A stretch of 64,000 bases of DNA. Origin: Octopus vulgaris. Its lineage: Eukaryota. This document shows, piece by piece, positions 1 to 64,000 of the stretch (its first letter is position 1; every line of letters begins with the position of its first letter). The notes under the pieces are model-generated. The model was not told the DNA's origin, did no database searches, and saw nothing but the letters and a program-made list of their open reading frames with translations. The stretch spans positions 15,872,001 through 15,936,000 of the forward strand of contig OX597817.1 of assembly GCA_951406725.2 (NCBI GenBank), in the 5' to 3' direction. The position numbers and the translations under genes were made by a program.

Positions 1-1855
1 CTGTCCCAAACAACAATATCCAGCCTGTTATGTTTACATTTGACAGAAGTTTTGATGAGAATATTCCATCAGTATTCCTTGAGTTGGTGTTTATGAATGT
101 ATTTCATAACGGAGGGATTTTCTAAGTTTATTTCAGGACAGTCTTTTTTTAGAATAGCATTGTAAATTGTTTTAGTAACAATATCGTGCTGCATAGGGAG
201 GTAATACCATGACTACATTTTAAGACAGCTGATAATCACATGCGTGATATCTTCCACAGAAACATGACATAGCCTCACATGCAGATGCACCTTGGGATTG
301 CAAGAGCATCACTGTCTCTCTTGTTCACCAGGTACTTTGTGGCAATCTCTTGTTCCTGGATTGCAAATGCATAGCCCTCAAAGTGTGATGTGATGTAGTG
401 ATCTTGTGTCCAAGAGAAGCTGCACTTCATGTCAATTCGTCTGTCTTCTTCAAGCTTCCCAGGCAACATACCCATACATAATCGTCCTTTTTTTTTTGTG
501 TGTATGCTGAGTGCTTTCCATCCAGGTCTTCTCTGAGCTGTTTTGGGGCTGTGTAGGAGATCATCAGGAAGGGAATGCTTCTTGCGGATCTCACTGCCAA
601 CTCATACGATGTTGCTCACTTCGCTTTTCAGCACTGCATTTATATATTCATTTTTGCTGCTGTAGTTTAGCAGGTGCTGCCTGAGTGATACCAAACTGCA
701 TTCAAAGGCTGTCCGCACTGATCTCAGGCCTCTATCACCTTCATTTTTTCTTAGGTAGAGCCTGTCAACATCATTGTTTCTGTGGAAGTCCCCAGTTGTT
801 GTCAGGATTTTGCAGGTTTTGATATCTATGAAGTGGATTTCCTCTACAGACCAATCAAGTATCCCAAATGTTGGGATCAGCACTGGTACTGCAAATGCAT
901 TGTGGGATATTGTTTTGTTGTAAAAGGAGAGTTCCGACTGCCATATTTTCCTAAGTCTGGTGTAATATTCTCAGGTCACTCTGTCTTTATTCTCAGTGCC
1001 TTCATATGATACATTTTTGTTGACGCCAGGTACTTGTAACATTCTTTGGGTGGAATGGGGGTGATAGAGAGACTGTTAATGCACAGGTTTTGGGTTTGGG
1101 GACTGACTTTCCTCCTTCTATAACTAAATATACACTTTACACTTATACTTGTTTTAGTCATTTGACTGCGGCCATGCTGGAGCACCGCCTTTAGTCGAAC
1201 AAATCGACCCCGGGACTTATTCTTTGTAAGCCCAGTACTTATTCTATCGGTCTCTTTTGCCGAACCGCTAAGTGACGGGGACGTAAACACACCAGCATCG
1301 GTTGTCAAGCAATGCTAGGGGAACAAACACACACACACACACACATACATATATACATATATATATATATACATATATACGACAGGCTTCTTTCAGTTTC
1401 CGTCTACCAAATCCACTCACAAGGCATTGGTCGGCCCGGGGCTATAGCAGAAGACACAAGATGCCACGCAGTGGGACTGAACCCGGAACCATATGGTTGG
1501 TTAGCAAGCTACTTACCACACAGCCAACATTTCTTTTGGTCAAATTCCATGCCTGTATCAGCTGAAAATGTTGTTATTAATTCCAATTGTGTTTTTTTGG
1601 CATAGTTAACAATATTAACATAAATCTTCAGGTCGTCTACAAAGAAATAATGAGTTACACTGATATTTCTAGCAGTTGAAGATCCTAGTATGTAACCATT
1701 TGTTTTCTGCAGAAGGAATGATAATGAATTCAGTGCCAAAATAAAAAGATGTACAGAAAGATTATTTCCCTGGAATATTCCCTTTGAAATGCCTATACTA
1801 TCAGAAACAATTATTCTGTTCTCAGTTCTAAGGGTAAGAATTGTTGTCCATGTCT
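1..1855 (-). mobile_element. Decayed R4/Dong-like non-LTR retrotransposon (RT end, CCHC, restriction-like endonuclease), split by a SINE at ~1133-1527
   Basis: Minus-strand peptides GIFQGNNLS..LFILAL, FFVDDLKIY, AIQEQEIATK, RLCHVSVEDITHVIISC..QHD and KHNRLDIVVWD. The frame KC|VYLVIEGGK rejoins across the SINE. Multiple stops and frameshifts. Confidence 0.8.
1133..1527 (-). mobile_element. tRNA-headed SINE family A (internal (TA)/(TG) microsatellite, GTAAAAGA-repeat tail)
   Basis: Matches copies at 46624-47030, 48915-49300, 58000-58408 and 63430-63846; A-box-like TGGCTGTGTGG and B-box-like GGTTCAGTCC. Confidence 0.85.
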
Positions 1856-1856
1856 T

Positions 1857-1857
<1 letters not shown>

Positions 1858-1927
<70 letters not shown>

Positions 1928-1952
1928 ATGTGTGTGTATGTGTGTGTGTGTA

Positions 1953-1989
<37 letters not shown>

Positions 1990-2002
1990 ATGTATGTATG
2001 TA
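1858..2002. repeat. (TG)n/(TATG)n microsatellite
   Basis: Direct inspection. Confidence 0.95.
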
Positions 2003-2569
2003 TCATACTCATTTAACATCCATTTACATGCTGGCATGGGTTGAACAGCTTAACAGGGACTGCACCAGGTTCCACAGTCTGTTTTGGCTTGGTTTCTATA
2101 ATTTGATGCCCTTCCTAATGCTAAACTCTTTACAGACTGTACTGTGTGCTTTTTATGTGGCACTACCATCAGAGCTTTTTTACATGGCTATGACACCAGC
2201 ATGAACATCAATGCTTTTTTTTATGTGGTACCAGCTCCAACATCAATTCTTTGTACATGGAACTTTGGTTTTAAGACATCAATTCTGTTGTGAGGGGAGG
2301 GTCTTCAGTCATCTCCTTCATAAGGCTCAGCATTTAGAGATTGGCCTTCTTGTGTGTGAAAACAATAGGCTTTCTGTGCAGTTTCTGTCTACCAAATTTT
2401 ACTGACAAGGTATTGGTCAGTCCAAGACTATAGTAGAAGAAACTTGCCTTAGGCAACACATGGTTGCAAAGTGAACTTCTTAACACCACATACATATCTA
2501 CATCTAAATATATTTAAGTATAATATCAATATGTGTTTTTTTTTTCTGACAACTACTTTTATTTTACAG

Positions 2570-2631
2570 GAATATTATTTCCAAGCCAGTGGTATCTAGA
2601 AGAGAGAAATTTTAACCCATTAGAATTATAT
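2570..2631 (+). CDS. Probable internal 62-bp coding exon of HtrL-like gene copy 1, (G)ILFPSQWYLEERNFNPLELY
   Basis: Acceptor ttttattttacag ends at 2569 and donor gtaagt starts at 2632. The frame is open and ends in phase 0, matching the phase-0 acceptor at 16719. Confidence 0.65.
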
Positions 2632-3757
2632 GTAAGTTTTTCTAAAAAATCTGCTTTATATATCTAAATAAAAAAAATTTAAAAAACGCTTTGAATCATA
2701 AAAATGAAAATATTGTTGCACTGTTTGTTATCATCATCATCATTTAACATTGATTTTCCATGGTGCTAATGGGTTGGATAGTTTGATAGGAACTGGCAAG
2801 TCAGAAGACTGCATCAAGCTCTGCTGTCGGCTTTGGCATGATTTCCATGGCTGGCTGCCACTCCTAACATCAAGTATTGGGTCATTCCATAAATGATGTG
2901 TTTTTTTTTTTATACTTCTTTTATTTTTCAAAATTGAGATGAACAAAGTTCTTTTTTAATCTAAAATATATTCTCCTCCATTTTGTACAATGCTCTTTCA
3001 TCTGTCTGGTAGACTTGCAAGGAATAAGTGCTGAGGTTGATTTCTTTGACTAACACCTTCTAAGGCAGTGCTCCAGCATGGCCGGTGTTAAATGACTGAA
3101 ACAAGTAAAAGAATAAAAGGATAAAAGATTACATCAATATTTTAATGCATAAATATGGCTGGAATCTCTTGTGGTGATGAAGATATCCACTTAGTGATGG
3201 ATATCCTTTCTATGATGAGCTAAATGTAGAATAGGCTAATGCAGGCTTGCATATAATAAGGACTAGAATCCAAATCCAATGAAAACTGGTGAACTAGTGT
3301 CTGAAGCTGAATGAGGTTGATGTTGTACTTACTCTCAACACTTCCGGGAACATGACAATAACAGAGTATCTGAATCCTTTTGCTCCTCTTGTATCTTTAT
3401 GACGGAAATACAAAAAAATTTGAAGTCTCAAGTGATGCTAGCAATAAAACAAAGCAAACTTATATATGTATACAACTTAGTCTCATAACAGCCAATTCAT
3501 GTTACCAAATGGTTTCCTGTTGAAGAACCTTTCACACATATCTTTCAAAAATCCTCTGCCCTTCCTTTCTTCCAAGCTCTGTCGCTCTTTTTCAATTTCT
3601 CCCCAACCCTTTCCATCTCACCCTTACCCCCCTCTGCATTCCATAATTACATACAATTTACAAAAAAGATTAGGATGAACATTTGCCACTTGAATGCCCA
3701 TATAAGGGCAATTTAAAGAACATACTCTGATGAGCCAGCTTTATATATATATATATC

Positions 3758-4242
3758 ATCATCATCATCATCATCATCATCGTTTAACGTCTGCTTTCCA
3801 TGCTAGCATGGGTTGGATGGTTCAACTGGGGTCTGGGAAGCCCGAAGGCTGCACCAGGCCAGTCAGATCTGGCAGTGTTTCTACAGCTGGATGCCCTTCC
3901 TAACACCAACCACTCCGTGAGTGTAGTGGGTGCTTTTTATGTGCCACCGACACAGGTGCCAGACGAGGCTGGTTAACGGCCACACTCGGATGGTGCTTTT
4001 TACGTGCCACCGGCACAGAGGCCAGGTGAGCTTGGCAACGGCCACAATCAGATGGTGTTTGTTACGTGCCACCAGCACGGAGGCCAGTCGATGTGGTGCT
4101 GGCTACGGCCACGTTCGGATGGATCTCTTATGTGCCACCATCCGAATGTGGCTGTAGCCAGCACCGCATTGACTGGCCTCCGTGCTGGTGGCACGTAACA
4201 AACACCATCCGATTGTGGCCGTTGCCAGCCTCGCCTGGCCTC
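3758..4242 (-). mobile_element. RTE 3'UTR-derived element (family C) with (GAT)n tail and an internal inversion
   Basis: Reverse complement of the RTE 3' end at 62930-63131; inverted repeat 4018-4122 / 4138-4242. Confidence 0.8.
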
Positions 4243-4299
4243 CAAACACATATATACATAACACACACACACACACATATACAGAGAGAGAGTTATAGC

Positions 4300-5620
4300 T
4301 CAATTGATTAGAAATAGAATTAAACTAGATGAGACGCAGTTTGATTTTGTACCTGGGAAGAGTGCCACAAATGCCATCTTCCTAGTGAGACAGCCGTAGG
4401 AAAAGCACTTGGCCAAAAGTAAGCCATTGTACTTAGCTTCCATCAACCTGAAGAAAGCTTTCAACAAAGTTCTCTGCTCTATTACATGATGGTCTCTAAG
4501 GAAGTTAGGAGAAGAGGAATGGCTTGTTAAAATTGTACAAGCCATGTGCTGTAGTGCTGTCAGTGATGTGAGAGTTGGCCATGAATACAGTGATAAATTT
4601 AGCGTACAGGTAGGGGTTCACCAGGCTCAGTTCTCAGCCCACTCTTATTCATTATAGTCCTCCAGGCCATAACAGAGGAATTCAAAACTGGGTACCTGTG
4701 GGAACTGCTATATGCTGATGACATTGCTCTTATTGCAGAATCTTTAGCAGAATTGGAGAAGAAATTCCAGGTATGGAAACAAAGCCTGGAGTCAAATGGC
4801 CTTAAAGTCAACCTAACAAAGACCAAAGATGTTGTTTGTAAGAAAAATGATAAAACTCTCTTTCCATCAGGTAAATTGCCCTGCTCAATAAGTAGGAAAG
4901 AAGTTGCTGCACCCAGTGTAAACTATGGACACATAAGAGACGCAGAGGAATCACAAGTAGATTAACAGATAAAGTTGTCTTTGTATGTGGCAGGAACAAT
5001 AAGCACACACGACCGAGATCCTCTCAAATGCCCAAGAGGCTCTCTTAAGGTTATAGATAGTTTTTGTTACCTAGGTGACCAAATTAGCAATGGTGGAGGA
5101 TGCACTGAAAGTCTTGTTTTTAGGATAAGAATTGGGTGGAGGAAGTTCAGAGAGCTACTACCTCTGTTGGCAACAAAAGGACTCTCAGAGTGAAAGGTAG
5201 ACTGTACAGTGTTTGTGTGCGAATGGCTATGCTCCATAGTAGTGAGATATGGGCTCTGAATGCAGATGACATGTGTAGACTGGAGAGAAATGAAGGTAGT
5301 ATGCTCTGTTGGATGTGCAACATCAGTGCGCATGTACAACAAAGTGCAGATGTATTGAGAAAAAGTTAGGTATGAAAGGAATTACATGTGGCATGCAAGA
5401 GAGAAGACTACATTGGTTTGGACATGTGATGTGTATGAATGAGGACAGCTGCATAAAGAAGTGCCGATCACTGAAAGTGGATGGTACCTGTGGAAGAGGG
5501 AGACTGAAGGAGACATGGGATGAAGTAAGGACTGATCTCAGGATGTTGGGCCTCACAGAAGAAATGACAATGGACTGAGATGTCTGGTGATATGAGGTTC
5601 TTGAGAAGACCCACCCACAT
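4300..5620 (+). mobile_element. Decayed 5'-truncated RTE LINE (RT to C-terminus)
   Basis: ELLYADDIALIAES, SFCYLGDQI and RRLHWFGHV, homologous to the 59546-62890 ORF; frameshifted. Confidence 0.9.
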
Positions 5621-5726
5621 CAGTAAAACTGAGTTCTAGAAGTGCTGTGTGTCCTGCCCACACTTAACAAGGAAATTTCTCCCACACTCTACCACAACAA
5701 ACTAAACTATATCTCTACATCTCAAA

Positions 5727-5957
5727 GGCGGTGAGCTGGCAGAACCGTTAGCACGCCGGGCGAAATGCGTAGCCGTATTTCATCTATCATTACGTTCTGA
5801 GTTCAAATTCCGCCGAGGTTGACTTTGCCTTTCATCCTTTCGGGGTCGATAAATTAAGTACCAGTTACGCACTGGGGTCGATGTAATCGACTTAATCCGT
5901 TTTTCGGTCCTTGTTTGTCCCCTCTGTGTTTAGCTCCTTGTGGGTAGTAAAGAAATA
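5727..5957 (+). mobile_element. tRNA-headed SINE family B with 16-bp TSD
   Basis: GGCGGTGAGCTGGCAGAA...GAGTTCAAATTCC...TAAAGAAATA flanked by tatatctctacatctc on both sides. Confidence 0.9.
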
Positions 5958-6249
5958 TATATCTCTACATCTCTTCTCTTTCTCATATTTCCACTTCATT
6001 CACTATGCTTACCTCCCACTCCCCAATCCTACCCTCCTGGCCATGTCCCACTGTATCATTGCTCTCTGCTAGCCCCGCCGACTTGTGTGTTCCACCCACA
6101 CGCCCTGTCTCACTGTATCATTGATATCTGCTAGCTCCTGATCTGTATATTCCACCAACACATAACAAAAAAAACTTTTCACACACCCTGCCCCAACAAA
6201 CCAATCTACATCTTAACATTTCTCTTCCTCACATTTCCTCCTTCATACA

Positions 6250-6470
6250 CTCATCATCATCATTGTTCGACCGTGGTCGAGACAATGGAATTTACCATGC
6301 TACGCCAGACTTCACGGTCCATCATGGCATTACGGAGGTCCTGTTGCTGGATGCCTGTATCCCTGGAGATTACATCAGGGTAGGAGAGTGTGTGCCCTCT
6401 GGTATTGCGAGTAGATGGCTTCCAGAGGAGAAGAGTAGAAATTACCTCTTTTTCAGCTTTTTTATACACT
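6250..6470 (-). mobile_element. 3' end of a second RTE-like LINE family with (GAT)n tail
   Basis: LLLWKPSTRNTRG..YPDVISRDTG..LRNAMMDREVWR is a typical RTE C-terminus. Confidence 0.7.
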
Positions 6471-6559
6471 ATGCTTACCTCCCACACACCAATCCTGTTC
6501 TCATGGACCTGTTCCTCTGTATCATTGCTATCCGGTAGTCCCCTTCAACTCTATATATA

Positions 6560-6870
6560 CCCAGATACCCTATATATACCCAGGTACCCTACGTGTACCC
6601 TTAACGTAGTTCTCGGGGATATTCAGCGTGACACAGAGAGTGACAAGGCCGGCCCTTTAAAATACAGGTACAACAGAAACAGGAAGTAAGAGTGAGAGAA
6701 AGTTGTGGTGAAAGAGTACAGCAGGGATCACCACCATCCCCTGCCAGAGCCTCGTGGAGCTTTTAGGTGTTTTCGCTCAATAAACACTCACAACGCCCAG
6801 TCTAGGAATCGAAACCGCGATCCTATGACTGCGAGTCCGCTGCCCTAACCACTGGGCCATTGCGCCTCCA
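6560..6870 (-). mobile_element. tRNA-headed SINE (family E)
   Basis: Minus strand GGAGGCGCAATGGCCCAGTGGTTAGGGCAGCGG...GGTTTCGATTCC (A and B boxes). Confidence 0.75.
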
Positions 6871-6898
6871 CATAAATTAACCTCTGTATGCATGTATG

Positions 6899-7352
6899 TA
6901 TTTCTTTACTACCCATAAGGGGCTAATCACAGAAGGGGACAAACAAGGATAGACAAACGGATTAAGTCGATTACATCGACTCCAGTGCGTAACTGGCAGA
7001 AACGTTAGCACACTGGGTGAAATACTTAGCGGTATTTCGTCTGCTGTTATGTTCTGAGTTCAAATTCTGCCGAGGTCGACTTTGCCTTTCATCCTTTTGG
7101 GGTCGATAAATTAAGTACCAGTTACGCACTGGGGTCGATATAAACGACTTAATCCATCTGTCCGTCCTTGTTTGTCTCCTCTGTGTTTAGCCCCTTGTGG
7201 GTAGTAAAGAAATAGGTACTTAATTTATCGACCCCGAAAGGATGAAAGGCAAAGTTGACCTCGGTGGAATTTGAACTTAGAACGTAACGGCAGACGAAAT
7301 ACGGCTACTCATTTTGCCAGGCATGCTAACGTTTCTGCCAGCTCGCGGCCTT
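6899..7352 (-). mobile_element. SINE B (-) containing a nested SINE B (+, ~6993-7214)
   Basis: The minus copy is interrupted at aactgg|gtacttaat by a plus copy ending TAAAGAAATA. Confidence 0.85.
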
Positions 7353-7387
7353 ATGTATGCATATATATGTGTGTGTGAGTATGTATA

Positions 7388-7418
<31 letters not shown>

Positions 7419-7639
7419 ACTCTTACTCTTTTTTTTTTTTTTTACTTGTTTCAGTCATTTGACTGTGGCAATGCTGGAGCACCACCTTTAGTCGAGCAAA
7501 TCGACCCCGGGACTTATTCTTTGTAAGCCCACTACTTATTCTATCGGTCTCTTAGGCCGAACAGCTAAGTGACGGGGACGTAAACACACCAGCATCGGTT
7601 GTCAAGCAATGCTAGGGGGACAAACACAGACACACAAAC

Positions 7640-7685
<46 letters not shown>

Positions 7686-7691
<6 letters not shown>

Positions 7692-7912
7692 TATATAGAA
7701 GGAGTTTCTACAGGACTAGTACTGTTTCATTCAAGAGAAATCTTCAGGAAGCTGTGTATGTCTCTGTGTGTGTATGTGTATGGCTTCCTGAAGATTTCTC
7801 TTGAATGAAACAGTACTAGTCCTGTAGAAGCTCCTTCTATATAATAAATTAATTTTACTCTGCTATGTATTGAGTACCTTACTTACTGTGGTTAACCCCG
7901 AATCAACCCGGG
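7686..7912 (+). mobile_element. Penelope-like pLTR fragment with an inverted truncated copy (67-bp arms 7686-7752 / 7783-7849)
   Basis: Inverted repeat with 1 mismatch, hammerhead motif, AATAAA, inserted in (TA)n. Confidence 0.7.
7783..7831 (+). ncRNA. Minimal type I hammerhead ribozyme motif (mirror copy on - at 7704-7752)
   Basis: GCTTC-CTGAAGA-tttctcttgaat-GAAA-CAG tACTAGTc CTGT-A-GAAGC. Stem I GCTTC/GAAGC, near-palindromic stem III, GUA triplet; stem II is weak. Confidence 0.7.
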
Positions 7913-7967
<55 letters not shown>

Positions 7968-8481
7968 TATATACATATATACGACAGGCTTCTTTCAGTT
8001 TCCGTCTACCAAATCCACTCACAAGGCATTGGTCGGTCCGGGGCTATAGCAGAAGACACTTGCCCAAGATGCCATGCAGTGGGACTGAACCCGGAACCAT
8101 GTGGTTGGTTAGCAAGCTACTTACCACACAGCCACTCCTGCGCCTTTTGTGTATGTTTTCCCATAATTGCAAATATTCTAATTAAGCTGTCCCCTATGGT
8201 ACCAGCTTAATTTCTAGTTGCTGTATATGGTTGCCAAATATTCTATGCTTTCAGTTGGGGAATGATATCAAGCACCTCTCCTCCATGGACTGATAAGCAA
8301 ACTGTAAAACATGTGAGTCATGTCCCACAATGCCCTTTTTATTGTTCAAGGGAAGAAGGGAACCAAAGCGTTTATGTTCTTTTAACTTCCTGTCAAAACA
8401 AAAGCTTTCAAATATTCACAATTATTTTCAGCTCTTCTAATTCAAACTGCATTGTGTAGTAGAGTATACATATTTTGTTGT

Positions 8482-8483
<2 letters not shown>

Positions 8484-8515
<32 letters not shown>

Positions 8516-8570
8516 TGTGTGTGTGTCTCTGTGTGTTTGTGTGTGTGTGTGTGTCTGTCTGTGTGTGTAT

Positions 8571-8615
<45 letters not shown>

Positions 8616-9310
8616 TGTGTGTGTCTGTCTGTCTGTCTGTGTATGTGTCTGTGTGTGTGTCTCTGTGTGTGTGTGTGTGTGTGTGTGTGTCTGTCTGTCT
8701 GTGTATGTGTCTGTGTGTGTGTCTGTGTGTTTGTGTGTGTGTGTGTGTCTGTCTGTCTGTCTGTGTGTGTGTATGTGTGTGTCTCTGTGTGTTTGTGTGT
8801 GTGTGTCTGTCTGTCTGTCTGCATATGTGTTTGTGTGTGTGTCTCTGTGTGTGTATGTCTGTTTGTATGTGTGTATGCGTTTTTGTCTGTGTGTGTGTGT
8901 GTGTATGCGTGTATCTGCCTGTGTGTGTACGTGTGTCTGCCTGTGTGTGTATGTGTGTGTGTCTCTGTGTGTTTGTGTGTGTGTGTGTGTCTGTCTGTGT
9001 ATGTGTTTGTGTGTCTCTGTGTGTGTATGTCTGTTTGTATGTGTGCATGCGTTTTTGTCTGTGTGTGTGTATGTGTGTGTCTGCCTGTGTGTGTACGTGT
9101 GTGTGTGTCTGTGTGTGTTGTGTGTGTGTGTGTGTGTGTGTCTGTCTGTATGTCTGTAGGTCTGCATATGTGTTTGTGTGTGTGTCTCTGTGTGTGTGTG
9201 TCTGTTTGTATGTGTGTATGCGTTTTTGTCTGTGTGTGTGTGTGTATGCGTGTGTCTGCCTGTATGTGTATGTGTGTGTCTGTGTCTCTGTTTGGTGTGT
9301 GTGTGTGTGT
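8484..9310. repeat. Degenerate compound (GT)/(GTCT) microsatellite with higher-order periodicity
   Basis: Recurrent marker motif atgcgtttttgtctgt. Confidence 0.95.
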
Positions 9311-9490
9311 TTTATAATTCTGCTTTGTCTATAGCAGGATAAGTAACTGTTCATTAGGTATCAGCACTTACTGATCTGGATTAAAAAATAAATAAATTTT
9401 AAGCCTATCTGCTGAGAACAAATACTGGAAACAGCTGTGTGTACTTGACCTAATGAACTCGCCTTCCTTTGTTAGTTATTTAAATAATAT

Positions 9491-9526
<36 letters not shown>

Positions 9527-9614
9527 CTACATGTGGATTTATATTTGTATGTTAATTGGCAAATCCATACCCCTCAGATCACCAATTTATCTCCCCTCAT
9601 GCACTATGCTTCTA

Positions 9615-9617
9615 ACA

Positions 9618-9651
<34 letters not shown>

Positions 9652-9925
9652 CTATTTATTTATCTATCCCTCACTCCACTCTCTCTCTCTCTCTCTTTCT
9701 TTCTATTTATTTATCTATCCCTTACTCCACTCTCTCTCTCTCTCTCTCTTTCTTTCTATTTATTTATCTATCCCTTACTCCACTCTCTCTCTCTCTCTTT
9801 CTTTCTATTTATTTATCTATCCCTTACTCCACACTCTCTCTCTCTCTCTCTTTCTTTCTATTTATTTATCTATCCCTCACTCCTCTCTCTCTCTCTTTCT
9901 TTCTATTTATTTATCTATCCCTCAC

Positions 9926-9964
<39 letters not shown>

Positions 9965-10095
9965 CTATTTATTTATCTATCCCTTACTCCACTCTCTCTC
10001 TCTCTTTCTTTCTATTTATTTATCTATCCCTTACTCCACTCTCTCTCTCTCTCTCTTTCTTTCTATTTATTTATCTATCCCTTACTCCACTCTCA

Positions 10096-10135
<40 letters not shown>

Positions 10136-10315
10136 TTCTTTCTATTTATTTATCTATCCCTTACTCCACTCTCTCTCTCTCTCTTTCTTTCTATTTATTT
10201 ATCTATATCTTACTCCACTCTCTCTCTCTCTCTCTTTCTTTCTATTTATTCATCTATCCCTTACTCCACTCTCTCTCTCTCTTTCTTTCTATTTATTTAT
10301 CTATCCCTCACTCCA

Positions 10316-10347
<32 letters not shown>

Positions 10348-10413
10348 CTATTTATTTATCTATCCCTTACTCCACTCTCTCTCTCTCTCTCTCTCTTTCT
10401 TTCTATTTATTTA

Positions 10414-10446
<33 letters not shown>

Positions 10447-10470
10447 CTATTTATTTATCTATCTCTTACT
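9615..10470. repeat. Minisatellite, unit ~45 bp: (CT)n-TTCTTTCTATTTATTTATCTATCCCTTACTCCA, roughly 19 copies
   Basis: Direct inspection. Confidence 0.95.
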
Positions 10471-10659
10471 CCTTCAGCCTACCTAAATACGTCATCCCTC
10501 TCTCTTCCCCCTGTCAACTGTATCATCATTAATGCTACTTGCATCCCTCCCCAACTACTACACCCCTCCCCTCAACAGGTGTCACCAACATCCCTTTACA
10601 GGTATCACCGACATCCCTCTCCTCCATTCTCCTATTTCTCAAGGTAGCCATAAAATCTA

Positions 10660-10835
10660 GAGACACATGAAATTGATTTTTTTTAAATGCCCTGGAGGTT
10701 CTCTAGAAGTTGTAGATAATTTCTACTAAGTAGGTAACTTATTAGCAACAGAGGTAGATGTACTAAAAATGTAATAGCAAGAATAAACATGGGATGGAGA
10801 AAATTCAGAGAGCTTTTGCCTCTATTGGCAACCAA

Positions 10836-10893
<58 letters not shown>

Positions 10894-11990
10894 CCCCTCT
10901 CTCGCTCTCCCCCCCCTCTCCCCCCCTCTCTCCCTCTCTCTCCCTCTCTCTCCCCCTCTCTCCCCCTCTCTCGCTCTCTCCCCCTCTCCCCCTCTCTCCC
11001 TCTCTCTCGCTCTCTCTCCCTCTCTCTCGCTCTCTCTCTCTCTCCCTCTCTCTCCCTCTCTCTCCCTCTCTCTCCCTCTCTCTCCCTCTCTCTCTCCCTT
11101 TCTCTCCCCCCTCTCTCTATCTCCCTTTCTCTCCCCCTCTCTCTCTATCTCCCTTTCTCTCCCTCTCTCTCCCTCTCTCTATCTCCCTTTCTCTCCCCCT
11201 CTCTCTCTATCTCCCTTTCTCTCCCCCTCTCTCGCTCTCTCCCCCTCTCCCCCCCCTCTCTCTCTCTCCTCTCTCTTTCTCTCTGAGTGAAAGGAAAATT
11301 GAATGATTAAATAATTCATGTGTGTGAACATCAATGTCACATGGTAGTGAAAAGGGGGAGGGGCCCTGAATACAGAGGACATGCGAAGATTAGAGAGGAA
11401 TAAAACTAATATGTTCTGCTCAATGTGCATTGTAATTGTGCATGTGCAACAGAGCACTAGTGTACTGAGTGAAAAGTTAGACATAAGAGGAATTAAATAA
11501 GGCGGTGAGCTGGCAGAAACGTTAGCACGCCGGGCGAAATGCGTAGCCGTATTTCGTCTGCCGTTACGTTCTGAGTTCAAATTCTGCTGAGGTCGACTTA
11601 ACCTTTCATCCTTTCGGGGTCGATTAAATAAGTACCAGTTATGCACTGGGGTCGATATAATCGACTTAATCCGTTTGTCTGTCCTTGTTTGTCCCCTCTG
11701 TGTTTAGCCCCTTGTGGGTAGTAAAGAAATAGAGGAATTAAATGGAGTTTGCAAGAGAGACGACAGCACTGGTTTAATCCTGTGATGCATATGGATGTGG
11801 CCAGTTGCATAAAGAAGTGCTGATCACTTAAAGTGGGTCAAACTTGGGGAAGAGGGTGACCCAGGAAGACAGTGGACAAAGTATTGAAGGCTGATCTCAA
11901 GACACTGAACCTCACAAAGAAGATGACAAAGGACCAAAATATCTGGCACCTTGCTGTACTCAAGAAAACTCAACCACCACACCAGAATTT
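10660..11990 (+). mobile_element. Decayed RTE 3' fragment interrupted by a CT-rich tract (10839-11284) and a SINE B
   Basis: GWRKFRELLPLLATKGLS before the tract; RTE homology resumes after it. Confidence 0.8.
11501..11731 (+). mobile_element. SINE B with 13-bp TSD agaggaattaaat
   Basis: Full-length copy with flanking duplication. Confidence 0.9.
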
Positions 11991-12399
11991 ATATCCTAAG
12001 CCACGTTGGTAATGCTTGTCTGTGAGAAGCTCTGCCTCACCCCCCCCCCCCCCATCTATCCTCTCTGCATCATCAACCATTTCTCTCCCACATTTCATCC
12101 CCTAACACCCATCACTTCTCTATCACCTGACAGCAGAATAGGTACGTTCTACACTCCTCCACTTTCTCAGTTACCTTCCGTCCTCCACCCCCAGACCACT
12201 TCTATTTCTCATTAACTTCCCCTTCCCCTGCCTATTATCTCCACCAATCACCTACTTTTTGTGCTGTTCTCCCTCCTTAGCACTCGCTTCTCTGCACTCT
12301 CTTTATCTTACTCGCTCACTCATTCTCCTTTCTTTTCCAACTGGGGTATCCAGGAATTTATTCTACAGCAACACACCTATCTCTGTCCCTCTATACCTT

Positions 12400-12628
12400 G
12401 GCAGTGAGCTGGCAGAATCGTTAGCACGCCAGGCGAAATGTGTAGCCGTATTTCGTCTGCCATTACGTTCTGAGTTCAAATTCCGCCAAGGTCGACTTTG
12501 CCTTTCATCCTCTCGGGGTCGATAAATAAAGTACCAGTTTCGCACTGGGTCGATGTAATCGACTTAATCCCTTTGTCTGCCCTTGTTTGTCCCCTCTATG
12601 TTTAGCCCCTTGAGGGCAGTAAAGAAAT
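12400..12628 (+). mobile_element. SINE B with TSD tatacctt
   Basis: Family match and flanking duplication. Confidence 0.88.
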
Positions 12629-12672
12629 ATATACCTTTAATCTCTACTGACACAAAGCCACCAGCCCAACAC

Positions 12673-12806
12673 CTCAATACTACCCCTCACCCCCAGTTGA
12701 TAGGGCTTCATCTTGCAAGTTACTTAGGAACCCTGTCACTCAATACTACCCCTCACCCCCAGTTGACAGGGCTTCATCTTGCAAGTTACTTAGGAACCCT
12801 GTCACT
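12673..12806. repeat. 66-bp tandem duplication
   Basis: ctcaatactacccctcacccccagttga...aaccctgtcact present twice. Confidence 0.9.
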
Positions 12807-14092
12807 GATGATGCCACATAGAAAGCAATGATGCTGGAGCCATGTAAAAAGCATCCAGTACACTCTGTAAAGTGGATGGCATTAGGAAGGGCATCAAGTT
12901 GTAGAAACCATGCTGAAACAGAGAATGGGGGCTGGTGTGGCTCCCAGCCTAGCTAGCTTCTGTCAAACTATCCAACCCATGCCAGCATGGAAAAGGAATG
13001 CTAGGGACTCGAGTGGAGATAATTTGCAAGCTTCAAGCAGTGCATGGAAAATATAGAAAACAAGAGTGGACAGTGTACAGTCCGGATCAATAACAATTTA
13101 TAGGTGTCAAATGTTACACACTTTTCCCAATATCAAAAATACTAAGATATTCGATAAACTGAAAGTTTCGGTGTAGCTCACAATTAGCTACTAGAGTTAC
13201 TGTGAATATGGCTAAAAATCGAAATTGAGGGGGTGGAATGGATAAAATCCAAGCAACATATGTATCTTAATTAGCTGGTCCTCTGATGTAATAATTGTTC
13301 AATGAAGAAATACTCAACTTAACCAATCACCAGGTTGAGGATACCTTATTTATATGAAGGTAACATAGAATTAAAATTTCCAAGTTAATTCGCTGCAGAT
13401 GTGACTTGAAATGAAGAGTGAAACTGAAAGAACAGAATAAAAGAAAACAAATGTTTGAAGAAGTAAGAAAGAGAAGGATGAGGTCAAATATGTGGGAGTG
13501 GGGATTGTACAAAATGGGGAAGAAAGGGGGAGAGACGAGAACAAATTAATTACTGTTGTTCTGTTGTTAAGGAGAAAGAATGGTTGTTACTGAATATTTA
13601 GCTGGAATGAGTAAAAATAGAGACTAGCTGACCCCAAGGTATTGATTTTGTAGTGGATAGTTGGTGCTGGTACTGTTAACCATTGGTCTATGTCACAGTG
13701 TACATACACAGCCATGCACTCACGTACATACACATACATACACTTCACACCTGTAGTAACAACATAAATTCTGGTGTGGTGGATGCGTCTTCTTGAGTAC
13801 AGCAAGGTGCCAGATATCTCATGCACATGCACACACACACACAAACATGTTTATGTGCCATGACCAAACATGGGTCTACAGCTTGTAGACACTCCTTTGT
13901 ATGTAAGTATATACACACAGTTCCTGTCTACCAAATTCATTCACAAAACATTGATTAATTTGAGACTATAGTACAAGACACTTGCTCAAGGTGTCACACA
14001 GTGGGACTGAACCCAAAACATGTGGTTACAAAGCAAGCTTCTCCCCACACACAGCTATTCCTGCACCTATTTAAATCCATAAAAATGTATAA

Positions 14093-14635
14093 TAACCAGG
14101 CAGTGGCTCTCATGGCTTCTGATCTTAACTGACTGGAAGTGTTATCATGTACATTGTTTTGTCTTGGTATAAAAGATGGGCTACAGCAAATATTCTGCTC
14201 AGTACCACAGATTTGCTTGTCAGTTGTTTGACGTTAACCAGTTGAGTATGTCCCTTAGTGGATCACGATATGTGCATCTCTGATCACGAGCAGAAGTAGT
14301 AGGGGAGCATCATAGCCATGTGTTGAGAGGGATTCTTTGGGGTTTGAATAATTCACCTCTGGAAACATGGGTGGTTCTTTCAACATCCTTAAACAACCCT
14401 TATTCAGGGACCTTTTGAGCGGGATGAGCTAATCAACCTGAAGAAAATTCTAACTGGGCCCCACCTGCAAGGTCATGTGCTGTTTATCTTGATATGAGAT
14501 CACCATGTCGCGCACATATGGTTGTGATGCATGTGCCTAGTGTACCCTTATCAGACGGGTAGTCATGATGGGTATATTGGGCTTCGTATATTTTACCCCA
14601 GTGTCACTTTGATAGCATGAACTGCTCTCTCACTC

Positions 14636-14672
<37 letters not shown>

Positions 14673-14802
14673 TGGTTGTGATGCATGTGCCTAGTGTACC
14701 CTTATCAGACGGGTTGTCATGATGGGTATACTGGGCTTCGTATATTTTACCCCAGTGTCACTTTGATGGCATGAACTGCTCTCTCACTCAATAATAATAA
14801 TA
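14093..14802 (+). mobile_element. Non-coding retroposon family D with (TAA)n tail; 3' ~130 bp tandemly duplicated
   Basis: Near-identical to the minus copy at 58830-59385 and the partial copy at ~27620-27730. Confidence 0.8.
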
Positions 14803-14992
14803 AAAAGTAAGAAAGGAAAATTATTTCAGTGATACATAAGCTTGAATTGCCCAATATTTTTACATTGGTTTGACCAACATCACTGTCTTTCCTCCAACTA
14901 TTTCACAATAACCTATAGGAGGATTTTTATGAAATTAAGCAATATGACTAATGATGCAAAAATAACATTCTGCAAATTAGGAGGCTGCTGAG

Positions 14993-15330
14993 ACCCCCCC
15001 TTTGGTCATGGCTGGCCATGGAATTGCATCTAGAAAGTTACCCTCCCAGGCACAAGTCCGGGCGAGGTTGTTTATGGAAGACCAGCAGTCACCCATGCAT
15101 ACTGGCCTCCCCTCTCCATGCCACCAGTGTTATCCAAGGGAAAGGCAAAGGGGCCGATACAGCTTGGCACCTGTGACGTCGCAACTCATTTCTACAGCTG
15201 AGTGAACTGGAGCAACGTGAAATAAAGTGTCTTGCTCAATAACACAACACACAGCCCAGTCCAAGATTCGAACACACAACCTCACGATCGTAAGCTCGAT
15301 GATCTAACCACTGAGTCATGTGCCTTCACT
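14993..15330 (-). mobile_element. tRNA-headed SINE (family F) with CORE-like segment
   Basis: TGACTCAGTGGTTAG...GTTCGAATC then TTGAGCAAGACACTTT...CACTCAGCTGTAGAAATG. Confidence 0.7.
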
Positions 15331-15591
15331 GAATTAGGAGGCAACTCATGTATAAAAAGAGTATATTTATTCAAAAATAGCTTTTCGAAATTTTTATGTA
15401 AAGTTGGTTATTACAAGTGATAATATACTTAATATTTTATTATACATTATTATTATTATTATTATACATTTTTATGGATTTAAATAGGTGCAGGAATAGC
15501 TGTGTGTGGGGAGAAGCTTGCTTTGTAACCACATGTTTTGGGTTCAGTCCCACTGTACAACACCTTGAGCAAATGTCTTGTACTATAGTCT

Positions 15592-15722
15592 CAAAGTCTC
15601 CCTTGACCTCAAGTGGCCTGAACTCTTTACATGAACACCACCCTGTACATAACTCCATGTCCCCCTACATGGCCTTGTTTTTTGCTTTTTGAGCCAAAAA
15701 TTAACTAACTAACTAACTAACA
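15592..15722 (+). mobile_element. CR1-type LINE 3' tail fragment, (TAAC)n
   Basis: Matches 34205-34332. Confidence 0.8.
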
Positions 15723-16524
15723 TACATTCACATTGTCAGTTCCTTGTACCAAAATATGTGTAAGATGTAGAAAGTAATGTGTTATTGCTATTGACATGTG
15801 ACTGACTGCAAAGCTTGTCTATAGAAAAGGTTTGAGCATGCAACCAGTTTAAAGACAGTGTAATTTGTTATAGCTATTGTTGTGTCTGTACATTCTATCA
15901 TCCAATGAGCAATTGCACATGCAACCGGTTGAAAGAGGTGTAACTTGTTGATGCTGCTGTGTTTATAGCTGTACAGTGGGTTACATCCTTCAGAGGTTTT
16001 GTGTCAATTATGTGTGCCTAATAAACGACAGTGGTCATGGCAAAGCTAGGCAGCAATTAAGGATGCACTCAAAGATGCATCACATACTCCTGAAATTGTC
16101 AACTGTGACAAGAAATTAGAAGAAAAGAGAAAGGTCAATCTATTCTTTCCTTCTATTGTACTATCATAAATAGCTTAGGTACAGGATAATAATTTAGTCC
16201 ATATCAGGACAATTATCCTCTAGGAAAATTAACCCCCCCCCCCCGGACAATTACCCCACTTGGTTAATTACCTCCTCTCCAATATATTAAGACACTTTAA
16301 ATCATCATCTGTTGTCCTCAGAAGTAATTTCCATGGGGGGGTAAATATCCTAAACTCATTTACTCAATTGTTAAGTCATTGTTAAGACAATTAATTTATG
16401 TGAAATAGTCTGAAGTTCCATTACAGCAAAATCAAGAAATCTACTGCTTCAATAAATACCAGAGCACTAACAACAAACAAATTTTGAAGGAATGTGCAGA
16501 TTTAAGATTTGTATCACAATGAAT

Positions 16525-16584
<60 letters not shown>

Positions 16585-16718
16585 GTTTAATGTCCGTTTT
16601 CCACGCTAGCACGGGTTGCCCCAGTAAAATATAAACTTTATTTTATTTATTTATTTATTTGTTTATTTTGCATTATTTTGGTCCTTCCTAATTTTATATA
16701 TTATTATTTATTTAACAG

Positions 16719-17612
16719 GATCTTAAAATTGAATATCTTATTGAAAACTCTACAAAAATATCATCAATTGAGGAAAACATTCACGCTTTTAAAAGTGACC
16801 TTCCAAAGATGAATATGAATCTTTCGAATGAAATCACAGTCTTGACCGCTTATTTCAATATAGGATCCTTTGCAAAAGGAGTTTTTAGACGTCAGTATAC
16901 CCCAAATATCTATTACAAATGGATGTCTGTATTTCGCAACATGACCAATAATGTAATTTTTTATACAAATGATATGATTGCATACAAATATTTTCAAAAG
17001 TTAAGGGAAAATCTTCCTAAAGAACGAACCAAAATATTTCTGATAAACAAGAAGGAATTGTGGTCATTTAAGATACACGATATTATTTCTCAAATATATA
17101 CACAGCCTGATTACCCAAAACATCTTCCCAACACTGTTGTACCTGGATATTCTTGTGCCATGCATGCAAAATTTGAACTTCTTAATCGGGTTATAAGAAA
17201 GAACTATTTTCATACTAAATATTTTATGTGGTTAGATATTGGACTTTTTCGATATCTCCATGATGACCCAAAATTTAAATTAGCAAAACCTACAGATTTT
17301 GATGATACAAAGGTTGCCTATTCCCAGGTAGAATATTTTCAGGAGGATATAACGTATAAAGACATTATTTATGACAATATGGTGTGGATAGGAGGTGCTA
17401 GCAATCTTGGTAAATATGATGTTTTGTACAAATTTACTCAAGAGTATTTGAACTTCGTTAACAAGTCTTTGTTCATAAAACTAATAAGTACAGATCAACA
17501 GATCATATATGGAATGTATGTGGACAAACATAAACCAGAAACAAAGCTTCAACTTTATAAATCAGGTTGGTTTGAATTGGGTTATGTATGTTATGCAGCT
17601 GGAAAGAACTGA
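16719..17612 (+). CDS. Terminal exon, HtrL/YibB-family putative glycosyltransferase-like protein (copy 1)
   Basis: Acceptor tatttaacag|GAT is 30 codons upstream of and in frame with the 16809 ORF. Motifs TVLTAYFNIG, YSCAMHAKFELL, YFMWLDIG, WIGG, STDQQ, WFELG. Stop TGA, with AATAAA at ~17643. Family assigned by motif recognition. Confidence 0.85.
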   Translation, partial: DLKIEYLIENSTKISSIEENIHAFKSDLPKMNMNLSNEITVLTAYFNIGSFAKGVFRRQYTPNIYYKWMSVFRNMTNNVIFYTNDMIAYKYFQKLRENLPKERTKIFLINKKELWSFKIHDIISQIYTQPDYPKHLPNTVVPGYSCAMHAKFELLNRVIRKNYFHTKYFMWLDIGLFRYLHDDPKFKLAKPTDFDDTKVAYSQVEYFQEDITYKDIIYDNMVWIGGASNLGKYDVLYKFTQEYLNFVNKSLFIKLISTDQQIIYGMYVDKHKPETKLQLYKSGWFELGYVCYAAGKN

Positions 17613-17652
17613 TTTGATTAATATGTACATATATGTATATAAAATAAAAGGA

Positions 17653-17684
<32 letters not shown>

Positions 17685-17794
17685 ACACACGTTCACACAC
17701 ATATGGGTGGTGTGTATGTATGTTAACATTTATTTTCTTAAATCAAAATACTACATATACTCAACTATAAATGCCATATATACTCAGCTATAAA

Positions 17795-18446
17795 TACCAT
17801 ATATACTCATCTATAAGATGCACCTCCAACTTGTCAGGTTCAAATCAGGAATTTTATCATTGACCTGACTATAAGTCGCAGCAGCATTTTTGATGTTGGA
17901 GAGCAAAGTTCTATTAGGAATCACACAGACATAGTTGTTGTTCGGTAACTGAGCTTTCAATAAGCTGAAGATGATTTACAACCACTGTTATCCCATTAGG
18001 TCCAAGCATTTTAGGAACTATTGTTTATAATGTAAAATTTTATCCTTGATTATGCCAGCTGACTTGTTTATCATACTGAGACTTAATTGCTTCAATACTT
18101 ACCCTTTATTTTCTGATTTGTGCCTTGTATCGAATTAAAGAAAGACAGGTATGGTACAAAAAACAGAAAAAAGCATTAAACTCACTTTTTAAAAATTAAT
18201 TGTTTATTTCATACTAACAGAAGTAAAGAAATATATAAAGAAATATCTAAAGATTATCTTGTGTATTTCTTGGCTTCAGAATTAGTGGTTCGGGTTTTTT
18301 CGGTTATTCCAAGTGTTGGAACTTCTAACATGGCTTGTACCAAGAAAATATCTGAAGATTTTTTTATAGGATGCACTTATAAGTCACACTTCAGGCGAAA
18401 ATTTCAGGGAAAAAAAGTGTGACTTATAGCCGAGTATATATGGTAC
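17795..18446. mobile_element. Tigger/pogo-like MITE
   Basis: TIRs taccatatatactc.ctataag ... cttatagccgagtatatatggta; the left TIR start is reiterated upstream. Confidence 0.7.
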
Positions 18447-19599
18447 TACAAATTGCCTTTTTGCCTTTTAGAAAATAAGTTACTCAGAGAAATTACTGAA
18501 ATGCTATCTATATAAAAGCAATAATTAAGCTAATGTGAATATATTTAATACTTTGAGCATTAAAACGCTAATTACACATAAGTACACAGTGATGAAAGGA
18601 CAATATTAATCTATTATTAATATTATCATAATGTTTTCTGACAGCTAAGAGGGTCTCCTGACATGTTTTGGTCTTAGACTAAACTGCAGATATGGGATCA
18701 GCTGCATACAACCCAAAAGTGCTGGTCTTACTGTTGGCAACATGAAAATCTAATGACTTAACGTTATTGAACAAGTAGACTTTTCTACAGCAACATTAAA
18801 CCGTCCAACTACAGGTTACTAAATCATGACAAATGAACACAAATCTCCTCAGAAAGTTCCAATCACAAAAAAAAGTGCCTCAAAACCATTCTAAAAACTA
18901 GATATTAAAAACCTGTGAGTGTCAAACACCAAGGAATCCATCACCAAGAAATTGCAAAATAATTTAAGAAAACCAAGGCAAATATTTTATTGAAATTCAG
19001 AGGGGAAAAGGCTGTTAGGATGATTGATCACCTGGCCAATATTTATAATACCTTGATTATCTAACTTATAAATCAATCAGTTTTACAAGCAATTTAATAC
19101 TTCATTTGTTTACACAGTTATTTTTCTATACTTTCATAATTTATTTGATTTGATCCCTGGTTTTTTTTGTCCGTGCCAATGGATTCTGATCATTTCAGTA
19201 TGTTAAATGTCTCCAAAAGTTATTATTTTTATTATTATTTTTCTACATTGTTATTATTGTTTTTTCTCATCTGTTTATTAAAGCTTTTATTGATATTGCT
19301 AATCTGAATCTTTTAATGAATGTAAACTCCAAGTGCTTCTTTTTTAACTTTATTTTTCATCCTTATTTAATCTTTGAACTATCCCCATTTTGAGCCAATA
19401 AAAATTTGCTTATATTTTTATTCATATTCTTTTTTTTTGTTGTTGTTGTGGGTATTAGTGTTGTTGCTGCTTTTGTTGTTGATAGGACAAGAAAATACCA
19501 TGCCATTTATGCTCTAAGTTTATATCCACCATGGAACTTTATATTTGTAGTTTTCTGGGATTGACTGTCAACATTTCTTTATTTATGCCATTTTACAAA

Positions 19600-20146
19600 T
19601 TTAGTCAGGCCATAACCCGTGGCCCCTACCTGGGACGTAGTCAGTCCACCTGTGCATACCTTCCTTCTTGTGACACTTGTGAAGACCTGTTGAGGCAAGT
19701 GAAAATCAAAACAAATCAAAATAGATGAACATCAATGGAATTTGTATCTTTGTGGTACCAGTGCCGGTGGCACACAAGAAAACCATCCGAACGTGGCCGT
19801 AGCCAGCACCGCATCGACTGGCCTCCGTGCTGTGGGCACGTAACAAACACCATCCGATCGTGGCCGTTCGCCAGCCTCATCTGGCACCTGTGTCGGTGGC
19901 ACATAAAAACACCATCCGAGCGTGGCCGTTCGCCAGCCTCGTCTGGCACCTGTGTCGGTGGCACATAAAATCACCCACTACACTCTCGGAGTGGTTGGCG
20001 TTAGGAAGGGCATCCAGCTGTAGAAACTCTGCCAGATCTGACTGGCCTGGTGCAGCCTTCGGGCTCCCCAGATCCCAGTTGAACCGTCCAACCCATGCTA
20101 GCATGGAAAGCGGACGTTAAATGATGATGATGATGATGATGATGAT
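19600..20146 (+). mobile_element. RTE 3'UTR-derived element (family C) with tandem ~60-bp hairpin units and (GAT)n tail
   Basis: GGAGTGGTTGGCGTTAGGAAGGGCATCCAGC...GGACGTTAAA(TGA)n shared with the RTE 3' end. Confidence 0.85.
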
Positions 20147-21270
20147 TCTTGTTTCCTCTTGTATTTTTTCATCTAGTTTTAATCTATGTTCATCCAGCAA
20201 AAATGCTTTTAGCTGCAATTATATAATTAAACACAGTTCTTCTAAAATACAGTTACTACGATTGAATCAAAGTTCACATAATTCTGAAAATATCTGCTGC
20301 TTTCATCACAAATAATATAACTTAACTTTGCAATGATTACTCATAAGGCTAATTATTAATTGCCCATCATTTTAAAATACGTTCCTGCATGTACAGCAAG
20401 AAGGCTTTCAATATATTAGTACCTGACTAATTATACACTGTATTGTTTTTCTAATCATCCACTTTTTCAATGCCATCTTTTATCTTTCATACCATTTTTA
20501 TTATTACTTCAAAGGCATTTATGGATTATGCTATTAATTTTGATGTCATCTGTATTAGTCACAAACAGAGATCCTCCAGTGCCCATAAATATTATGTTGA
20601 AATAAATTACAAGCTTTTGTGATTGTGTTGGGGTTTTTTTCTTCGTTTAAAATTATATTATTATTTGAGTATCATTTATATTTAAACTGGTGGGACCTGT
20701 GAATATTTTATGGAATTAATGATAAACTTATTGGATTATTTCTGAAAACTTTATTAAAAAAATTTGAAAGTAAAGTCTATGTTGTGTCTGTATCAAAAGA
20801 TAATTGCTAATCTGCTACTCATTGAAAAGTGAAGGAAATTGAAACATGATGATAACTTAATGTACTTTATATATACACTTTATATACTTTATACACAATT
20901 TAATAGATTTAATACACAGCACTCTCACTCTTTCTCTCTCAGTCTTCGCCTTACCCTCTTTTTCTCTAGCTCTTCAGCTTTCCTTTCAACTAATTACATG
21001 AAAGTGTTAAAGATTGGCTAAATAATGGAGGAAAAAAACTTGGTTAAAAAAAAGATTACACACTTCACCCACCACCGACTCCCCCTACTCCACATCTACC
21101 TCTCCTTTATCCCCTCCTCTCCCTCTGTCCCTCTTCTCCCTCTCTCTCCCCCTTCCCTCCCGACCCTTTCAACTAATCACGTGAAAGCATTATGGACAGG
21201 CTAAGTAACTGAATAATAAGCAGAATTATTATAAGATACAAAGCATTATTAACTTTATTATAGAACATAA

Positions 21271-21653
21271 CTAGCAGTATCGCCCGGCGTTGCTCAGGTT
21301 TGTAAGGGAAATAACTATAAAGCATTTTTAGAGAGTTATAGCCAAAAAATAGCAAAAAAATGGAAAAAAATTATGGTAAATTTTTTTTGAGAGTTAAAAA
21401 AGGTGGAGTTGTGTCCCCTAGACGGTCTGTGGTTTGGGTTTCTGATTCTCGACCCCATGTCGAATTTATCGATTTTTTTCAGAACTGGGGGAACTTTTCA
21501 AAATTTTCGCTGCGTTAGTTTTGAATTATGACATTGGGCTATGTGTGTGTCAAGTTTCATCAGAATCGGTTGAAAGCCGTGGTCAGAGTGAGGGTACGAG
21601 AAAACAGACACACAGAAAACGCACAGACAAACTGCCGTTTATATAGAGAGAGA
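21271..21653 (-). mobile_element. Non-autonomous Helitron
   Basis: 5' TC, 3' GC hairpin followed by CTAG, A|T insertion; 3' part matches 33187-33493. Confidence 0.75.
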
Positions 21654-21937
21654 TTTTATGATAAAATTTCCATGATGTGCAATTACTGTTTTATATTATA
21701 GTTAAAATATATTATGGAGATTAAAAATTGAATGTCACTTTTTTACATGCTGAGCCTAGAAAAAGGGCAAATGCCTCTGATCTTTGCAAGCTTTCTGAGA
21801 TCATGATGACTGATGCCTTAAATTTTCAGTTAACACCAGCAGAAAAGACATGAGCAAGAAGATTCAAGATGATTTGTTCTGAGGAGAACGGAATTGAATG
21901 AAAATAGTGGAGAGATGAGTAAGTCAGGAGTGCTTGA

Positions 21938-22074
21938 GTGGTGGCGGTGATGGTGGCGGCGGCGGCGGCGGCAGTGGCGGCAGTGGTGGTGGTGGCGGCG
22001 GCGGCAGTGGCAGCAGTGGTGGTGGTGGTGGTGGCGGTGGTGGTGGTGGCAGTGGTGGTGGTGGTGGTGGTGGT

Positions 22075-22121
<47 letters not shown>
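21938..22121. repeat. (GGT/GGC)n plus (GT)n microsatellite
   Basis: Direct inspection. Confidence 0.95.
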
Positions 22122-22124
<3 letters not shown>

Positions 22125-22335
22125 TGCAGACATACATATATATATTTCAGAAAAAAATTTAAGAATTAATGTAAAGTATTTTCCAAATCAATAGTATTCT
22201 TTTACTTGTTTTAGTCATTATTCTATCGGTGTCTTTTGCCAATCTGCTAAGTTATGGAAACGTAAACACACCAGTAACGGTTGTCAAGCAATGGTGGCAG
22301 GACAAACCCAGACACACAAACAAATACATATATAT

Positions 22336-22849
22336 ATTACATGGAAAAATGCGAGCATGAAAAGTCATATTCTTAAGATTATAAACTGGAAAAGTACAGG
22401 ATAAGTTATTACACCTGTAAAAGTATAGGACAAGCTATTACTTCTAGTAAAGTAAAGAATAAGAAACTTTTTACTTAAAATATTGCAGCAAAGAATGCCA
22501 GTTCTTCTAATTTATCACTCTTTACAGTTCTCATCTTTTAAATTTATTGTACAAAACTGTTCAGCTAATTTGTTAGTTGTCTAATTAGTCCATTTTTTCT
22601 GTATTTAAGGTAGTAAATTTGCCAGATTCTACTTAAATAAGTATAGTGTTATTTGTAAACTATAATAAAATGAGTTTTAATATTCAAATATTAATTTTAG
22701 CTGCAATATTTTAAAAGTTTCTTATTCTTTACTTTACTAGAAGTAATAGCTTGTCCTATACTTTTACAGGTGTCATAACTGGTCTTGTACTTTTCCAGGT
22801 CTATAATCTTAAGAATATGACATTTCATGCTTGTATTTTTCCAAGTAAT
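22336..22849. mobile_element. MITE-like element with ~150-bp terminal inverted repeats
   Basis: attacatggaaaaa...aatattgcagc (22336-22489) is the reverse complement of gctgcaatatt...tttttccaagtaat (22700-22849). Confidence 0.8.
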
Positions 22850-24941
22850 CCATGATTTTTCCAGGCATTGCTGTTATAAGATAATTAATAATTATAAGAT
22901 AATTAATAATTCAAGATTTTACCTTATAAAATACTGAAAGATAATATTTCAGTTTTTCCATGTAAGTGATGATAATATTACAATTTTTTTCATGTTTAAT
23001 TTAAGTATATGTTGTGATTGATTTATTTGATATTACCCATCCACACCAAATTAATGGTAGAGATTTTTACCATGTTGTTGGTTGCACCATGGCTCATCAA
23101 AAGTTACAAACAACAAGACCACAAAACCATCAGTTACCAGGCTCGCCTTAAGTAACCTAATTTTGCAATATTAGGAGGTCACAGGAATTCATTCAACAAA
23201 AAAAAATTTCGTCACACTCAAAGGACCACTGATGCGGTCACAGGAGTGTGACGAAAGAACTCTGGCTGAAATAAGATTAAGATTAATGTAAAAAATAAAT
23301 AACACTGAAGCAAAGTAACACCAAATATATAGTGCATGTTTTTTTTAGTGGCTAAACTTGCAAAATGACCATTCCGAAATATAACAATATCTGTTTCAAC
23401 ACACAACTTCACATAAAAAATCTTACACAACAAATATATAAAAATTTTTTTGTCTTCATGAAAATCGTGCGGGTGTTAATATAGAAATTGACCATAATGT
23501 TGTTGTTATTTAGCCTCAAATGAACCCTGATACTGCAAACGTATCATCAAAGATAGTCCAGCCTTCAGCAAACCGTCTTTTTAAGGATAATCTAGGACAT
23601 TACATACAATGGGCGTGTGATTTAGGTTGGGAGATACTTTGGCTGTTATTTTTAGCATGTGAAGCACCCAGGTAGAGGCTCTTTCATTGGTTTGATTGCG
23701 TGATGAGATTTTTTTACACATATATGTAATATGTATATATATCATCGGCAGAAGTTAGAGAGTAAGTCAAAAGCTGAGTTTCATGTATTGGCACTTATCA
23801 AACATGAATTTGTCCATTGTCACTCTATAACTTCTAACGAAATAACTTCTAAATTACAAAATTTTGTCAAAAACCTTAAGAGTTAACCTGTTCTATGTGA
23901 CACATTCTACCAGTATCAAAAGTTTGAAAGAGTTTAGTTAAAAAAAATTAATTAAATAATCTGTATGTCTAATTAAATAGATATGAAATGGATGAAAGGT
24001 AAAGTCAACCTCAGCAGAATTTGAACTCTGAATGTAAAGACAGACAAAGTACCGCTTCTAAAATAAAAAATTTTGTCAAAAACATTACGAATAAACCCTG
24101 TTCTATGTGATATATTCTATCATTATTGGAAGTTTTAAAGTGTTTAGTTAAAAAAAAAATTAATTAAACAATCTGTATGTCAAAGTCGACCTCGGTGAAA
24201 TTTTAACTCAAAAACATAGACAGACGAAATACTGTTAAGCGTACTAATGTTTCTGCCAGTCCGTAGCCTTAGAAAGTAAGCATTCATTTTAGAAATATAT
24301 TCTTTATTCTTATTGCTGAAGCATTACTCCCTTACTTCTTTACTTACTGACATGAAATTTCGTAACATTTTACCTCATAACTCTTTTTCCACTAATTTTT
24401 GTTCAATGCGACAAGCAGTTCTGAATTCCTCATGCATTTTTCTATCATTTAAGCCTAAGAAAAGTATACTTTTAATTTAAAATTTTAAAATTTATGTTAA
24501 TCGAAGATGAATATCTGCCTTACTGCTCCCCTTGAGGTCGCAGGTATTTTTATATAACTTTTTTTCTACTGAACCAAATCTCAAACTATTTATGCCAAAC
24601 CGTAGCTGAGGAGGTGTCCTCTTTAAAACTATTAACAGTTTGCAATTTAGCTGAGAACTGAATTAGTGGTGAAGCTTGGAAGCTGTTGCAATTGACGAAA
24701 TGGTGGACTTAAGAATATATTCAACCACTACCGTGGTTGAATGATATATACATGTAACGGGCTTCTTTCAGTTTCCGTCTATCAATTCCACTAACAAGGC
24801 TTTGGTTGCCTTGAGGCTATAGTAGAAGACATTTGCCCAAGGTGTCACACAGAGGGACTGAATCCAGAACCATGTGGCTGAAAGCAAGCTTCTTATCACA
24901 CAACCACACCTGCACCTAGCTTCTTTCCACACAGCCACACC

Positions 24942-25269
24942 TGTATAAATTATTTTAAGCATCCGTTCTTATTTATTGATAGTGCTTGATTGTATATTGA
25001 ATTGTGGCTTATATTTGTTCATAAATTGCCTTTCTTTATTTAGTCTTTGTTGTTGGTTGAAAAAGTCTGAGCACTTGTAGAGGGGGAAAGATTTTGAAAT
25101 GGTTAAGTCCCCAAAATCTTTCCCCTCTGCAAGTGTTCAGATTTTTTCAACCAACAACAAAGACTAAATAAAGAAAAGCAATTAATGAACAAATATAAGC
25201 CACAATTCAATATACAATCAAGCACTATCAATCAATAAATAAAGAGGAGCACTTAAAACAATTTATACA
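24942..25269. mobile_element. ~150-bp-arm palindrome, probably an inverted Penelope-like fragment
   Basis: Arms 24942-25097 / 25112-25269; the right arm reads KIFPLCK..QQRLNKEKQLMNKYKPQFN, resembling PLE GIY-YIG C-termini. Confidence 0.65.
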
Positions 25270-25347
25270 TATTATTGCTTTGGAAAATACTTTCCATCAA
25301 TTCTTAAATTTTTTCCCAAAATATATATATTTACGTCTGCACACACA

Positions 25348-25418
<71 letters not shown>

Positions 25419-26204
25419 CTGGACACACTCAAAAGAAAACATCACAGATCAAACACACACACAAGAAAATGAAGGTAAACCTTAACTCCTTAACAGAATT
25501 CTTAAGAAGATGTGAAGGGAAGGGAACATTTTGGGGTGGGTAGATGGATGGATGTTGGGTGGTTGCATTATGGAAGCAGTTAGATGACCTGATAGGTGAA
25601 AATGCAGTTACAGTTTGTAGAGATTAAATTTGGAAGTGAGTGATCTTTTAGGATCCAGGTAGTAGGTCAGTGTTCATAGATGTAAATAACAGTGAAAGAG
25701 CTTTCCTGACAGTCTAAGTCTCAGTGAAGGATGGGAAGAAATTCATCTTCATGGGCTTGGAGATTGGACATTTCTTGATGTGACTCACCCACTAGTGAAT
25801 GATAGAAATCATATCTTAGATGCTCAGCAGGATAAGTGCAAAGCCTCTAAACAATTGCTCAGACTTTTATAAGTTTGTCAGATGCCAAATAGACTGCATT
25901 TCGTCAATGTATTTGGTTATACACAGAGAGACAATTAAAATTTGTTCTAGTACAAGAATAAAAGCATTTCAACTTTAACATTTACATGGAGAGTAGATAT
26001 AAAATGTGTTGAGGTTTTGAATCAGATTATCTTGTCCATATGTCAGTAATCACACCGTGATTAAAAATGTTATACTATTACTGCTTACATAGGTATTGAT
26101 TTTCATCCAATGAGGATTCATTTAACAGTGAAGCATTAATATACAATTAGATTTATGTGGAATGTCAAATATACTCATGAAATACATGCAAAAAAATATC
26201 ATGC

Positions 26205-26465
26205 GCAGGTGGCACGTAAAAAACACCATTTGAGCACGGCTGTTGCCAGTACTGCCTGACTGGCCCTCATGCCGGTGGCACATAAAAGCACTCACTATGC
26301 TCTCAGAGTGGTTGGCGTTAGGAAGGGCATCCAGCTGTAGAAACTCTGCCAGATCAGATTGGAGCCTGGTGCAGCCATCTGGTTCGCCAGACCTCAGTTA
26401 AATCATCCAACCTATGCTAGCATGGAAAGCAGACGTTAAACGACGTGATGATGATGACGACGATG
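26205..26465 (+). mobile_element. RTE 3'UTR fragment (family C)
   Basis: Family match, (GAT)n tail. Confidence 0.8.
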
Positions 26466-26709
26466 TTATCCCAAAAAAAAAAAAAATCATAGGAAATATA
26501 ACATACTCAATAGTAGATTTACATTGTCCTAACAACACTCTTTATTGTATTAGAATTAATTAATTGACCCAACAGACTGTAAAGTGTTATTTATACAAAT
26601 CAGATTTTCCAATTAAATGAAGTCCTTTGTCGTAGTGACTATATAAACAATTTCTTTGTGGACAAAAGATGGGTGTGTACAGTTTCTGGTGCATAGACAT
26701 TTGTGTACA

Positions 26710-27729
26710 TTCATCATCATCATCATTTAATGTCCACTTTCCATGCTGGCATGGGTTGGATGGTTTGGCTGAGGTCTGGCAAGCCAGAAGACTGCACAAG
26801 GCTCCAATCTGATCTGGCAAGATTTCTACGGCTAGATGTCCTTTCTAACACCAACCACTCCGAGAGTGTAGTGGGTGCCTTTTACGTGCCACTAGTACAC
26901 GGGCCATTTATATGGTATTGGCATCAACCATGCTCAAATGGTGCTTTTTATGTGCCACTAGCACAGGAGCCAGTCAGGTAGCACTGGATATGACCACAGT
27001 CAAATGGTGCGTTTTGTGTGCTACTGGCTTGGGACCAGTCAGGTGGCACCGGCATAATATGGTGGATTTTACGTGCCACCGGCACAGGAGCCAGTCCAGT
27101 GGGTTTGGCATCAACCACACACAAATGGTGCATCTTACGTGTCACTGGTATGGGTGCCAATCAGGTGGTACTGGTATCAACCAAGACAGTGATTTTACTT
27201 GACTCAACAGTTCTTCTCAAGCATAGTTTATTGCCCAATGATTGAAGGGTACTCTTAAATGGGCCAGTTATGCTGCACTGGCATAGGCCACAGTTACGAT
27301 CTCACTTGGCTTGCTGGGTCTTCTCAAGCACAGCATGTCTCCAAAGGTCTCGGTCACTTGTCATTGCCTCCATGAGGTCCAATATCTGAAGATCATGCTT
27401 CACCACCTCATCCCAGGTCTTCCTGAATCTACCTCTTCTACAGGTTCACTCCACTTTTCCGGTGTGACACTTTTTCACACAGCTGTCCTCAACCATACGC
27501 AACACATGACCATACTTGCACAGTCGTCTCTCTTGTACACCAAATCTGATGCTTCTTATGTCCAACTTTTTTCTCAGGGTGCTTACACTCTGTTGTGTAG
27601 GTACACTGACATTACACATCCAGCTCAACTGGTTAAGGTCAAACAACTGACAAGCAAATCTGTGGTATTGAGCAGAATATTTGCTGTAGCCCATCTTTTA
27701 TACCAAGACAAAACAATGTACATGATAAC

Positions 27730-27778
<49 letters not shown>

Positions 27779-28630
27779 CTTTATATATAAACTCTGTTGT
27801 GTAGGTACACTGACATTACACATCCAGCAGAGCATACTTGCCTCATTTCTTGCAAGTTTACACATATCCTCAGCAGTCACAGCCCATGTTTCACTGCTGT
27901 GTAGTATGGTTGTTTGCACACATGCGTCATACAGTCCATCTTTCATTCTGAGTGAGAGGCCCTTTGTTACCAGCAGATGTAGGAGCTGTCTGAACTTTGC
28001 CCAGGCTATTCTTATTCTAGCAGCTATGCCCTCAGAGCATCCACCCACGCAACTAACTTGGTCACCTAGGTAACAGAAGCTATCGACTACTTCTAGTTTT
28101 TTCCCCTGGCATATGACAGATGTTTTCTGCCCATTTTCAGTGTTTATTGCCCCTGTACATTTGCCACATACAAAAATTATCTTCCCAGCAAGCCTTTCTT
28201 TCATATTGCTGCACTTCTTATGTGTCCATAGATTACACTGGGTACATCTTATGGAGTTTCTACCTATGCCTTTTCTACAGATCAAGCAGGGTCATCTACC
28301 TGAAGGGATTTGTGATTTGTCTACCTTCCAACATATATTGACTTTGATTTCTGCTAGATTGATTCTAGATCTTGCTTCCACACCTGAAACTTCTTCTCTA
28401 GTTCTGGTAGTGCTTCAGCTATGAGATCAAGGTCATCAGCATAGAGGAGCTCCCAGGGGCATCCTGTCTAGAATTCCTCTGTTATTGCCTGGAGGACTAT
28501 GATGAATAAGAGGGGACGGAGGACTGAACCTTAGTGGATCCCTACCTCTACCTGGAATTCTTCACTAAACTCATTGCCAACCTTCACCTTACTGACAGCA
28601 TCCTTGAAAATGGCTTGTACAGCTCTCACA
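26710..28630 (-). mobile_element. 5'-truncated RTE LINE with 3'UTR, interrupted by a family D fragment and (TAT)n
   Basis: ELLYADDL, CTQCNLWTHKKC, SFCYLGDQV; ~35-bp duplication actctgttgtgtaggtacactgacattacacatccag flanks the 27625-27790 insert. Confidence 0.88.
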
Positions 28631-28997
28631 GTGTATTTCACTACACATGCAAAACCAGCTATAATTGTACTACTACCACAGATATATTCTTTGTACATTT
28701 ACATTGACCAAAACCCACAGCTTACTGTGTTAATAAACTGACTTAGCTGCAAAATACTTATGCACATTCGTTTTTCTGGATGGGCAGGTACACAGTGTCT
28801 GTTGTCTTAAATGGAACTAAAATAGGTAAGCCTGATCACTTCTTTGTGTTTTTTTTTTCATTACCACAGAGTCTATATAGATATCTGTTTACATTTGCAC
28901 AGAGTATCTATTTTGCCCATTTTCAGCTCTACCTATAAGAGACAGTTAATATTTTTATTACTGCAACAACCATACTCTATGTATATTTGCATTAAAC

Positions 28998-29037
<40 letters not shown>

Positions 29038-29040
<3 letters not shown>

Positions 29041-29174
29041 AAAATAATACATTATATACATTGTTATATATATTTACATTAAAATAATACATTATGTACA
29101 TTGTTATATATATTTACATTAAAATAATACATTATGTACATTGTTATATATATTTACATTAAAATAATACATTA
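29038..29174. repeat. 40-bp AT-rich tandem repeat, about 3.4 copies
   Basis: attaaaataatacattatgtacattgttatatatatttac. Confidence 0.9.
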
Positions 29175-30303
29175 GTCAGCAGGTGAAATATATACTAAAT
29201 ATTGAATTATTAATTAAATTTTTAAATTTACAATTTTTAGTAATGGCTTATACATTATATAGTTATATTAAACTAACCTTCTTGAGAAATGGCTGGCAAA
29301 AGCTGGTGTATTCCAGGACAAAATATCTTAAGTCCAAATTCAACAGAAGTAGATATTTGACTTTCATTTTCCTAGTGTGATGACAGTATCAGTCAAATAC
29401 TGATACTTATTCCACCAAAATCACAAAAGATATGGACTTGTGGCAATATTAGAAATAATCATTTCTACTATAGGCACAAAGCCTGAAATTTTGGGGAGAG
29501 GCCTAGTTAATTACATCAACCCTAGTGCTTGACTAGTACTTCATTTTACTGATCCTGAAAGGATGAAAGGCAAAGTCAGCCTTGGTGGAAAATAAACTCA
29601 GAACATAAAGCCAGAAAAAAAGCCACTAAGCATTTCACCAACTGCAGTAACAATTCTGCCAGTTCAAGATCATCATCATTTAATGTCCATTTTCTGTGCT
29701 AACATGGGCTGGAAGATTTGACAGGAGTTGGCCAGCCAGAGAACTGCACCAGGCACCAATTGTCTGCTTTTGCATGGTCTCTATGCCTGGATGCCCTTCC
29801 TAACACCAACCACTTTACAGAGTGTACTGGGTGCTGTTATGTGGCACCATCACAGGTGCCTTTTATATGACACCAAAACAGGTATTTTTACATGGCACTA
29901 GCATCCACATGTTCACAATACAAGGACCTCTGAGCTGGGAGAGAGAATGGAGTAGAGAGATTAGAGTATGGTAGAGGTAGCCTTCTTACTATTAAGAAGG
30001 TCCGTGGCTACCTCAGTAGGACATGGAAAGAGGAAAGTTGGGGAGAGTTGCAGATCAAAACAGTCTGAGCGAGCAAAGAAGCCTACCACAAGGAACAGCA
30101 GCAGCTAGTATAAGAAGTCCAGAAGGGATAGAGGGGCATGTTCATAATAGTGTGAGGGGAGATGTTAAGAGATTGCAGAGCTAGCATGTGATGTTGAAAT
30201 GAATTAGAGTGGCTCGGAGGTGGAGTTTGTCAGATATGTAGCAAGAGATGATAAGAAGAAAAGGAAGTGGCTGAGAGGGAGTATGGTAGGTATGTGAAGA
30301 TAA

Positions 30304-30534
30304 GGCGGAGAGCTGGCAGAAACGTTAGCACGCTGGGCGAAATGCGTAGCCGTATTTCGTCTGCCGTTACGTTCTGAGTTGAAATTCCGCCGAGGTCGAC
30401 TTTGCCTTTCATCCTTTCGGGGTCGATAAATTAAGTACCAGTTACACACTGGGATCGATATAATCGACTTAATCCGTGTGTCTGTCCTTGTTCGTCCCCT
30501 CTGTGTTTAGCCCCTTGTGGGTAGTAAAGAAATA
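30304..30534 (+). mobile_element. SINE B
   Basis: Family match. Confidence 0.9.
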
Positions 30535-30559
30535 GGTAGTCACAATCTTACTTAGCTTG

Positions 30560-31190
30560 ACATGTTTTCTCAAGCACAGCAAATTGCCGGAAAGTTTTGA
30601 TCTCTTGTCATCTCTGACATCTGAAGATCCTTTCTGATCATGTCATCCCCTGTTTTCCTGGTAGTACCCCTTCCACAGGTTCCTCCGCAATTAGAAATCA
30701 GCGCTGCTATATGCATCTGTCCTCATCCCTTTGTATCACATGACCATACCAGCACAGACTTGCGCACTACAACTGAATGTCTCTTATACCCAGTTTTCTT
30801 CTTAAATCATCTACACTCTGTTATGCATGCTCACAGATATTACCCATCTGGTGGAGAATACTAACTTCATTTCTTTCAAGCATTCACATGTTCTTTGTTG
30901 TCATAGGCCATGTTTCACAGCCATGCGACATAGCTGTACATATGCAGCTACCACAATTTCACTCTGAAGTAGTAACTATCTAAATTTTACCCAGCCTGTT
31001 TTTATTTTCGTAACTATGCTTTCAGAACTTGCTCTTCTACAGTCAACTTGGTTGCCTAAATAATGTAAGCTATCTATTACTTCTAAGGATCCTCCACCCC
31101 AGACATTCTTAGTACTTATGTTCGCACATCTGCCCCATGCAAAGATTTGTTTCTCTGTTAACATTCTTATGATATCACTGTATAGCTGCA
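30560..31190 (-). mobile_element. Old RTE 3' fragment
   Basis: LEVIDSLHYLGNQV..KIKTGWVKFR. Confidence 0.7.
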
Positions 31191-31589
31191 TAAATATATT
31201 ATCAGAATGACAATATCAAATTTCTGAAAATAAAATAAATATAGCAGCAGTGTAATAATGAAATATCCCGGGGCAGCCAAAAAGGATCTGTCTGCAACCC
31301 AGACAAATAGTGCTGAACTAAACTAAACTGAGTACACTGATTCTGAATCTGAACTCAGAATTGCTATAGCACATCAGGATTTTGAATAATGAGCATAATT
31401 ATATATTAATACTATATTAGAATCAGGAATACTTAAGTTCATGGTAAATAATTATTATAATAGTATTAGTACTGTATATAGTAAATTTATGTTCAAGGCA
31501 AATAGTATTATGATATAATGGTACATAGTATATCTATGTTAAGGGGATACTCACTTTATTTTAGATATGCTCAGCTCAGAAATGTTTGA

Positions 31590-32720
31590 GTCACTTGCTC
31601 TTGTGCTTATGCACCGTGCTGGTCTCCCATTGTAGGAACCAGCAGTAGTCACCCATCATGCATGGATTGAACCAGCCTTGGTACCTCGTTTCCATCTCAG
31701 ATACGTTCTGGTGGAACCCCTCACCATGCTCATCACCAACAGCACCAAGATTCTTTGGAAAAGAATCGAGATGAGAATGCAAGAAGTGCATTTTAAGGGA
31801 CATACAGCATCCCATTCTTTCATACGGTGTTAGCATATTGTTTATCAATTCAGCATACTTTTCAACTTAATGATTTCCAAGAAAGTTCTGTACAACTACC
31901 ACAAATGAATCCCATACTCAAATGGATTCAGTCTACCTCTGAATTTGCTATCAGATATCAATTCTCTGATTTTGGGTCCAATGAAAATGCCTGCTTTTAG
32001 TTTTACGTCACTTTTCTCTGCACTAAATTTTACTTTTGGGTACTGGAAGCCACAACCATTGTGTGTCATTGCTTTTACAAAGTTTTTTCATGAGGCTGAG
32101 TTTGATGTGAAGGGGTGAAAGAGAGATCTTTTGCAGGGTCTACCAGTGGCATATGCTGCACATTGTACCGACCAACTATGTGCTCATCTCTTTTAGGCCA
32201 GTCTTTTACAATGTAATGATTGTTGTCATCACAGCTGTTCCAAACACAAGAAGCACATATTTTTGGTATATCCCAGCTGCAGTCCTAGGAGGAGGGAAAT
32301 CACCACTTATGTACTGAGTACTTAACTCCTTTCAGAGTGAGTTCCATTGATTCATAAGTTTCTTCTATACTGACAACATGACACACAGGAAAGGAAGGTT
32401 TTGCATTACCATCATATAACAACGCAGCTATGAGGCTAACTTTACTCAAGTCTATAAAAAATCTCCTTTCGTTAGCCACATGCACATGTCCTAGTTTTTG
32501 CATGAGTGCATTAGCGTCTGTACAGAAACAAACATTATTTGCTTGCTTGAAAAAGACAGATAAGCCTTTATGGTGAGAACAGAAAATGGAAATTTTTGTA
32601 CCTTGCTGTAGGAGATTCCATTGTTGTAGTTTGAATACCAAAACTTCTGCCTTCTCCTTTGACAATGCTAGGTTTCTACTAAATCGCTCAAATCTTTTTG
32701 ATTAAACTAGCTTGGTTCAT
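31590..32720 (-). mobile_element. Decayed DNA transposase, Chapaev3/CMC-like
   Basis: SKEKAEVL..KLQQWNLL, LLGLQLGYTK, LSPLHIKLSLMK, MSLKMHFLHSHLDSFPKNLGAVGDEHGEGFHQ..RYQG..MMGDYCW; frameshifted. Superfamily is assigned from recalled motifs. Confidence 0.7.
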
Positions 32721-32924
32721 TTTTCTTAGAGTCAACTACATACTCATTGTTGATAGGAGAGTAAGGGGGTTCATCATGCGATGTATCAAGATTTTCAAGT
32801 GAAGCATGAGAGAAGGGAACTAGGACAGGGTTCTTGAAGTTATGTGGGATCAGTTTTAGAGCCAATTACAATTTGCATACACAATCTTTGCTTTGGTCTT
32901 TTTTGAGAAACCACTAATATTAAT

Positions 32925-33123
32925 ACAGTTCTATATTTAAGAGATGAAGAATTATGTACATTGTTTACATTTGATGGATATTTTTCCTCATCTTGTTTGT
33001 TGTTAACACAATATTTCAGCTGATATATCCTCCAGCCTTTATCAGATGTCTTGGGTAAATTTCGAACCTGGGTTCTCATTCCTAAGGTATTTTTAGATGT
33101 TATTTTTATTATTATTATTATTA

Positions 33124-33187
<64 letters not shown>

Positions 33188-33492
33188 CTTGATATATCAA
33201 ATTGAAGTTGTGTGTGTGAGACTCTGCCTCCTCCGATTTAGATTCCTAACTACTCCCAGATTTTGCGGTGCAGTTTAACAAAAAGCGGGTATCTTATAGT
33301 CGTCATTCATATCGATCCCTTCTGGATATTAGCGCGCGCCTACGATGAGTCTACGATTTAAAAAAAAATTTACCATCATTTTTCCGCATTTTTAATGATT
33401 TTTGCTCGGTTTATATAAGGGAAGTAACTCTCTAAAAATGCTCATATAGTTATTTCCCTTACAAACCCGAGCAACGCCGGACGATACTGCTA

Positions 33493-33543
<51 letters not shown>

Positions 33544-33621
33544 ATTCAGGTCACTGCCTGGAATCGAATTTGGAAACTTGGGGCTAATAGCCCACGCTCT
33601 TAACCACTATGCCGTATGCCC
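32925..33621 (-). mobile_element. Putative tRNA-headed SINE with (TAA)n linker and hammerhead-like tail, interrupted by a Helitron
   Basis: Head GGGCATACGGCATAGTGGTTAAGAGC...TTCGATTCC at 33621-33547; degenerate hammerhead at 33050-33005. Confidence 0.55.
33187..33493 (+). mobile_element. Non-autonomous Helitron
   Basis: A|TC ... cccgagcaacgccgg hairpin ... CTAG|T. Confidence 0.75.
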
Positions 33622-33629
33622 AAAAGCTT

Positions 33630-33965
33630 ATTAACCTGGACCTACCAAGCCAATGTGATAAAAAATGGAGCTGACCCAAAATGCTGATTCTGTAATGATG
33701 AGATTGAAAGTATAGACCACCTAATCACAGGGTGTAGAGTCTTAGCACCTGTAGAATATAAAGCAAGACATGACAGAGTCGGCCAGTATTTACACTGGAC
33801 AATATGTTGGCATTATAAAATCAAAACCGCGGACAAATGGTATAAACACCATCCTGAAGCTGTGACTGAGGGAGAAAATGTGCCGATTCTCTGGGACTTC
33901 CCCATACATACTGACAAAACTATAAAAGCTAATAAATGGGATATTATTATAAAAAAATCAGACAA
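33630..33965 (+). mobile_element. R4/Dong-like fragment (CCHC and RLE region)
   Basis: FCNDEIESIDHLITGC..YKARHDRVGQYLHW..ILWDFPIHTDKTIKANKWDII. Confidence 0.85.
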
Positions 33966-33999
33966 AAAAGGCGTGTTCCCCCCCCCCCACTCATTCTCT

Positions 34000-34332
34000 A
34001 TTATCTATCTAAGCGGAAAGTGTAACCTCTCGAAAGAGCTGTTCTTCACTCCTGCTCCAGAGCGTCGGCTGCGGGGTCATTCCAAAAAGCTCTATCTGCG
34101 ACGATTTCATCTCAATTGAAGGTGAGGGGCTTTCTCCGTCCGGGTTGCGGATCCGTGGAATAAGCTGCCAGACGAGATGGTGAAGATGCTGACGACCGCT
34201 CGGTTCAAAGTCTCCCTTGACCTCAAGTGGCCTGAACTCTTTACATGAACACCACCCTGTACATAACTCCATGTCCCCCTACATGGCCTTGCTTTTTGCT
34301 TTTTGAGCCAAAAAATTAACTAACTAACTAAC
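34000..34332 (+). mobile_element. CR1-type LINE 3' fragment
   Basis: RLRGHSKKL..FSVRVADPWNKLP..FKVSLD; (TAAC)n tail. Confidence 0.85.
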
Positions 34333-34481
34333 ATGTAAACATAGTTCCAATAGCTTCGTCTTTCTTATTTGTCTTAAGGTCATGCATATCCGTTAATCGT
34401 CATATTTTATTTATTTTATTCAAAGTTATCATTTCGTTAATTCATTCTCTCTAAATTTGTCAAACTACAGTATAGAATCAA

Positions 34482-35010
34482 GATGAGAACGCAAGAAGTG
34501 TATTTTAAGGGACATACAGCATCCCATTCTTTCATACAGTGTTAGCATATTGTTTATTAATTCAGCATACTTTTCAACTTAATGATTTCCAAGAAAGTTC
34601 TGTACAACTACCACAAATGAATCCCATACTCAAATGGATTCAGTCTACCTCTGAATTTGCTATCAGATATCAATTCTCTGATCTTGGGTCCAATGAAAAT
34701 GCCTGCTTTTAGTTTTACGTCACTTTTTCTCTGCACTAAATTTTACTCTTGGGTACTGGAAGTCACAACCATTGTGTGTCATTGCTTTTACAAAGTTTTT
34801 CATGAGGCTAAGTTTGATGTGAAGGGGTGAAAGGAAGATCTTTTGCAGGGTCTACCAGTGGTTTATGCTGCACATTGTACCGACCAACTATGTGCTCATC
34901 TCTTTTAGGCCAGTCTTTTACAATGTAATGATTGTTGTCATCACAGCTGTTCCAAACACAAGAAGCACATGTTTTTGGTATATCCCAGCTGCAGTCCTAG
35001 GAGGAGGGAA
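34482..35010 (-). repeat. Direct duplicate of transposase segment 31770-32298
   Basis: Near-identical ~530 bp. Confidence 0.9.
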
Positions 35011-37586
35011 GTGCAGAAGACGATGCTCTCGTCTAAACTTGTTGGTTCATGGTACACCCACCCTCCCACCCCTCCACCTTTACCGTAAGATCTTATCCTC
35101 TGTCTTCCTTGTTTCTAAGGGCCTAATGCCACTGCCACCCCTACGTAGGGTTTATTGATCATATAGCGCATAAAAATGGCGTAGTGTATCTAGGTTGTAG
35201 TCTAGTGTTTCTTTATGAATTCTGCCAAATGCCAACTTCCTTTTCAGGTACATGACATTGCTGTCCCTCATCCCAGGGTCTCACAGGCCCACATCTCCCA
35301 CGCCCTCAGAGTTGGCACACTCAACGTTGGCACACTGAAAGGTAGGTCTGGTGAGATTGTTGAGATGCTTGAACGGAAATGTGCAGATTTGTGCTGCTTC
35401 CAAGAAGTAAGGTGGAGAGGAGGTTCTGCTAGGTTCCTCACAGGCAAAGAACACAGGTACATGATTTTCTGGGCAGGGAACATTGACGGGGTCGGAGGCG
35501 TGGGTATACTTCTTGTGGAGAAATGGGTTGATAAGGTAATCGAGGTAGTCAGAGTATGTGACAGAGTACTTAAGATTATATTAGTGCTTCACCATAGGTT
35601 AGCTACCATTATCTCGGCCTATGCCCCTCAACCGGGGCTACCGGATGGGCAGAAAGACCGATTTTATGACACCCTATTGCAGACTACCTCGTTGATATAT
35701 GACAGGGACTTTCTCTTTGTGGCTGGTGATTTCAATGGACGTGTTATACAACATGCAGGGGGCTTCCATAGCATACACGGAAGCTATAGTTTAGGTTCCC
35801 GCAATGAGGAGGGAACCAGACTGCTGGAGTTCTGAAATGTAAATGATCTTATGGTTTGCAATACCAACTTCAGGAAACCCGCCTGTCACCTAGTCACCTA
35901 TCGTTCTGGCAGACACACTAGCCAAATTGACTACATCCTCGCCAGAAAAAGGGAAAGAGGGCTGCTTATAAATGCCAAAACCTTCCCAGGCGAAGAATGT
36001 ACCCCTCAACATAGATTAGTAGTTAGCAACTTCAGGATCAGGGCTAAGTGGATGCTCTGAAGATGACCAGCTTGGAGGAGAAGGGTCTGGAAGCTTAAAG
36101 ATCATGCAAATGGACAATGATTTAGAGACGTATTAATCAAAGCCTTTGATGAAATAGAAGGGGATATAGCATCACATAATGTGGAAGACAACTGGAGGTT
36201 TCTACAGGACAACCAGCTGAGAGCCACTGACCAGATCTGTGGATGGTGCAAAGTCCCCTCTCGACCCAAGGTAACGTGGTGGTGGAACAATGTGGCTGAC
36301 AGGGCTATTAGACAAAAGAAACAGGCTTGGAAGGAATGGAAGAACGGAGGTAGCAGGGAATTGTATCAGACTGCCAGAAGGGAAGCTAGGAGACAGGTTT
36401 ATTCAGCCAGTGGGGAAGCAGATAAGAAAAAATTTGCCAATGTTCTGCGCCGTGCGGACCAAAGACTTGAGGTATTTCGTGTTGCAAGACAGGGTGTGAG
36501 AGAGAATCGTGATGTCATAGGAGAGAAATGTGTCTGTATGGGTGATGGTTCACTTGCACTAAACGAGGCTGCAAAGAGAGAGGTTTGGAGACGCCACTAT
36601 GAAAGGTTGCTCAATAAAGAGAATGAGTGGGAGAAAGAGAGTCTGCTGAATGTTGACCCAACAGAGGCACTAGCTATCCGAAATGACAATACCTTGGTAG
36701 ATAAAGCAATCAAGAGTATGAAGGCAGGGAAAACCCCCGGCTCACCAGGAATCACTGCAGAGATGCTCAAAATATCAGTCAGTGTCGGCTATAGCCTAGT
36801 CACTCGTATAGTTAACCAGGTAATACACGAAGGAGCCATACCCAATGACTGGTGTAGGAGCACCGTAGTCAACTGCTACAAAGGTAAAGGTGAAGCTTTA
36901 GATACAAATAATTACAGAGGTATCAAGTTGTTGGATCAGGTAATGAAGGTTACAGAGAGGTTCATAGCCCAACTAATTAGGGAGAGAGTCAGTTTAGATG
37001 AGATGCAGTTTGGGTTCGTGCCAGGGAAGTGCACCACTGATGCTATATTTCTACTAAGACAGCTGCAGGAGAAATACCTAGCCAAAGATAAACCTCTGTA
37101 CCTGGCTTTCGTTGACATGGAGAAAGCCTTTGACAGGGTCCCACAATCCCTTATCTGGTGGTCAATGAGGAAACTAGGGATAGATGAATGGTTAGTGAGA
37201 GCTGTGCGAGCCATGTACAAGGATGCCATCAGTAAGGTGAGGGTTGGCAACGAGTATAGTGAAGAATTCCGGGTAGAGGTTGGGGTCCACCAAGGTTCAG
37301 TCCTCAGCCCCTTCCTATTTATCATAGTTGTCCAGGCAATAACAGAGGAATTCAAGACAGGATGCCACTGGGAGCTCCTCTATGCTGATGACCTTGCTCT
37401 AATTGCTGAGTCACTATCAGAACTAGAGGAGAAGTTTCAGGTGTGGAAGCAAGGATTAGAATCGAAGGGCCTTAGAGTCAACCTAGCTAAAACCAAAGTC
37501 CTAATAAGTAGGAAGGTAGACAAACCACAAACTCCTTCTGGTAGATGGCCCTGCTCGATTTGTAGAAAAGGCGTAGGTAGAAACTC
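35010..37586 (+). mobile_element. RTE LINE with in-frame stops, 3' third missing
   Basis: Endonuclease GTLNVGTL, QEVRW, AYAPQ, GDFNG, SQIDY; RT QGSVLSP and YADDL. Breaks off at GRNS, at the junction with ORF1-only element 1. Confidence 0.92.
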
Positions 37587-37598
37587 ACCAAACTGTAC

Positions 37599-39335
37599 TA
37601 ATTCTAATTCTTTATGCAAGCACTCAGGCTATTACACAGAGGGGACAGCACAAGGACAGGCAGAACCCCACAGTGGGGACAAAAACACAAAACGAATGAA
37701 AATGAGAAAAAATGTTATGTAATAAATGAAAATGAAATGACTGCACGAGCCCCACTCTCATGCAGTACCATTTGAACGTTTTTACAGTTTCTAATCTTTT
37801 CTTTTTTCCGTTTGTAATTTTTTTCCTTAGCATCGTTTTTTTAAAGAATTTTACTTACTCTTTATTTTCAATTGTTCATATATGGTTCCAATTCTCTATA
37901 TTCTACCACAGGTGGCAGTTCATCAAATTCAACCTCAAATCCGGGTTGATTAATCTCGCTTTTAAATATTTCCTTTAACTTATTATACATTTCTTTATCT
38001 ATAACTATTGCTTTCACATTTTCAGTGTAAATCTCTGTTGGTAACCTCACCCTTATTATGGATTTGAACTTTGTTGTCTTTTTTCTATCACCGTGTTCTT
38101 GTGTTTCTTCGGTTTTCTCACCTGTTTGTTTTTTCCTTCCTTCACCTTTGGCACCCCAACACTGTCTATTTCTTCCTCCATTTTTGTCGAAGATTCACTT
38201 TCATTCTGTTGTATCTATCCACTACGCAACTCTTCCTCTTCATCTTCAGCTGGTGTAGCTAGTATACTCGCTTCTGTCACCTCCTTCTCAACCTCTTTTT
38301 TCTTTTTCTGCCTCTCCAGCGGAGAGCCTACTCGTTCTTTTCTTTTACGCTTATTTACCACTGTGGACACCTCTTCTGTTACTACCGTCTCCTTCGCACC
38401 CTCTTGAACCAATTCGTCTTCCTTCTTTTGTTCTTCAGACTGTTCCATCCGTTGTTCTTCCTCTCTCAGGGGACACCTTACCTTCATGTGGCCTTTCTCC
38501 CCACATAGATAGCATATGGGAGGCCTACCCTCTCAGTCTCACATCCTCTGGTAAAACTTTGTAATTTCGTTTAATTCTCTCAAACTTGCTTGTATGGCCA
38601 TCTCTATGCCATACCCCGATCAATTTAACCTTTTGGTTCTCGTCACTTTAAGTATTCTTACGTCTTCCTCCACGTTAATCATTATTGCTGCTACCAACCA
38701 TGTTTCATTTATATCCGGGTGTACTTTTCCTACTCTCACCCTGGCAACACGCTTGCCACAGTACGTTGGCAAAAGTACCCATTCTTCCGTCTTTATGGCT
38801 ACAGTGGAGTGTTTTAACGCTTCGTCTTGCGTCACGAATCGCACCTCCACTGTGCCATACTTCCTTCCTCTTGTGATAAAAGTGAACTTCTTAATCTCTT
38901 TTAAACATTCTTCGATAGCTTCGATGGTTACAATTTCGATTTTTATATATTACAGTTCTTTTTATCACACTATTCGTTTGATCTTTTGGTGGCGTTAATT
39001 TCAAAGTATTACCTTCTCTTTTCAACAATTTCTCACACTCTTTCAACTTCTTTGGCTCCATCTTCACCTCACGAACTTCCAAAGCGTCAATGTCCACACC
39101 TCTACCAGTTGCTGCTGCATAACTGTGGCCTTTTGCTGGTACTTGTTCCATATCTCCCATAAATGGGAAGAAAACAATCATAATTAAACAAGTTTGTATG
39201 CAAACAACAATAACAGTAATTTCAACAATCAACAATCGTAGGTACACCCACGAGGGAGAGACCTTCAACAATATACAATAACACCACTTGCTTTTACGGA
39301 ATCACAAGGATTTAAACCAGAATCACAAGGATTAA
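37599..39335 (-). mobile_element. ORF1-only (HAL1-like) non-autonomous non-LTR element, copy 1; pseudo-ORF ~39151-37868
   Basis: MEQVPAKGHSYAAA, RRM-like KYGTVEVRF, zinc knuckle CYLCGEKGHMKVRC, charged linker and conserved C-domain; ~270-bp 3'UTR ending TAAAGAATTAGAATT; no RT. Confidence 0.8.
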
Positions 39336-39343
39336 CCCACCGG

Positions 39344-41071
39344 TTTCTTTATTTGCTTATTCAAGCGTACATAGGGTGGACGAACAAAGACAGACAAGAC
39401 AGCACAAGTGGGGACAAACAACATAGACGAATGAATGATATGATAATTATACAAGGAAGATGTGATAGCTACTACTCGACCCCACTTCTGAGCAGTCCCA
39501 TTTAAATCTATTTTGTATCAAGATTATAACTAAATCATTTCCGTTCAGTATACAGTGGATTTAATTTTTCAAAGTCCACCACAGGTGGCAAAGGTCCAAA
39601 ATAGTCTATTTCTGTTCCCAATGGGTTTATTGCTTTCAACCTTTTGTAACACTTTCTATCAATAATCATACATTTCCTACCTAGAGCTTGTACTGTCTCC
39701 TCTTCTCTAACTCTGACAACTGTCTTCATTTTGTTAGTTTTTTTCTTCAATCACTGGATTTGTCCTATAGTATGTTATAAATCCTGTTGATATTTTATAT
39801 TGTTTTTCTTGTGTCTATCTGTGTGTAATCAGTTGGTGTATCTGTACTGTTTCAGTTTGAGTTTTTCCGTGTACATGAAGTACTGGCGATTTCCTGTGGG
39901 TGTTCTGTTATTGGGGTTACTGTGCTATATGTACATATATGTGTGTGTTTGGTTGGAGATTCAGGGCTGTTTAGTGTCATTGTATTTGTTAGCTGCGGTG
40001 TGGGCGTTTGTTTCTTTCCTCTTTCTATTTAGTATTTCATGCACTTCATTTATACTTGGTCCCTCAGTGTCCTCCTCCGGCTTCTCGCTGTACTGATTTC
40101 TTCCTTTCTCACTTCCTTTGGTGTTTGTTTTTGGAGAAGGGGACAGCTCACCTTAATGTACCCCTTCTCCCCGTAGTGGTAACATTTGGGAGGTCTTCCC
40201 TCCTCTACTACCCACAGTTTCACATCCTCCGGGAGTTCAACCTCCTCTGTTATCATTTGAAGGTCACTAATGGTGGCCTGGATTAAGACCTCAAGGATTA
40301 TGACCTCAACCCCACCAATTTAATTGTTCTGTGCGGCTCACTTGTAGAATCTGCGGGTCGTCTTCCATATCCATCATAATGGCTGCCAGCAACCACATTT
40401 CTTTAATTTCCGGGAGCACCCTGTCAATTCTTATTCTTGTTACTCTCTTCCCAAGATAAGTTGGCAGCAGTACCCACTTCTCCGACTTCAAGGCTTCCGT
40501 GGAGTGCATTACTGCTTCCTCCACTGTCGAGAAGCGCACCTCCACCGTTCCAAATTTCCTGCCTCTACAGAAATATTCGACTTTTTCGCTCACCTTATTC
40601 AGGCATTCCTCAGCTTCTCTCGCCGTTTCTATCTTCCTAGTTAGCAGTGACAGAGTTCTGTACATCACTGTCGTCAGTTCTTTGTTTGTTGTCACCTCCG
40701 TTGGTGGCGTCAATTCTAACTTTGCACCCTCTCTCCTAAGTAAATCCCGGCTGTTCTCCACTGCCTCCAAGGTCACAGCCACTTCCGTTACTTCCAACTT
40801 TCTTACAGCCTCCGCAACACTTCTGCATTTCGTTACTGCTGCGTAGCTGCCAGCACGCACTTGCTTTACCTCCATTGTAGCTTTTCCCCACTAGGAGAGA
40901 ACAACCACAAAGCAAATGCAATCTTAAAATTCAAAACAATCAACAGACACCCCGCTAGGGAAAAAAACATTAAACAAAGGATAACTATCCGTAACACAAA
41001 ACAAAATTTACAGAAAACAGCCGAACGCACTACCCCCCAAAATTGCTACCAACACAATCCACGAGGATTAA
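39344..41071 (-). mobile_element. ORF1-only element, copy 2 (divergent subfamily); pseudo-ORF ~40875-39535
   Basis: SYAAV, GRKFGTVEVRF, WVLLPTYLGKRV, GRPPKCYHYGEKGY..CP, FGPLPPVVDFEKLNP; tail AATAAAGAAA. Confidence 0.8.
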
Positions 41072-41187
41072 CACACCACACTGTACCTCACACTATCAGT
41101 ATGCATGTGCCTTTATAAGGTTTAGGACAGATCACTTGCTATCCCACACAGGGGTGTCAGAATTTCACCATAATATCTTCCCTCTTT
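41072..41187 (-). promoter_or_regulatory. Putative Gypsy 3' LTR U3 part (41175-41072) preceded by a polypurine tract (41187-41176); TATAAAG at 41117-41111
   Basis: AAAGAGGGAAGA|tattatggtgaaattctgacac; homologous to 46046-46146; lies downstream of the integrase end. Confidence 0.6.
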
Positions 41188-41188
41188 A

Positions 41189-41400
41189 AGCTGGCAGAAT
41201 TGTTAGCACGCCGGGCGAAATGCTTAGCGGTATTTCGTCTGCCATTACGTTCTGAGTTCAAATTCCGCATAGGTCGACTTTGCCTTTCATCCTTTCGGGG
41301 TCGATTAAATAAGTACCAGTTACGCACTGAGGTCTTAATTCCTTTGTCTGTCCTTGTTTGTCTCCTATATGTTTAGCCCCCTGTGGACAATAAAGAAATA
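41189..41400 (+). mobile_element. SINE B
   Basis: Family match. Confidence 0.88.
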
Positions 41401-41689
41401 ACTATTTTTCTTTTATTTATTATATATTTATTACCACCTCTTCCCCTTTTTTCCACTTAATTCCCCGGGAAGAAATTGGAATATTTATTTTTCGTTTGGC
41501 CTCTACTTGCAAAAGTTCTGTTTGTTTTCTCTTCCTACTCGATGTACTCGTTGGTTCGACTATTCCTTGAGGTACCAGGACGTCAAAAATGTCATAAAGA
41601 AATTCCATTGGTTCTTCATGTGTTATTCTTTCTTCTGTAAACCATTTTTTCAGTTGTTTTAAATGTCTTTTGTGTTCAGAAATTTGTAA

Positions 41690-42196
41690 AGAATTAATAT
41701 TTATGCATATTTACTTATCTTATAATTTAGTATCAGTTTCCCTATTTCTTTTTTTTTTCTACACATGTAATTCAACTTTCTTTCGAATTTTTTAATCTTA
41801 ACATTCGACCAAATATTAATAGACGTCATACAAGAAAAAGATTTTACAAAAACGCCTTCCAAAAAGCTAAAGATTTTTTAAAAGGCGGATTAACAACAAC
41901 ACCTAAATGGCTTACGCAGTTAAAATGTTTCTTCCAAATATAGTCACTCGTATTTTACAAAAGAAAACTAAACCATCACCTAAGCTGTAATGCAACTCGT
42001 AGAAGTGCACGTACATGTACACACCAAGGATCAGGGTCATCTACGCTGGCGTGCAAATCGTAGATGTACACGTAGGCCCAACATGTGCACACATATCTGC
42101 ACAGGAGAATTAGAAATTACTGTCGAGTTTAGCATTTATGTAACCTCTTGCGGAACCCCTGGACTGTACTGGCGGAACCCTAGTTGAAAATCACAG
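41690..42196. mobile_element. Probable hAT-type MITE remnant
   Basis: End GCGGAACCC...GGAACCCTAGTTGAAAATCACAG resembles hAT/Charlie termini; only one end seen. Confidence 0.45.
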
Positions 42197-42959
42197 CTCT
42201 AAAGAGACAGGTAGTTCACGTACCATGTCGCAGAGTATATATTTTATTTTGATTTCAGCTTTTAATGCCGCTATTACAGTGTCCTCTAACGGTTCATTGT
42301 ATTTGGGTATCAATCTTGACAGCCCATCCACAAGTCCCAGTTTTTTCGGTGGTAGAAATTCCATCTTGAAGTTATAATTTAGCAGGATCGTCCCCCAGCG
42401 CTGCAATCAGTTGCCTGTATGTGTGGCGGATACCCTTTTTCGAACCGTAAATTGACAACAATGGGTGGTGATCTGTCTTCAGACTAAATTTCCTTTCATG
42501 TATGAATTTGTGAAAATAATGGCTAATACTTCCTTCTCAATTTGTCTGTAGTTTTTTCAGCCTCCAACAATGAACTTGAAGCATGAAGACTATCATTTTC
42601 ATATCTGGATTTTAGGCTATCATTTTCATACCTGTGTAAAATTACCGCTCCTATACTATTTTCACTAGCATCTGATGCTATTACTATCTTTAAATTTGGA
42701 TCAAAGTGTGATAATGACAGTTCCGATGTTAAAACTTATAAAATTTCTTCGAACGCTTTTTGGCACCTGTCCGACCAATAGCATTTAACGTATTTTTTCA
42801 ACAGGTTGTATAGGGGTGCTCTTAGCTCATGCATATTTGGTATATATGTTTGGTAATAGTTTACGAGCCCCGAGAATGCTTGTAACATTATAATATTTTT
42901 CGGAGGAGGCATATTTTTTTATTGCAGTCGATCTTGAAGGATCTGGCCAGCGACCATAT

Positions 42960-43510
42960 CAGCCTACCAGACCTCCACAAAATTGTTGAAATTATTTACC
43001 CGATGAAACCAGACTGAGAATTATGGTGGGAAGCAGACCTCCAATATGTTTTGCCTGTGGAGTAAGGGGTCACATGAAAGCCAAGTCTCCCCAGAAACAC
43101 GATCGGGAGGAGGCGGAGAAAGAGCGTCGGGAAGAAGAAATTGTAATGGCAGAAGAGGAAAAAGAGTCCACTGTGGTAGAAAAGAAAGACGGATGAAAAT
43201 AAAGAGGAAAAAAGAGAAAATGAGGAATCAACGGAAGATCGAACACAAAGACCAGAGCCTTCAACAAGCAAGGAGGAGGAAAGACAGAAGAGACTAGGAA
43301 GTGAAAAGGAGCAACAAACAGAGATGGAATCAGACAGAGAGTGAAGGGATACAGCCAAGAAAGCCACCGAAGGGGAAATACGAAAGAGTGATGGTGCAAT
43401 ACGAGGAGAGTGTGGAAATAGAGAAAAAAAATCTCAAAGATGAAAGTCGTGATAAGAATTAAGCTGGCCGATAAGGAAGAGAACCGGAATATAAAAGCAA
43501 TGTTACTGGA
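42960..43510 (+). mobile_element. Internal fragment of a fourth ORF1-only-family copy, antisense to the Gypsy
   Basis: LPDETRLRIMVGSRPPICFACGVRGHMKAK, Glu/Lys-rich linker, KMKVVIRIKLADKEENRNIKAMLLED. Confidence 0.75.
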
Positions 43511-43836
43511 AGACGTACTTTCTTTTCTTCCGCCCAATTTCTACATTTTTGTTTGAAGATTCCTTCATATCTTCTGAAGTATGCAGAAAACGTAATCCCT
43601 TCTTATGGATTATAAGTAAATTCTTCAATTGAATTAGCAACCTCGCCTGCCGGAAACGAACCTGAAGTGTTTTTATACTGCAACAACAAGACCAACAACT
43701 GTTGATTTTGCTGTTGTACCTGTTGTTGCTGTTTCTGTTGTTCTTGTTGTAGTTGCCGTTGCAACTGTACCACCGAAGGTAACAGGTCTTCCATGCTAAG
43801 AACGTCCATGCTGAGCTTCGAATGTATCGATGCCAC

Positions 43837-43977
43837 TCACATTCTTGAGTTTGGATCTAGACTACACTGTAACAGTGTTATAACACTACTAAAACTAAAT
43901 CAGAAACAAACTTATATCTCTTCTCAACGACTTCTACGACTGCCTTCACAAATGCGACTGCACACATCACACTATAC
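43837..43977 (-). repeat. Putative Gypsy 5' LTR, R/U5 part (U3 part displaced to 46046-46146)
   Basis: Lies between the duplicated target site and the PBS-like motif/gag; canonical CA end not preserved. Confidence 0.55.
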
Positions 43978-45069
43978 TAATTCTTTAAAGGCGGTGAGCT
44001 GGCAGAAACGTTAGCACGCCGGACGAAATGCGTAGCCGTATTTCGTCTGTCGTTACGTTCTGAGTTCAAATTCCGCCGAGGTCGACTTTGCCTTTCATCC
44101 TTTCGGGGTCGATAAATAAAGTACCAGTTACGCGCTGGGGTCGATGTAATCGACTTAATCCGTTTGTCTGTCCTTGTTTGTCCTCTCTATGTTTAACCCC
44201 TTGTGGGCAATAAAGAAATATATACTAATTCTTTAAGCACCCAGGCTTTTACACTGAGGGGACAGCACAAGGACAGACAGAACAACACAGTGGGGACAAA
44301 AAACACAAAACGATATAATAAATGAAGATGAAATGGCTGCTTGAGCCCCACTCTCATGCAATACCATTTGACCGTTCTTTCAGGCAGTTTATAATCTCTT
44401 CTTTCCTTTTGTTTGTTCCATTAGCATAGTTTTTTTTATTTTACTTACTCTTTTTTTTTTAATAGTTCATATATGGTTCTAATTCTCTATATTCCATCAC
44501 TGGCGGTAGTTCGCCAAACTCCACCTCAACTCCCGGTGGATCAATCTCCCTTCCAAGCATTTCCTTCAACCCGTTATACCTCTCTTTATCTATAACAATT
44601 GCTTTCACATTTTTCGTGTAAACCTCCGCAGGCAACCTCACCCTTATTATGGATTTAAACTTCGTTATCTGTTTTTCTATTGCCGTGTTCTTGGCGTATG
44701 TTACGAAATTCCACTTATGCTTCTTCGACTTTCTCGCTTGTTTGTTTTTCCCATGATCCACTCTTGGCGCCTTCACTCTGTCTTTATCCTCTTCCATTTT
44801 AGATACTGCCACTGCTTTACTTTCGTGCTGTCGTCTCTCTTCACCACCCAAATCTTCCTCCTCCGCTAATGTAGCCAGTACCTTTGCTACTGTCACCTCT
44901 TTCTCAAGCTCTTCTTTTTTTCTTTTTCTGCCTCTCCGGCGGAGAGCTTACTCTTTCTTTTCTTTTTCGTTTTTTAACCACTGTGAACGCTTTCTCCGTT
45001 ATTACCGTCTCCTTCACACCATCTTGTACCACTTCGTCCACCTCTTTTCTTCAGACTGTTCCATCTGTT

Positions 45070-45136
<67 letters not shown>

Positions 45137-46045
45137 GGGCACCTCGCCTTCATATGGCCTTTTCCCCTGCATTGATAACATATAGGAGGCCTGCTCTCCA
45201 CTACCACTATCAGCCTCACATCCTCAGGTAAAATTATTTCTCTGTAGTTTTGTTTAAGTCACTTAAAATTGCTTGTATGGACATCTCTATGCCATACAAT
45301 TTAACCTTTTGGTTCTCGTCACTTTAAGTATTTTTGCATCTTCCTCCATGTTAAACATTATCGCTGCTACCAACCATCTTTCATTTATTTCTGGGGGTAC
45401 TTTTCCAACTCTCACCCTGGCAACACGCTTGCTACAGTACGTTGGCAAAAGTACCCATTCTTCCGTATTTATGACTACAGTGGAGTGCTTTATCGCTTCG
45501 TCTTCCGTCACGAAGCGCACCTCCGCTATGCCATACTTCCTTCCTCTTGTGATAAAAGTGGTGAACTTTTTAACTGCTTTTAGACACTCACAAATGGCTT
45601 CGATAGTTGCGATTTCAATTTTTTTCGATGACACTTTCAGTGTTTTGTATATCACAGTTCTGTTTCTTGCACAATTTGTTAGTTCATCTGGTAGCGTTAA
45701 TTTTAAAGTATGGCCTTCTCTTTTCAATAACTTTTCGGACTCTTTTAGCTACTTCGGTTCTACCTTCACCTCACGAACCTCCAAAGCGTCAGAGTCCACT
45801 CCTCTAACAGTTACTGCCGCATAACTGTGGCCTTTTTCTGGTACTTGTTCCATTTTTCTTCTCTTCTCAAGCTCCCCTATAAACGGGAAGAAAAGAAACA
45901 CAAACTCGTATGTAAAAATAGCAATTTCAACAATCAACAATCAACAATTGTAGGTACACACACGAGGGGAGACCTTCAACAAATATACTATAGCAATTAT
46001 AACACCACTTATTTCTACGGAATCACAAGGATTTTAACCAGAAAA
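43978..46045 (-). mobile_element. ORF1-only element, copy 3; pseudo-ORF ~45853-44459; SINE B inserted in its tail
   Basis: MEQVPEKGHSYAAV, RPPICYQCRGKGHMKARCP, KFKSIIRVRLP..LPPVMEYRELEPYM; flanked by acaccacactgtac / acatcacactatac. Confidence 0.82.
43990..44220 (+). mobile_element. SINE B with 16-bp TSD tatactaattctttaa
   Basis: Duplication at 43973-43988 and 44221-44236. Confidence 0.9.
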
Positions 46046-46146
46046 ACACCACACTGTACCTCGCACCGTCAGTACACATCCACCTTTAAAAGGTTTAGGA
46101 CAGTTCACTTGCTAACCTCCAGGAGTGTCAAGATTTCACAACAAAT
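46046..46146 (-). repeat. Putative Gypsy 5' LTR, U3 part
   Basis: tgttgtgaaatcttgacac...tagcaagtga.ctgtcctaaacctt...gaggtacagtgtggtgt, homologous to 41072-41175. Confidence 0.6.
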
Positions 46147-46623
46147 TGTCATTTTAAATTAAAGTATAAATAAATCATCATCATCTTCACTTTTACGTCC
46201 ACTCTTCATGCTGGCTTGAGTTGCATATTTTGACGGGCTTAAACAGGTTGGAGGACTATGTCATGCTTCAGTATCTCAGTTTTGGCATGGTTTCTACAGC
46301 TGGATGCTCTTCCTAACACTAACTACTTTACAGAGTGTACTGGGTGCTTTCTTTTCATGGCACCAGCACTACTGAGGTTACCTGATAACTTGCAAGATTA
46401 AAGAGCCCCTCAAATAGGTGATTAAGTGATTGGTTTACACAAGGGTTGAGAGGTTACATTATGATCAAAGGAGGAGAAGATTCATTATTACCTCACATTT
46501 AACATGGGTGAATGGAAAAGGCTGAAGTGATACCCAAAAGTGAGGTAAATATGATAGTCAATATTCCAGAACATACTTTCATAGTAACATGTCCAAGACA
46601 GTAAATAGAGAGCATGGGTACGT

Positions 46624-47030
46624 AGGCGCAGAAGTGGCTGTGTGGTAAGTAGCTTGTTTACCAACCACATGGTTCCAGGTTCAGTCCCACTGCGTGGCAC
46701 CTTGGGCAAGTGTCTTCTACTATAGCCTCGGGCCGACCAAAGCCTTGTGGGTGGATTTGGTAGACGGAAACTGAAAGAAGCTCGTCGTATATATGTATAT
46801 ATACATATATGTGTGTGTGTGTTTCTGTTTGTCCCCCTAGCATTGCTTGACAACCGATGCTGGTGTGCTTATATCCCCGTTACTTAGCGGTTCGGCAAAA
46901 GAGACCAATAGAATACGTACTGGGCTTACAAAAGAATAAGTCCCGGGGTCGAGTTGCTCGATTAAAGGCGGTGCTCCAGCATGGCCGCAGTCAAATGACT
47001 GAAACAAGTAAAAGAGTAAAAGAGTAAAGA
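46624..47030 (+). mobile_element. SINE A, full length
   Basis: Family match. Confidence 0.9.
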
Positions 47031-47599
47031 GGTACAGAATAATCAGGAAGGGTGGATAAGATTGCAAGAGTATGAGAATGGAGTGAAAGAGGGATAGCAG
47101 CATGGTCTTGAAAGTGGTCAGATGTATATAGGGAATGAATGTACTGAATGGTGAGCAAAGGTGGGGTTGATAAATATGAGTGGAGTAGACAATTATAAAA
47201 ATGAGAAATGGATGCCATTTGGGGATGGCACAGAGGAGAGGGAGTGAAAGCTGGTAGTACAAAGATAACAGTATGGTATAGTAGCAGGTTCTGCTTTCAT
47301 TTCTTACAGTCACATGTTAAACAGTAGATAGGAAAGCATTTGAAGGGTGAGTAGTGAAGTAACGAAGGATTGGGTTAAAGGTCACAAGTGAGAAGAGAGA
47401 AAAAGATGGATACAAACAAGAATGGGAGAGTCACTGGTAAAAATGAGATGTCAATAAAAAATGGCTTGAAGGAGAGACCCAACTGTCTAGTGGGTATAAA
47501 AGAGGGATGAAGCAGCATTTGTAGGCTTGGTAGGGACCCAGTTGTGTGTGCACACATTAAGCTTTGAGAGCCCCAGTCACACCTTATTAGCATAGCCAA

Positions 47600-48210
47600 G
47601 TGGGTTTTCTTGATCACTGCATATTGCCAGTCATCTTGGTCCTTTGACATCTCTTCTGTGAATCTCAACATCCTGAGAAAAGCCTTCACCACCTCATCTC
47701 ACATCTTCCTGGGTTTTCCTTTTCCAGACTCCATCTGTTATAAGCAATCAGTGCTTCTTTGTACAACTATCTTCCCATGTCCAAATCAAAGCAGATTTTT
47801 CTCCTGAATGCTGCATTAGATTCCTCTAATGCTCATTGATCATGTGCAGTAACACTGCACATCCTGCACATCCTGCAGAGCATGCTTACTTCATTTCCTT
47901 CTAGTCTTCATAGGTTCTCTAGTTTTCACAGGACCCATATTTCACTACCATGTAATACTGCAGCTCATACACTAACATCATACAGTCTGCTGTTCACTCT
48001 AAGAAAGAAACCTTTTGTAGTTAACAGAAGTAATAGCCTCCTGAACTTTCTTCACCTTGTTGTTATTCTGATCACCTAGATTACAGAAGTTATCGATAAC
48101 CTTTTGTGAAATACCTGAGCATTTATTTCTTATGCGTTTTTAGAATTCCTTACTTCTGTGCATCTGCCACATACAAAGTCTATCTTCTCTGTTAACTTGC
48201 CTGTGTCTCC
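47600..48210 (-). mobile_element. Old RTE 3' fragment
   Basis: Degenerate homology to RTE C-terminus (KFRRLLLLLTTKGF). Confidence 0.65.
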
Positions 48211-48244
48211 AGTGTACTTACTGCATATTCATTTATCATATTTA

Positions 48245-48810
48245 TATGAGGTGGTATCAAAATGTTCCCAGACTAGTTCTGCAGTGCACCAACAGATGGC
48301 AGCACAAAGTTGCTTGCACAGTGAGAGCTAGCAAGTGACCTTTATGAGGCAATGTGTCGAATGACATTGCTGTGTTTACTTCGAAAGTTGTGAAATTTGT
48401 GCTTTTGGGATGACATATATGCTGCAGCCTGCAACTTTGTCTTGGACAAGAAGTTGGAACAAAGAGCCAACAAGAAATTTTGCGTTAAAGTTGAAAAGTC
48501 TGCTACATGGACAGTGAGCATGCATTAGAAAGCTTACAGCAACAAGGCAATGGGTTGTACGCAATGTTTCGAGTGGCATGGGCTCTCTTCAAAGGTGGAA
48601 GAACATCCTTGGAAGATGATGAGTGATCTGGAGGCCAACCATGAGCATCATCCCCAGAAATGTGGAGAAAGTTCATCAGCTTGTGGATGAGGATCGTCAG
48701 AGAACAATCAACGACATTGCTGATGTTGATGGTCTGTTGTATGTGTTTGTGCAGGCAATCCTAACGTCTGAATTGAACATGTAGCCTGTCTTTGCTATGC
48801 TTTTTCCCAA
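48245..48810 (+). mobile_element. Mariner relic (TIR and HTH region)
   Basis: TA-tgaggtggtatcaaaatgttcc; EQRANKKFCVK, LEDDE*SG.P, TINDIAD. Confidence 0.7.
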
Positions 48811-48914
48811 AGGTTTTGGTGATATAAGTGAAAAGAAAGAGGTAGATCATAGAATTGCAATAGAGTTACTTACTTTGTTTGCTAGATGCTTACCTTCTAT
48901 CATGTTATAAATAC

Positions 48915-49800
48915 TAGGAGTGGCTGTGTGGTAAGGAGCTTGCTTACCAACCACATGGTTCCGGGTTTATTCCCACTGCATGACACCTTGGGCAAGTGTC
49001 TTCTACTATAGCCTCGGGCCAACCAAAGCCTTGTGAGCGGATTTGATAGATTGAAACTGAAAGAAGCCCGTCGTATATATGTATATATATGTATGTGTGC
49101 GTGTATATATTTGTGTGTCTGTGTTTATCCCCCCAACATCACTTGACAACCGATGCTGGTGTTTACGTCCCCGTAACTTAGCGGTTTGGCAAAAGAGGCC
49201 GATAGAATAAGTACTAGGCTTACAAAGAATAAGTCCTGGGCTCCAGCATGACCACAGTCAAATGACTGAAGCAAGTAAAAGAGTAAAAGTGTAAACGAGT
49301 TATCTTCACCTCTTCAAAAATATTACTTATGTAAAAAAAGATTTGTACATTTCATGTATCAGTTAATGGCATTTTATTAGTGTCAAAAAATTAAGTAAAA
49401 TATCAATTATTCCCGGAGACTTAGTTGTGGCTGTATGGTAAGAACTTTGCTTCCCAACCACATGGTTCCAGGTTCAATCCCACTGTGTGAAACCTTAAGT
49501 AAATGTCTTCAACTATAGCCTCAGGCCGACCAAAGCCTTGTGAGTGGATTTGGTAGACGGAAACTGAAAGAAGCCCATCATGTGTGTGTGCATGTGTTTA
49601 TCTCCCTTCCATCAGCATTAACAACCAGTGTTGGTGTGTTTACAACCCTGTAACTTAGCAGTTTGACAAAAGAGACTGATAGAATAAGTACCAGCCTTAA
49701 GAAGTAAGTCCTGAAGTCAATTTGTTCAACTAAAGAAAACTCTTCAAGGCTGTGCTCCAGCATGGCAGCAGTCAAATAACTGAAGCAAATAAAAGAACAA
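48915..49800 (+). mobile_element. Two tandem SINE A copies (48915-49300, 49425-49800)
   Basis: Family match. Confidence 0.85.
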
Positions 49801-51608
49801 AAGAATATATTTTTAAAAGCCGAATGTGTGCAATAGATTATATTTAATCTTTTACTATTCCAGCTGGCCATATCCAGCCAATATCCAGCCAGTATCCAAC
49901 CAATATCCAGTCAAAATATTCTACCTGTTTTAGGTTAAAACTGGTCAAAACCATCGTTTTACTCCTACCTATGATGTCATTCTAAAATTAAACAATTACA
50001 TCATCAAAATGTAGAAGCTGCTAGATAATAGATGATTAATTAAAATAATGTGAATAAATAAGCATTACAATTAACAGGGTTAAAATGTATAAAACAACAA
50101 GAAAAGAATGAAATAAATGGATTGAAAAGAAAAAAAACATGAAATAAAAGAGAATAAGAACAAAGCTAAAATAATAATATATTTATTAATGTACAAAATA
50201 GTGATATGTATAAATCTGTTATGTAAAAAAAAAGCTATGAAAATACTTGGCATTCTTAACAAGAGTTAAACAAAATGTGTTAGCATGAAAAACAATATTA
50301 TCAAATCAAAATTCAGTAAGTATTGTGAACAATTTGACAGACAGCTGACATTGTAAAATGAGAAAGAAAATGGAAAGAGATAGGAAGAAAATGTGTTGTA
50401 AGGTTTAGAGTAGCAACAGTAATAATAACAATTAGAAGAAGAAAAAAAAACGGTTGAAAATTTTTAGATATATTCATGTGAAACAAGATTAGAATGCATA
50501 AATTTTGTTGCTTTTTTGTTTTTTGTTTTTGTTTTTTTAAAAGACAAGTAAGGCAAAAAAAACAAAGGCAATTTGTTTTGTTCCGATGGTAGAGAGTAAA
50601 CATTAAAAGAATATAAAATCCAAGAACAGAATTTTTAATAAGTATATCAAAAATGTCACTCTTGGACATAAGGTATTATACTCTGTGACTAATTAATTAT
50701 ATTTAGAATTTCAGTCTGTGTCAAGGATTTCCTTTAAGGAATGGTGTCCACTTCTAGACATTCTATTAGCCAGTATTTGCAGGAGTGCTGACTGAGGAAT
50801 CAACTTGCAGTTATTAGTTCCCTAACATCTTTTGTGTGTGTGTGTGAGTGTGTCATATACAAGGGGTGCTGAAAAGTTCCTGGCTTTGGTTAAAAGAAAA
50901 AATACTGGAGGATCAGTTAATTAGGATTTTACACAACATAATCCCCTCTCAGATTCACACATTTATTACAGCAGTCCTTCATTTTTTCTAAGACCTGTAA
51001 AAGAACCCAGAAAGTTGGTATATATGATACATATATATATCATCTTCCTTTAATATCTCCCTTCCATGCTGGGATGGTATATGTGTGTGTGTGTGTATTT
51101 ATATACAGTATACTGCACCGTGAAGGTAAGATCAAGAAAAAGGTATTCCATCTGGTGTGAGATAAATGTTATTTAATAACCACAGTGTATATTTTTATGA
51201 CCTACTAATAATTTCATGCTATAAAAACAACTCAGCATTTTATAACACGCAAGTGCCATCACGCAAGCAAGTGGACAAGCTCCTGTATCTTGACAGTTAC
51301 AACTGAGAGTAGGCCCTTGATGATGGGGCAGCAGCTATATATATGATAATTTGATTGAACACCTGTTGAGTCTATTCGTGTACCTGTTAATTATGGGAAA
51401 ATATTTGTCTAGGGAAGTGGCAGGAATGAACCAAATTATTCTCCTAAGTTTACTTTTAGATCTGTTCTTGTTATTTGTGTTATTACATGAGGGATTGTGA
51501 ATTCATTATTAAAACCACAAATGCTGACTATCAGGCTTTTAAACACTATGGGGGAGGATGTGTGACAAGTCTGATAATGTATGTAGGAAAGTTTCTTGTT
51601 GGGCATAC

Positions 51609-51653
<45 letters not shown>

Positions 51654-51658
<5 letters not shown>

Positions 51659-52543
51659 GGTCTGATCAAAAGGTATGCAAACTGTTGCCATAGTAAGAAA
51701 GCTAAAGCATGCAGGGTAAAGCCACTCAGCACACATTGACCTTAAACTCTGATGTGCTTGTGCACTAAGTTTTAATATTCTCGCTCACTTCCGCTGTGTA
51801 CAGCAGTGCTTGGAAGGAACGTGTGTAGCGTGTGACCATCACATTCACCATGACAGAGAAAGTTGAGTAGAGAATCTGCCTCAAATTTTGCCTAAAGCTT
51901 GGTGATACGTGCTCAGGGGCCTATGCAAAGTTTTCAAAAAGTTTTCATCGTTCTCGATACAATGAAGGAGATTTTGTGCAACTCAAACCCAAGTGCTTTC
52001 TTGGTCAGCTGAAAGCAGTGTTGGCACAAACTTGGCAGACACACATCCCATACCCAAATTTTCAGGGTTGATGGACTGAACTGAACCATAACTAATCTAC
52101 ACATCCTCTGATAACTCATGGATGGAGATTCGACAATTTCCTCTCTCAATTGCATGCATATCTGCAATGGTTTTCTCAGTTCTGCTGGTTGCGGGTCTCC
52201 CAGAACATTCAATATTGACATTTTTTGGCCATCTTGGAAATGTCTGAACTACTTGGACACTTGTGTGCAGCTCATACACTCCTCTCCATACACTTTCTGC
52301 CAACTTTGTGTGGGCCTCTGAGCAGGTATCACCTTGACAACTTTCTTTGTCATGGTCAATGCTATGATCACACACTACACACCTTCCTTCCAAGCACTGC
52401 TGTAAACAGCAGAAGTGAACTAGAACGTTAAAATTTAGTGTGCATGCACAGCAGAATTCACAGTCAATCTCTGCAAAGTGGCTTCAATCTGCATGCTTCG
52501 TTATTACGGTAACAGTCCGGATACTTATTGATCAGATCGCATA
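51654..52543. mobile_element. Mariner derivative built from two 5' ends in opposite orientation
   Basis: TIRs tctgatcaaaaggtat / atacttattgatcaga; the region 51655-51930 is reverse-complement homologous to 52300-52543; minus-strand CSGRPATSRTEK..ISIHELSEDV. Confidence 0.7.
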
Positions 52544-52545
52544 TA

Positions 52546-52597
<52 letters not shown>

Positions 52598-52601
<4 letters not shown>

Positions 52602-53096
52602 TGACACACTCAATTACTAAGGGCTTAAATACTGGACTTAGTACTTTTGACCTTCATGTTGTCAAAGCAAAAAGATTATATCCAATAATACCAAAAGCAA
52701 CAAAAATAATGTAATACCTAGTACCTACCTAACAAAAAGAAACATCAATAGGCTTGTTTAGAAAGTTCTACATGCATTAATAAATTCTAAAATGTAACAT
52801 AACCCCAAATTTAATCAATAAAATTTTTTCCAAAACACCTTTTCATAAAAACCTAATTATAACCTCACTCAAACCCACACACCCAAAGATGATTCTTAAC
52901 TCAACAGAGACTATATAAAGGCAAAATTAACTCCAAGGCATCGCAGTCTGATGATGGCTTAGCTGGCAGAAACTTTGAGGTTACTGTCAACATTCTTGTA
53001 TATGAATAATAAATTTGTACTCTTCAAAAGTATAGAGTAACCCGTCAGATTAATGTAAAATTGTTTTTATTATAACTGAACATAAAAAAAAAACAT
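52598..53096 (+). mobile_element. Penelope-like pLTR remnant inserted in (TA)n
   Basis: ITKGLN-like end, TATATAAAG at ~52912, hammerhead motif, AATAAA; (TA)n on both flanks. Confidence 0.6.
52943..52987 (+). ncRNA. Minimal type I hammerhead ribozyme motif
   Basis: GCAGT-CTGATGA-tggcttagctggca-GAAA-CtttgagGT-T-ACTGT; stem I GCAGT/ACTGT. Confidence 0.65.
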
Positions 53097-54453
53097 TAAT
53101 ATATATATATATATATATATGATGATATGATGATGATGATATATAAAATGAAGTCAAACTGGGTAGTGATGTTTCGAATGTTTTAATAAGTACATTTCAG
53201 ATAACTGTGCAACAGATAAGAAAGGAATTCCATCTCTTAAGCAAAATTTTCCTCAGTTAAGCCATATATTTCTATATTTTGATATGTCTTAATTGAGGAA
53301 GATTTTGTGCATGACACAAAATTCCCTTTTTGTCTATAACACAATAATCTGAAATCTATGTACTAAATGCATTCAAAATATCATTATTCAATCTGACTTC
53401 ATTATTATACATCATATGATTCTATGCCAGTACAATCTGGTCAGTCCCAGCTTCATCCACACAAATACTATAACAAAAATTTGGAATGGTTTGTTCCCTT
53501 CAACTCAAGTTGGAGATTCTGCATATGTGCATTGCTTCTAAGTATAACATGAAATACACACACACATAGTCAAATCAAATAAATGATCATTAAAATTAAC
53601 AATAGCAAACAAGAGAATGTGCACATGGAATGTATTAGTTTGACTCTATAAAAAGAGATAGTTTTTGATGTTTGTAATTGTTATATATATATAAAACAAT
53701 AACAAACATCAAAGACACTGTCTTTTTATGGATATATCACATATATAGTTCTGAGTGAAACACTGTGATATTTAAAATTAAGACTGAAATTGTTTAAGAA
53801 CTAATGTCATGCAAATTGAAATATTGGAGCAAAAACAAATAAAAAAGATTGAAAAATAGTTTGCCCTTTATTTCATATTTCTATATTTTGGGCTCAATAC
53901 CTCTTTATCAGGGAAAAAAATAGAGGTTGATGTCAGCTGGTATCTTTTGCTCCAATGTATGGGAAGATGGTTTGTGATATGTGCAGAATGGTAGGTATTG
54001 TTACAACAACCAATCTACCACTTGTAACTCATTTTTATTGATCAATAATTTAATTTTATTAATGAGGGACTTCTTTGATCCTCAAATTACCAGTATTATG
54101 CTCTGTTGTAACTGTGAAGATCTGAGTGTGGCATTTTTCCAGGTGCTTTTTTTGAATGACGTGTTTGTCTGCATATGTTCCTTGATACTGATATGTAGCC
54201 TTCAGATGGTACTTCTGACAAAACTAGAGTTATACAAGACAGATTGTTCAATGCAGGTCTCAAGCCCCAACCTCTTCCCAATACATATGAGCAAAGAATA
54301 CCAGTTGAACAGCATCTTGCATTTTCTCCAGATGAGAGATATTAACCTTGAAATATTGATATATAGGGTAAAGTACAAGCTGTCATTCTGACTACCTTCT
54401 GTTTTTCACTCCCATATATTTCAAAGATTTTTCAATCTTAGTCTTCATTATAT

Positions 54454-54494
<41 letters not shown>

Positions 54495-54799
54495 TTAACG
54501 TCTGCTGTCCATGCTGGCATGGGCTGGACGGTTTGACTGGGGCTGGTAAGCTGGAAGGCTGCAACCAGACTCCAGTCTAATTTAGCATGGTTTTCTATGG
54601 CTGGATGCCCTTCCTAATGCCAACCACTCCGAGAGTGTAATGGGTGCCATTTGCATGACACCAGTATCTGCCATGACTGCGATTTTGTTTGGCTTGATGG
54701 GTTTTCTTCTCAAGCACAACATAATGCCAAAAGTCATTGCCTCCGTGAGACCCATCACTCGAAAGGAACTGAGCCACTTTGCCTCAGTGAGGCCCAACG

Positions 54800-54837
<38 letters not shown>

Positions 54838-55004
54838 CAGAGATAGAGAGACAGAGAGGAAATGTGAAAGAACAAAGCTGTAAAAACAAGAATGCTGAAC
54901 AAAGGTGATTTATGCCCCAAGTGGAAGATAAATTGTGTGCGTGTGTGTGTGTGTGAACAAGATGTTGATATCTTCAGATTATTTTATACACATGTATGTA
55001 CACA

Positions 55005-55940
55005 TCAGGTTGGTGTCTTTTCAATTGTATAACATACATAACCCAATTTAAACCAACCTGATTTATAAAGTTGAAGCTTTGTTTCTGGTTTATGTTTGTC
55101 CACATACATTCCATATAATATCTGTTGATCTGTACTTATTAGTTTTATGGACAAAGACTTGTTAAGGAAGTTCAAATACTCTTGAGTAAATTTGTACAAA
55201 ACATCATATTTACCAAGATTGCTGGCACCTCCTACCCACACCATGTTGTGATAAATAATGTCTTTATATGTTACATCCTTTTTAAAATCATATACATAGC
55301 TGTAAGCAACTTTAGCTTCATTAAAATCTGTAGGTACTCTCAATTTAAATTTAGAATCATTACGGAGACTTCGAAAAAGTCCAATATCTAACCACATAAA
55401 GAATTTAGTATGAAAATAGTTCTTTCTTATAACCCGATTAAGAAGTTCAAATTTTGCATGCATGGCACAAGAATACCCAGGCACAACAGTGTTGGGAAGA
55501 TATTTTGGGTAACCAGGTTGTTTATATATTTGAGAAATATTTTTTTCTATCTGAAATGACCACAATTCCTTCTTGTTTATCAGAAATATTTTGGTTCGTT
55601 CTTTAGGAAACTTTTCCCTTAATTTTTGGAAATATTTGTATGCAATTTTATCATCTGTATAAACAATTAAATTGTTAGTCAAGTTGCCAAATACAGACAT
55701 CCATTTGTAATAGATATTTGGGGTATACTGATGTCCAGGACTGCCTTTTGCAAAGGATCCTAAATTGAAATATGCAGTCAATACTGAGATTTCATTGGAA
55801 AGGTTCATGGTATTCTTTGGAAGTTCCTTTTTAAAAGAGAAAATGTCTTCCTGAATTGAAGATATTTCTGTAGAATTTTGAATGATGCTTGGTGTTGTGA
55901 ATGTTATATTCAAGTCATTTATTAATTTTGTCTGAGGATC
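55005..55940 (-). CDS. Terminal exon, HtrL/YibB-family putative glycosyltransferase-like protein (copy 2)
   Basis: Same acceptor tatttaacag|GATC in phase 0 (DPQTKLINDLNITF...); about 82% aa identity to copy 1 by manual count; upstream exons not identified. Confidence 0.85.
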   Translation of the reverse strand, partial: DPQTKLINDLNITFTTPSIIQNSTEISSIQEDIFSFKKELPKNTMNLSNEISVLTAYFNLGSFAKGSPGHQYTPNIYYKWMSVFGNLTNNLIVYTDDKIAYKYFQKLREKFPKERTKIFLINKKELWSFQIEKNISQIYKQPGYPKYLPNTVVPGYSCAMHAKFELLNRVIRKNYFHTKFFMWLDIGLFRSLRNDSKFKLRVPTDFNEAKVAYSYVYDFKKDVTYKDIIYHNMVWVGGASNLGKYDVLYKFTQEYLNFLNKSLSIKLISTDQQILYGMYVDKHKPETKLQLYKSGWFKLGYVCYTIEKTPT

Positions 55941-56997
55941 CTGTTAAATAAATAATAGATATAATTATATTAAAATAGGATATTCAAGGAAAACAATTCA
56001 AAATAAGTCATATCTTTATAGTGTCATATTCATATCACTGAAAATCACAATATATATATTATAAAACAAGTGACTACAAATAAAATTATAAGATTGAGTG
56101 AATCATTTGGCCTAAATGAAAGAAGGAAATCTTTTTAACAAATATATACAGGCACTATCATAATTAATATCATAAGGAAATATTTATATCTAAGAAAATT
56201 TAAGTTAGTATAAAATACTATCACCCTTCTGTGACGTCAATAACAACAATAGATAATGAACTTTGATATGACTTAGATCAATCTAAACAGAATCAACACA
56301 GAAAAGCAATAATTAGAAATAATTGATGATAGTATGTTAAGGCCAAGATGTGATGGAAGATGTTAATGAATGATATAGTAATAATATTAATTCATGTATA
56401 AGGTGCGAAATGATGTTAGAGGAAGATTAATAGAAAAGTTTTATTTTCTAAACTGTGGGTATATAATAACATATATCTCAAATCAATATTTCGTTTTTGG
56501 ATTTGGTTTGCACGATTCTTTATATGAGTTTGTGTGTTGAAGCATATTCTATTGTGTCTGGGGAGAGTCATTTTCTTTTTGTGCCTTATTATGTAACACA
56601 CACTTTGACTATTGCAACCTTTTGAATAGTTTTGACTAGTGACTATAGTCAAAACTATTGAAAAGGTTGCAAGATGCAACGACAATTTTAGGACAATAAA
56701 AATTTTTAAAAAACGTGGAAATTTTACCGGTGAGTGTGTTACATAGTATGGCACAAAAAGAAAATGACTCCCCCCAAACACAATCAAATCAATATATTTT
56801 CTCTATTCTTAATCTGAGATGGAAGAACAGGATACGTGAACAGAGAGTGAACTTAACAACTTTGTTTTAACAGATATGATAGCTACATGGCCAAATAGAT
56901 GAAATGTTGTACATGTAACACTGAAAAGATATGTCAACAGTAAATCAAAACACCTTCATGCTTATATGTCAAGGTTATTCAGAAAAGCAAATGTTTA

Positions 56998-57157
56998 TAG
57001 GTGCAGGCATGGCTGTGTGGTAAGAAGCTTGCTACCCAGCCAGATGGTTCCAGATTCAGTCTTACTATGTGGAACCTCAGAGCAAGTGTCTTCTGTTATT
57101 GCTTGCTTCAGGCTGACCATAGCCTTGTAAGTGGATTTTATAGAAAGAAACTGAAAG

Positions 57158-57232
<75 letters not shown>

Positions 57233-58408
57233 TCTCCCACCTCCACTTGACAACTAATGTTGGTGTTTACATCCATGTAACTTCGTGGTTCAACAAAAGA
57301 GTCCAATAGAATAAGTTCTGAGATCAATTCATTCAGCTAGAAATTCTTCAAGATAGTGTCCTAGCATGGCCACAGTCTAATGACTGAAGCAAGTAAAAGG
57401 GTAAAAGATTTCTATCATGTTTTATTGTTCAATGTGAATGGCTGTGTGGTAAGTAGCTTGCTTACCAACCACATTGTTCCGGATTCAGTCCCACTGTGTG
57501 GCACCATGGCAAGTGTCTTCTGCTATAGCCTTGGGCCGACCAAAGCCTTGTGAGTGGATTTGGTAGACGGAAACTGAAAGAAGCCCGTCGTATATATGTA
57601 TATATATATATGTGTGTGTGTGTTTGTGTGTCCGTGTTTGTCCTCTAGCATGCTTTACAACCGATGCTGGTGTGTTTATGTCCCCGTTACTTAGCGGTTC
57701 AGCAAAAGAGACTGATAGAATAAGTACTGGGCTTACAAAGAATAAGTCCCGGGGTCGAGTTGCTCGACTAAAGGCGGTGCTCCAGCATGGCCGCAGTCAA
57801 ATGATTGAAACAAGTAAAAGAGTAAAGAGAGTCACATTTCACAGAGATCCATGAAATTGATCTAACCACAGTGAAACTTCATGAACAATTTTTCACCAAA
57901 AATCTGCTACAAACCAGAAAATGTTGCAGCAATTCATATGTTGCCCTGCATTGAAATAATTCTTTCAGTTTGAGCTATTTCTGTACTCTCTCTCTCTCTC
58001 TCTCTTTTACTCTTTTACTTGTTTCAGTCATTTGACTGCGGCCATGCTGGAGCACCGCCTTTAGTCGAGCAAATCGACCCCGGGACTTATTCTTTGTAAG
58101 CCCAGTACTTATTCTATTGGTCTCTTTTGCCGAACCGCTAAGTGACGGGGACGTAAACACACCAGCATCGGTTGTCAAGCGATGTTGGGGGGGACAAACA
58201 CAGACACACAAACATATAAACACACATACACATATATATATACATATATACGACAGGCTTCTTTCAGTTTCCGTCTACCAAATCCACTCACAAGGCATTG
58301 GTCGGCGCAGGGCTATAGCAGAAGACACTTGCCCAAGGTGCCACGCAGTGGGACTGAACCCGGAACCATGCGGTTGGTTAGCAAGCTACTTACCACACAG
58401 TCACTCCT
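56998..58408. mobile_element. SINE A cluster: + 56998-57410, + 57438-57830, - 58000-58408
   Basis: Family match. Confidence 0.88.
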
Positions 58409-58777
58409 TTCAAATATAAAATGCAATAAGAAAGTTGTAGAGCTTGCCTACTCCGTGGAATATCTACGGTTCCAGCTAGTTATAACTGTTAGTATAATTA
58501 TTAAGGTGGCTAGCTGGCAGAATCATCAATAGCATTTGTTGTAGCTCTTTACGTTTTGAGTTCAAATCCTGCTGAGGACAACTTTATCTTTCATCTTTAC
58601 AGGGATAAAATAAAGTACTAGTCAAGTACTGTTTTTGATGTAACTGACTAGCTCCTTCCCCTCAAATTTGCTGATCTTGTGATAAAATTAGAAAAATTAT
58701 CATCATTATTGTTGTTGTTGTTGCTATTATTATTGTTATTATTATTACTATTATTATTATTGTTATTATTATTATTA

Positions 58778-58829
<52 letters not shown>

Positions 58830-58830
<1 letters not shown>

Positions 58831-59385
58831 GAGTGAGAGAGCAGTGCATGCCATCAAAGTGACACTGGGGTAAAATATACGAAGCCCAGTATACCCATCA
58901 TGACTACACGTCTCATAAGGGTACACCAGGCACATGCATCACAACCATATGTGCACGACATGATGATCTCATATCAAGATAAACAGCACATGACCTTCAG
59001 GTGGGGCCCAGTTAGAATTTTCTTCAGGTTGAGTAGCCCATCCCGCTCAAAAGGTCCCTGAGTAAGGGTTGTTTAAGGATGTTGAACGAAACACCCATGT
59101 TTCCAGAGGTGAATTATTCAAACCCCAAAGAATCCCTCTCAACACATGGCTATGATGCTCCCCCACTACTTCTGCTCGTGATCAGAGATGCACAAATCGT
59201 CAGCCACAAAGGGACATGCTCAAAGGGTTAAGGTCAAACAACTGACAAGCAAATCTGTGGTATTGAGCAGAATATTTGCTGTAGCCCATCTTTTATACCA
59301 AGACAAAACAATGTACATGATAACACTTCCAATCAGTTAAGATCAGAAGCCATGAGAACCACCGCCTGGTACTGCATCAGGGCAG
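58830..59385 (-). mobile_element. Family D retroposon flanked by (TAA)n on both sides
   Basis: Reverse complement of 14093-14640. Confidence 0.82.
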
Positions 59386-59545
59386 TTATTATTATTATTA
59401 TTATTATCGTTCCTCCTTACCCCAACCTTCCCCACTGGTTGCTCCCCTATATTACCCGCCTCAACTGGACCCCCTCCCCAACTCAACTCTAGAATATCTG
59501 TATTTCTTTCCTCTACCTAATTACGTTACTCAGTGACGATAACGA

Positions 59546-62500
59546 ATGTCCACTGCTAACACCAGCTCCTGCCCACGGCGTGGTCAGGTTGGAAGAGAGA
59601 TCAAAAGAAAAATACCACGAAAACTATCACCACCACAACAACCCTCCTCTTCTCAGGCGCCGAATCCCCCCCGTCCCCCCCACATCTCCTTCCCAGTTTT
59701 CAGAGTTGGCACTATCAATGTTGGTACATTGACAGGCAAGTCTAGTGAGATTGTAGAGATGCTAGAGAGAAGACAGGTTGATGTATGCTGCATACAAGAG
59801 GTAAGATGGAGAGATGCTTTGGCTAGGGTCCTCACGGGCAAGGCACTTAGGTACAAACTCTACTGGCAAGGTAACGCGGAAGGTGTAGGGGGTGTAGGCA
59901 TTCTCCTTGCGGAGGAATGGGTGGATAAGGTCATAGAGGTTGTCAGGGTTTGTGATAGAGTGCTTAAGCTCAGGTTGGTCCTACAGAGTGGCACAGCTAT
60001 GATTATCTCAGCCTATGCCCCACAAGCGGGACTACCAAATGATCAGAAGGACAACTTTTATGATACCCTTCTGCAGGCTACTTCAAAGACTAGTAACAAG
60101 GACCTCATCTTTGTAGGTGGAGATTTTAAAGGGCATGTTGGGCGGGAATCGGGTATCTTCACTGGGGTACATGGTGGCTATGGTATTGGCACCAGAAATG
60201 ATGAGGGAACTAGACTGCTGGAATTCTGTGATGCATGTAACCTTTCAATCTGCAACACTAACTTCAAGAAGCCAGTCTGCCACCTTATAACTTATCAGTC
60301 AGGAGACTCCGCTAGCCAAATAGACTTCATCCTCACCAGACAACGGGATGCAGGGTTGCTCTTGAATACAAAGACCCTCCCGGGTGAAGAATGTATCCCT
60401 CAGCATAGACTAATCATCAGTGACTTTAAGCTTGAGGCCAGAAGGACTCCAAGAAACAAACCAATCCAGAAAAGAAGGATTTGGAGGCTAAAGAACCCTT
60501 CGCATGGTCAGAAATTTAGGGACATACTCATCAAGAAATTTGATGAGAGGGAGGAGGAGCTTCAGACGTCAGACATAGAAGGTAGCTGGGAATTCCTACG
60601 GGACAGCTTGTTGGGTGCCACAGACCAAGTCTGTGGATGGTGCAAAGTCCCTTCCAGACCTAGAATTACGTGGTGGTGGAATAGTGCAGTAGATAAAGCC
60701 ATCTGTGAAAAGAGACGGGCCTGGAAAGCCTGGAAGGATGGGGGCAGCAGGGAACTGTACCAGATAGCCAAAAGGGAGGCTGGGCGGCAGGTATACATTG
60801 CCAAAGATGTAGCAGAAAAGAAGAAGTTTGCCAATGTCCAGCGTCGCGAGGATCAAAGAGCTGAAGTATTTCGGATTGCCAGACAGTGTGTCAGAGAAAA
60901 TAGCGATGTTATAGGAGAGAAATGTGTCCGCATGGATGATGGGGCACTTGCTTTTACTACTAGTGAAAAGAAAGAGGCTTGGAGAAGCCATTATGAAAGA
61001 CTGCTGAATGAGGAGAATGAATGGGAGGAGGAGAGCCTGCCAAATGTTGACCCAGTAGAGGGACCAGCTACCCGAATAGAGAGCTCCCTTGTAGATAAGG
61101 CAATTAAGGATATGAAACCAGGCAAAGCCCCTGGCCTATCAGGAATCACTGCTGAGATGCTTAAAACAGCTGGCTATGTGGGCTATGCCATAGTCACCCG
61201 CATTGTAAACCAGGTAGTTCACAATGGAGTCATACCCAATGACTGGTGCAGCAGCACCATAGTCAACTGCTACAAGGGTAAGGGTGATGCTCTAGATAGA
61301 AATAACTACAGAGGTATCAAACTGTTGGACCAGGTGATGAAGGTCTCAGAGAAGGTCATAACCAATCTCATTAGGGAGAGAATTTGTTTAGATGAAATGC
61401 AGTTCGGTTTTGTACCAGGTAGAAGCACCACTGATGCTATATTCCTGGTCCGACAACTGCAGGAGAAGTACCTAGCTAAAGATAAACCCCTCTACATAGC
61501 TTTTGTAGACTTGGAGAAAGCCTTTGACAGGGTTCCCCGTTCCCTTATCTGGTGGTCGATGCGGAAACTGGAGATTGAAGAATGGCTAATAAGGGCTGTA
61601 CAGGCTCTATACAGAGAGGCTGTCAGCAAGGTTAGGATTGGCAACGAATATAGTGAAGAATTCCGGGTAGAAGTAGGTGTGCACCAGGGCTCAGCCCTCA
61701 GTCCCCTTTTATTCATCATAGTCCTTCAGGCAATAACAGAGGAATTCAAAACGGGATGCCCCTGGGAGCTCCTCTATGCCGATGACCTAGCTCTCATAGC
61801 AGAATCACTACCGGAACTAGAAGAGAAATTTCGGGTGTGGAAGCAAGGGTTGGAATCAAAGGGCCTTAGAATAAATGTAGCAAAGACCAAAGTATTAGTA
61901 AGCAGCAAGAGGTACTCAGCACACATCCCCTCGGGTAGGTGGCCCTGCTCAACCTGTAGGAAAGGTACAGGTAGAAACTCCATAAGATGCACCCAATGTA
62001 AGTTATGGACACATAAGAGGTGCAGCAACATTAAAGGGAAATTAACAGATAAGATAGCTTTCATGTGCGGCAGATGCACAGGGACAATAGACACAACAGA
62101 CACTCAGAAAACAGATTCCATCACACTCCAGGGAGAGAAACTAGAAGTAGTTGATAGTTTCTGCTACCTGGGTGACCAAGTTAGTAGCGGAGGTGGATGC
62201 ACAGAGAGTATCACCACTAGAATACGAATAGCCTGGGCAAAGTTCAGAAAGCTCCTACCCCTACTGGCAACAAAAGGTCTCTCCCTCAGAGCAAAAGGTA
62301 GATTGTATGATGCATGTGTGCGAACTGCCATGCTTCACGGTAATGAAACATGGGCTGTGACTGCAGAAGACATGCGTAGACTTGAAAGAAATGAAGCTAG
62401 CATGATCCGCTGGATGTGTAGTGTCAGTGTGCACGCAAAACAGAGTGTAAGTATCCTGAGAGAAATGCTGGATATAAGAAGCATCAGATGTGGTGTGCAA

Positions 62501-62890
62501 GAGCGACGCTTGCGATGGTATGGTCATGTGCTGCGGATGGATGAAGAGAGATGTGTGAAGAAGTGCCACTCCCAAACAGTTGAAGGTATCAGGGGGAGAG
62601 GTAGACCCAGGAAGACATGGGATGAGGTGGTCAAGCATGACCTCAGAGCATTGGGCCTCACTGAGGCAATGGCGAAGGACCGAGATCTCTGGAGATATGC
62701 TGTGACTACAAAGACCCGGGCTGCTTTCTGCAGCAATTCCACATACCCCCTACCCATTCTAAGTACCCCGGATCCCCAAAGTACCCTGGATCCCCAAAGT
62801 ACCCCGATCCCCAAAGTACCCCGATCCCCAAAGTACCCCGATCCCCAAAGTACCCCGGACCTCGTTGCCCCCGTGCCGCTGACACGTTAA
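59546..62890 (+). CDS. RTE ORF: APE endonuclease, reverse transcriptase and PHD-like zinc finger (1114 aa)
   Basis: GTINVGTL, IQEVRW, SAYAPQ, SQIDF, NYRGIKLL, FVDLEKAFD, HQGSALSP, YADDL, CxxC..CxxC..HxxC..CxxC, YLG, RRLRWYGHV. Confidence 0.93.
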   Translation: MSTANTSSCPRRGQVGREIKRKIPRKLSPPQQPSSSQAPNPPRPPHISFPVFRVGTINVGTLTGKSSEIVEMLERRQVDVCCIQEVRWRDALARVLTGKALRYKLYWQGNAEGVGGVGILLAEEWVDKVIEVVRVCDRVLKLRLVLQSGTAMIISAYAPQAGLPNDQKDNFYDTLLQATSKTSNKDLIFVGGDFKGHVGRESGIFTGVHGGYGIGTRNDEGTRLLEFCDACNLSICNTNFKKPVCHLITYQSGDSASQIDFILTRQRDAGLLLNTKTLPGEECIPQHRLIISDFKLEARRTPRNKPIQKRRIWRLKNPSHGQKFRDILIKKFDEREEELQTSDIEGSWEFLRDSLLGATDQVCGWCKVPSRPRITWWWNSAVDKAICEKRRAWKAWKDGGSRELYQIAKREAGRQVYIAKDVAEKKKFANVQRREDQRAEVFRIARQCVRENSDVIGEKCVRMDDGALAFTTSEKKEAWRSHYERLLNEENEWEEESLPNVDPVEGPATRIESSLVDKAIKDMKPGKAPGLSGITAEMLKTAGYVGYAIVTRIVNQVVHNGVIPNDWCSSTIVNCYKGKGDALDRNNYRGIKLLDQVMKVSEKVITNLIRERICLDEMQFGFVPGRSTTDAIFLVRQLQEKYLAKDKPLYIAFVDLEKAFDRVPRSLIWWSMRKLEIEEWLIRAVQALYREAVSKVRIGNEYSEEFRVEVGVHQGSALSPLLFIIVLQAITEEFKTGCPWELLYADDLALIAESLPELEEKFRVWKQGLESKGLRINVAKTKVLVSSKRYSAHIPSGRWPCSTCRKGTGRNSIRCTQCKLWTHKRCSNIKGKLTDKIAFMCGRCTGTIDTTDTQKTDSITLQGEKLEVVDSFCYLGDQVSSGGGCTESITTRIRIAWAKFRKLLPLLATKGLSLRAKGRLYDACVRTAMLHGNETWAVTAEDMRRLERNEASMIRWMCSVSVHAKQSVSILREMLDIRSIRCGVQERRLRWYGHVLRMDEERCVKKCHSQTVEGIRGRGRPRKTWDEVVKHDLRALGLTEAMAKDRDLWRYAVTTKTRAAFCSNSTYPLPILSTPDPQSTLDPQSTPIPKVPRSPKYPDPQSTPDLVAPVPLTR
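62762..62858. repeat. 17-18-bp tandem repeat (agtaccccgatccccaa), about 5.5 copies, at the RTE ORF end
   Basis: Direct inspection. Confidence 0.9.
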
Positions 62891-63132
62891 AATGCTCGAA
62901 CCGATCGTGACGATGCCGGACCCTCCGGCCCCTGTGCAGGTGGCACGTAAAAAGCACCCAATCCACTCACGGAGTGGTTGGCGTTAGGAAGGGCATCCAG
63001 CCGTAGAAACTCTGCCAGATTCAGACTGGAGCCTGGAGCGGCCCCTGGCTTCCCAGACCCGGTCGAACCGTCCAACCCGTGCTAGCACGGAAAGCGGACG
63101 TTAAACGATGATGATGATGATGATGATGATGA

Positions 63133-63640
63133 AGGTGGCGAGTGAGCTGGCAGAATCGTTAGCACTCTGGGTGAAATGCTCATCAGTATTTCGTCTGTTG
63201 CTACGTTCTGAGTTCAAATCCTGCCAAGGTTAACTTAGCCTTTCATCCTTTTGGAGTCAATAAATTAAGTACCAGCTGTGTACTGGGGTTGATGTAATCA
63301 ACTTGTCCCCTCCCCACAAATTTCAGGAATTGTGCCTTCAGTAGAAAGGATTATTATTTAGTAGTAGCAGCAGGTAGAGGGGGTGTTGTTCTTTTAGCTA
63401 CTAAATATCTCGGGAACATTTGAATACTCTCTCTTTTACTCTTTTACCTGTTTCAGTCATTTGACTGCAGCCATGCTGGAGCACCACCTTTAGTCGAGCA
63501 AATCGACCCCAGGACTTATTCTTTGTAAGCCCAGTACTTATTCTATCGGTCTCTTTTTGCCGAACCGCTAAGTGATGGGGACGTAAACACACCAGCATCG
63601 GTTGTCAAGTAATGATAGGGGGACAAACACAGACACACAA

Positions 63641-63673
<33 letters not shown>

Positions 63674-63846
63674 CATATATACGACAGGCTTCTTTCAGTT
63701 TCCGTCTACCAAATCCACTCACAAGGCTTTGGTCGGCTCGAGGCTATAGTAGAAGACACTTGCCCAAGATGCCATGCCGTGGGACTGAACCCGGAACCAT
63801 GTGGTTGGTTAGCAAGCTACTTACCACACAGCCACTCCTGCGCCTA
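63133..63846. mobile_element. SINE B-related copy (+, 63133-63352) and SINE A (-, 63430-63846)
   Basis: Family match. Confidence 0.85.
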
Positions 63847-64000
63847 TATGTCTATTTCATTACCTGGAGTAAAGAAAAGGTTTGTCTTAGGACATTTTAA
63901 ATTGCTTTATACATTTTTTTACAAATTTTCATTTGCAACATTTACTAATTCACTGCCTCAAAGATGGTAGGTTATGATGCTTACCATACTGGCTGTTGCC

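Follow-up and report, generated by a model that had tools for sequence, protein, structure and literature searches.

ORF1-only LINE derivatives of Octopus vulgaris appear to occupy a TATA-relative position in diverged Gypsy LTRs

Three decayed ORF1-only retroposons (half-LINEs) lie as separate insertions in the two LTRs of an Octopus vulgaris Gypsy element and, as read from the sequence together with their relatives, their target lies 30–32 nt past a TATA-like box, in seven or more diverged LTR types. This site is likely the Pol II transcription start, and the copies were probably inserted at this promoter position separately, in sense orientation and via the ORF2 protein of a relative. Both ORF1-only LINEs and transposon-targeting LINEs are known in kind, and it is the constancy of the TATA-relative site across diverged LTRs that sets the octopus elements apart. 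The locus was read within a window of 64,000 nucleotides, the whole stretch of DNA analysed (contig OX597817.1, positions 15,872,001 to 15,936,000), and contains the following features, in window coordinates.

46060–46143, minus strand: U3 half of the Gypsy 5′ LTR (LTR type A); TATA-like box begins at 46090
46046–46059, minus strand: upstream repeat of the 14-nt target-site duplication flanking copy 3, starting 31 nt past the first TATA-like base
44222–46045, minus strand: copy 3, ORF1-only retroposon; broken ORF 45853–44459, tail ending in a decayed AATAAAGAA signal
43988–44221, plus strand: SINE at the junction of copy 3 and LTR, with its own 14-nt duplication and a 3′ end resembling half-LINE tails
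43964–43977, minus strand: downstream repeat of the duplication flanking copy 3, where the R region starts
43837–43963, minus strand: remaining R-U5 of the 5′ LTR
43827–43835, minus strand: decayed motif resembling a primer-binding site; several other copies read TGGCGACGAG here
43500–43809, minus strand: 5′ portion of Gypsy gag, broken; its DUF7083 match (E 3e-4) does not reach the curated threshold
about 42954–43500, plus strand: fourth ORF1-superfamily fragment, ~550 bp, with knuckle and charged region, both ends missing
42191–42918, minus strand: broken pol remains including RNase H (RT_RNaseH_2, E 2.6e-7)
41189–41400, plus strand: SINE, lying between the pol 3′ end and the polypurine tract
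41176–41187, minus strand: polypurine tract, an arrangement repeated in other copies
41087–41172, minus strand: U3 half of the 3′ LTR; TATA box 41117–41110
41072–41086, minus strand: upstream copy of the target duplication ahead of copy 2, starting 31 nt past the first base of the TATA box
39344–41071, minus strand: copy 2, divergent ORF1-only retroposon; ATG 40875, broken
37599–39343, minus strand: copy 1, ORF1-only retroposon, head-to-tail behind copy 2; ATG 39151, broken
37586–37598, minus strand: downstream copy of the target duplication of the pair 2+1; R-U5 past here lost
35206–37585, plus strand: unrelated RTE-like LINE (endonuclease, RT), adjoining the truncated 3′ LTR

The boundary strings named in the original prediction were all found at their coordinates. 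Copy 3, predicted to span 43978–46045, keeps its upstream boundary but ends near 44222, with a SINE on the other strand beyond it. The claim that all inserts are sense and at an LTR holds for the three copies but not for the fourth fragment, which is antisense within the Gypsy body, replaces the end of gag, the protease and RT, and has no LTR at its site. The polypurine tract had been placed after an integrase end, where there is no Pfam match; it is the RNase H remains that match. The 3′ LTR is without its R-U5, the RTE-like LINE starting 13 nt past copy 1, and these 13 nt partially match the RTE element too. Coverage by three runs without an RNA flag extends over all 30 bins, at low depth over the inserts, so the arrangement is no assembly artefact.

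Two LTRs, a primer-binding-site-like motif and a polypurine tract in other copies, with RNase H in the window, mark the host as Ty3/Gypsy; at L297, RT, RNase H and rve occur in that order, and the primer-binding site and gag resemble those of the Mag clade. The ~100-bp stretches upstream of the 5′ and 3′ sites are 79–81% alike, in line with their predicted homology, and are a genuine LTR half. Among other matches of the window LTR, 26 of 29 for U3 and 18 of 19 for R-U5 are empty, and empty LTRs adjoin the primer-binding site and gag or the polypurine tract, as had been anticipated. The reading of the upstream 100 bp as the element’s own 5′UTR was rejected, because it is usually joined straight to R-U5. 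The filled U3 cases are L165 (full), L168 (5′-truncated, ~370 nt, same base) and L164 (tiny, internally deleted).

The window copies encode two RRM-like domains and a CCHC knuckle without ORF2. One zinc-knuckle ORF per copy and no RT had been proposed; the knuckle was recovered in copy 1 (Pfam zf-CCHC, E 7.6e-5) and ORF2 is absent, but all three ORFs are interrupted by stops or frame changes. An intact ORF2 query gave no match within the three copies, ORF2 pieces occur in 6 of 40 larger loci, every piece lying outside the ORF1-to-tail span, and longer fused forms of ORF1 were absent at E 0.001, which is weak evidence. A structure model of ORF1 (pLDDT 90.9) matches tandem-RRM proteins, while Pfam lists zf-CCHC as the sole domain of intact relatives. 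Pfam includes L1 ORF1 families, and the fold here is a tandem RRM plus knuckle, not the derivative of mammalian L1 ORF1 that defines HAL1 proper. At L136, a 487-aa RT ORF after ORF1 was rejected as an ORF2, since it reads as an insertion cutting the element, which we take from its motifs to be Penelope-type.

Copies 1 and 3 are alignable along their length, and pairwise identities among the three copies are 83%, 54% and 55%. The closest sequences elsewhere are L127 (85.7%) and L150 (84.5%) for copy 1 and L113 (86.9%) for copy 3, whereas copies 1 and 3 share only 83.3%. A single insert copied into both LTRs is rejected by these closer relatives and by the differing heads of copies 1 and 3, and the three copies are separate insertions, as originally proposed.

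By sequence, the copies are classed as ORF1-only LINE derivatives of L1-superfamily origin. They have the features of an ORF1-present non-autonomous LINE: an ORF1 homologous to that of an autonomous LINE, a 3′ tail common to an autonomous LINE, and the duplications and 5′ truncation that mark target-primed reverse transcription. ORF1 relatives are followed by an endonuclease-RT ORF2 at L347, L350, L352, L353, L355 and L358, and these two-ORF relatives have the Tx1 domain layout (APE endonuclease, RT and C-terminal zinc region, with a CCHC-knuckle ORF1). With the intact relative L352 as proxy, human L1 ORF2p is the nearest of the solved structures (E 3.5e-66, versus 4e-26 for R2); no named Tx1 family was among the 120 listed of 410 homologues.

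The window tails best match LINE L358 (z 10.7–13), with lower scores for seven other LINE tails. LTR type G hosts the two-ORF LINEs L347 and L350; of the 30 3′ ends of this LTR-G LINE, 25 precede an LTR R-U5. The autonomous LINE sought by the original prediction is thus matched by a two-ORF LINE within 3 nt of the same site, but its 3′ junction is 3 nt downstream of that of the half-LINE (34 versus 31) and its tail matches the window tails more weakly (z 2.9–9), so that the partner LINE is not pinned down. The P0006 LINE family, which has both ORFs, was rejected as partner as it sits in (TTA)n repeats, and a search for the tail-to-LTR pattern located 3 places for type A and 7 for type B, none of them having an element with ORF2 within 1.5 kb.

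Other copies of the copy-1/3 group (38, found with the copy-3 head) were sorted by their flanks, partly by eye, and 26 lie behind an LTR U3, eight behind another copy in tandem arrays and four elsewhere. In the wider superfamily, 3′ ends precede an LTR R-U5 in 16 of 47 cases versus 1 of 38 control flanks, with 33 of 73 5′ ends left unclassified. The best-scoring TATA-like 8-mer is 30–32 nt upstream of the site in all seven LTR types measured, with 0–2 mismatches and ties with other positions in four of them, and because the types are related the seven measurements do not count as independent. Measured from the LTR 5′ end, the site also varies little, at 82–89 nt in most types. Type-E offsets are 33–34, and one type-G offset, placed by eye, is 39. 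The half-LINE L142 and LINE L358 share a site 30–32 nt behind the TATA box of a non-LTR CCAAT/TATA promoter. What had been described as one Gypsy LTR start thus remains a fixed site behind a TATA box, but extends to at least seven diverged LTR types and, for relatives, to a non-LTR promoter. Target duplications are about 10–18 nt, and relatives also occur at sites that do not look like promoters (L068, L070, L072, L076, L395, L406, L407, L411).

LINE target choice is usually credited to an endonuclease reading sequence, and a Tx1-type preference could explain the site if partner endonucleases recognise a short motif, an AGT core with its LTR context, at corresponding positions of related LTRs, the TATA distance reflecting shared layout; several partner LINEs may each favour one LTR type. 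Target 18-mers across the seven types are slightly more alike than shuffles (45% versus 40%, 95th percentile 0.42) and have a weak AGT core, above shuffle level, that an endonuclease could read, while the LTR-G LINE largely keeps to one LTR type. The crocodilian Tx1-8_Crp and Tx1-4_AMi favour specific LTR retrotransposon groups, according to the available parts of PMC4494074. However, the site is specific without the single target sequence of a Tx1-like preference: the copy-1/3 group (11 rows of a tree made by a quick method with all 51 rows kept) comprises close relatives in six LTR types with unlike targets. Moreover, a 3–5-nt motif by itself cannot place 26 of 38 copies in LTRs in a 2.8-Gb genome, and the TATA distance recurs at the non-LTR promoter and is unchanged in L129, an LTR variant with a longer U3. 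Sequence preference is an unlikely alternative.

A far less likely explanation is that insertion is untargeted and only copies landing behind a promoter multiply, or that filled LTRs duplicate as a unit. Some relatives do sit at other sites and segmental duplication accounts for a few of the filled loci (L285/L288, L370–L372), but dead 5′-truncated copies share the exact base (half-LINE L168; LINE copies L297, L310, L315, L362 and L364), and partner LTRs in one provirus are empty or hold different inserts. Least probable, and already largely refuted, is co-packaging, in which half-LINE RNA in a Gypsy particle would receive a template switch of minus-strand strong-stop DNA at U3/R with no LINE endonuclease: from known retroviral replication, the 3′ end of this DNA falls exactly at the start site, which would account for position, sense orientation and a short R duplication without sequence specificity, but the same insert is predicted in both LTRs and was seen in 0 of 10 proviruses read with both (L113, L114 and L118, with a truncated second LTR, excluded), one LTR being empty in L111, L112, L123, L129, L150, L303 and L304 and the inserts differing in the window, L119 and L297, while 5′-truncated copies bearing duplications are present at both LTR and non-LTR sites, and the same place is used by two-ORF LINEs, which bring their own endonuclease.

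Under insertion by promoter position, integration would likely proceed by target-primed reverse transcription with an ORF2 protein borrowed from a full-length relative, and this protein would probably be led to the promoter position and not to a long target sequence. The insert would be transcribed from the LTR promoter and terminate at its own AATAAA signal, and at times it would take the initial host R bases along into a new LTR type. Each insertion would remake the site beside the TATA box, so that later arrivals (copy 2) would land ahead of earlier ones (copy 1). We infer tethering to a TBP-containing start complex, possibly via ORF1p as in TRE5-A, and the host provirus would lose its full-length RNA or its R repeat. 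A bolder and more doubtful extension is that old, diversified ORF1-only parasites keep an ORF1p that docks on the TBP-containing Pol II complex and steers borrowed ORF2 to +1, the parasites hopping between LTR families and knocking out proviruses; if true, an animal non-LTR element would be homing on Pol II starts by position. The octopus elements, a single family with constant spacing to a TATA-like box in dissimilar sequences, make position tethering testable, and this could explain why ORF1-only elements retain their protein and how Tx1-type elements switch targets. It may also show one transposon class curbing another, and the insertion points may be a fossil record of where LTR transcription started.

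The available parts of the sources compared here place these elements among several known systems. HAL1 (half-L1), HeT-A and Ag-Sponge are ORF1-present non-autonomous LINEs (PMC5786205, PMC5753468) that likewise encode an ORF1-type protein alone and keep LINE 5′ and 3′ ends; unlike them, the octopus element appears to derive from an L1-superfamily LINE, has a 2×RRM plus CCHC ORF1 and is site-specific at the promoters of other transposons. Tx1-clade LINEs also lie on other transposons (Xenopus Tx1 in Tx1D; crocodilian Tx1-Mar, Tx1-8_Crp and Tx1-4_AMi), and they resemble the octopus system in that they insert into LTR retrotransposons, form tandem arrays that sandwich the duplication, have non-autonomous passengers on a shared target and are suggested to be transcribed from the flanking target; the parts of this account available (PMC4494074) describe neither a TATA-relative position nor an ORF1-only passenger, whereas the octopus site is constant by position across diverged LTRs. 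In Dictyostelium, the ORF1 protein of the non-LTR element TRE5-A interacts with TBP, Brf1 and Bdp1, and Ty3 inserts at the start site (PMC5911963). The position-specific integration set by the promoter complex in TRE5-A and Ty3/Tj1 is predicted for the octopus element, whose fixed promoter distance in unlike sequences spans 7 of 7 LTR types (related to one another) and one non-LTR promoter. TRE5-A and Ty3/Tj1 target Pol III genes, TRE5-A 44–54 bp upstream and in opposite orientation (PMC5911963), whereas the octopus element lies within LTRs, in sense orientation, at what is presumed to be a Pol II start. Literature searches covering few subscription papers and not Repbase turned up no account of ORF1-only LINEs at LTR TATA+30 and none of these elements in octopus.

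Foreign LTR starts at the 5′ ends of copies suggest transcription from the host promoter. Type-A tags occur at the 5′ heads of four copies in type-E LTRs, from target position 0–1, with such matches in 0–7 of 1000 shuffles, and type-B tags at the heads of three copies in other LTRs; these seven heads were picked out visually, and a single event may lie behind all four type-A cases. The predicted borrowing of the promoter is consistent with these heads, but most heads carry only the local duplication. The window string between copies 2 and 1, CCGGTGGG, had been taken for a remnant and falls under the tag threshold, making it a possible remnant only. HeT-A of Drosophila, as far as the available text goes, is also ORF1-only, forms head-to-tail arrays and starts transcription in upstream outside sequence (PMC1636488), as would the octopus element; the promoter of HeT-A is the 3′ end of its own telomeric neighbour, whereas that of the octopus element would belong to another transposon class.

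The three ORF1-only retroposons lie in a decayed Gypsy provirus on contig C4 of the 2.8-Gb genome, with copy 3 in the 5' LTR and copies 2 and 1 in the 3' LTR. The original prediction placed their boundary strings correctly, and its view of copy 2 as divergent was borne out: gap-free identity was 55.0% between copies 1 and 2 and 54.3% between copies 2 and 3, versus 83.3% between copies 1 and 3, which align along their full length while copy 2 is remote. The two upstream stretches of ~100 bp, said to be homologous, are ~80% alike. All three ORFs are broken. Missed at first were a SINE that sits where copy 3 ends and is flanked by a 14-nt duplication of its own, a fourth, antisense ORF1-family fragment within the Gypsy body, the absence of R-U5 from the 3' LTR, lost at an RTE junction, and the strong decay of the Gypsy element, in which RNase H alone passes the Pfam cut-off.

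37599..39343, minus: copy 1, 3' LTR
39344..41071, minus: copy 2, 3' LTR
44222..46045, minus: copy 3, 5' LTR
43988-44221: abundant SINE, also present in many other places
42954-43500, plus: antisense internal piece of a divergent ORF1-family member, found where the Gypsy protease, RT and end of gag should be; it most resembles the element upstream in locus L082
55005-55943: 312-aa ORF matching Pfam HtrL_YibB (E 4.9e-12)
16740-17607: inverted copy of the HtrL_YibB ORF, 88% identical, 37 kb away

The upstream ~100 bp had been taken for one half of an LTR, and separate genome searches with the halves before (U3) and after (R-U5) the insertion site upheld this: 26 of 29 other U3 matches and 18 of 19 other R-U5 matches were uninterrupted, and many of these LTRs have a purine tract in front of them or a TGGCGACGAG-like site and gag behind. 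The three filled U3 matches (one full copy, one 5'-truncated, one tiny and deleted) share an identical insertion base, and ~1 in 10 LTRs of this type (A) is filled. One type-A LTR elsewhere (L004) carries its TATA-containing segment four times in tandem.

A search with the copy 3 head gave 41 matches, or 38 other copies once the two in the window were removed and two parts of one SINE-split copy were joined. These lay behind an LTR U3 (26, assigned partly by eye), behind the tail of another copy (8) or elsewhere (4), and relatives of copy 2 also have 3' ends at LTR types G and D. Across the wider superfamily, 47 distinct 3' ends were found before LTR R-U5 (16), another copy (13) or other sequence (18), with R-U5 in 1 of 38 control flanks; 73 5' ends lay behind U3 (24), behind a tail (16) or were unclassified (33), against 4 of 72 controls. 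The site preference is real and well supported, and selection or co-duplication is a very improbable source of the pattern.

What marks the target is its position. Where both junctions of a filled site could be read, the target duplication is mostly 10-18 nt long, and in 12 of 17 sites it starts 30-32 nt past the first nucleotide of a TATA-like box; in the other five, the script saw no box or misplaced the duplication. Taking one site per LTR type, this offset held in 7/7, with a single-site chance of 0.035-0.285 each, although the types are related and not independent. Recognition of a short motif is an unlikely explanation of site choice. The targets of the LTR types are 45% alike, versus 40% in shuffles, and have in common a weak AGT core, which resembles an initiator. 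Separately, a sister subfamily with another tail (L068, L070, L072, L076) occurs as 5'-truncated copies with duplications at AT-rich non-LTR sites, and a cluster of similar arrays (L377-L386; contig C20, ~44.0-44.2 Mb) has a second ORF1 element behind a copy-2-like tail, while pieces of ORF2 lie on the other strand.

Most of 36 scanned heads carried the local duplication alone. Four copies in type-E LTRs had a second tag, which matches the beginning of type-A R (from position 0-1 onwards); type-B sequence was carried by three copies in other LTRs (foreign tags arose in 0-7 of 1000 shuffles, with heads chosen by eye). Tags starting at the donor's insertion point would be the trace expected of transcription from there. 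We consider position-guided insertion with promoter borrowing probable. An insert in the 5' LTR would end the provirus genomic RNA early at its own AATAAA, and one in the 3' LTR would remove the R repeat.

A template switch inside a Gypsy particle is extremely unlikely to have made the insertions, since 5'-truncated copies exist and none of 10 proviruses readable at both ends had the same insert in both LTRs; seven had one empty LTR and three, including that in the window, had differing inserts (three further, truncated proviruses were omitted). The same observations favour target-primed reverse transcription, with genomic DNA as the target of insertion. At L297:1720-6480, an ORF1-only element occupies the 5' LTR and a 5'-truncated two-ORF LINE the equivalent place of the 3' LTR.

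Each single ingredient has precedent: ORF1-only LINEs such as HAL1, HeT-A and Ag-Sponge (PMC5786205, PMC5753468), Tx1 families preferring LTR retrotransposons (PMC4494074), position targeting via ORF1-TBP contact at Pol III genes (PMC5911963) and, in HeT-A, upstream sequence as the transcription source (PMC1636488). In the literature, no paper was found that combines an ORF1-only LINE, LTR preference, position targeting and upstream transcription, leaving the combination without a located report.

The inserts are half-LINEs. In neither the window copies nor 40 larger loci does any ORF2 separate ORF1 from the tail; elsewhere in the genome, endonuclease-RT ORF2s follow homologous ORF1s. The predicted structure of the first 245 residues of an intact relative's ORF1 (pLDDT 90.9) resembles tandem-RRM proteins (Foldseek E 1.7e-4; VIA Z 8.6, rmsd 2.2, 76 aligned). 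One CCHC knuckle follows this part, and Atlas neighbours were mollusc and chordate CCHC proteins and ZCCHC3-like clusters, at 0.91-0.92. A quick ORF1 tree of 51 rows split 42 ORF1-only rows from a set made up of eight two-ORF LINEs and a single further ORF1-only row (SH-aLRT 99). The group that holds copies 1 and 3 has 11 rows from six LTR types; copy 2 belongs to a different group. At L131:3238-6329, the ORF1 of tandem ORF1-only copies clusters with two-ORF LINEs, which suggests a second origin of ORF1-only elements. Another ORF1-only copy contains a 487-aa RT ORF (L136:3980-5443), which we take from its motifs to be of Penelope type.

Among 30 ORF2 ends examined, one was followed by LTR R-U5, PBS and gag. 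In its LINE family, 25 of 30 ends lay before LTR R-U5 (two being segmental duplicates), and two full-length copies with homologous ORF1 and ORF2 stood immediately behind type-G U3. The 3' junction of this LINE lies 34 nt past the TATA box, versus 31 nt where half-LINEs occupy type-G LTRs; the tail of another two-ORF LINE, L358, is closer to those of the half-LINEs; and searches for tails joined to the window's own LTR type found no two-ORF LINE there. The mobilising partner is therefore placed within this group of candidates. L358 and a half-LINE (L142) have a common site 30-32 nt behind the TATAAA of a promoter that contains CCAAT boxes and is not an LTR. The 3' end of the abundant SINE best matches the L358 tail (z 16.6) and also matches half-LINE tails, so that one mobilising group probably serves SINE, half-LINE and LINE. 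An intact relative has an L1-like ORF2 and may belong to the Tx1 clade. Among the matches listed, the closest named relative of one of the genome's LINE proteins is from Argonauta. A young two-ORF LINE family with homologous ORF1 (L221-L250) sits in (TTA)n repeats, often in tandem.
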